From the NCBI GenBank assembly GCA_943704425.1, contig CALSCP010001507.1, forward strand, positions 1 through 64,000: DNA of 64,000 bases, in the 5' to 3' direction. Below the pieces are notes generated by a model. That model saw only the letters and a list, made by a program, of their open reading frames with translations, searched no databases and was not told the origin of the DNA. Source of the stretch: Ministeria vibrans ATCC 50519 (taxonomy: Eukaryota; Protista; Filasterea). This document shows, piece by piece, positions 1-64,000 of the stretch. Every line of letters begins with the position of its first letter. Position 1 is the stretch's first letter. Position numbers and translations under genes: made by a program.

Positions 1-1482
<1,482 letters not shown>

Positions 1483-2057
1483 TCTGCCAAAACAAAAAAA
1501 TATATATTTGAAATTTGAAGTCCGAATAATTTCACCACAAAACGGCAAAGCTCAAAAAGCAGCAAAAAGTAAGGGAATAGACCACTTCCGTCCCACGAAT
1601 ACTATACAACGATCCCAGATTCCCAGTTTAGTGAACCGATTTTGTGTCCACAACAAACTGTGAAACAACAATACAAACACCACCTCCAGACCGCACAAAC
1701 GCACTGTAACCCTACCTGCCATCTGTATGGCTTGCAATCAACTACACCGTAGACTTAGGGGCTATGACAAGTCTGCGCTGTCGCTACAACAGGAAAATAC
1801 CATAACACTGGATGATTCCTCGATCAGATCAAAACACACTCCCAACACATGCATATCGCCCGATATGGCAAACGGAGCAGAACTAAACGTTGTTTTGGTG
1901 AATTGCTGTGAACAGTGAAATGAGTGTGAATTGTGATGGACTTGAATCTTTAGTCGTTGATCGAATTTCAAATCTCCCTCTGACTCAGATTGTTTGCTAA
2001 CACTTTACCGACTGTGCAAGCTCTCCTCTTCACACAACCACCGACATAGCTTTTATC

Positions 2058-2587
2058 ATGAGTGCCTCTCTTCCCAGCGGCTGGGAGGAACACGTTTCGC
2101 GCAAAACAGGCCAAACGTACTTTCTCAATGTTCACACCAAAGAATCGCAATGGGACCGCCCTACTGCGCCTGCGTCCAAGCCTAGTTCGTCGAAAGTGCG
2201 CGCTTCACACCTCTTGGTGAAGCACAGAGACTCGCGCCGCCCAGCAAGCTGGAAATCTGAGGTTATCCAACGAGTCCTTTTTTGCTCTTCGTTTTGAAAC
2301 ACTCTTTGCGGCTGTTGTAGTCCATCACACGCACGAAGGAGGAGGCCATTGCGATTCTGGAAGGTAAAGCTAGGGTGCAGCGCGTTGAGCTGCGTTCCAG
2401 CCACTTTGCTTAGGGTTCCGACGACAGATTGTCAACAACGAAGTTACGTTTGAAGACCTTGCGTCGCGCGAGAGTGACTGTAGCAGTGCCAAGAAGGGTG
2501 GCGACCTTGGTCCCTTTGGCCGTGGTCAGATGCAGAGTAAGCGAACGAAGTGGTATTTCACGAATGACGCATGGAGACTGATGTGCT

Positions 2588-2671
<84 letters not shown>

Positions 2672-2822
2672 ATTGTATATGTGTGTTATTGTATGTGTGT
2701 GTGTGTGTGTGTGTGGATTGGTAGAGCCCTTTGAGGATGCAACGTATGGACTGCGTGTTGGCGAGCTCAGCGGAATTGTCGATACGGATTCGGGGGTTCA
2801 CATTATCCGGAGAACAATGTAG
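2058..2822 (+). CDS. PIN1: Peptidyl-prolyl cis-trans isomerase Pin1/Ess1 (WW + parvulin domains), 4 exons
   Basis: WW domain [31 protein letters not shown]; parvulin motifs [67 protein letters not shown]; GT-AG introns. Confidence 0.95.
2590..2716. repeat. (GT)n microsatellite in a Pin1 intron
   Basis: Directly visible GT dinucleotide run. Confidence 0.95.
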
Positions 2823-3219
2823 AAATGTGAAGTAGGCCAGTTTTTTTCTGCTTTTTTAAACGAGAAGTTGGAGGAGCTTGTTGATACCTCTGCAACACTG
2901 CACAGCCCTGAATGAGACTGATTGCCTGCTTTGCTACCCTAGCAATCAAGAAGAGCCTCCACTGGCCGAGGATGTGACTGCCTGGTGGGGGTCGCACTGT
3001 ATTGTGTGTGTATTTCGTCTCACAATCCGTCTATTATAATTCTCCTTTCTGATCTGCCAATAAGTTGTCACACCATGTCCCGCACGTACACGAACGAAAT
3101 CAAGAGAGTCATCACTTACTCTCGCATGTCCTTTTACTCCTATTCTCCCTCACTTTTTTTTCTCTCTCTCTCCCTCGCGCGTGCGCTCTTAGTCGTATCT
3201 AATATTATTCTGAGTACTT

Positions 3220-6200
3220 TCACTGAATAAATCCATAGTGACGCGCCATCCAGTAGGGCAAAAGGAAAGCGGACGGATCCCCCTCACTGGTTCCAGAGCC
3301 GCTATCAAGAGTAAACACATCGGCATTCCAACGCAGGGTGTTCTGCTCGTTGTAGGGTAGCACTCGCATGCTCTGCGACGCACTCGACCCAAACCGGTCC
3401 GTGTTTGGGTCGACGACAATGTCTTGCCGTTCGCTGTTGTGCACTTTCCAGGAGATCAGCTCCTATTGAGTGACAGAATATTATAAAAAAATAATCATTA
3501 TTGTTTATAATAATGATTAACGTCAAAATGGATTCAAGGCAAATAAATTTAACAATCATATTAAAATTGGTAGTCATTCAAAAAGCACTGAATGATTACT
3601 AGTTTCTCTCTGTATCACTTTGTTTTTTCTTCCTCCTTTCTCTCTCTCTCTCTCTATCACTTTGTTTTTTCTCCCTCTTTCTCTCTCTCTCTATCACTTT
3701 GTTTTTTCTCCCTCCTTTCTCTCTCTCTATCACTTTGTTTTTTCTCCCTCCTTTCTCTCTCTCTTTCTCTCATTCTCTCTCTATATATATCTTTCTCCTT
3801 TCTCTCTCTCTCTGTATCTTTCTCCTCTCTCTCTCTGTATCTTTCTCCTCTCTCTCTCTCCCTCTGTATCTTTCTCCTCTCTATCTTTCTCTCTCTTGAT
3901 GCGTACCATTGGCCAAGTGCGCAGACACCACACCGCCTCCTCCAGATCTGTGTCCTCCTCATATCCCATTGCTGAGTACATGACATTCCACAGCGACGAT
4001 CGTTCTGAACGGTTAATGTGCCACGATCGCATAGCACTCAGCTTCATCTCATTCTTCAGTCCCATATGCTCACTTCCGTTGTTAAACTACGAGTTTTAAA
4101 AATAATGTCAGTTTCAAATCACGACGGGCAAGAATAAAACAAGAGAGAGTGATCACTTCCAAAATACAAAATACAAACGAGACAGACTCGAGAGTGCGAG
4201 AGTGACCAGTTCCCAATCCCACGCGATAATAAAAAAAGAGAGAAAGTGAGTGAAGCGCCAAATATTTACCCAGAATGTGAAGTACGGCAACCACGCCAGT
4301 TCGTCGTCACTAAAATTATCGTCATCGGGAATCGTAATTTTCTACACAAATGAAACCGTCTTAGCGGCCTGTGCAATATACAATGACACGAATGATGTTC
4401 TTACTTGATTGATCATGTTCCTATCGTAGCGGTGATCTTTCACAAGATAGTCAAAGGCCGATTTGAGAGACTCGTCGCCACTCAATCGATACGCGGCAGA
4501 AAGGAACGAGAGGATTTGAAGAGCGTTAATTCCTACACAACAAAAATAAATAATTATTATTATTATTACTGTGAATGAATGTGTTCTCACTCAAAATCCC
4601 TCTTGACACATTTTTCATTGAATCACTTTCAATTTTGCTGGTTTGCCATTCTCTCTCCAACAAACTCACTCGCCCCCTTGGCTCACTCACTCACTCTCAC
4701 ACAATATTTCAATATCAAGCTCGCCCAACAAATAATAATAATTTTAATTTATAATACTTATTTGGTTTGTGTGGGTGTTCAGTCTCACTCAATCACTCTC
4801 ACTCAGTCAACACAATTGTATGTACATCTTTACTTACCGCGTTCGTCATACCAAAAAGGATCGACATTCAGCGTCTCAGGATCCCAATGGCCCCACGTGG
4901 TCGCATTGCCAAGCACACTACGCATCACGGGCATAATGGCATATTAATTGGTGCGGCAAAAAGTGAGTGTTTATTGCGGGTTGTTGTTCCGCTTGTGAAT
5001 TAAAAAATTATTAGAATTTAATGAGGTGAAGTTGAAAACAATAAGACGAAACAAATGAAAAGATCACAAAAATTACACACTAGAATCAGTGAGATTCAAC
5101 AAAGAGTGAACACCAAACTCATTCAAATCGGCTTACGAGACCAACGTGAAGTTGTTGCGGGTGATGTACTGCGCAATATCGACCGCAAGCGCCTTTGCCT
5201 GTGCGCGCTCGGCATCCGTTTCCGCAAGCAGATCGTGCACAATCGGATACACAAACATGTGGCCGCATACCTAAGCCAAAATAAACGTTTGTACAGTTTG
5301 AACGAATGGTGGGGTATGTTCAACGAAAGCCATGAAAATGCCAGCAGTCCCCAACCAATCCAAATACAATTAATAAAGATGATACCTCGTCGCTACTTGC
5401 GTCGCCCTTGAATGTCCATCCCGGAAGAGCCTTAGACGGGTACCAGCGTCCTCCATGCTCGTGCGGGTCCGTGTCTTTGACAAACGATCGCGCCATCAGA
5501 CCTAAAAGTAATTACAATTCCGTTGTAAACAGTCTTATTGGAATAAATGCGACGATAATGTGATCAAAAAAAAGACGCAACACCGGTGAAGAAGCAACCA
5601 CTCATAAGAGGGTGCGCTGTCAATTCTTGTAGTTTTAAGACGACGGAAAAGAAAGTAATCATATAAATACGCAAAAATTTATCATATTTTTAGTCTTGTG
5701 AAACAAAACGCAGAAAAGTAGTAAACGCGACGAATAGAAGTATTATCATTACCTTTAATGCCAGTGATGTGATTGAGCTTCTGAAGGGCCAAAAAGTGCG
5801 GCCAGGCGGCGGACTTGACTTGGGGATCGCGGGTGACGGCATAGCGGAAGGACTGCGCAGCGACATAGAGGGAGGTCCAGAGGCCGTCGTTGTCGTTGTC
5901 GTGGCGCGTGAATCCGGTGAGGTTGCCCGGGGTGTTGAGAGCGCAGTCGGCGACGAGACCGTAGCGGTCGTGGCGAGGCTCGACGAGCGTTTGAAGATGC
6001 GCTGCTTTGCGCGAGAGGGTCCAGGACTCGGAACGGATCCATGCGAGTCCTTGGTCTGTCGCGACGACTGTGAGGGGCGCGTGGGTGCCGTGGGGCGCTT
6101 CGACGTGCATACTCGTGTCGGTAGCAAGCACACGGTTGCCGGGAAGCCAGCGTTGGCCATTCATGTAGGACCAGTCAGAGAAGGAGGAGGAGGAGGATGA

Positions 6201-7699
6201 GGAGGCGAGACCCGAGTTGGGCGAGTAGAGGGCGAGACCACCGTCGCGCGAGCCCACCCACACACTCGGATCGCCCGTGAGACCCGACGCAGCCAGGGCT
6301 GTCACGTTGTTCACGGGGAGTCCACCATGAAGATAGCCGGCGAGACGGGTGTACGTGCCATTGGCATTAGCAATGTTCACACAGGCAGCGTTGCCAATCC
6401 ACAGGGCAGCCTGGCCGTCACAGGCAAATGCAGTAGGCGCACCATCAACAAGACCATGGGTCCAGTCCCACCAATGAGTAAGCCCATTGTCGTCACTGCG
6501 GTACAGCTTCGCGTCCGTGCCAATAGCCAGCCCACACGCACTGTGCCAGTGCAGGGCGGTAGGCGGGAGCTTGACAAACGAGAGCACGCTCACTTGCTGT
6601 GTCGCAAGGTCGACCTAAAAAAAAATCGTGTTAAAAACAATATGGTTGTAGGGAAGAGGAGAAAGTGGAATAGAGAAAACCAAATCAAATTGAAATGAGG
6701 ATGAATTTGAAGATGAACAGAGCAAAGAGAAAAAGAAGGGGAATTCCAAAACAAACCCCCAAAGTGAGAAAATATCAAAATAATTGGAAGAAAAAAAGAA
6801 AGAGGTAGAGAGCGATAAGAGAGAGAGAGCAACAAGAGAGGGGGAGAGAGAGAGAGAGGGAGAGAGAGGGAGAGAGAGGGAGAGAGAGGGAGAAAGAGAG
6901 AAACAAGGTGATAGAGGGAGAGAAGAGAAAACAAAGTGATAGAGAGAGAGAGAGAGAAACAAAATAGAGAGAGAGAAAAAGAAAACAAAATGATAGAGAG
7001 ATAGAGAGAGCAGTAAAAAGAGAATAAAAAACCCCAAATTTCAAACAAGATGAGACAAAACAGATGAGACGACGACGACGACGACGACGAGTCAGGCCAA
7101 TAGTATGTCAAAGGCTACCTTGAACACTTGACGGTCGCCCGCGACAAACGCCGTAGAGGTCTCGTGATTCACTGCAAGGCCCACGATATGCGTCGACGAG
7201 AAGGGGTGGGCAATGGTCGCGTCAAGGCGATCCTCGCGCACCACATACAGCTGCGTGGGCGTTGCAATCAACAGAGGCGCATTGGGGGCGGCGCTGCGGG
7301 ACGACGCCAGACGCGAGCCGGGCACAAGGTGCAGGTCGAGGGCAAGATCGAGGCGAGTGAGGTCGGGAGTGGCGCCCGTTGCTGCGAGACGCAGTGCGTA
7401 CAGCGATGCGTCGGCGAGAAGGTACGCACGCGCGTCGTCGCCGTCGTTGGCAGCGCTGTGGTCCACCGCAACGTCGCGAATCGTAGGCGTGTCCAACTCA
7501 GGCCAAACTCCCACGCGTGGTGCGTCGCGGTAGGTCAGGCGAGTCGAAACTGCGAAGAGAATGAATTTCGTGCAGAAAAAAATATATATATTCAACTCTT
7601 TCACTAACTGTGCTCGATGTAAGGCGTGTCCAGGACCAACTTGGACTGCGCCGTCAGAGGGTGGAGAAGGGATAGGAGAACGAGAGGGAGAAGGTACAT
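3220..7699 (-). CDS. Secreted protein with N-terminal beta-propeller-like region and a conserved helical C-terminal domain (bacterial-like hypothetical family), multi-exon
   Basis: Signal peptide MYLLPLVLLSLLHPLTAQ; propeller-like GLPVNNVTALA..VWVGS and RWLPGNRV; motifs DNDNDGLWTSLYVAAQSFRYAVT, LMARSF, WTFKGDASSDE, FLLPYWMARHYGFI joined by GT-AG introns. Confidence 0.7.
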
Positions 7700-8076
7700 C
7701 ACGGGAATGAAATTGAAATTAGCAATAATAAATAATATTCAGAAATCTTTATTCTTCAGTCGATGACGCATTCACAGACACAATAAATCGAACAAAAGTG
7801 AAGTATCTGATGGCTCTTGCCGATTCCTTGGACCTTGGCTCCTTTATCGCATAAACTGACAAACCTGTAATTAATAAATCGCTCGTTTTCCAAAGTCGAA
7901 CCTATTGCGTTGTAACTCTAAAGCACTGTAAAGCCTATCCAAGGTGACCACAAATGTAGTAACACTAGCACTCTTAATGGGCCGTAACGTTGACTTTTTA
8001 ATTAAAAATAGGTATATATAACCAAATAAGCAATTTCGCCGTCAGATGAAGTGGCACTTGCTTCTGCTTCCAAACT

Positions 8077-8178
8077 TGCTTCATAGTGTAGTTGGTTAGA
8101 ATGAAAAACATCTGTTTTCCATGATTCCCACGATCGGCTCTGAACCGGTAGACCTGGGTTCGAATCCCGGTGAGGCAA
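8077..8178 (+). tRNA. trnQ-CUG: tRNA-Gln(CUG) with a 29-nt intron at position 22/23 (intron 8100-8128)
   Basis: After removing 8100-8128: acceptor TGCTTCA/TGAGGCA, D arm GTGT-AGTTGGTTA-GCAC, anticodon arm ATCGG-CTCTGAA-CCGGT (CTG at 8140-8142), T arm CTGGG-TTCGAAT-CCCGG; followed by a T9 run. Confidence 0.9.
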
Positions 8179-8187
8179 TTTTTTTTT
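8179..8187 (+). terminator. RNA polymerase III oligo-T terminator of the tRNA gene
   Basis: T9 run immediately after the discriminator base. Confidence 0.85.
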
Positions 8188-8653
8188 GCATTTTTGAGCA
8201 ATATCTTTTAATTTTTTATATTATAATTATATTTTTTATTCGTGGTTTTGTTTTTTTTTTTTTTACCAAAGTATACTTGTACTGAATGGCGTCTCCGCGT
8301 CTGTTTTGTGTCATCCTGTTCGACATGTTTGTTTCATTTATTGCTCAAGGAAAGGTAATATAATGAACAACAAGTGCGATTTAACGGATTTATAATCATT
8401 GAATATTATCATAGGCTCTCTCTCCAACCGCGAAACTCCCAGGTCGGGTCTCTCAGTCTCTGTGGACTGTGACGACTAATGACCGATGAGTCTGACTCAT
8501 TTTTAAGTCTGTCTGTCACTCTGAGGCATCTTCAGTCTGTGCTAACGTTCCAGCTTTGAGTCAATATTTTTAATCATTGCCACTTCACCACTCCGCCGCC
8601 TTGTATCCCTTACCACCGCACCACCCCACCCCACCCCTTGCAACTCAGTTGTT

Positions 8654-19135
<10,482 letters not shown>

Positions 19136-19234
19136 AACACTATAAAAAACTTATGCTCTTCTTATTCTTTAAAAGTGTGTCAGACGTGCTGTACTCTCGA
19201 GTCAGGAAAGGAATAAACTTTTGATTGGATAAAT

Positions 19235-21816
19235 TTACGTGGGCCACACGGGCCGAGGCAAAGACCAAGCAATGGCTGCCTCATCAAAAGGCCTCCAGAC
19301 CCTCAGTTTTGCCGTGGACCACGACGAAACATCTTGGTTGAAGCTGGCAGCGTCAACAAACATGTACTGCATGCTCTCTACCGAGGATGTGTCCCAGGCA
19401 CCAATGTTTTGATTGAACAGTGGAGCGTTCCAAAACATCCGGGAAAGATCTTTCACCTGCCGGAAGAATATAGAAGGAAAAATGTTTGAGGCAAACACTT
19501 CCAAGAAGTATACCGTACATTCGTGGTGTTCCACAACTCAAGGCCTTCACCACGAAAGGAGTCTGCGCCTTCAAACATGCTTTTGAACGAAATCACCTGA
19601 TTAATGAAGAAAAAGAAGAGAAAAGAAATTAATCGAAGCCTGCTGACAAAGTGGAGGAATAGAGGGAATATCGTGTACGAGTTATTGTCGCTCCCAATTC
19701 ATAATAATTATAAATAATAATAAATGGGTTGTATTCTCTTCTCTAAATAATAATAATAATAATATTTTTATAATTATAATTATATCGTATTGTTTTCGAA
19801 TCAATTACCTTGGCTGTGTTCCACCCAAGTCGCTGATTGAAAGAGACTGCGCCCGAAAACATGAATTTCAAGTTTTCAAAATTCTTCGTGTTCCACTCCA
19901 ACGGTTGATTAAAAGATTTAGCCACGTGGAACATACTGTGCACACTCCTGAGCGAGTCGGTGATCCAATCCAAGCGCTGATTAAATGCAGTATTGAAAGC
20001 AAACATACTCTCACTGCGCTCCAAATTTGAAGTGTTCCATCGAGATATGTCACGATTGAAAATCCCTTTGTAGAACATTCCGCCCATCGCTTGAACCTAA
20101 TTATAAGGAGTGCGAGAAGAGAGTTTTAGTTTCCTATTCACATTCTGTTGCACAGTTTTTCCCCATTCAGTTGGTCATATTTGTTGTCCTTGACGTACGC
20201 TCGAAACATCCCAATTGCCGATGAAACCATTAAAAGTTGAATTTGCAAACATGTGCGCCATGGTAACGACCTGAAAAAGAGTGTGCAAAAAATGACAGAA
20301 TACAATTAAGAATAAATAATTGGTATCATAATAATTATTATTAGAAGAATAATAATAATAAAATTATTATGATTGTGATCATTGTTAAGACGTATATTAC
20401 CTGGGAGGTATCCCAAGAATCGAGAGAATTTGCCTGAAACGACGAAAACTCAAACATGCGCGACATGTCCTGAATAGTTGAGACGTTCCAGTTGGCTAGA
20501 GCGTCCACACGACCGAGCAAGGTGGTGCCGGAAAATGCACCTTTCAGCGTAGTGGTCGTGCTCAAGTCTGGCACATCAATTGCTGAGATTCTCATGTTGT
20601 GTGCTCCCTCAAAGTAGTGGCCGTCGCAACCAGCGTAATTACCAAGCTCGATAGGTCCCCATTGGCGAACATCAACGAGGTGAACTATGTCGGCGTTTGC
20701 TCGGATGCCCTGCACGCTACCCTTGAGGGTGACAGTGTGAACGCCAGCTGCGGCATATGTGTGCGTCACGGCTGCATCAGCAGCGCTTGTAATGATCTCG
20801 CGCGGTGTGCTGTCTCCAAAGTCCGCCAGGAAGTTGTAATTACCGTCGAGGACGAGCGGCAACGCAATGGTTTGATCGGGAGACAGAGTTTGGTACATGA
20901 GGATTGTCTCCGGTAGCGCGCGTTGGACAGTGACTGTAAATGAGCAGACGGCTTGGTTGCCAGCAGTATCGCGGGCTGTGAACGTCACGGTTGTCTCTCC
21001 AACGGGAAAATCCCAGCCAGAACTATGCGTTGAGGTAAGGGAGAAAACACGATTGTTGTCACTCACGTGGGGCAGTGCGTAATAAACCACACTTGACTCG
21101 CCCATGCTGAGCGTTCGCACGACACTCCCCGGACAGCTTGAGAGCACAGGGGGAACTGTGTCGCAACATCGCACGTCAATAGCACACGAGTTTACTCTTG
21201 GTGAACACTACATCACATACAAAAGACAGGTGAGTAGTGAGAGCACAAAAACAAATACATTATAATCATGACAAATATTTAGAAGGAAAATAATATTTTA
21301 ATAACATTCAACAACAATAAAAAATATTTCAATAATAATAATAATTATTATTAATTATTATTATATTTTTTCTTACGTTTTTCAGGTCGATCTCGCAAAA
21401 ATCTCCCGCAAAATTGGTGTAACATTTGCAAACTGCGGTTCCGTTGACGTCTTGGCAAGCCCCTGCGCCAACACGACACGGGTTCACCGAAGGCATGCAC
21501 GGTCGAGCTTTCTCACAGAGCTCTCCATGAAACTGGTAAGGGCAGAGACAAATGAACGAATTCGAAAGAGCACTGACGAGGCAGGTTGCTCCATTTTGAC
21601 ATTGATTGGAGCTACATATTTTCCCCTCATTCAATTGCTGAGCAACCATACGATACATCGTATCCTTTAGTCCAGCAATTTCCATAGCAACATCCGTGTT
21701 TTGTTCACTGACGGTGGCTTCAAGTGAGGTCAGGCGTGCGGGTATCTAAAGATGAATTTGAAGTTTAGGAATCCATGTAGAAGAAGAAGAGTAATAATAA
21801 TAATAATAATAATAAC

Positions 21817-21880
<64 letters not shown>

Positions 21881-21883
21881 GTA

Positions 21884-21925
<42 letters not shown>

Positions 21926-21933
21926 GCGAAAAA

Positions 21934-21967
<34 letters not shown>

Positions 21968-21973
21968 GAAAAA

Positions 21974-22013
<40 letters not shown>

Positions 22014-22019
22014 GAAAAA

Positions 22020-22062
<43 letters not shown>

Positions 22063-22464
22063 GAAAAAATAATTATAATAATAATAATAATAATTAGTAA
22101 TGATGTCATCAATGCCAAGAACTGAAGACTATAAAGAAATAGAGAAGATCCCTTTTTTCGAAATTTAACGCGAAAACAAAGCAAACATAATCGACCCTGT
22201 CGACTTTTATGGGTTTTTCCAAAACAGCACCTTCTCCGCGTTATCCGCCAAAGTTTCGAGAAAAATGTTCCGGCCGTTGTAAAAGATCTTCCCGAGATGC
22301 GGGTCCATGCGAACGGTGCGAGTGTCATCGAGTGTGGAGAACTCAAAATATTCCGCCGACATTTTCAAATTCTGCTCAACACCTCTTCCAATCGCAACGC
22401 TGTTAGGATCAGCAGCGGATAACAGAGAAAAGCAAAAGATAATCGTTGCTACAATAAACAACAT
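19235..22464 (-). CDS. Secreted mosaic protein: stalk/coiled coil, 2 EGF, HYR, PKD-like domain, DUF285 (BspA-like) repeats
   Basis: Signal peptide; CSSNQCQNGATC EGF; HYR DTVPPVLSSCP...FPVGETTVTFTARDTAGNQAVCSFTVTV; DFGD..THTYAAAGVHTVTL; repeated W[D/N]TS.V..M..MF..A.SFNQ units. Confidence 0.85.
21790..22093. repeat. (AAT)n microsatellite in an intron
   Basis: Directly visible. Confidence 0.95.
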
Positions 22465-22668
22465 GGCGGAAATCCCAAAAAAAGAAAAAGAATGATAATT
22501 AATATAAAATCGTCCAAATCGAAAACAAGAAAGAACTTCGACAAAAGTCGGTTCGACAAAAATAAAGTATTATTATTATCTCAAGCTCTCAATTCCAACA
22601 CCACTCATTTAAACATTCTGGCCATTTCAGCACAGTATCCAAAGAAGCATAAGATAAAGTTGCGCGTA

Positions 22669-23673
22669 ATGGGACTTCTGGCGACTATCGTTCTGACCTT
22701 TGCAACTGTGGCGGGATCTTCGCCTCTTCGACCCGTTGCGAGTCCAAATGTTATCCTTCCTATTCCCTGGTCACGTCTTTCTTTCAACCATTCACTCTCT
22801 CCTAACTTTTGCACTACAGTCAACTTGTCTTCTCTGGTAATCAAAAGAAGACAAATTGAAAAGAAAGGGAGACTCGACCAAATTTTCGACCATTTTCAAT
22901 CAGTTTCCATAATAAATGAAGCATAATAATACACTGCGCTCAAAATCATTTTTTTAATTACCGCTTTCTTTCTTCTTCAGGGTTTAAACGGAAGTGTTGC
23001 CATCAACGCGACACATGCCCCAGCGCGAGTGGAAAAAATTCAGGCTCTCGGAAAAATTCAATTTACCGAACCAGGCGCGAAACTTTCTTTTGGTAATTCG
23101 TCGTATCTTTCCGGCTGCCAGTCGTGTGCTTCGTCGCCTTGTCATAACGGGGCATATTGTTTTAACCGCGAGGGAAGCCAGTTCACTTGCGTATGTCCCG
23201 TCTCATTTACGGGGGCGTTGTGCCAGCTTGAGGCACCATCAAACGCCTCCGCAAACTCCAATTCGTCACCAATCACCATCGGAGTTGCCGTTGGTGCTAT
23301 ATTGGTATGTTGTGTTGCTTTGGCCCTTGCTACAATCTCAAGACGACGACGCCATGCTCGGGCGAGAAACAGTGCGANNNNNNNTGCTGAGTGTTCCGAG
23401 GGTCGTACAGGAGGGTCTCCGTCAAGTCACTCGGTTCCTTCTACCTCGACGCAATTCCAGACGGACACTCTTCATTCAATGGGCAACTCAGGAGTAGCAA
23501 CTGATAGTGCAACAGCAGCATTAGCGACTGAAAACATTGCAACGACGATCACGACAACACCACAATATCTTCAGCTGCTGCAGGAATTGATATCCTCTGT
23601 GAACATACTCAATAAGGCGACGTCATCGAAAGAGTATCTTAACAATGCGCTGCAAACAAGTTCAGATATTTAA
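22669..23673 (+). CDS. Small type I membrane protein with one EGF domain (3' part crosses an N-gap and is uncertain)
   Basis: Signal peptide MGLLATIVLTFATVAG; CASSPCHNGAYC...FTCVCPVSFTGALC; TM ITIGVAVGAILVCCVALALATIS followed by RRRR. Confidence 0.65.
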
Positions 23674-24145
23674 ATATAAAAAAATGTTGCCTTATTCGGA
23701 GTGAGAAGAGAAAGTGAAACGAGAGGAAACAAAACAACTAGACTTTCAAACGGAAATGACCCGAGAGCAGTCCATGGTACCACGAATAGTCTGATACACC
23801 CATGATAGACCTCATAGAAGTGCATGGAAGGACACAGAGACACAGAGCTTGTGTACAGCAGTCTCGGGCGCTCTATATTAGCTGAAAGAGAGCAAAAGAG
23901 AGAGAGCGGGAGAACTTAAACCTCGCTCAGAATGCACTGGCGTGCCTCGAGAATGGCTTGTAACGCGGCCAAAACACATTTAGAAGGCAGAATGGTGCGC
24001 CTCCGTTCTGTTGTGACAAAAATTGCCGCACTGAAGACAAACACGACGACACTCGTGCGGTAAGCTGTTGTGCGTCTTCTCAACATAACAAGTGAGTTAC
24101 AACTTACAAGTCTGACAAGTCAAAAATCAAAATTAACTGTTTTTC

Positions 24146-25217
24146 ATGCTCTTTGCACGCGCATCGTATGTCCGTCGCGACTACGATGCTGCAGCCCAGC
24201 AGGCGGTGTGCGCCCTCAAACGCGCCGACAGGGACGGCGACAAGGACGATGCTGCCGAACTGTTGATTCGCGCTCGTCTCGCTGCCTCTGCCCTTTCTGA
24301 CGGCCCTGTCGACCTTCCTTCGACCACAACCACTGTTTTGCTTGATGTACAACGCGAGTGCAACGGGGCGCTTCCGCCGCGAACGCTTCTCTTGGCGTAA
24401 GAAGACAGACATTGGAATTTGAAGAGCGCATCGTTTAACGCTTGTGGTGTGTAGAATGCGACTTTGTCTGAGAACGGCCGATGTGGCTCGCACAACCGCA
24501 CTGCTGCTGTACAACAATACACTTGAGGCGTATGGCGAGGGCGTGTCGGTGCCCCCGCGTGAGCTTGCGGCTGCCACAGAGCTGGTTGCACTTCATGTTC
24601 TGACTTGTGTCAAGGACGCAAAACGACTCTTGGCGCGCGATACGACGCTCAGTGCTGCCCATCGATCAGTAAGAGAGACAAAGAGGGATGAGGAGGGGGG
24701 TTAAAAGAAACATTGCGGTCGAGAGAGTGAGAGAGTGAGAGAGGTGATACATTTTGTGTGTTTGGTATCTTACCTTTCTGTATCTCTCATGCTTTCTTTC
24801 CTTTGTCATCACTGTCGAGAGAGAGAAGGAGAGAAAGAGAGAGTGTGTGTGTGCGTGTCAAATGACGAAAAAAGGCTAAACCGAACCGTACCACAGAAAT
24901 GCATTGAGGTTCTGGACGAACGAGGCAGTGGGACAGACGAACAGAGCAAAGCGCAAAGAGATACACACGACGAGCACAACACAAAAGACGAAGGAGCAGC
25001 AGCAGCAGCGCAAGACGACGCACCGAGTCAGTGGGAGCGAGTACGAATGCTCTGGACACACACGGTGGCAGCAGTAGTGGGGCAGAGAGTGCTAGTGGGC
25101 AACGCAAAGCGCACTGTGCCGCTGACTCTGCTGGCGCTTGTGCTGCTTCTGGTGTTCTGGCGCATTCGTCGTGCGTTGCGCAGGGAACTCCGTCTGGTGG
25201 CCACTGCGCTTTTGTAA
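24146..25217 (+). CDS. Tail-anchored protein, possibly PEX26/APEM9-like peroxin
   Basis: N-terminal VRRDYDAA..A..A helix, LPPRTLLL, ELVALHVL segments, C-terminal TM LTLLALVLLLVFW plus basic tail; resembles the PEX26 layout (recall, not searched). Confidence 0.45.
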
Positions 25218-25575
25218 ATGCATCAGCACAGGGTGCTGATAACACTATTTGTATTGTATTTGAATTTTGTAACAACAACAAACATGAATTTGTTTTTCGA
25301 CCATTCTCATGGAATGAAAGAAGTCCAATCATCCACTGACGAAGTGACATACGTATCCGATTCTTTAAATTAAAACATCAAATCCACATTGTCTGTATAA
25401 CTGTATTATGTGTCAATAAATTCATTCATTCTACTCGTCTCGTCTAATCGTGTACTCTCTCTCAATCTTAAAAAATTTGTGATTCTTCGTTCTTGTGATC
25501 TTTGTGACTTAAGACTTTGTCTATTAATTAATCTTTTTTTCGTCGTCCCCTCGTTCCCAGCTACTCGTTTTCAGC

Positions 25576-26035
25576 ATGGGCTGGAAACCATCGCATGGGC
25601 TGCGGCGATTCGGGCGCTACGGCTTTCCCTTTCTCATTTCCATTGTGGGTGCATCGTTCGCTCTTGCTGAGTTTACCGAGAGCCGCTACATCTATTCGAG
25701 CCGACAGGTCCAGCAGGTTAGTGTGCTGCTTGAGGATAGCGATGGAAGAGGCGTCTCTGTGCGCACAGGGGAGCGCACAGTCGTCGAGAGTGCGAAGTAA
25801 CACTTTTCTCTGCTGTAGATTGACGACAACGATCTGGCAGCGATCAAGTTCAAGAGGAAACCCTTTGACTTGGAAGCAGCCTGCGAGGTGAGCGCGAAGA
25901 AGGCGAGAATTGAGTGTTGTTGAGCTGATTGGGAGGTTTGAGAGGGGTTAGGAGGCGAAACGGACGGCGGATGCGATGGACTGGGAGCAGAAGCGCCTGC
26001 TGCATCCCGGCGAGGACAAGTCTCCTTCCAGCTAG
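25576..26035 (+). CDS. COX16: Cytochrome c oxidase assembly factor COX16, 3 exons
   Basis: RYGFPFLISIVGASFALAEFTESRY...FDLE...DWEQKRL. Confidence 0.85.
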
Positions 26036-26396
26036 CGATGTGTACCCCGTGGGCTGGGAAGTTTCCTTCTAGCGAGCTCAAGTTGGTTATTTTTATTGCT
26101 CTGTACAGTATAATATCATCTTTCCGTCGAAGTGTCTCTTCTGGACGGTGTCCATCACAGAGACTGCATTGCTAGCCTCTTGTGGAATCAGAATGGAAAA
26201 GAGGGTACAGGTAGTCGACTCAATGGGCAGTCCATAGGGCAATGAGCACAGAACGCTTTGATCCAGCGAACGAACGAACCCACGTACAGATGTTGAGGTT
26301 TTTCGAAGATGAACAGATCAAAAACTTTTCTTGCACACACGCACAAGAGTCATAAACAAAATATTGTTTTATTTGTACAACATCCACGTTACATCG

Positions 26397-27266
26397 TTAC
26401 GCCTTCTTCGCTGCAAGCGCATCAACCAGCTCCGATTTCTCGGCAAGACCAAGAGCAGAAACGCCGTGTGCGGCCATGAGAGCCTTGAGGGCCTTGATGG
26501 GCATGGCGCTAAGCTCGTCGCGCGACGGAATGGGCTCGAGGGGCACCGCACTGCTAGTGAGCGCACTTGCAATGGCCTTGTTCATCTGTGGGTCGCCGGG
26601 ATGGCCTGTAAACACCACTGTGCCACTGGCGTCAATGACAAAGGCCGTCGGAATGCCCCGTGCGCGCGACGGCACCATCAGCAGTCCATGTAGCGTCTCG
26701 TCTTCATCCGACAGCATCGTATAGTCCAACTGGGTGCGACTGAGCTTCTTCACAAAGGGCCCTGCGACACTCTCCGGCTCGCTCGTCACCCCAATGAACT
26801 TCACCTGACGCTTCTTGTCACGGTAGTCCCGCTGCAGCTGGCTAATGTGCGGGATGGACTGGCGGCACGGCGGACACCACGTCGCCCAGAACTCAACGAC
26901 CACAACGCCCTAAAGTGTGTGTGTGTGTGGAAGTGAAGTGCGCGAGTCAGTGAGTGCGACGAGACTCAAAAAACGCCGACATCACACCACAGCAAACCTG
27001 TACCCCCATCGTCTCGCGAGTCCACCTGCAACGCATGCTATCATCCGATAGAACGTCTTGAGCCAGACAGATCCGGCCAAAACAGCCTCTTCTCCCCTCC
27101 ATGGACGGGTCGAGAACCCCAACATGGCACAATACCCTTTTCTTTTATCGCCGCAATCTCTTACCCCTTTAATTGGAATGCCGTCGCTCTTCTTCCAGTC
27201 GCCTTGGTGCAGGATCGTCGCCGACGACGTTAGTGTGACATTGTTCAGCTTAGTACCAACGCTCAT
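26397..27266 (-). CDS. TlpA/redoxin-type thioredoxin with C-terminal helix-extension-helix (SAP/HeH-like) domain
   Basis: VVVEFWATWCPPCRQSIPHI...GIPTAFVID..G.VVF.GHP; tail ELSAMPIKALKALMAAHGVSALGLAEKSELVDAL. Confidence 0.85.
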
Positions 27267-27526
27267 TGTTGAGAGAAGAGAAAAATTATGAAAATAATGA
27301 ATAAAATAATATAATATAAATGATTAAAAAAAGTTATCAAAATCAACGTTTCAGTTTCGCTGCGTCATGCTCATCTAAACAAACACTCAGTCTACTCTGT
27401 GAACACTCAGTTACTCACTGTCTCACCCAGCTCTTTTACACTTCTCTGGCTGTGTCTTTGAGTGGTCACTGAAATCTGAATATTATTTCGTAATTCTATT
27501 TCTTCCTTATCTACCGCCCCCCCTCA

Positions 27527-28932
27527 ATGATGAAACTCGCACACCCACTGGTCGTTGCCCTCCTTGTGGCCACGGTCTCGGTTGGCGCGCGCCCTCTCGT
27601 TGTGGACATTGGCGACAATATCGTAAGCTTTGTTCACCAGGAGCAACTTCACGAGTTCCTCGCGACGGAGCGGCTCTCTGTGCTTGCCCACGTCTTCAGC
27701 GAGCGCTTCAGCCTTGTGGACGCGCGTTTGTCGGCGCGCATCAGCGTCAATTCGACGTTGGGAGCTTCTTTGCGTTCGGGTCGTCGTCTGATCAACATTG
27801 CCGCGTCCACTTCGGACGAGCTCGAGCTTGTTGTGCGACGTCTTGCTGCGTCCCCGGACCACCGTTCAGACTACGCGTCGTTGGCGGCCGTCGCGGCGCC
27901 TGCCGATGCGTGCACTTGCGCCACGGGACGCGCGACCATTTCCTCCACCAAATCAGCCCCGTCAGCCACACTCGCGCTGCAGGACATCGCCGGCGAGACA
28001 TGGGCCATTGTTGCCTCGGAGGGCAAGCTCAACACGACCAAGTTTGGCTCGGGCATTCGCACGTCGCTTGGCTCGGATGGCACGCAGTGGATCAACGGCT
28101 CTGTCGTGTCCACCGCATCGCTCACGGGCGCCCGCCTGAGCGTCTCAAGCGACGCCAGTGTCCAGGGCAAGCTTTCGGTTGGCGGTGGTCTCTCGGCGAC
28201 GGGCGATGTGTCGCTTACCGGCGGCAACGTGAATGCACAGGCGATTTCGGTGGCTGACGCTACGGTCGCGCACGACCTCATTGTCACAGGCAAAACAACC
28301 CTGGGCGAAGTGGACATTCAGGGGGGCACTGCAACGACGCTCACGGCGCACACTCTTGCTTCGACAACACAGACGACAGCGACACTTGCAGCGACCACGT
28401 CTGTCAAGGCGCCAGCCGTGTGTGCTGGTGCGCGCTGTCTCAACACACTCTCGCTCAAGGCATCCACCTACCACGTCAGCGGAGGCGACCCCAAGACTCA
28501 CGATCTGGGCACTCACCTCCTCTGTACCATTTCTGAAGTTCACCCTCACGGTTGGACTGTTTTTGACATTGTAAGCTTCTTTTTTTGTTTGTGTGTGTGT
28601 GTTTTGACAAGTATGTTCTCGATCAATCATTCTCCATTTCATTCACCCTTCTTCGCACATATTACTCGCACCTATTACTCTTTGTCCAACTTCTATTAAC
28701 TCAGTGAACTAACGCTTTTAGTTTTGTATCTCTCTATCTGTTTCTCTTGATCAATCCACTGGCAATCTATTTCTCTCTCTTCCACTTTTGATTTTTTTCG
28801 TATCTCTCTTACTCTATGTTTTATTCATTCGCACCCTAGGAACTGACTGGCGCTCCCGACCAGGACTGGAGCATTAAGACGTCGTCGCCGCAGGGCGACT
28901 CTGCAATTATGTGCTTTGACTGGTCAATGTAA
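27527..28932 (+). CDS. Secreted fibre-like protein (exons 27527-28570 and 28840-28932)
   Basis: Signal peptide; Gly/small-residue beta-repeats (GKLSVGGGLSATGDVSLTGGNVNA); VCAGARCL; C-terminal HDLGTHLLCTISE...AIMCFDWSM*. Confidence 0.65.
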
Positions 28933-29118
28933 ACCTGTCCTTTTTTAATATTATGATATGGGTCTTTGTATTCTTCAGCTTAGCATAGAACGAGGAAAGA
29001 GAGACACAAACAGAGTAAAACAGGGGGAAAGAAAGTATCAGAAAGGGCGAGGGGGGAGGGGAGAGAGAGAGAGAGAAACAAAAGGGAAACAAGAGAACAC
29101 ACACCAAAAATAGAAGAG

Positions 29119-32729
<3,611 letters not shown>

Positions 32730-33118
32730 TGCCAGAGGAATCCACAAAAAAAAATAGGTTTTTATTTGTATTATTGATTTTGCTTCCATCCGTACTCTGT
32801 GCTTACTCTGGTGGCGATCGGAGGGGAAGGGCAACCGCAGGATCGCCGCGGCGGAAATACTGCTGCAGGGGGACGAGCACACTGCGCTCAGGGGAATCCC
32901 TGAGCAGCGATACGGGGCGGAGGGGGAGAGTGTGAGAGGGAGAACCCGATGTAGGTCGACGGAGATGTATAAGGAGACTATAATAATAGTGTATACTATT
33001 ATTAATATTCTTCTAGTGCACCGACTGTATTCCTCTTGTTCTTAAATTTGTACAAGTGCAAGTCTATCAGAAAGACCATTCAACAAAAGTTAAAACGGTC
33101 GCAAAAGAAATATAAATA

Positions 33119-34396
<1,278 letters not shown>

Positions 34397-34618
34397 GACT
34401 TTCGTAAAAAGGTAAAAGACAACTGACAAATCGTCAACGGTCAAATTACTTATTGGTGAAAATAATTGGTATTACTTTTTTGGTGATCCGCGATCGTGAG
34501 AAGAGTAAGGAGGACTTTGGAAGATTACGTTTTGTCAAACATAATTTTTCTGTATCATGGAAATGGTTGTATTCTTATTATTATTATTATTATTATTTAT
34601 TATGATAAAAAAAGGTGT

Positions 34619-36183
34619 TTACTTGCGCTTGTGAGCGCGAAGAGACTCGTCAATCTTGCTCCAGATGGTTTCGGGGGCATTTTTGCCCATGACAAAGTCC
34701 ATATGGCCATAATCAAACTCGGTGGCCCACACAATGCGCTCTTTCGGGATAAGCGGAAGGTACTTGAGGGTGGTCGACAGGGGACACAGATGATCGTACT
34801 TGCCGTACGCCACAATAACATCCGTGCCCAGCACACCCAGGTCGTACACGGGCGGGGTCGACTGGCCGTAGTGTACGGTGTTGGCTGCGGCTGTGCCATA
34901 GTCAAACATGGCAAATCCACTGTTGGTCTGTGCCCAGTGTGCGTTGTTCTGGACCGATGTATAAGCGGGCCAGTGCGTCAGAAACACCGGCTAAGTCGGT
35001 AAGATACACAGCATTAGAGACAATTATAATATATTATTTTGTTATCGGAGTACGAGTCTTGAGGCGTTGAAGTTGGAGGGGCTTTCGCAGCCAGTGAGAA
35101 GACAGAGCGCACTGGCGCAGAGGGAAGGATCCGCCTCGCACGCGACGGGCGACCATGTGTTGTTCTGCGTCATGCCCAAGCCGCCGTTACAGCAGCCGGG
35201 CCAGTCGTCGGTGCACTTGGGGCACCCAATGCTCTGCACTGTCGTCGTGTCGTTGGGTGGAGGAGAAGGCGGCGGAAATGCTGGTCCGCCCAGCGAGACA
35301 AACACGTCAACTTGCTTGGCAAGGGAGGGGTACGCCGTAAACGACGCATACCCAATCGTACCCCCTTGTGAGTGACCAAACATCGCTTTAATCGTAGCCA
35401 CACCAGTGACCTGTAAATGGAGAAGGAAGAGAGAAAGACATAACGTGAGATGAAATTCGACCCCACGGGCTGTCCCATCCCGGAATATCGTCGGACGACG
35501 GTTTCCAAAGCACAAGAGGAGAAAGAATAGAGAGAGAGAGAAAGGCACAGAAATGATACCAAGAATCAACAAAGAGAACAAGACAATGCACAGCAAAACC
35601 TTGTGACAAGAAGAACAACTCAACAGACGCACTAATTAGACCGCTACTGCCTACACAACGCTACCTGTCGAATGTGGCTGATGGCTGCCTTGACGTCGTA
35701 CTGCGCCATTTCGTCCCATGACCACGCCCAAAAGGCCGGATCAGACGGCTTCAATGACACATGGCGTGGTTCGGGGCGCGCACGAGAGTTTACAAGCCAC
35801 ACGTCGTAGCCTGCGGTCGGAAAGAGAGACTTGACGCCCACCACACACACACAATGAGAAACAACATTCGTACCTCTGTCCGCAAAGTAGTAGGGAATGG
35901 TGGTAAGATAGTCGGTCACCCAGATGCCTGTCTGGCACACAAGACCGTGCTGGAGGTAAATGGCGGGCCGTGGAGCGGCTGGCACGGTCTCATTGGCGCC
36001 GTGCGGAATGCGCTGGACACTCAAAATGAACCCGTCGTCCGTCACGACATCATACTCCTCGCATGGATACCCCTTGTCTCTGATGATCTCCGCAGTGCTT
36101 CGGTAGGCGTCGGCCGGCAGCTCGGCGCGTGCGAGCGCGACCAGCGTCAGCGCAACGAAAGTACAGAGAGACGCAAGTTTCAT
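34619..36183 (-). CDS. Acid lipase (LIPA/gastric lipase family), secreted, multi-exon
   Basis: [41 protein letters not shown], catalytic GHSQG, GKYD and YGHMDF. Confidence 0.9.
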
Positions 36184-36249
36184 AAGAACAATTACTCAAC
36201 AATATTAATCTGATCATAATTTAGGTTTTGAAATTCAAATTTCAATGAA

Positions 36250-37015
36250 TTAAACATTGGAGGGAGGCGCGTAGGCAGCGGGTGCCACGGGGTCGTTGTA
36301 GTGGGAGGCACCGCTGGAGTCGCCCGCACCGCCGTCCTTGTGGTCGCGGTAGTCCTTGAAGCTGAACCAGCACTGGAAGCCCCAGCAAATCCAGTTGCCA
36401 AAGCCAAACACAATAGCCGCCGTGAAGCCTGAGCAACTAAGCAACTTGTATGTTGCATCGCCAGCGAAAATGGCGGACGCGAGCAGGAAAAAGAAGCAAA
36501 AGACTCCGCTCACAATAAGATCCTACACAAAGACACAGGAGATTCGCTCGCTGGATGAGTCTCTCTCTCTCGCTCGCTCTCAAACACCCCCCTCACGCGT
36601 ACAATCAGGTAGAACTGGCCCGGCAGCTTGTCCTCCGACGTCGCCATCAGCACAACAAACGCAAGACAGTACAGAAACGCCATAACACCCGTCGCAATCA
36701 GAAAATCGCCCTTCGATTTGAAGTCGCCGCTACTGCCATCGCTCCAGCTAGTCCCATTGCACCCAGCGGCAACCAGGGCAAACGCGAGAATCGCAAGGAG
36801 CTGTAGAAAAAGAAGAAAATTACTAAAACTTTCCCACACGCTATACGCCATTGTGAGGGAGGACTGCCCACTCATGCTTGCGGGGGGGCGAGTGTGCACA
36901 AGCGCAAGGAGAAGTGCATCGAAGCGCAGGCTCGCCTGGGTGAGAGCGTCGTTCGTACGATTTCCAGCAGTTTGATGAACCCCTTGGGCTCCTTCATGAA
37001 GTCAAAATTCACCAT
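36250..37015 (-). CDS. MARVEL-domain tetraspan protein, synaptophysin-like, 3 exons
   Basis: MKEPKGFIKLLEILLAILAFA, DFLIATGVMAFLYCL, IVFGFGNWICWGFQCWFSFKD; four hydrophobic segments. Confidence 0.75.
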
Positions 37016-37203
37016 GGCAAGCGCTAATGTCCAATGTTTTCAAGGTCAGGCGCGACTGGTAACTGACAAAGAGTGAAAAATTTGAATCTGATGTGATTTT
37101 CAGATTTTGTCATTTTGATCGCACTTATTAATTTATTAAATTTATTCGTGTCCGTCAAGGCCGGCCCTCCCTCTCACCCAGTCGCCTGTGTGACGTGTGT
37201 GTG

Positions 37204-38381
37204 ATGGAGTACACGCCCAGTCCGCCTGAGGCTGCTAATCCAGTTGAGAGCGAACAGGCTGATCATCAGGTAAACAGTTTCACACAGTTTTCTCAAATGG
37301 TTCTCCCATTGACTCTTGTGACAGGAACAAGCGCGCCCGTCGGAGAGAAGATGTCTCAGGTGGGATAAAGTCCACGTTCATCACTTGAAAGTGCTCAACC
37401 GGGCCGACAGCGAGGTAGGTCGACCATGCAATGGCGTGCGACGCATCGTCAACACTCCGCTCGCTTCCAACAGACGGGCCACTACCAACTGGGCCTCGAC
37501 TGGACCTCCGTGGCGAACGAACTCCACTCGGTGGGCTCGTGGGAAGCACTGCGGTCAGAACAGGGGCGAATAGAGCGCGGCAAAGTGGGACATCGAGTCG
37601 CAGACCAACTGTTGGCGGAACGGGGCGCTGTGAAGCTGTTGCAAGCGGAACGCGACGCAGCCGCCGACCAACTTCCAGACATCCACCACTGGCACATCAA
37701 AGCGGACGGACTCATCTACCAGCGAAACGGCGAGCACAGCAGTCAGGTTGTCAGATTTGAGGGACGCATTGTACAGACATCGCGCGGCTCAAGCTACCGA
37801 GTAAGTCATCCTCACCCTCACCCCATCCCTAACCCTGTTGTCCTGCAGGTCGGCGAACTTGACCCTGACATTATGACTGCCTTGAGTGCAGTTGGAGCAC
37901 CCTTCGACCCAGAGACTCCCTTTGCCAGTCTCGAGGCACTCCTCTATGCCGAGCGCATCGTCTACGGTGCCGCAGCGGAGCCCTCCCGTCGCGTTGTGGA
38001 CGCCCTTCACGATCTCTACAGCGCCATCGAGTATCACAAACAAACACCCTACAAAATTGTTGTCGTTCACCAACTGACTTCCTTTTTCTTTTTCTAAATA
38101 GCAAGCCCACACTGACCGACCACCACTTTGCGTCACTCTTCACCATCCTCCACCAACTCGGCATTGTTATCCCGTCCGTCATTCTACCCCCAATTGATTC
38201 TTCCGCCCAAGACATTGCCATGCAGCAGCAACGCCAACAACCACCCGACGAGCAGCCCCTCTCTCACACACACTCGCCCGAGCACAGACAGCGCCCTGCG
38301 CGACCACCTCCACCTCTCATCCATCAACATGCCGTTGACAATTCCTCGACTGCCGCTGAAGCTTCTCTTGCCACTCTGTAA
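37204..38381 (+). CDS. Hypothetical protein with a possible SANTA-like domain, multi-exon
   Basis: GT-AG exons; segment IHHWHI..DGLIY...HSSQVVRFEGRIVQTSRGSSYR|VGELD. Confidence 0.5.
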
Positions 38382-38603
38382 ACAATCGCCACTCTTCTCT
38401 CTCTATCTATCTATTAGTTGTTTTTTTTTCTCTTCTCTCTCTCACTTGTTTTTTTCTCTCTTCTCTTCTCCATCTATAACTAATTGTTTTTTTCTCTACC
38501 CCCCTTTTTGTCACAGTCTATCACTGTTTTCTTTTCTCCCTCTTTTTATCACTTTGTTTCTTTCTTCTCTTTCTCTTGTGTAAATATACTGCTTTTGTTT
38601 TTA

Positions 38604-41128
38604 CTACGCCCACTTCCACTTTGAAAACAGTTTTGACTGTGCGAGCACTTCTTTGAGAGTAAGGCCGTAAAAGGAACAAGCAAGAAGGAAACAGATCCAC
38701 AGAGCAAAGAAGAGCGAAAGACGAAGCAGAAAAGAGACGCGAGACTCGAGAGACTAAGAGAAGAATAGACAAAGGAATGCAAAGTGAGCGGCTGAGATGC
38801 GACTGAGAAGTGACCATACTGTGATTCTAAGCGTGATTGCGTGGAGCGTCTTCAGGAGAATTGCGTCTTTCTCTTCGGGCGAGGGTGGATGGTTAGAGGG
38901 AGCGCTGCCAGAGGGTGACGAAGCAGAGGAGGAGGATGCAGAGAAGGATGCGGAGTGAGGCTCAGGAGAGGAGGATGAGGCTGAGACTGTGTGAGTGGGA
39001 AGGGGCTGGCCTGGGAAGTGACACCGCATCTTGTGCGACACTGCTCCACTGCGAGGAACAGAAAGAGAACGTATGTGTGAGTGGCGTTGTGTACAGTGAG
39101 TGAGTTCAAGTGAGAGTGATATAGAGTCCTTCAGTTGAGTGTGTGAGGGGTTGTGGCCGTGAGTAAATAAACGCGCGTGCTTACGTTGGATTTGACCAGA
39201 GTGGTGGAAGGTTTGTGCGTTGGGATTCACTCTGGAGCATAAAGCACTTGATGAGAAACTTGTCCTTCCACTCGAGCATTTGCGCATCATCTTCAGTCTA
39301 TAATAAAGCCACAGAGAGAATATAAGAATAAGAGAAAGAAAAAGGCATACAGGGAGTCCATGACATTCAGTGGGACCCAACACTGGAACAAGGAAAGAGT
39401 ACAGACACACAGAAACAGAGAGTACAGCTAAAAGCGGAAGAGAGAGGGAGACACACACAGACACACATACCACAGCGACCACAATGGATGTCGTCTCGCC
39501 CATTCCAACTGCCCCAATCGCCTGTGGCTTGACGCTGTATCGCGAAGGATTGGTCGTTTGCACTTTGAACGTCACCGTGCCACTCGATACATTCGTCAGT
39601 TGAAACGTCGCCTGAATGAAACACACAAATCACACACAATAGGGTTATGTCTACCAGAATCGATAAGACTAGAAACCGTACTGAAAGAGTCGAAGCAGAG
39701 CGCTTGAAGTGAAGAAGATCCTTTGCGGGAGAGAGGCGCAAGAGTGCATCAAAGTCAGCAGAGTTTGCAGGAGAAACGGAGTGGGACACAAGAGAAGAGC
39801 GCACAGGCGAGACCGCATCAAATGTCACTTTCTTGTCGCTTGTGCCGGTGTTGGCACTCGTTCCCCCACGCGCCTGCTGTTGTTGCTGTTGTTTCTTGGT
39901 GCGTGCAGTGCGTTCAAGTTCCGCCGAGTCAAACTGAGGAGGACCCGGCTCAAAACAGACTTCGGAAAGCGACTCAATGGCGGGAAAGCAGCCCGTTGTA
40001 AACGCATAGACATACGCGTCAGAGCCACCGCACTCGGCGAGAACTTGGTCCCGCGGAATGTACTCTTGCAGTTCCTTCTGCATATCGACAATGAAATGAA
40101 TTGTTAGTCCTCACTCACCCATAGCACCCACGCCGTTACTACACAAAGTACACCAGTCGAACGAACCTTATTGACAAACTTGATCTTGGCAATGGCGCGC
40201 TGGTCGAGCCACGCACTGATGATACGCCATGCTGCGTTAAGCACCCATGGCATGTCCAAAATCAGCAGCCGGTGCAGCAGTCCCACATAGTGCAGTTTGA
40301 ATGCCTTGATGAAAAACTTGACAAAGTCCAAGTCGAGATTCGAAATCCCTACACACACACACACACACACACACAAAGACAAAGACCACACCATCCCATT
40401 ATCTCTAATTTCCTCATTGCAACTCGTATGCTCGTTATATAAGTTTACCTGCCCCTTGCATGTCCCAAATCACCACAATGTCCTCCACTGGTGGCTTCAG
40501 CTGACGCTCCACAAGCTCCAGAGCCAGCACGAACCCACGCACACAGTCTGCACAATTGTAGGCCGGCGACTTGCGATGGCGCTTCACGTGAAAGTAGAAC
40601 ACCGGTCGCCCCTGTACATCCAGACCACGCACGTGTAATGACGCTACATGAGAATCGTATGTGTCAGACGGGACGTGACATTTGTGGACGTTTCTCAACT
40701 GACATGTCTTTAGCAGCTCCGCCGGCACCGACGCCTCGCTCAGGCCCTCCACGCCGTACTCGCGACGCCACTTAAGCGAGGTCTTTAACAGTGCCAGGGC
40801 GTCGTCGACCGAGTCTGGCTTGGCGCTGCACGGACAAGACGAAAAAAAGGGAAATCATGCGCGGTGCCTTCTACCCCCATTCACGCCTCTCGCTCCCTCT
40901 CCCGCCGCCCACCCCGGCCCCCATTCATTTCACTCGTACTCGATGTATCGTTTCAGAAAGAAGTCCTGCTCGCGCACCCGACGAATGTCCCGTTCATAGT
41001 ACGCGTCCGTCTCAAGCGCACTCAGAAACTTCGCACGCAACTGCGCCACCTTATCGCTCTGTAACAGACAAAACACCCCATCAGTCTGGCTCGCCCTCAC
41101 TCCTCCGCGATGATTCGATCCTCACCAT
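38604..41128 (-). CDS. MOSPD2: MOSPD2-like protein (CRAL-TRIO + MSP domain + C-terminal TM)
   Basis: VVIWDMQGAGISNLDLDFVKF..LLILDMPWVLNAAWRIISAWL; MSP LTNVSSGTVTFKVQTTNPSRYSVKP, DKFLI; final exon TM LSLFFALWICFLLACSFY. Confidence 0.85.
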
Positions 41129-41253
41129 GAAAAATCGACGGGGTGGACTCACTGACTGATGAAAATGTAAAGTAGTAAAATGTAAACCACTAGTCTGATA
41201 AATAAAGAATCGAGAAATTATTTTTCGAAAAGTCCAAACTCAAAATAAATTTG

Positions 41254-42716
41254 ATGATCCGGCTTGTTATCGCCGCCTCACTGGCACTGCTTAGCCTGGC
41301 ACAGAACATCGACATGTAAGCGCGCTCGTCCTCGCGGCGCACCGGCGCCTCTAATGATTCTTCTGTAGAAAGCAAGATGACAACAACCTCGTCTTCACGC
41401 CCGCCGGCGCAGGCACCGTCGACGCGAAGGGTCCCCTCTACCTCGATGGCGAGGCTGTGGATAGCACGCTCGCCCTTCGAGAAGCGAGCGTGTCGAATTT
41501 GACCAACTCGCGTCTTGTCAACAGCGCATTGCTGGACCGTCTCTCCGCAGCCCTTGACGCTGTCGAGCCCGCTGCTGCCCCGGTCTACGCTCCCGCTGCA
41601 TGCCCCCATTGCAGCTCGTTTGCCTCGTGCGCGGGCAGCGGCGCCTGCCAGTGTCGCGCGGGGTTTCGCGGCTCAGGACGCGTCTGTCGTCCAATCGACC
41701 TTTGCGCCGACGGCACTCACCACTGCGTCGCCGGCGTGTCCACTTGCCGCTACATGGGACCCGGCGAGTTTCGCTGCGACTGCAACCTTCCCTACTACCA
41801 CGCGGCGAACGGGACGTGCACGCAAGTCCGTCTTCAAACTCAACTTCCCGCCTCTCTTTCCCCAGCGGCCGCCACCAACTCCCTAGTCTCCCTGCTGGCC
41901 AACAACGTCGATCCCGGCAACCAGTTTGGCCGTAGCATGGCGGTATGTATCGCAAGCACACAGCAACTCACTTTCTTATGCTTTTGTTTCCTTCTCTACA
42001 GAATCTAGGAGACGTTGACGGTGATGGCGTCGACGATTTGGCAGTGGGCTCGTCGGAAGCGCAAGCAGGTCAGCAAGACGAATCATTGCCTTTGAACGGT
42101 TTAGTCTCATCCTCTTTGTAGTGTGGATTGTGTTTATGCACCCAAACAGCACGCGAAAGTTTGACGCGCGCGTGTCACAGACCGCCGCTGGAGCGAGCGG
42201 ACTCTCGGTTGCGTTTGGGGCAAGCGTGGCAGCTCTGGGCGACTGGAACAAAGACGGTGTTCCGGATATGGCGGTGGGTGCGCCGAGCACAGATGGCTCA
42301 AGCGACGGGCGTGTAGTGCTGATCTTCCTGCTCCCCGATGGTGGTGTGCTCGAAACACACTCGCTCAATGTGACCAGCATCAACCCGGCGTATGCGTCAC
42401 TGTGGGGCTCCAGCATTGCTCTCATTGGCGACCTCACCGGTGATGGACTTCCTGAGCTGTGCATTGGTGCACCAGGCGCCTCAAGCAACCGCGGAATCCT
42501 ATCGGTACTCTCCGTCTCGCGCACCGGCACTCTTCTTGCCATTGTCGGCTATCCCGTGCTCACCGGTCTTTCCGCTGGCGACCACCTTGGCTGGGCCGTT
42601 GCCCACGCAGGCGACGTCAACTCCGATGGTATTCCCGATCTTTTTATCACTGCCCCCGGTCGCAACGGCTGTAAGACAACACAGAATTAATAATAATAAT
42701 TATTTTTATTATTATA

Positions 42717-42776
<60 letters not shown>

Positions 42777-44307
42777 GTTATTATTATTATTATTATTTTT
42801 ATTAATTATTCTTCTTTTAATTATTTACACTTTTGTATAGATGGCGCTGCGTATCTTTGTCTGATGGACCGCAACGCATTTCTCTTTTCCGCTTTCAAGT
42901 ATTCAGCCACTGAAGTCGGTCTCTCCAATCCAACTGCTCGTTTTGGTCAATCTCTGATCGTCACAGGTATCGTATACATTATCTCTCCCATTCCCTTTTT
43001 ATATTTTTATAATGATTCGATTAGACATCAACTCGGACGGGATCAACGACATTGTTGTGGGTGCGCCGGGAGAGGAGCTGGTGTATGCGATAACGCTGAC
43101 GGCCGACCATCGCGTGGACAGTTACTCGAGTGTGTCGAGTGCGCTGGAAGATGCACTTTTTGGGTCATCGCTGGCAATGGTCCAGCATAATACGCAGCTT
43201 GCAGTGGGAATGCCCTATCTCAATGCGTCGGGTGTGCACACGGGTGGTGTTGAAGTGCTTGGTCTGACGCCTACAGGTGATGCGGACGTGGTGCGCATTG
43301 TCGGCGCTAGTTCTTATCCCTTTGAGGCGGATGGGAAAATGGGCACTGCCATGACGAGTGTAGGGGATGCTGATGGCAATGGCGTCAACGATGTGGTGGT
43401 GCTCCATGGCAGTGGTAGCACCGTCAAGGTGTCGCTGTTGTCAATGCTGCGTGACGGCCAAATTGGAGCGGGCCGCGTTCTCACCGAATCCATTGTGGCC
43501 CTCTCGTCGCTGTGTACCCTCGGTGACCACACATTTGACATTGTCGTGGGCGCACCCGCTTCGCGCACTGGCGGCAGCGTCTACACGATGACTGTGCCGC
43601 TCGACGCCTCGGCGAGCTCACTGACGCTGCTCATGTCGGCCGAGTCGCTCATTGAGACAGGCGACGAGTTTGGCGCGGCCGTCGCGTCACTGGGTGATGT
43701 GGATGGCGACGGCAAGGCGGATCTGGTCGTGGGCATGCCTGGCCGTGATGCTCAGAGAGGCACCGCTGCCATTATCTTCTCGAGTGGACCGGCCAAGCTT
43801 CTTGTTGGTCGTTCCGGGACCACTGCCGAATTTTTTGTTGCTCAAGGAGATCGATTGGGCCTGGCGCTGGCCGGCCTTGGCGATATTAATGGCGACGGAG
43901 TGCCCGACCTGGCTATTGCAAGCAAACATCGCTTGTTTGTCGTGTTTTTCTCGACCAGCGGCATTGCTCTTGCCGAGCACATCATCACACCCCTTGAGCT
44001 GAGCGACTCAGCGTATCTTACCATTGCCCCTCATCTGTCGCTGGCGGGTCTTGGCGACGTTGACGGCAATGGTGTGCCCGACATGGCTCTCGCCGTGCCC
44101 GCCACCAACACCGTCATGGTTCTTTCGCTCAGCCGCAGTGGCGCCGTCAACGCACGAGTCTCAGCAGTGCTTACCAACTCGCTCTATGGCGACTCGGTCG
44201 GCGCTTCCTTGGCTCGCCAGTCCGTCGACGATGCCACCTCTGCCTTCTATGCCGGCACTCCTCTTGCTGCCTCTGGCCAGGGCGGTTTTCTTCTTTTCAA
44301 AATGTAA
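41254..44307 (+). CDS. Secreted EGF + multiple FG-GAP (integrin-alpha-type beta-propeller) repeat protein, no TM
   Basis: Signal peptide; two EGF-like units; about 9 FG..VA..GD.[N/D]GDG..D..VGAP repeats; ends FLLFKM* without a TM or GFFKR motif. Confidence 0.85.
42688..42800. repeat. (TAT)n microsatellite in an intron
   Basis: Directly visible. Confidence 0.9.
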
Positions 44308-45247
44308 TTAGTATTTCCCTCGCGTTTGACGTCACAAATAAAATTATTACTCTTTTTTGTGGAGTGTATGTTCCTTCTGCTTAAATTTACTTTCAGGTGA
44401 CTTTCATTGATATCTTTGAGTGTCTGTGTACGTACGACAGACGCGTGACAAGCGATAAAGCAGACGTCTGCGTCAGGTTTTCTTAAACATTTGTACTTGT
44501 ACGGCTTATTTTACGTCATCAAAATAGTATAGTAATTATTTCGCATTATGAAATATATAATCATAATTATTTGTCAAGCATATTATATACTGCGAAAATA
44601 ATATATTAATATCATTTCAAACACGCACTAAAGTTAGTATGTAATGCAAAATGCAAATATTAATTAAACACAGCTTAATCTGTAATTTCCAAATTTGCCA
44701 AACAGTGGCTCGAGGGGTCTGCAAAAGAGGCTGAAAAAGACGGCAAAAAAGGCTGTGAAGGACGCGCTCAAGAGTTGTACGAGAACCATGTCAAGAAGAA
44801 TGGGAGGGCGGGTAATGATGCTCCGACCAACGACAATTACTGAGAGAGAGTGAGGTTGTGTGTGAGTGTAAAAAGAGAGAGTACCAGTATGCGTCATGGC
44901 ACTTCATGACGCCCCTCTACGGTGGAATTGGTTTCCGGAGGANNNNCAACGACAATTACTGAGAGAGAGTGAGGTTGTGTGTGAGTGTAAAAAGAGAGAG
45001 TACCAGTATGCGTCATGGCACTTCATGACGCCCCTCTACGGTGGAATTGGTTTCCGGAGACATGAAGAGGAATGATGTTTGTGTTTTTTCTTTCCAAAGA
45101 GTGTTTTCAGAGAGTAGAACTCCTGCTCACAGGGCTTCAAAAAAAATATAACTCTTGCTCAACAACTTGTGGATTGAGAGGGATGGGTGCCTTGGGTCTT
45201 CTCAGTCAGCAATGCTGCTAGTGATAGGCAGTGTTTTTTTTTTTGAA

Positions 45248-45785
45248 TTTTTTTTTTGGAAGTCCCTAGGGCAAAAGCTTCATTGTACAAGACAATCTAT
45301 TGAAAATCCTAGGACAGATAGTCAAGACTGAGAGTCTTATGTTGGCTTGTATATACGAAAGTCACCTGAAAGATCAATCAAAAAGCCAAATAGTGGCTTA
45401 AGTAGTTGATTCACAAGACTTGTGTTGGTGCATAGCGTGTGTTAGTCTTTGTGACTTTATTTGTGTGTACGGTCGTTTTTTGAAAGACATTAATCAAGAC
45501 AATCTTCTGACACCGCTCCACCCCCGCATGAAAAGTTTAATTAGAAAAACCTCCCGCATGAACATTGTTTGTACAATGAAGCTTTTGCCCTAGAACTTCC
45601 ATAAAAAAAAAAGAACATTGTGTGTACGGTGTCCTTTTAAATATATATGAAGAGCAACTTCGTGTAGAGAATGCGCGAGCAACACCAAGTCGGCAAGACA
45701 ACTTGGCGCGTTCTTTTAAATAAGAGTGAGGAGATAAAAAAAAAGTCTTATGTTGGCTTGTATCAATGAAAATCACCTGAAAGTT
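45248..45785. repeat. Non-coding inverted/direct repeat cluster (MITE/foldback-like)
   Basis: Perfect 25-bp inverted repeat at 45266-45290 / 45569-45593, extendable with mismatches to flanking T/A runs; direct repeats AGTCTTATGTTGGCTTGTAT at about 45333 and 45745. Confidence 0.6.
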
Positions 45786-45821
45786 TAATTAAAATGTGCA
45801 TTGTGTATTGGGAATGGAAGA

Positions 45822-47702
45822 TTATTCCTTGGGGCCATTGTCCGAGATGTAGCGGAGGAGATCAATGCGGGTGACGATGCCAAAGACAACAGTCTTACTA
45901 GTGCTGCCGCCCTCGGTGTCAATGGAGCGCTGAGAATGCACGACGACAGCAAAATGGTGCTTGTCAAGGAGCGCAGACAGATGCGACAGTGTTGTCGAAA
46001 TGCCAACCTGAACGGGGAACAAAAGTCAGAAAGAGAGAGAAAGAGAGAGAGAAAAGAAACAAAGTGATATATATATAGAGAGAGAGAAGGAACAAAGTGA
46101 TAGAGAGAGAAAGAAATGATAGAGAGAGAGAGAAAGAGAGACAAAACAAAGTGTTAGAGAGAGAGAAAGAAACAAAATGATAGAGAGAGAGAGAAAGACA
46201 GAGAAAGAAACAAAATGACAGAGAAAAAAAAATAGAGAAAGCACAAAAAAGCCCAGAGAGAAGTGCGTGAGTGTGAAAGAGACAAACCTGCTTGAATTCG
46301 GTGTAGACGGCCTTTGAGATGGGATCGGACGGCTGAATGCTTTTGGCAATCATCTTCTGCATGAGAGAACCCTAAAAAACAAACAAACACCGCACAGTCA
46401 CCACACTGTAACACACACACGAGAGAGAGAGAGAGGGAGAGAGAGAAAGACCGCGATACCTCTGTGACCATTCCCTTGATGAGACCATCCTGGTCCACAA
46501 TGGGAACCTGGTCAAAGCCCTCTCGGCCCATAATCTCAATGGCTCGGCTGCACTGCACTTCCGGAAGGAACGTCAGGGGAGTGTTGAGCTTGAGGTTGGA
46601 CACTGTGTGCGACGACCACCAAGTTTTCTATTATCAAAGTCACAAGGGCATGGGTGAGTCCACACACACACAGACAAACACACGCACTAAATACAGTGGG
46701 TACTTACGGACTCGAGCGCAGGCTCTTCGGACGCAATGAAGCCCTTGGCGGCCATCCAGTCGTCACTGAGAAACTTGGTCATGTAGTTGCGAACTGAGTC
46801 GGCGAGAATGACCACGCAATTCTGGCCCTCCTTGAGGTCCTTGGCAGCCTCGAGGGCCAGGTACATGCTGGCACCCGACGACCCGCCGCACAGGAGGCCC
46901 TCCTCACGAATGAGGCGGCGCGCCATGGTGAACGACTCGGGGTCCGACGACTTGTACCACTTGTCAACATACTTGCGGTTGAGCACCGTGGGAATAAAGT
47001 CGTAGCCGGTACCCTCAACCTCGTAGCTCACCGGCTTGTCGTTGAGCGACGCCGGCTGCGCCAGAATGGATCCGTGGGGGTCGACGCCCACGACGACACA
47101 CGCAGGGTTTGCCTCCTTGACGCGCATCGCAATGCCCGTAATGGTGCCTCCCGTGCCCGCTCCCGCAACAACCATATCCACCTTGTTGTCGAGCGAATCG
47201 AGAATCTCCGCTGCCGTGCCGTCGTAGTGAGCAATCGGGTTGTAGGGATTGGTGTACTGATCGAGAATGTGCGATCGTGGAATCTCCGCGTTCAGACGGT
47301 TTGCCACGCTAATGTGCGACTCGGGCGCATCCCACGCAGCGCTCGTGGGCGTGCGCACAATCTCAGCACCAAGTGCGCGCAGCACATTGACCTGTGTGAC
47401 AGATTATGATTATCACATCACATACACACACACACACATCTATATAGAGATACATTACCTTCTCCTGACTCATCTTCTCGGGCATGACGATGATGCAGCG
47501 GTAGCCACGGACGGCAGCAGCAAGGGCCAGGCCAATGCCGGTGTTTCCCGACGTCGGCTCAATGAGCGTGTCGCCCGGCTGCAGACGGCCCGCCCGCTCT
47601 GCCTCCAGGACCATGCGGTAGCCAATGCGGTCCTTGACACTTCCGCCTGCGTTGAAAAACTCACACTTGGCATCTGCGCGCCAAACACGAGTGTCGCGTG
47701 TT

Positions 47703-47733
<31 letters not shown>

Positions 47734-47778
47734 CAGACAGACAGAGGCACACATACACACAAACAGTCGTGACGAGAG

Positions 47779-47812
<34 letters not shown>

Positions 47813-48136
47813 GTCATTGACAAATATTTTTGCTCTCTCGATCAATAAGCAAAGAATTAGAGTGCGCAGAACGGGTAGGAGACAAGCGGCAGTGCCATGC
47901 AGGGGGCAGGCAGGACGTGCACAAGGGCAGGGGTTGCGGGAAGAGCGACTGAGACGCAAACGAAGATAACATTTTTTTTTGTGTTCGATGTCGGTACATA
48001 AATTGCACTTGAGGCCGGCAGACGCAGCAATGCGGTTGATTTTGATCAGAGGGGTGTTGCCGATGTTCTCGAGGACCGACGAGAGGAGCTTGGGGCGCGG
48101 TTTGCTGCGATGGGAGAGAGAGACAGAGAGAGAGGG

Positions 48137-48174
<38 letters not shown>

Positions 48175-48305
48175 GAGTGGAGCGACGGAGCGCACGAGAC
48201 ATCGAATCGGAGGCGGTACAGGTCGAGGTGGACATGCGGGGAGCCCGTGGAGGCGCCGTCGTAGGCACACGTCCAGGGCTTGTCGGGGCGAGGATTGGAG
48301 GCCAT
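45822..48305 (-). CDS. CBS: Cystathionine beta-synthase with N-terminal heme-ligand motif and C-terminal CBS domains
   Basis: [94 protein letters not shown]. Confidence 0.95.
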
Positions 48306-48807
48306 TGTGCTTGTCTGTGTTTGGGTGTGGAGGGTTGAGTTACAAAAAAGTGAGAATTTAGAAAACTATAAGATCCGTTGGATCAGAAGAGACGGAAGAA
48401 GATCAGAATCAATTGGACAGAATAAAAAGAGAAGACGAGAATATTGTCTACAACTTCATTACATTACAAGCATACTCACATAATATACACAGGTCACTAA
48501 TAGTGTCTCAAAGGAAAGTTTACAAGACGGGAAAGAGATTTGTATACGAATCGTCGCCTAAAGAGAAGCACACACCCCAATGAGACAAAGTTTCTTCTTC
48601 CCGTGTGTGTGTCGTCACCTTCACAGTCATCAACAGCAAGAGGAAGGATGGGCGGGGGTGGAGTCACTGTAAAAAGATACCCTAAGAAGCGTAGGTGAGA
48701 GAGAGACGGAGGGAGCGACAAACGACAAAGAGGAGGAGTACCGTCGGTGTTGGGAACGCGACAGCGGAAGAGGGAAACAAGGAGAGAGAAAGGCACAAGA
48801 AGAGCCA

Positions 48808-51115
48808 TCAAAATGGTGTACAGGGAAACCTAAGTGTGTGTGTGTGTGTGAGTGGAGAACGTGTAGGGAAAAGGAGTTGTACCCGGAGATCGGCACAGGA
48901 AGGGATGTGGAGGTGGGAGTCGAGGCGGCGGGCGACCCGGGCCCGGAGAGAGAGAGAGTGAGGGGAAGGAGCGGGTGATGGGGGCATGGGGATGTCAATG
49001 TCATTAGAGGGGGGGTAATAAACGGCGGGGGGCTGTGAGGCGGTGGTGGTGGGGGGGTGGAGAAAGTGGGTGGAAGTAGAAGATTTGAGAACATGTGTGG
49101 AGCAGGAAGAGGTGTCGGTGGGTGAAGCGGAAGAGGGCGGACGCACGAGAAGCTCGTCAATGTCGGATTCCTCGCAGGACAAGAACAATGGGACGTTGTT
49201 GTTGGTGGTGGTGGCGGTGGTGTTGTTATTGCGGAGAATGGAGCGGAAGGGCTCGCCGGCGGATGTTGAGGCGCACACGCCGGCCGCGTGATCGTACTCG
49301 TGCTCAGTGCCCTGGCCCCAACTCACGGACCGATGACTTCTGGAGGGCACGTCGACTGCGGCATGGTGGCTCGGAGAGCATGATGGTGATGGTGGTTGGG
49401 GTGCGCTGTGATCCGTGGTGTCCCCTTCGAAGGCATGCACGACGACGGTGACGCTGGCGACAAGCATGCCGGCGAGGGTGCGTCGACTGCTGGACGTCGA
49501 GCCCAGGTGCGCGCGCAGGGCCCACAGGTGAGCGGCGGAGCCCTCAAAGGTGAGCTCAACGTCGTCGGAATTGACGACACAGCTGCCCGTGTGACGCAGG
49601 AAGACACCGGCATCGAGCTCACTGCGCTGCCTGGGTCCATGGCCTTCAAATACATCCCAGCACAAGCAGTCCAGCGACTGGAGCACACTCGCAAGAGACA
49701 CATCGCCGCGTCCAGTGGTCGGGCGGGTGAGACGCACGGCAAACGCCACACGCTTCCACGGGAATAGCGCCACTTGGGTCTCGCTAGTAAGCAGCGGGGC
49801 AATGGCACAGCAACCGGCCGCGACCATGTCGGTACGGCGACTGACGGTGTCATGGCCAACGCACGGGACGCACACGCAGAGGGGGAGAAGGGTACAGCAC
49901 TCGCAGGCACGTTGGCGGACGACGTGCTTGTGGGCGAGAAAGGCAAAAAGGGCGCATGCAGAGTGGCACACGACGGTGTCGTGAAGAGCCGGAATGGCAA
50001 TGGGAAGGACACGTTCGGAGGGGACGACAGGGTGACAGTGGACAACAGCAGAAGGCATGTGAGGGGTTTGAAGGTGGGGGAGGGGGACGGAGTGCTCGAG
50101 AAGAATATCGCGCATCGACGGTCGAAGGGGCGGAGGCATGTGCAACGGAGCGTCGAGAAATGGAGAGGGGATGAGAATCACGGGGGGCGCGTCGTTGTCG
50201 GGGGAGAGCGGTGCGGGAGCCGGTAGGGGCACAAAGGCGACAATGGCATTGGGGGCATACTCGCGCGTGACGGCACGCACGGCATGGGCGTAGTAGTCGC
50301 TGTCGGGGCTGCTGGAGGAAGCCATAGAGCACTGGGCAAGCAGCACAAACAGACGAAAGGAGGACGTGTGGAAGAGACTCAAGTCGACTGTGCTGTCGTG
50401 CGCAAGGACCATCTGCCACGATTGAAGCGGACTCGGCTCGAGCTGCAGCGCTCGCTTCAGTGCCCGTCGCTGGTTCTTGTTCTTGTCCGGGACTACCACC
50501 GCCACAAAGCGACTCTGTTCGGCCTCTAGAACCACGCGGGGTATTTGTCTTGCCGCTGTGTCGGCCGCAGACTCACCAAAAATGAAGTCTCCACTGTTCC
50601 TCTGGTTGCTGTTGTTGGGTCGCCAATCGAGTCGTGAGAGAGTCAGCGACGACGTCAATTGGTTGGTCTCGGCCAACAGGGAGGCACAGCCGGCCCATGA
50701 CCCAGCAGGAGACGACGAAGAGGGATTGAGAAAGACAGTGCTGATGGCATGCTGGACGGGGAGCACAGAGGCAGACGAGGTAGGTGAGAGTACAGTGGTG
50801 GTCGTGAGGAGCTGCAGGCTGGGAGACGCAGTGGCTGCACACATGCTTGTGGTTGAAGTTGTTGTTGTTGTTGTCGTGGTGGTGGTGGTGATGGAGGCGG
50901 TTACGGGGGTAGGAAATGGTTCGGAGGCAAATGGATCGACAGCAACGAGGACCTGATCCCAGTAGGGCTCGATGTCGCTCCTGAGCGTGTCGAGTGTTAG
51001 GGTTTCCTTGAGCCCACCGTTGTCGGAGTCATCGACGAGGGTGTCGCCAAGAACAACGGCCCCATCAAATACGCGTGCCGCAATGTAAAGAAGGAGCTGG
51101 GTGTTGACGCTGGGA

Positions 51116-51158
<43 letters not shown>

Positions 51159-51594
51159 ACCGACATGAGCCGAAGTGCCCCGCTTGGCGTGCCTGCTTGA
51201 GAGCCGCGCGAACTTCGCTGAGGCCCACTCGCGCCGAGTCGTCCCAGACGAGCTGACCGGCGGCCGCAAAGGCCTTGGCGACAATCTGCTGTCTTTGGTG
51301 GCGCGGTAACCCCGGGAGCGCGTCGTCCAGTGGCGGTGCAAGGATGAAGTCAAGATCAGCAAGGGTGAAGTCGGCGAGGACCAGGACGCCAAAGCCGGCG
51401 TTGCACAGATCCACCGCGAGGTCACGCGTCGCCAAGGGCACGTCGTCTAGACTCCCAAGCGTCTCCAGCGAGTCGTACTCGTGCCGTGCGACGATGGCGG
51501 CGACACGACGCCCAAAGGTGTCTGTTCCGGAAAAAAAAAAATAGTGTGTCATCACTTGAGCCCACCACGAAAATAGGAGGAGAAAACAACACAC
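48808..51594 (-). CDS. Large hypothetical protein, Ser/Pro/Thr-rich (exact ends uncertain)
   Basis: About 900-codon open frame in GC-rich sequence; no motif recognised. Confidence 0.55.
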
Positions 51595-52148
51595 GACGGC
51601 GCAACCATGGCAATGCCACTGCGGAGGGGTTGGGCCTACAGAGGAGCAGGCCGGTCGCAGCAGGCGCGAGAACAGTTCGGAGCTTACATTCGACAGTCAT
51701 GCAGCCGAGACGCGTAGCAGACGCACTGCGCGGGTCGCACCAGTGGGAGCGGGGTGTGGACTCACAAGGAGCGCGGGTGGAAAGGAGCCAAAAGGGTGAT
51801 CAGTGATATATTCGCTGTTTAATTGCAGTCATGCACTTTTTTAGTTAATTTTTTTCAAACTCAGTTCAGTGAAGTGAACGGTAGAGAGACGCCAGTTGGT
51901 GAATTTACCTCTTGACGAATGACGAATGATCGTCTGCAAATGGCAAGATTCGTCAGTCTGTCTTCGAGCGGGTCTGATTTGTCTCTGATTTGCCTCTGAT
52001 TTAACTTTCATCCGATGAATAATTGTACTCGTGTATACTTCCGACTGATCACTGAAGTGACTGACCTGACTCCTCAGTCCTCAGTCCTCAATAACTCCTC
52101 ATTCTTTTTCAACTTTACTCTCAGCACATTTTCCCATACACTCTCGGG

Positions 52149-54397
<2,249 letters not shown>

Positions 54398-54656
54398 TGC
54401 CAATGAAGCAACACTACAATTTTATATAGAACAAAGTCGTCGTTACTTTGTTTTTGTTTTTACCTTTCATTTCGACCGATACCGCGAGAACGCCACCAAC
54501 ATACCACTGCGTTAGATACTCGGGTCCTCACATCGACGTTCTAACCGCCTGCTCAATTTCACCAATGAACTTTGACCACTTTGAACTTAATATAATACAC
54601 ATAAAATATGCGCAGTGCATTATTCAGTTTTAAATCTAGTCACTCTTTTTTTCCTT

Positions 54657-56054
54657 ATGGACACCCATGATGAAGCAGCGCCGCCGAAGAAGAGCACGAT
54701 CAGCGTGGCGGGTCTTGTAATGATCGCCACATGCGTCGTCCTTGTGGTCGTCTCCTCCTTCTTCCGCGGCGTCTTCTTTGAGCACGGCCCAGGCGAAGAG
54801 GTACGCACTGCCACTGCGCTCTCCCTGCCTCCACACGCCTCACCGCCGTCACGCAGGCCCCCATTCCCCCCTATCTCTTCACCTATGTCAATACGTCGGG
54901 TCTGGCAGTGTATTTATGTGTCGTGCTTTGTCGGGGCGATCAAACCAAAGAGGTACGCACAGCGCACAAACGACTCTCTGCCACGCTCGCCCGTCTCAAC
55001 GCCGTAGAAAGCACCCAAAAGCATCGCAGAGCTCATGCGGATTGGTGTGATCACGTGTCCGTGGTACTTCCTGATGGCTGCGACGTACAACTTCTCTCTG
55101 GAGTACACCAGTGTCTCTGATGCAGTCACAGTACGTGTCCGTCAATGCACTGCCATTGAACTGATTGTCTTGCCTCGCTTGCCCAAATAGGGCTCCATGA
55201 CTACGCCCGTGTGGACGTACGTCTTGTGCGTCGGGATATTTCGTAGGTACGTGGACGCTTTTCCGATTGAGAAAGTCTGTTCTCACACGATCACACCGTC
55301 GTATACCCCCTTTGCGTCACACCCCATGGCAGTGAGACATTCTCTTGGCGCAAAACCGCGTCGGTCATTGTGTGTCTACTGGGCGTCCTCATCGTGGCTA
55401 TTAGTGACAGCCAGGCAGCATCAGTGGAAGCGGCGGCAACCGTACGGAACAGCACGCTCGTGAGCAGTGTGATGGCGAGCGAAGAGGAGAGTGCCAGTTC
55501 GGTGTTGATGGGCGACGCCCTGGCCATTGCCAGTGCTATGTGCATGGCCACGTACACTGTCATCTCCAGTCGTGCCATCCCCGACGCATCGCCGCGACAG
55601 ACCGCTGTCATTCTGGGCTTCTTGGGCGTCACTGCCCTTGTCATCGGCTTCTTTGGTTTGGGCGTGTGCCACATGAGCGGAATTGAACCTTTACGGATCC
55701 CTCCAAAGAGACTCTTTATCTTTGTGCTTGTTCATGCGGGTATGCAAAAACCAAAAGAAACCCCGAGAAACAAAAACAACAAACCCGAAAACACCAATTT
55801 TTTTCTCACTGACTGGCCAACTGACTGTGTCTGTGTGTTGCTTAGCAACGTACACTCCATCCTTTGTGTTCCTCGTGACGTTTGCGAGCTCCCTAACATC
55901 GCCGCTAGTCGTCAACGCAGGGCTCGTCATGACCATCCCCGTCTCTGTCATTGTGGACTCCTCCCTGCACCACGCACTCCCCGAGCCAGGCGCACTCCTA
56001 GGAAATGCCCTCTGCGTTGTCGGCTTCATCACCCTCTTGCGTGCCTCAGCATAA
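54657..56054 (+). CDS. DMT/EamA superfamily transporter, SLC35F5/THI74-like
   Basis: FFTYVNTS..AVYL, SLEYTSVS, GDALAIASAMCMATYTV, TSPLVVNAGLVMTIPVSVIVD; about 10 hydrophobic segments. Confidence 0.8.
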
Positions 56055-56155
56055 CAACCACTTCAATTGATTGTACATACCACTCACACACACACACACA
56101 CACACACATACAGACACAAAGACAGACAGACATACAGACAGACAGTTCGTTCAGA

Positions 56156-57927
56156 TCAGAGCTCCTTCAGCAACTGCGACGCAATGACCACCCGCTGAAT
56201 CTCACTTGTCCCCTCGTAAATCTCGGTAATGCGGGCGTCGCGGTAGTGACGCTCTGCCGGCATCGTCGACACATACCCCATCCCTCCCAGCACCTGAATC
56301 GCCTGGTGTGCACAGAACGTCGCTGCTTCAGACGCAGCCAGCTTGGCCATGGCCGCCTCCTTCGTAAATGGCTCTACCACCAAGATACATCGCAAAATGA
56401 GGGGTGCCACACAAAAATCGATGTTGATGTGGCTTACTTCCGGCGTCCTTGAGCCCCGCTGCACGCCACGTCAGAAGTCGAGCCGAGTCCAACCGCACTG
56501 CCATGTCTGCCAACTTGAACTGAATTGCCTACGCACAACAAACAGACGGAGAAAGGAAGGAGAAAGAAACAAAGAGATAAAAAGAGAGAAGTAAGAAACA
56601 AAGCGAGGTAGCGGGTGACTCAAGCGTCACTTTCAGACCCAACTGTGTACCTGCAGCTTTGCAATGGGGTTGCCAAAGGCAATGCGCTCTGTGCTGTAGC
56701 GGAGGGCACAATCGAGTGCTGCCTGTGCAATGCCCAGCCCCTGCGCCGCAATCCCAATCCGCCCACTGTCCAGCGTTGCCATGGCAATCTTAAACCCATC
56801 TCCTGCCCGTCCCAGCAGATTCTCCCGAGGAATCCGTGTCTCTTCAAACGTCAACGTCACCGTCGACGACGCCCGGATCCCTATGCATTGCATTGTAAGT
56901 CACGTCCAATTTCGATGTTGTGCGCGTGCGTGTGTGTGTGAGCATCTACCTAGTTTGTCTTCCGGTTTGCCCAATGTCAGTCCCTCAATGGGCTTCGGCA
57001 CTAGAAAGGCACTGATTCCTATATAATGCAACCCACCCCCCCAATTCTTTTTACATCCTACTCACTGTTTTTATGCTTTTAATTTACCTTTGTGCTTCAT
57101 TGACTTGTCGGTCGTGGCAAACACTACTGCCGCACTCGACTCAATCCCATTTGTGATCCATGCCTTGTCGCCGTTTAGCACATACTCATCCTATGTCACA
57201 CAATATAACATTAGCAAAGTGTACAATCTAGTTCATGTCCCTCTCTTGCTACGCCCCCCTCTCTGTTCTTGTGCGTAGTAACTGCTCACTGGCTTACCCC
57301 TTCAAGGCGCGCTGTTGTGTTGGCAGCACCCGCGTCACTGCCATTGCCACTCTCGCTCAGCGCAAAGCATCCGAGCTTCTCGCCCGACGCATACGGCACC
57401 AGAAACTCCGCCTTTTGGGCCTCCGTCGCATTCTTCAGCACGGGGCCGACGTAGAGACTGCAAGCAAAAGGACAAGGGTCAGCGCCGCACACGACGGCGA
57501 CGGGCACGCGCGCACCTGTTGTGTGCGCTCATGATGACGCCGGCCGACGCGCATCCTCGCGAGATCTCCTCCATTGCAACCGCGTACGACAGGTAGTCCA
57601 TGCCGGCCCCTCCATACTCCGTCGGCACATCGATCCCCATCAGCCCAAGCTCGCCCATCTTTGCAATGGCGTCCGTTGGAAACCTGAAATGCAGTCGGTC
57701 AAAAAAAATTTCACGGGACAATTTTTGTGCTTTGTTGGCTGCGCTCACTGGTGGTTCTTGTCCCACTCGGCAGCATTAGGCTTGAGCTCCTGCTCAGCAA
57801 AGTCGCGGCACATGTCGCGCAGCTGCTGTTGGGTTTCGGGCAGAGCGCCGAAGACGTCGCCGGCGGACGTGCTCATGCGCCGCATTGGGCCCCCCAGCCT
57901 CGATCCAGCTCGCAAAGCAGACAGCAT
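56156..57927 (-). CDS. ACADS: Short-chain acyl-CoA dehydrogenase, mitochondrial
   Basis: Targeting peptide; [80 protein letters not shown]. Confidence 0.93.
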
Positions 57928-58228
57928 CAATGATTCGTATTATTGGTGTTCGGAACAAAATGAATTTGTTTAAATTAGTGATCAATAATTATTGATCATT
58001 TTTAAGAATTAAGGTCCTTCCTTTGAGGATACTTCCACTCCTTTCTCTGTGCCACTCTGATAAGTCTGTGGAGCATCACGTGTGGTCTATTGAAGTTTAA
58101 GCGATACAACCTTTCTTGATTCTTCTGCAGCTTGAAAAGTAGCTCCGCGCTGTTTGTTTGGGTTGTCACTTTTCGTTTGATTGCAAATAAATTGGAAATT
58201 CAATTAATCAAGTCACACACTTCTCTTG

Positions 58229-58456
58229 ATGACTACCCTTGGTGACATTGGAGCGGCGGTGATTCCTCGCCACTTGGATGCCGTCCAGGACTGGCCTGGC
58301 GGCAGCGTGTGTACGTCATGCAACTTCGCGTACGGCATTGCCTTTGGCGCTCTCGAAGCACTCGTCTTGCACGCCATCGGGACTGCCCTGGCCAAAGGGC
58401 TTCGGCGGGGCCGTGTTGGGACTCCGCCTTTCGTTCTCACCACCACCAACAACGCC

Positions 58457-58497
<41 letters not shown>

Positions 58498-59856
58498 CTC
58501 ATTTCTCGCCGCCCTTGGTCAAGCCACACTCGCAACGACCGCCCTACTCGGCGCCCTCTACTGGTTCCTGGTCGTTCTGTTCTTTGGCAACTTCATCTCG
58601 TGGCTCTTCCTCGCAGGTATGCCAACTCCGGCGATTCCTTCAGGCGCGCACTAACCACCCTGCGTGTTAGGCGCCATCCTTCCCCTCCCCACCCTTCTTC
58701 ACGCACACAAGGCGCCCGACCACCTTGACCACACCAACACAAAGGCACGTGTCAGCGAGAGGCGCTGCCAAGCACCCTCTGCAGGCCGATTTGGGCGCGC
58801 TCTCACTGCCAGCGGACTGCTCGTTGGCGCTCTCACTCTCCTCTGCTTCGCCAATGTCGCCCGTTTCTTCTCCACCGAGTTGGTGCGCCGCGGACCCAAT
58901 CGCGATACCCTCATGGTGACGCCGACGGACGCGAACGTGCTCCAGCTGCGCGAAGAGTTCTTTGCAACACACTCCCCTGCCGCCTATTTCTCCCTTCCCT
59001 TCCACAACCAAATGCTCTCCGTCGACATCTTCATCCGCGACACCATCATCTGGGAAGCCGACTACTCCTACTACCACATGATAGGCACATACCTGTCGCC
59101 CCACGAAGTCATCGAACGTCGCCACGGCGACTGCCAAGGACAGGTACAACCCAATTTGTAATATTCGCCTGCGTATGAATGATTTCTCACTTCATTCATT
59201 TATTTTTAATTGGAAATGTTTTCTTCCTCTTCATTTATTTATTTCTCTAGGCTGTGACCACTGCCTCACTCCTCAAAGCACTTTCAAACTACCATGTGGA
59301 GGTGGACCACGGGCCAGCGCTGTTCGAGGCGTGGGTGGTGGAGACACCCTTCCACTGGTGGACAATGGCGCAGTCGCTATCGAGCGGCGCCACACACTAC
59401 CTCAACCAACACGGAAGCGCAGGCAACAACGGCACCGTGCTACCACAGACGCCCACCCTTGCATTTACCAACCCTCCGCCTGGCGTCAACCGCACTGGCA
59501 CCCTCTACACCGCCGCCCCCTGGTCCGCCCTTGCCGCCTCCTGGACCGGCGCGCACATCCTCAAGCGCGAGATGCTTCCGTCTCTCACCGTCGACAAGAC
59601 GCTCGCCTACGCCTTTACCATCGCCTTTGCCTTTGCCCTTTTTGCCGCTTTTGTCTACGGTGACACCTCTTCCGCAGCCGCTCTTGAGCTTGCCCTCCTC
59701 CGCCTTGCCGTTGCCTTCCTCCTCACCCTCCTCTCTCTCGCCCTTCTCGTTCTCCTCATCCTCCTCCATTATCCCATCGCCTTTCTCCATCTTGCCTTCT
59801 CCCTCACCACCACTCTCGCTCTTCTCACTAACGATCCCCACCTCAACCCCCAATAA
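58229..59856 (+). CDS. Hypothetical multi-pass membrane protein, 3 exons, with a poly-Asn tract
   Basis: Several hydrophobic segments at both ends; GT-AG introns at about 58617-58670 and 59143-59250; (AAC)n run. Confidence 0.6.
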
Positions 59857-59970
59857 ACTTTCTTCTCTACATTAAAATTATTATGAATTGATTTTATTAT
59901 AGTTCATATTGTTCCATTACACATCTCTCTCTCTCTCCTCCTCCTCCTCCTCCTCTCTCTCGGTCTCTCT

Positions 59971-62900
59971 CTACACAAAACTCTCAGTGCCCCAACTGGG
60001 ATCAATGACAAGGACATTTTCAGGCACATAAGACAGGTCCTCGACACTTGTGAAGACTGTGCGCTCAACCGTGAATGGCAAAGGGTCTTCGTCGCCTTCG
60101 CTAGCTGTGCCGTCGCCCTGGAACACATCCTCAACGGCCGGCACGGGCACTTCCAGACTCGGCGTCGACGAAAAGCCCCGGCCCGTCTTGGGGTCGTGCA
60201 CACTGACTGCGCTTGAGATCGTTTCTAGCTTGTTCTCGGCCGTCATCGGCTCGTCGTTCGTTTCCAGCTTGTTCTCGGCCGTCGTCGGCTCGTCGTCGCT
60301 GTCGCTGTCGTCGCGCGCTGCTGCGCCCATCACCATCGAGTGCTTCCCTGCAAACATGCTCGACGAAGGCTCACTGCGCGACAGCGGATCATCCATGGAA
60401 GACATTGCCATGCTGTCCCGCCCACTCGCCTCCAGCGTCGTCGCACTCGATGCCATCAGCGAGTGCGGTGCGTGCGCTGCCATCGACTCCTCTGCCGCCG
60501 CCTTGGTTGCTGCCCGTGTCGCCGCTCGCTTCTGCTCTCGCAGCGCCTTGGCCTGCTCGCGCTTCTCACGCGCCGATGCCGACACACTCGACCCCCCGCT
60601 CGTCGACATGCTGTGGTGTGTCGAGTGCGTCGACACCGAGCCATGCGACGACGTCGACAGGTAGCCGCGTCGGTTTAGTTCGGTTCGCAACTCGTCGTAG
60701 ACGCGTCGCTGCACAGCGTACATTAGGAAGATGAAAAAGCCCTGGCTCGCATTGAACAGCACAAACAGCACGTTGAGCGCAAAGGTACCCTCGCTGATCG
60801 CAAGTGGCCCCAAAATCCACGTGAAGCCCAGCAGAATAAACAGTCCCAGTAGAATGCGCACCTGCGACTTGTCAGACTTCTGTTTGCTCGTTGACGAAAT
60901 AGCCTTGCGCCGCGACGTGTTGAGCGTCATCATGATGCGCACAAAGAGATAGGTGTTCACCAAAATGGCCAGCAGCACCGGCGCAAAGAAGGTTGCGTAC
61001 AGCACAGCCCCCTGGCGCACCCAGCAGGCGCTCTCCGTCCCGTACGCGTCGTGGTCAGATGCGACGCCAATCACCGTCAGCAGAAGCGGCAAACACCAGG
61101 CAAACACCAGCATGCGCCGACGGTACATCTGCACGCCACTCTTGAGCAGCACAATACCAAAGTAGAGCGAGAATATCATCACAATGGTAATAAAAAAGTT
61201 GGCAAGCAGGAAGAACTGCAGGAGCGCAGCCGTCAGTGAACAGGCGCCCATGGGCGACACACGCCCCAGCCCCGCAATCACCGTCACGTCCACCAGGAAG
61301 ATCGCCAGGCACAAGTGCATCAGAAGCTCCATCGCAAAGGTGCGCAGCTTCTTGAGGAAGAGGTACAGGAAGAAGGTGATGACAACGCCAACGAGCGACA
61401 GCGAACAGGCCACCGTCGTCAAGATGCTTAGCGCCTTGGTCTGGCTCTCGCTAATGCCACCCGCACCGGGTGTCTTAAAGAGTACCGCAAACGACGTGAA
61501 GTGGGTGCAGCAACACTCAAGCCACTGGTCGCCTCGCCCCGACTCCACACAGCCATCCGACACCCACTCCTTCGAGTCGGTCGAATAGAAGTTGCACGTC
61601 GCGTTGACCGCGTCCTGATCAGCTCTAAAGGTCGTGTTAAAGCAGAAGGGACAGGGCAGCTCCGTGCCGGCAGCCAGACCGCCAAAGCCCGCCGAAATGA
61701 CCGACGACGGCACAAAGGTTTCGCTCGTGTTGGACGGGAAGAAAGCATCATTGGCAGTGACGGCAACGCGGAAAATAAAATCGCCCGCGCGCGATGGGAA
61801 CGCCGACAAGAGACACAGCGGAAGCGTAAAGTCAATGCCCAGCTCTGTCGACAGGCCCATATCGGTGGCAGTCAGTGCGGCTGTGTCGTTGCTCGTGTAC
61901 GTCAAATTGGCAGTCGTCGCTGGGAAGCGCGCCGACGCCACAGCGACAAAGGGCGTCGCCTTGGCGGCAAAAGTGATCGACACGTTGCCCGTCTGCGTCG
62001 CCACAGATTCACTTTGGGCCAGAGTGCCTCCAGTCTGCGAGAGCGCACCCGCAAACTTGTCCAGTGCCTCCACATAGTCGGTGCGCGAGCCAGGCGTGCT
62101 TTGCCGTTGGTTGACGGCGAGCGATGTCGATGGCATCGCCACAATGTTGTCAAATGAGCTCAGAATGAAGTTGGTATCGTTTAGTGCGAGTCCCGTTGGA
62201 CTAGCCGACGCAAAATCAACCAGATCGTGGACAATAATGGAAACCGCCTCCGTCTCGTTCAGATTAAATCCTGCCGACGTTGTTGAAGCAATAAAAACAA
62301 GTCTGGCAGCAGACTCGGCCGAGCTCGCAGTGGTGGTGTTGCCCGATACGAGCGACTGGGCCTGATTCAGAATCGTCTGCGCACGCACGCAGCCGGACTC
62401 GTCGGGTGCTGCCCACACACCGCCTCGCAGACACACACGTTTCACATTGCCCACAAACCCAACCAGACACGACAGAGTCACGTTGCTCAGCTCGACAGTG
62501 CGCGCATAGGCAATACCAGAGACCTTCTCGGCCGGACAAAACAACGGGAAGTCATTCACAGGGATGGTCACGCGCGACTCTGCTGCCACCGTGCTAACTG
62601 CGGCGCCGCCCGACACCGACAAAATCTTCACGATGAACACCTCGTTATCCTCGGGAATAGTGTCCTGCACAGTCTGTATGTAGATACGCGCCACAGTCTC
62701 ATCCGCAAGCAGTGTCGCCACGCCTGTCGTATTCAAGTAGTCTATGCCGGCATGTGCCGTGTTCGCAACCGCCGCCCAGCTCACTGATATTTTTCCGTCT
62801 GCACCGTTGGAGCGCTGCAACGTAACGACAGCCAAGGCACCCTCGTTGACAGTAAGGCTACTGGGCGACAAGGAGACAACGCCATGCGCCTGTTCGCACA

Positions 62901-64000
62901 ATGTGCCCGTACCACCCAACCGACACACACACGAAAACCGATTGACGCCGTCCACACACTGAGCGCTGTTCTGGCACGGCGAAGAGCCACACTCGTTCAC
63001 ATTTGTTTCGCACTGGACACCAATAAACCCGAGCGGGCAGCGGCACGAGTACTGGCCCACAGACTCGGTGAGGCAGGTGGCGCCATTGACGCACGGCACC
63101 GACAAACACTCGTCGATATCCGTCTCGCACAGATCGCCGGTAAACCCTTGAGCACAAATACAAGCAAACGTAAAGTCGGCGTCGACACACGTCGCTCCAT
63201 TGGTGCACGGCGACGAGACACACTCGTCGACGGAGAACAGGCCCAGCACGCCCGAGCTAAATACCGAAGCGGACACTTTCCCGTTAACCACAGCCCGTCG
63301 TCGTCCCAACAAGACGCTGCCAGCGGGAACCCAGTCATTCGTGCCTAAAGGCGCGATGTACATCAGCAGCTGGTTTGCTTGCGTGTCTGTGAGCCCAGTG
63401 GGTGCCGGCAACGACGCAATCACACCACTGAACACGGTCAGCTGACCCATATCGCCTTCAATAAAAAACTCGTACGTGTCGCCAACCAGAGCGGCGTTAG
63501 GAAAGGGTAGTGTCAAGCTGGACACAAGAGAATCGTTGGAAGAGACGGAATGAACTCCAATCTTCACAGCGGACGTAAAAGCCTTGTCAGAGACAGTAAT
63601 AGACACATTGTTCGCAAACACGAACACCCCGCCGGCAGTGGACACCAGCGATGGAATGTGACAGAGTGTGCCCACAAAAGAGACACTCTGACAGTCGCAC
63701 AAAAACGAATCAACTCCGTCCACACACTGACCGTTGTTTTGACAGGGGGTCGACAGACACTCGTCAATGTTAGATTCGCACTGAACACCAGTAAACCCCG
63801 ATGGACACAAGCAGACGAACAAGCCCGCTCGTCCACCTTCACTGCACGTACCGCCGTTCGTGCACGGCGTAGACAAACACTCGTTCATATCAGATTCGCA
63901 GTGAGTGCCAGTGAATCCAGTGACGCAAACACACTCAAACATATCGGGACTGGATCCTTCGCTGCACGAACCTCCATTTGCACACGGAGACGATTCGCAT
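59971..64000 (-). CDS. Adhesion GPCR (EGF repeats, ZU5-like, Calx-beta, HRM, GAIN/GPS, 7TM); 5' end beyond the window
   Basis: EGF repeats; Calx-beta VNEG...LQRSNGADG.ISV...TAHAGIDY...D.IPEDNEVFIV.I; HRM CP.E....C...C...G.W..PD.SGC; GPS CNFY....WVSDGC....CCCTHFTSFAVL; secretin-like 7TM (LFILLGFTWILG, FNASQGFFIF). Confidence 0.93.
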   Translation of the reverse strand, partial: CESSPCANGGSCSEGSSPDMFECVCVTGFTGTHCESDMNECLSTPCTNGGTCSEGGRAGLFVCLCPSGFTGVQCESNIDECLSTPCQNNGQCVDGVDSFLCDCQSVSFVGTLCHIPSLVSTAGGVFVFANNVSITVSDKAFTSAVKIGVHSVSSNDSLVSSLTLPFPNAALVGDTYEFFIEGDMGQLTVFSGVIASLPAPTGLTDTQANQLLMYIAPLGTNDWVPAGSVLLGRRRAVVNGKVSASVFSSGVLGLFSVDECVSSPCTNGATCVDADFTFACICAQGFTGDLCETDIDECLSVPCVNGATCLTESVGQYSCRCPLGFIGVQCETNVNECGSSPCQNSAQCVDGVNRFSCVCRLGGTGTLCEQAHGVVSLSPSSLTVNEGALAVVTLQRSNGADGKISVSWAAVANTAHAGIDYLNTTGVATLLADETVARIYIQTVQDTIPEDNEVFIVKILSVSGGAAVSTVAAESRVTIPVNDFPLFCPAEKVSGIAYARTVELSNVTLSCLVGFVGNVKRVCLRGGVWAAPDESGCVRAQTILNQAQSLVSGNTTTASSAESAARLVFIASTTSAGFNLNETEAVSIIVHDLVDFASASPTGLALNDTNFILSSFDNIVAMPSTSLAVNQRQSTPGSRTDYVEALDKFAGALSQTGGTLAQSESVATQTGNVSITFAAKATPFVAVASARFPATTANLTYTSNDTAALTATDMGLSTELGIDFTLPLCLLSAFPSRAGDFIFRVAVTANDAFFPSNTSETFVPSSVISAGFGGLAAGTELPCPFCFNTTFRADQDAVNATCNFYSTDSKEWVSDGCVESGRGDQWLECCCTHFTSFAVLFKTPGAGGISESQTKALSILTTVACSLSLVGVVITFFLYLFLKKLRTFAMELLMHLCLAIFLVDVTVIAGLGRVSPMGACSLTAALLQFFLLANFFITIVMIFSLYFGIVLLKSGVQMYRRRMLVFAWCLPLLLTVIGVASDHDAYGTESACWVRQGAVLYATFFAPVLLAILVNTYLFVRIMMTLNTSRRKAISSTSKQKSDKSQVRILLGLFILLGFTWILGPLAISEGTFALNVLFVLFNASQGFFIFLMYAVQRRVYDELRTELNRRGYLSTSSHGSVSTHSTHHSMSTSGGSSVSASAREKREQAKALREQKRAATRAATKAAAEESMAAHAPHSLMASSATTLEASGRDSMAMSSMDDPLSRSEPSSSMFAGKHSMVMGAAARDDSDSDDEPTTAENKLETNDEPMTAENKLETISSAVSVHDPKTGRGFSSTPSLEVPVPAVEDVFQGDGTASEGDEDPLPFTVERTVFTSVEDLSYVPENVLVIDPSWGTESFV

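Follow-up and report, generated by a model that had tools for sequence, protein, structure and literature searches.

The window, by which the whole analysed stretch of 64,000 nucleotides is meant, contains a tRNA-Gln(CUG) gene (positions 8077-8178, forward strand) that is interrupted by an insert of 29 nt (8100-8128) between nucleotides 22 and 23 of the tRNA, inside the D-stem. This is probably a live nuclear gene, in which the insert is an intron excised by structure-guided cleavage, and it would belong to a set of disrupted tRNA genes spread over the genome. Elements of this kind have been described in Cyanidioschyzon merolae, Chondrus crispus and algal nucleomorphs; what is new here is the host.

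Anatomy of the interrupted tRNA-Gln(CUG) gene

The gene is covered from end to end by Rfam model RF00005 (model positions 1-71), with a score of 46.9 bits (gathering score, 29), and approximately 31 nt in the D-loop are treated in the alignment as an insertion. ARAGORN, applied to the whole 64-kb window, reported no tRNA. When positions 8100-8128 are left out and the exons are joined and folded, all four stems pair (a 7-bp acceptor stem, a 4-bp D-stem, a 5-bp anticodon stem and a 5-bp T-stem), and the invariant positions of a tRNA are present, namely U8, A14, G15/C48, G18 and G19, A21, G26, U33, A37, G53 followed by TTCGA, and C61. The boundaries of the insert are unique, in that a shift by one base in either direction alters the mature sequence. 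The A box is intact, and the intron, located downstream of it, only sets the B box farther from the A box. The locus is present in a single copy in the assembly. An earlier note, made from the letters of the window alone, had proposed a tRNA-Gln(CUG) with an intron at 22/23, whose removal would restore a cloverleaf followed by nine T residues; both statements are confirmed by the Rfam score and by the pairing of the stems.

The acceptor end is unusual. It carries U1-A72 and the discriminator base A73, which is unlike the typical eukaryotic cytosolic tRNA-Gln, and the other Gln genes of this genome have G1-C72 and U73 at these positions. A copy of the mitochondrial trnQ was ruled out as the source of the gene, as the trnQ(UUG) on the mitochondrial contig (C1523) is unrelated in sequence. 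A self-splicing intron of group I or group II was likewise rejected, since the insert measures only 29 nt, compared with the hundreds of nucleotides of a ribozyme core, and a search of the region 7900-8400 for Rfam intron families gave no match. The features of the gene are collected in Table 1, together with the other tRNA introns and the splicing-endonuclease subunits discussed below.

Table 1. Features of the interrupted tRNA-Gln(CUG) gene (positions in the window), other ectopically interrupted tRNA genes and Sen subunits (contigs of the assembly)
Feature	Location	Strand	Description	Basis
Promoter-like upstream motif	8005-8031	+	AAAATA, 7 nt, TATA-like box, A-rich tail	
Probable 5' leader	8032-8076	+		Motif-to-gene distances at other tRNA genes
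Exon 1	8077-8099	+	Acceptor 5' strand, U8 A9, D-stem 5' strand, D-loop to nucleotide 22	Rfam alignment and sequence
Acceptor stem	8077-8083/8171-8177	+	Seven pairs, one G·U; first pair U-A	Read from sequence
A box	8084-8095	+	tRNA positions 8-19	Read from sequence
D-stem, 5' strand	8086-8089	+		Read from sequence
Central helix, 5' strand	8094-8097	+	Exon bases G18 G19 U20 U20a; pairs with 8123-8126	
5' bulge	8098-8100	+	3 nt; putative cut 8099/8100	Motif geometry
D-loop	Ends at 8099	+		Read from sequence
Intron	8100-8128	+	29 nt, in D-stem, 22/23	Unique boundaries and Rfam insertion
Inner hairpin	8101-8122	+	3 bp, 1x1 mismatch, 5 bp, 4-nt loop	In every predicted fold
Central helix, 3' strand	8123-8126	+	Intron bases	Register test
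3' bulge	8127-8129	+	3 nt; putative cut 8128/8129; closed on the outside by U8093-A8130 only	Motif geometry
Exon 2	8129-8178	+	D-stem 3' strand, anticodon arm, 4-nt variable region, T-arm, acceptor 3' strand, discriminator A	
D-stem completion	8129-8131	+		Read from sequence
Anticodon arm	8133-8149	+	Anticodon CTG at 8140-8142	
T-arm	8154-8170	+		Read from sequence
B box (GGTTCGAATCC)	8157-8167	+	Perfect match	Pattern match
Discriminator A	8178	+		Read from sequence
T9 run	8179-8187	+	Pol III-type terminator	Sequence; other non-clustered tRNA genes end likewise
tRNA-Gln(UUG)	C1142		D-arm intron, 44 nt at 20/21; central helix 3/4, inner helix 5 bp	50 of 5000 shuffles as good
Class II tRNA, read as tRNA-Leu(CAA)	C1255		22 nt at 22/23, plus a 37/38 intron; central helix 3/4, inner helix 3 bp	10 of 5000 shuffles as good
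tRNA-Pro(CGG)	C2066		28 nt at 25/26, plus a 37/38 intron; central helix 3/4, inner helix 8 bp	9 of 5000 shuffles as good
tRNA-Pro(AGG) (L126)	C2085		About 47 nt in D-loop	Cutting rule followed weakly at the tRNA-restoring boundary
tRNA-Glu(CUC) (L081)	C2263		D-arm intron	Cutting rule not followed
tRNA-Ala(UGC), permuted (L127)			T-loop intron; central helix 4/4, all Watson-Crick	By hand
tRNA-Thr(CGU), permuted (L128)			T-loop intron; central helix 4/4, one wobble	By hand
Sen2-like catalytic endonuclease	C1078			Pfam
Sen34-like catalytic endonuclease	C1244			Pfam; database relatives named Sen34
Sen54	C1258			One Pfam match
Sen15	C1907			One Pfam match

The bulge-helix-bulge motif of the intron

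Bulge-helix-bulge (BHB) geometry was scored at the boundaries dictated by the cloverleaf alone. For the central helix, the four bases ending 2 nt before the 5' cut were compared with the four bases ending 2 nt before the 3' cut; the inner helix was taken to begin 2 nt past the 5' cut and the outer helix 2 nt past the 3' cut. In the window intron all four positions of the central helix pair (G·U, G·U, U-A and U·G, thus including three G·U pairs), and the inner helix is composed of 8101-8103/8120-8122 and 8105-8109/8114-8118. The outer helix is a single base pair long, the next two positions being mismatched. At fixed boundaries, 40 of 5000 shuffled inserts scored as well, as did 3 of 168 shifted registers. 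Among nearby registers, this is the only one that combines four central pairs out of four with an inner helix of at least 3 bp, and the competing registers do not restore the D-stem. The boundaries that the cloverleaf dictates are therefore also those of the best BHB register.

The energetics are less favorable to the motif. The contribution of the central helix is approximately 0 kcal/mol, and a rival pairing (8093-8095/8128-8130) is better by about 4 kcal/mol in the nearest-neighbour model. The conformer that contains the motif was calculated at -16.2 kcal/mol, or -21.3 kcal/mol with the D-stem as the closing helix, versus -25.3 kcal/mol for the rival conformer. The fold of the precursor as a whole was no better than those of shuffled sequences (z-scores of -0.19 and -0.66).

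Of the strict hBHBh' motif, two elements are thus present: a 3-nt bulge on each strand, with exactly 4 bp between the two if G·U pairs are counted, and an inner helix that reaches the minimum of 2 bp. Two others, an outer helix of at least 2 bp and a stable, preferred precursor fold, are lacking. The relaxed HBh' class, as defined in work on C. merolae (PMC3728597), calls for a central helix of 4 bp together with a 3-nt bulge and one flanking helix longer than two pairs, all of which are found here. The motif of the window intron is consequently of the relaxed HBh' class and not a strict archaeal hBHBh'. The central helix, bulges, inner stem and register are present as the earlier note had described them. 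Its designation of the motif as archaeal-type holds for the bulges, the fully paired central helix and the inner helix, but not for the outer helix of one pair or for the marginal energy.

Upstream motif and terminator

A common motif, AAAATA-N7-(A/T)TA(G/T)CAC, usually followed by a series of T residues, was observed 25-55 nt upstream of the dispersed (non-clustered) tRNA genes of this genome. The pattern has 44 matches genome-wide, versus 17 for a reversed control, and most matches to the 20-nt motif are located ahead of tRNA genes or of other short units with a terminal T-run. The copy in the window differs from the core at three positions and was matched by a loosened pattern only; it is nearly identical to the copy located upstream of an Asp(GUC) gene (L042). 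Within the window, it is the sole motif that is followed by a unit terminated by a T-run. Both the upstream motif and the T9 terminator resemble those of the ordinary tRNA genes of the genome, and among the motif-bearing genes that were examined the window gene is the only Gln(CUG) gene. The combination of an upstream TATA-like element, as the putative promoter, with a T-stretch terminator corresponds to the arrangement of the C. merolae type.

Other interrupted and permuted tRNA genes

Approximately 100 loci were sampled, non-exhaustively, around matches to the B box and to the promoter motif. About four in ten of the roughly 40 dispersed tRNA genes in this sample were either ectopically interrupted or permuted. 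Ordinary introns at 37/38 also occur in the genome, for example in Ser(GCU), Leu(CAG), Leu(AAG), Arg(CCU) and Asp(GUC) genes. The boundaries of the introns were assigned manually according to the rules of tRNA structure; a SPLITS-like scan, in which each BHB candidate was removed and the product was run through ARAGORN, accepted far too many variants to fix the boundaries.

Three of the four other D-arm introns that were subjected to shuffling share the register rule of the window intron. The exon bases differ from gene to gene, and the 3' end of the intron is complementary to the bases that precede the 5' cut. The same rule in independent genes with different exons implies that the 3' end of the intron co-varies with the exon. 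The fit varied among the remaining D-arm introns (Table 1), and in three identical Ala(AGC) genes with a 9-nt insertion in the D-loop a BHB motif was not found. Taken together, these genes show that the cutting rule genuinely holds in this genome, though in a relaxed form similar to that reported for C. merolae.

About ten loci (L044, L046, L082, L085, L088, L114/L115, L123, L127 and L128) were read as circularly permuted. In these, the T-arm and the 3' acceptor strand are followed by a short linker and then by the 5' half, and the entire unit is flanked by the upstream motif on one side and a T-run on the other. After rotation by script, six of them yielded full-length tRNAs in ARAGORN. This test is permissive, and the isotypes, such as Arg(ACG) for L046 and Lys(CUU) for L114, are provisional. 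Permuted genes of this kind need cutting and joining that are independent of position. Both gene-structure characteristics of the C. merolae type, varied non-canonical intron positions and circularly permuted genes, are therefore found in the present genome.

Almost none of the disrupted genes are recognised by Rfam, and most are missed by ARAGORN and Rfam together. The suspicion voiced in the earlier note, that standard tRNA scanners could overlook such genes, is thereby borne out, for the window gene (missed by ARAGORN) as well as for the majority of the others. The note had also called for a genome-wide count of ectopic or permuted tRNA genes, and the D-arm and T-loop introns and the approximately ten permuted loci described above are what the non-exhaustive sampling returned.

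Aligned at its first base with the intron in the T-loop of L127, the permuted Ala(UGC) gene, the window intron agrees with it at 17 of the first 20 positions. In a control for intron homology by unrestricted local alignment, the score was 14, compared with shuffled maxima of 13-15 over 86 kb. The likeness of the two sequences is only suggestive.

Intron-less glutamine tRNA genes

A tandem array on contig C491 was detected by a pattern that places the anticodon CUG at the right distance from the T-arm. Gln(CUG) and Gln(UUG) are each represented in it by two genes, all of them intron-less and 72 nt long, one every 163 nt, and the intron-less Gln(CUG) genes have an Rfam score of 53.7 bits. The genes of the array are devoid of their own motifs and terminators; one motif-like box precedes the array, and a T5 run follows the last gene. 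The neighbours are ordinary nuclear genes (TauE, DHHC and EPTP), and a permuted tRNA gene is located on the same contig. A viral origin of the array is not supported by these neighbours, the sole match to an NCLDV capsid protein being weak and on another contig. Similar tightly packed tRNA arrays were observed on other contigs, some of them with bacterial-style G34 anticodons.

The idea that the window gene is the only Gln(CUG) gene of the genome is refuted by the two intron-less copies on C491. With these two copies at hand, the window gene is not essential by necessity, and the cell may not need it. The earlier note had listed intron-free Gln(CUG) copies among the signs that would mark the gene as a pseudogene; two such copies exist, and its case for a pseudogene is to that extent half made.

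Splicing enzymes and genome context

The genome, translated in six frames, was searched with Pfam for the subunits of the splicing endonuclease. Homologues of Sen2, Sen34, Sen54 and Sen15, which the earlier note had singled out for inspection, are all present (Table 1).

The assembly, 29.7 Mb in total, consists of 2860 contigs. The mitochondrial genome (contig C1523; 55,949 bp, 25% G+C) carries 25 tRNA genes, including its own trnQ(UUG), and a cox1 gene with 13 in-frame TGA codons. Neither psbA nor light-harvesting-complex (LHC) genes were found in the assembly. Thymidylate synthase and DHFR are encoded on different contigs; the unfused condition of these two genes is the animal, fungal and amoebozoan state and not that of plants and most algae. 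These observations are not enough to establish the holozoan affinity supposed in the earlier note. In several DNA sequencing runs, which derive from more than one study and more than one year, the contigs hold 94-97% of the words sampled from the 6 kb surrounding the gene. Among four runs presumed to derive from RNA, no contig covers positions 7700-8600, a result that carries no information on expression. A scan of metagenomes with a pattern of the 3' exon returned bacterial-type tRNA-Gln genes and one archaeal-type gene (L098) only, with no orthologue among them.

Proposed processing and alternative explanations

The window gene would presumably be transcribed, cleaved at the two sites indicated by the motif, ligated and used in translation. 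The T9 run would end a transcript driven by the upstream TATA-like motif that is characteristic of this genome; intact A and B boxes are also present inside the gene. In the precursor the D-stem would be unable to close, and exon bases 18-20a would pair instead with the last bases of the intron, such that both splice sites would be placed in 3-nt bulges flanking a 4-bp helix, beside a stable intron hairpin, in the relaxed HBh' form. The two cuts could then be made by an endonuclease of the Sen2/Sen34 type, two bases into each bulge and with no measurement from the tRNA body. Joining of the halves by a ligase would allow the D-stem to form, after which the ends would be trimmed and CCA would be added.

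In textbook eukaryotic tRNA splicing the intron is located at 37/38, and the TSEN complex acts as a "ruler" for which the folded tRNA body is the reference. The window intron, which is located at 22/23 instead, is presumably processed by an enzyme of this family. Since at this position the D-stem cannot form before splicing, measurement from the mature domain cannot set the cuts. The position-independent splicing that the earlier note had proposed gains from the sister introns, the permuted loci and the four Sen homologues; against it are the relaxed nature of the motif and the intron-less copies on C491.

The main rival to a live, spliced gene is a silent or non-maturing paralogue, i.e., an inactive or decaying copy with a 29-nt insertion in the D-stem, whose product is either not made or never matured, the entire supply of tRNA-Gln(CUG) being provided by the genes on C491. 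The two intron-less copies, with their higher Rfam score, are consistent with such a state of affairs, as are the energetically marginal central helix, the missing outer helix and an acceptor end (U1-A72/A73) that is odd for a eukaryotic tRNA-Gln. Against this, not a single disabling change was detected in the 73 exon positions, in which stems and invariant bases are intact; the promoter motif and the T9 terminator are intact as well. Moreover, the insert follows the register rule of the other introns, which is unexpected of a random insertion, and the supposedly silent copy is the sole Gln(CUG) gene with the upstream motif among the genes examined. A dead paralogue is, on this evidence, rather unlikely.

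The peculiar acceptor end also admits a reading in which the transcript is indeed spliced but the product is not an ordinary cytosolic decoder of Gln codons, the bacterial-like U1-A72 pair pointing, for instance, to import into the mitochondrion or to some other route of charging. U1-A72 is an identity element for the bacterial GlnRS and for the tRNA-dependent amidotransferase. This pair, together with an anticodon arm and a T-arm that are close to those of bacterial tRNA-Gln(CUG) sequences from the metagenome scan, and an acceptor stem unlike that of the other Gln genes of the genome, would agree with a separate use. But the mitochondrial genome encodes its own tRNA-Gln(UUG), the discriminator base is A rather than the bacterial G, and the D-arm, variable region and T-loop are held in common with the nuclear Gln(UUG) gene on C1142, all of which renders a non-cytosolic role quite improbable. 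Far more doubtful still is an artefact of assembly or sequencing, whereby 29 nt would have been wrongly joined into a gene that is in reality uninterrupted. The fragmented assembly (2860 contigs) and the single copy of the locus might invite such an explanation, yet the surrounding 6 kb is well represented in several DNA runs, and the insert forms a clean hairpin, meets the exons at exact boundaries and resembles the introns at other loci, a resemblance not expected of a mis-join. A live gene with a structure-guided D-stem intron thus remains the preferred reading.

Comparison with known systems

In C. merolae, nuclear tRNA introns are located in the D-stem or D-loop and in the T-loop, and genes that are both permuted and intron-containing have been described; the BHB motifs include relaxed classes, among them HBh', an upstream TATA-like element and a T-stretch are used rather than internal boxes, and processing has been demonstrated by northern blot and RT-PCR (PMC3728597). 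Introns in the D-arm and T-loop, permuted genes bearing introns, relaxed BHB motifs and an upstream element combined with a T-stretch are likewise features of the present genome. The two systems differ in several respects. Sen15 was not found in C. merolae (PMC3728597), whereas a homologue is present here. In contrast to that alga, psbA and LHC genes were not found here, so by that test the host is not an alga. Finally, processing in the present case is a prediction from sequence, and intron-less copies of the same isoacceptor co-exist with the interrupted gene.

Atypical BHB-like tRNA introns have been reported in Chondrus crispus, permuted tRNA genes in Ostreococcus and Micromonas, and comparable cases in nucleomorphs (Guillardia theta, Bigelowiella natans); a 2026 review describes such cases as rare and as confined to certain unicellular algae or algal remnants (PMC13578239). 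Like these, the genome under study has non-canonical introns or permuted tRNA genes in a genome of nuclear type; unlike these, it would widen the range beyond algae.

The window intron resembles archaeal introns in its independence of position and in the predicted cuts after the second base of 3-nt bulges that flank a 4-bp helix. In archaea (Thermoproteota and others), non-canonical tRNA introns are cut by EndA at a bulge-helix-bulge, and introns in the D-loop of tRNA-Gln also occur there, as in the archaeal-type gene (L098) from the metagenome scan. The resemblance does not extend to the eukaryotic four-subunit Sen set and the Pol III features found here, and the window intron has no sequence relation to the archaeal intron.

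Implications

On record, nuclear exceptions to the 37/38 position are restricted to a few algae and to algal nucleomorphs (PMC3728597, PMC13578239), and a literature search returned no report of disrupted tRNA genes in a heterotrophic protist or other non-photosynthetic eukaryote. On balance, the evidence leans slightly towards a broader proposal, according to which a non-photosynthetic eukaryote, possibly on the animal-fungal-amoeba side, would possess a wholesale-disrupted nuclear tRNA set, with D-arm and T-loop introns, multi-intron genes and approximately ten permuted genes, a dedicated upstream motif, position-independent splicing by a four-subunit Sen complex, and introns that may be mobile. 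In practical terms, the annotation of tRNAs in this genome by standard tools is badly incomplete.

If this proposal is true, disrupted tRNA genes would not be peculiar to algae, and would either go back to the ancestor of eukaryotes or be capable of arising more than once. A structure-guided, archaeal-like mode of the eukaryotic endonuclease would be in regular use beyond the algae, and a second, independent system would become available for the handling by Sen2, Sen34, Sen54 and Sen15 of precursors that are unable to form the D-arm. For tRNA genes that are permuted or ectopically split, the choice between an ancestral origin and repeated evolution would thereby be reopened.

Putative circularly permuted tRNA genes

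About 10 tRNA loci in the Ministeria vibrans assembly could be read as circularly permuted genes (i.e., the T-arm and 3' acceptor strand come first, followed by a short linker and the 5' half), with isotypes assigned provisionally. Three of these additionally carry an intron in the T-stem or T-loop. In the permuted Arg(CCG) gene (L044, on the minus strand of contig C335), T5 and T6 runs lie within the putative intron in the T-stem. Since such runs normally terminate Pol III, this intron would require read-through or a different polymerase.

Locations of permuted tRNA genes, intron-less tRNA-Gln genes and leader repeats (L, fetched loci; C, contigs of the M. vibrans assembly, G000)
Feature	Location	Strand	Assignment
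Permuted tRNA gene	L046	-	Arg-ACG, provisional
Permuted tRNA gene	L044 (G000:C335)	-	Arg-CCG, provisional
Permuted tRNA gene	L082	+	Gly-UCC, provisional
Permuted tRNA gene	L085	-	Trp-CCA, uncertain
Permuted tRNA gene	L088	+	Gly-CCC, provisional
Permuted tRNA gene	L114	+	Lys-CUU, provisional
Permuted tRNA gene	L115	-	Lys-CUU, provisional
Permuted tRNA gene	L123	+	Ser-UGA, provisional
Permuted tRNA gene	L127 (G000:C2085:48590 onward)	+	Ala-UGC, provisional
Permuted tRNA gene	L128	-	Thr-CGU, provisional
Tandem array of four intron-less tRNA-Gln genes, 72 nt each	G000:C491:11943-12502		2 x CUG, 2 x UUG
The four Gln genes within L045	244-315, 407-478, 568-639, 731-802		
TGCTTC copies in leader of window gene	window 8059-8064, 8066-8071		

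Sequences resembling the window intron

In the permuted gene L127 (Ala-UGC), the T-loop intron matched the intron of the window tRNA-Gln(CUG) gene at 17 of the first 20 bases (window 8100-8119), counted from intron base 1, and a GAAAAC-NTCT-GTTTTC hairpin falls within this match; the control, an unrestricted alignment, was not significant. Their likeness in sequence hints that the two introns may be related or mobile. A 26-nt stretch elsewhere (L141; G000:C43:13400-13800, minus strand), which adjoins D-arm-like sequence, matches the window intron at 22 of 26 positions. No recognisable tRNA or terminator was found at this locus, and the stretch could represent either a decayed relative or a chance match. 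A Thr(AGU) gene (L012, contig C159) has in its 5' leader a hairpin with sequence like the window intron core (GAAAACAT..TCTGTT).

Gln and Ala genes

The intron-less Gln array on contig C491 has a repeat period of 163 nt and is preceded by a fifth, decayed unit. Its flanks contain a single promoter-like box on the 5' side and a T5 run after the last gene, and the array may form a polycistronic Pol III unit. At window 8058-8083, the 5' leader of the window gene holds two near-complete repeats of the acceptor 5' strand ahead of 8077-8082; these TGCTTC repeats may have arisen by slippage or a small duplication. The 3'-exon pattern search also retrieved an archaeal-type tRNA-Gln(CUG) with A1-U72, A73 and a D-loop intron of about 33 nt (L098, metagenome contig Ga0066639_10138682); this gene and the window gene are unrelated.

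A 9-nt D-loop insertion is shared by three tRNA-Ala(AGC) genes of identical sequence, which have G3:U70 (L089, L090 and L091, on contigs C123 and C434). No bulge-helix-bulge could be fitted to this insertion; either it is an intron of a different type, and a very short one, or the D-loop is truly enlarged.

Other tRNA arrays, the mitochondrial contig and small units

Dense tRNA arrays were located on contigs C2083 (L104, L105), C585 (L049), C2093 (L001) and C425 (L107), all lacking the promoter-like motif found upstream of dispersed tRNA genes. Some contain G34 anticodons in the style of bacteria or organelles (Val-GAC, Arg-GCG, Ile-GAU), and C2083 shows a weak, below-threshold match to an NCLDV capsid (21695-21868). 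The arrays may be native, part of a viral element or contaminants. The mitochondrial genome is contained in contig C1523 (L101-L103, L116-L118; 55,949 bp, 25% G+C), which carries 25 mitochondrial tRNA genes and in which TGA encodes Trp, with 13 such codons lying in frame within cox1.

Three short non-tRNA units of about 65-140 nt (L125, L129 and L130, on contigs C1993, C2371 and C2497), with no match in Rfam, are bounded by the tRNA-type upstream motif at the 5' side and a T-run at the 3' side, and are probably further small Pol III-type RNAs.
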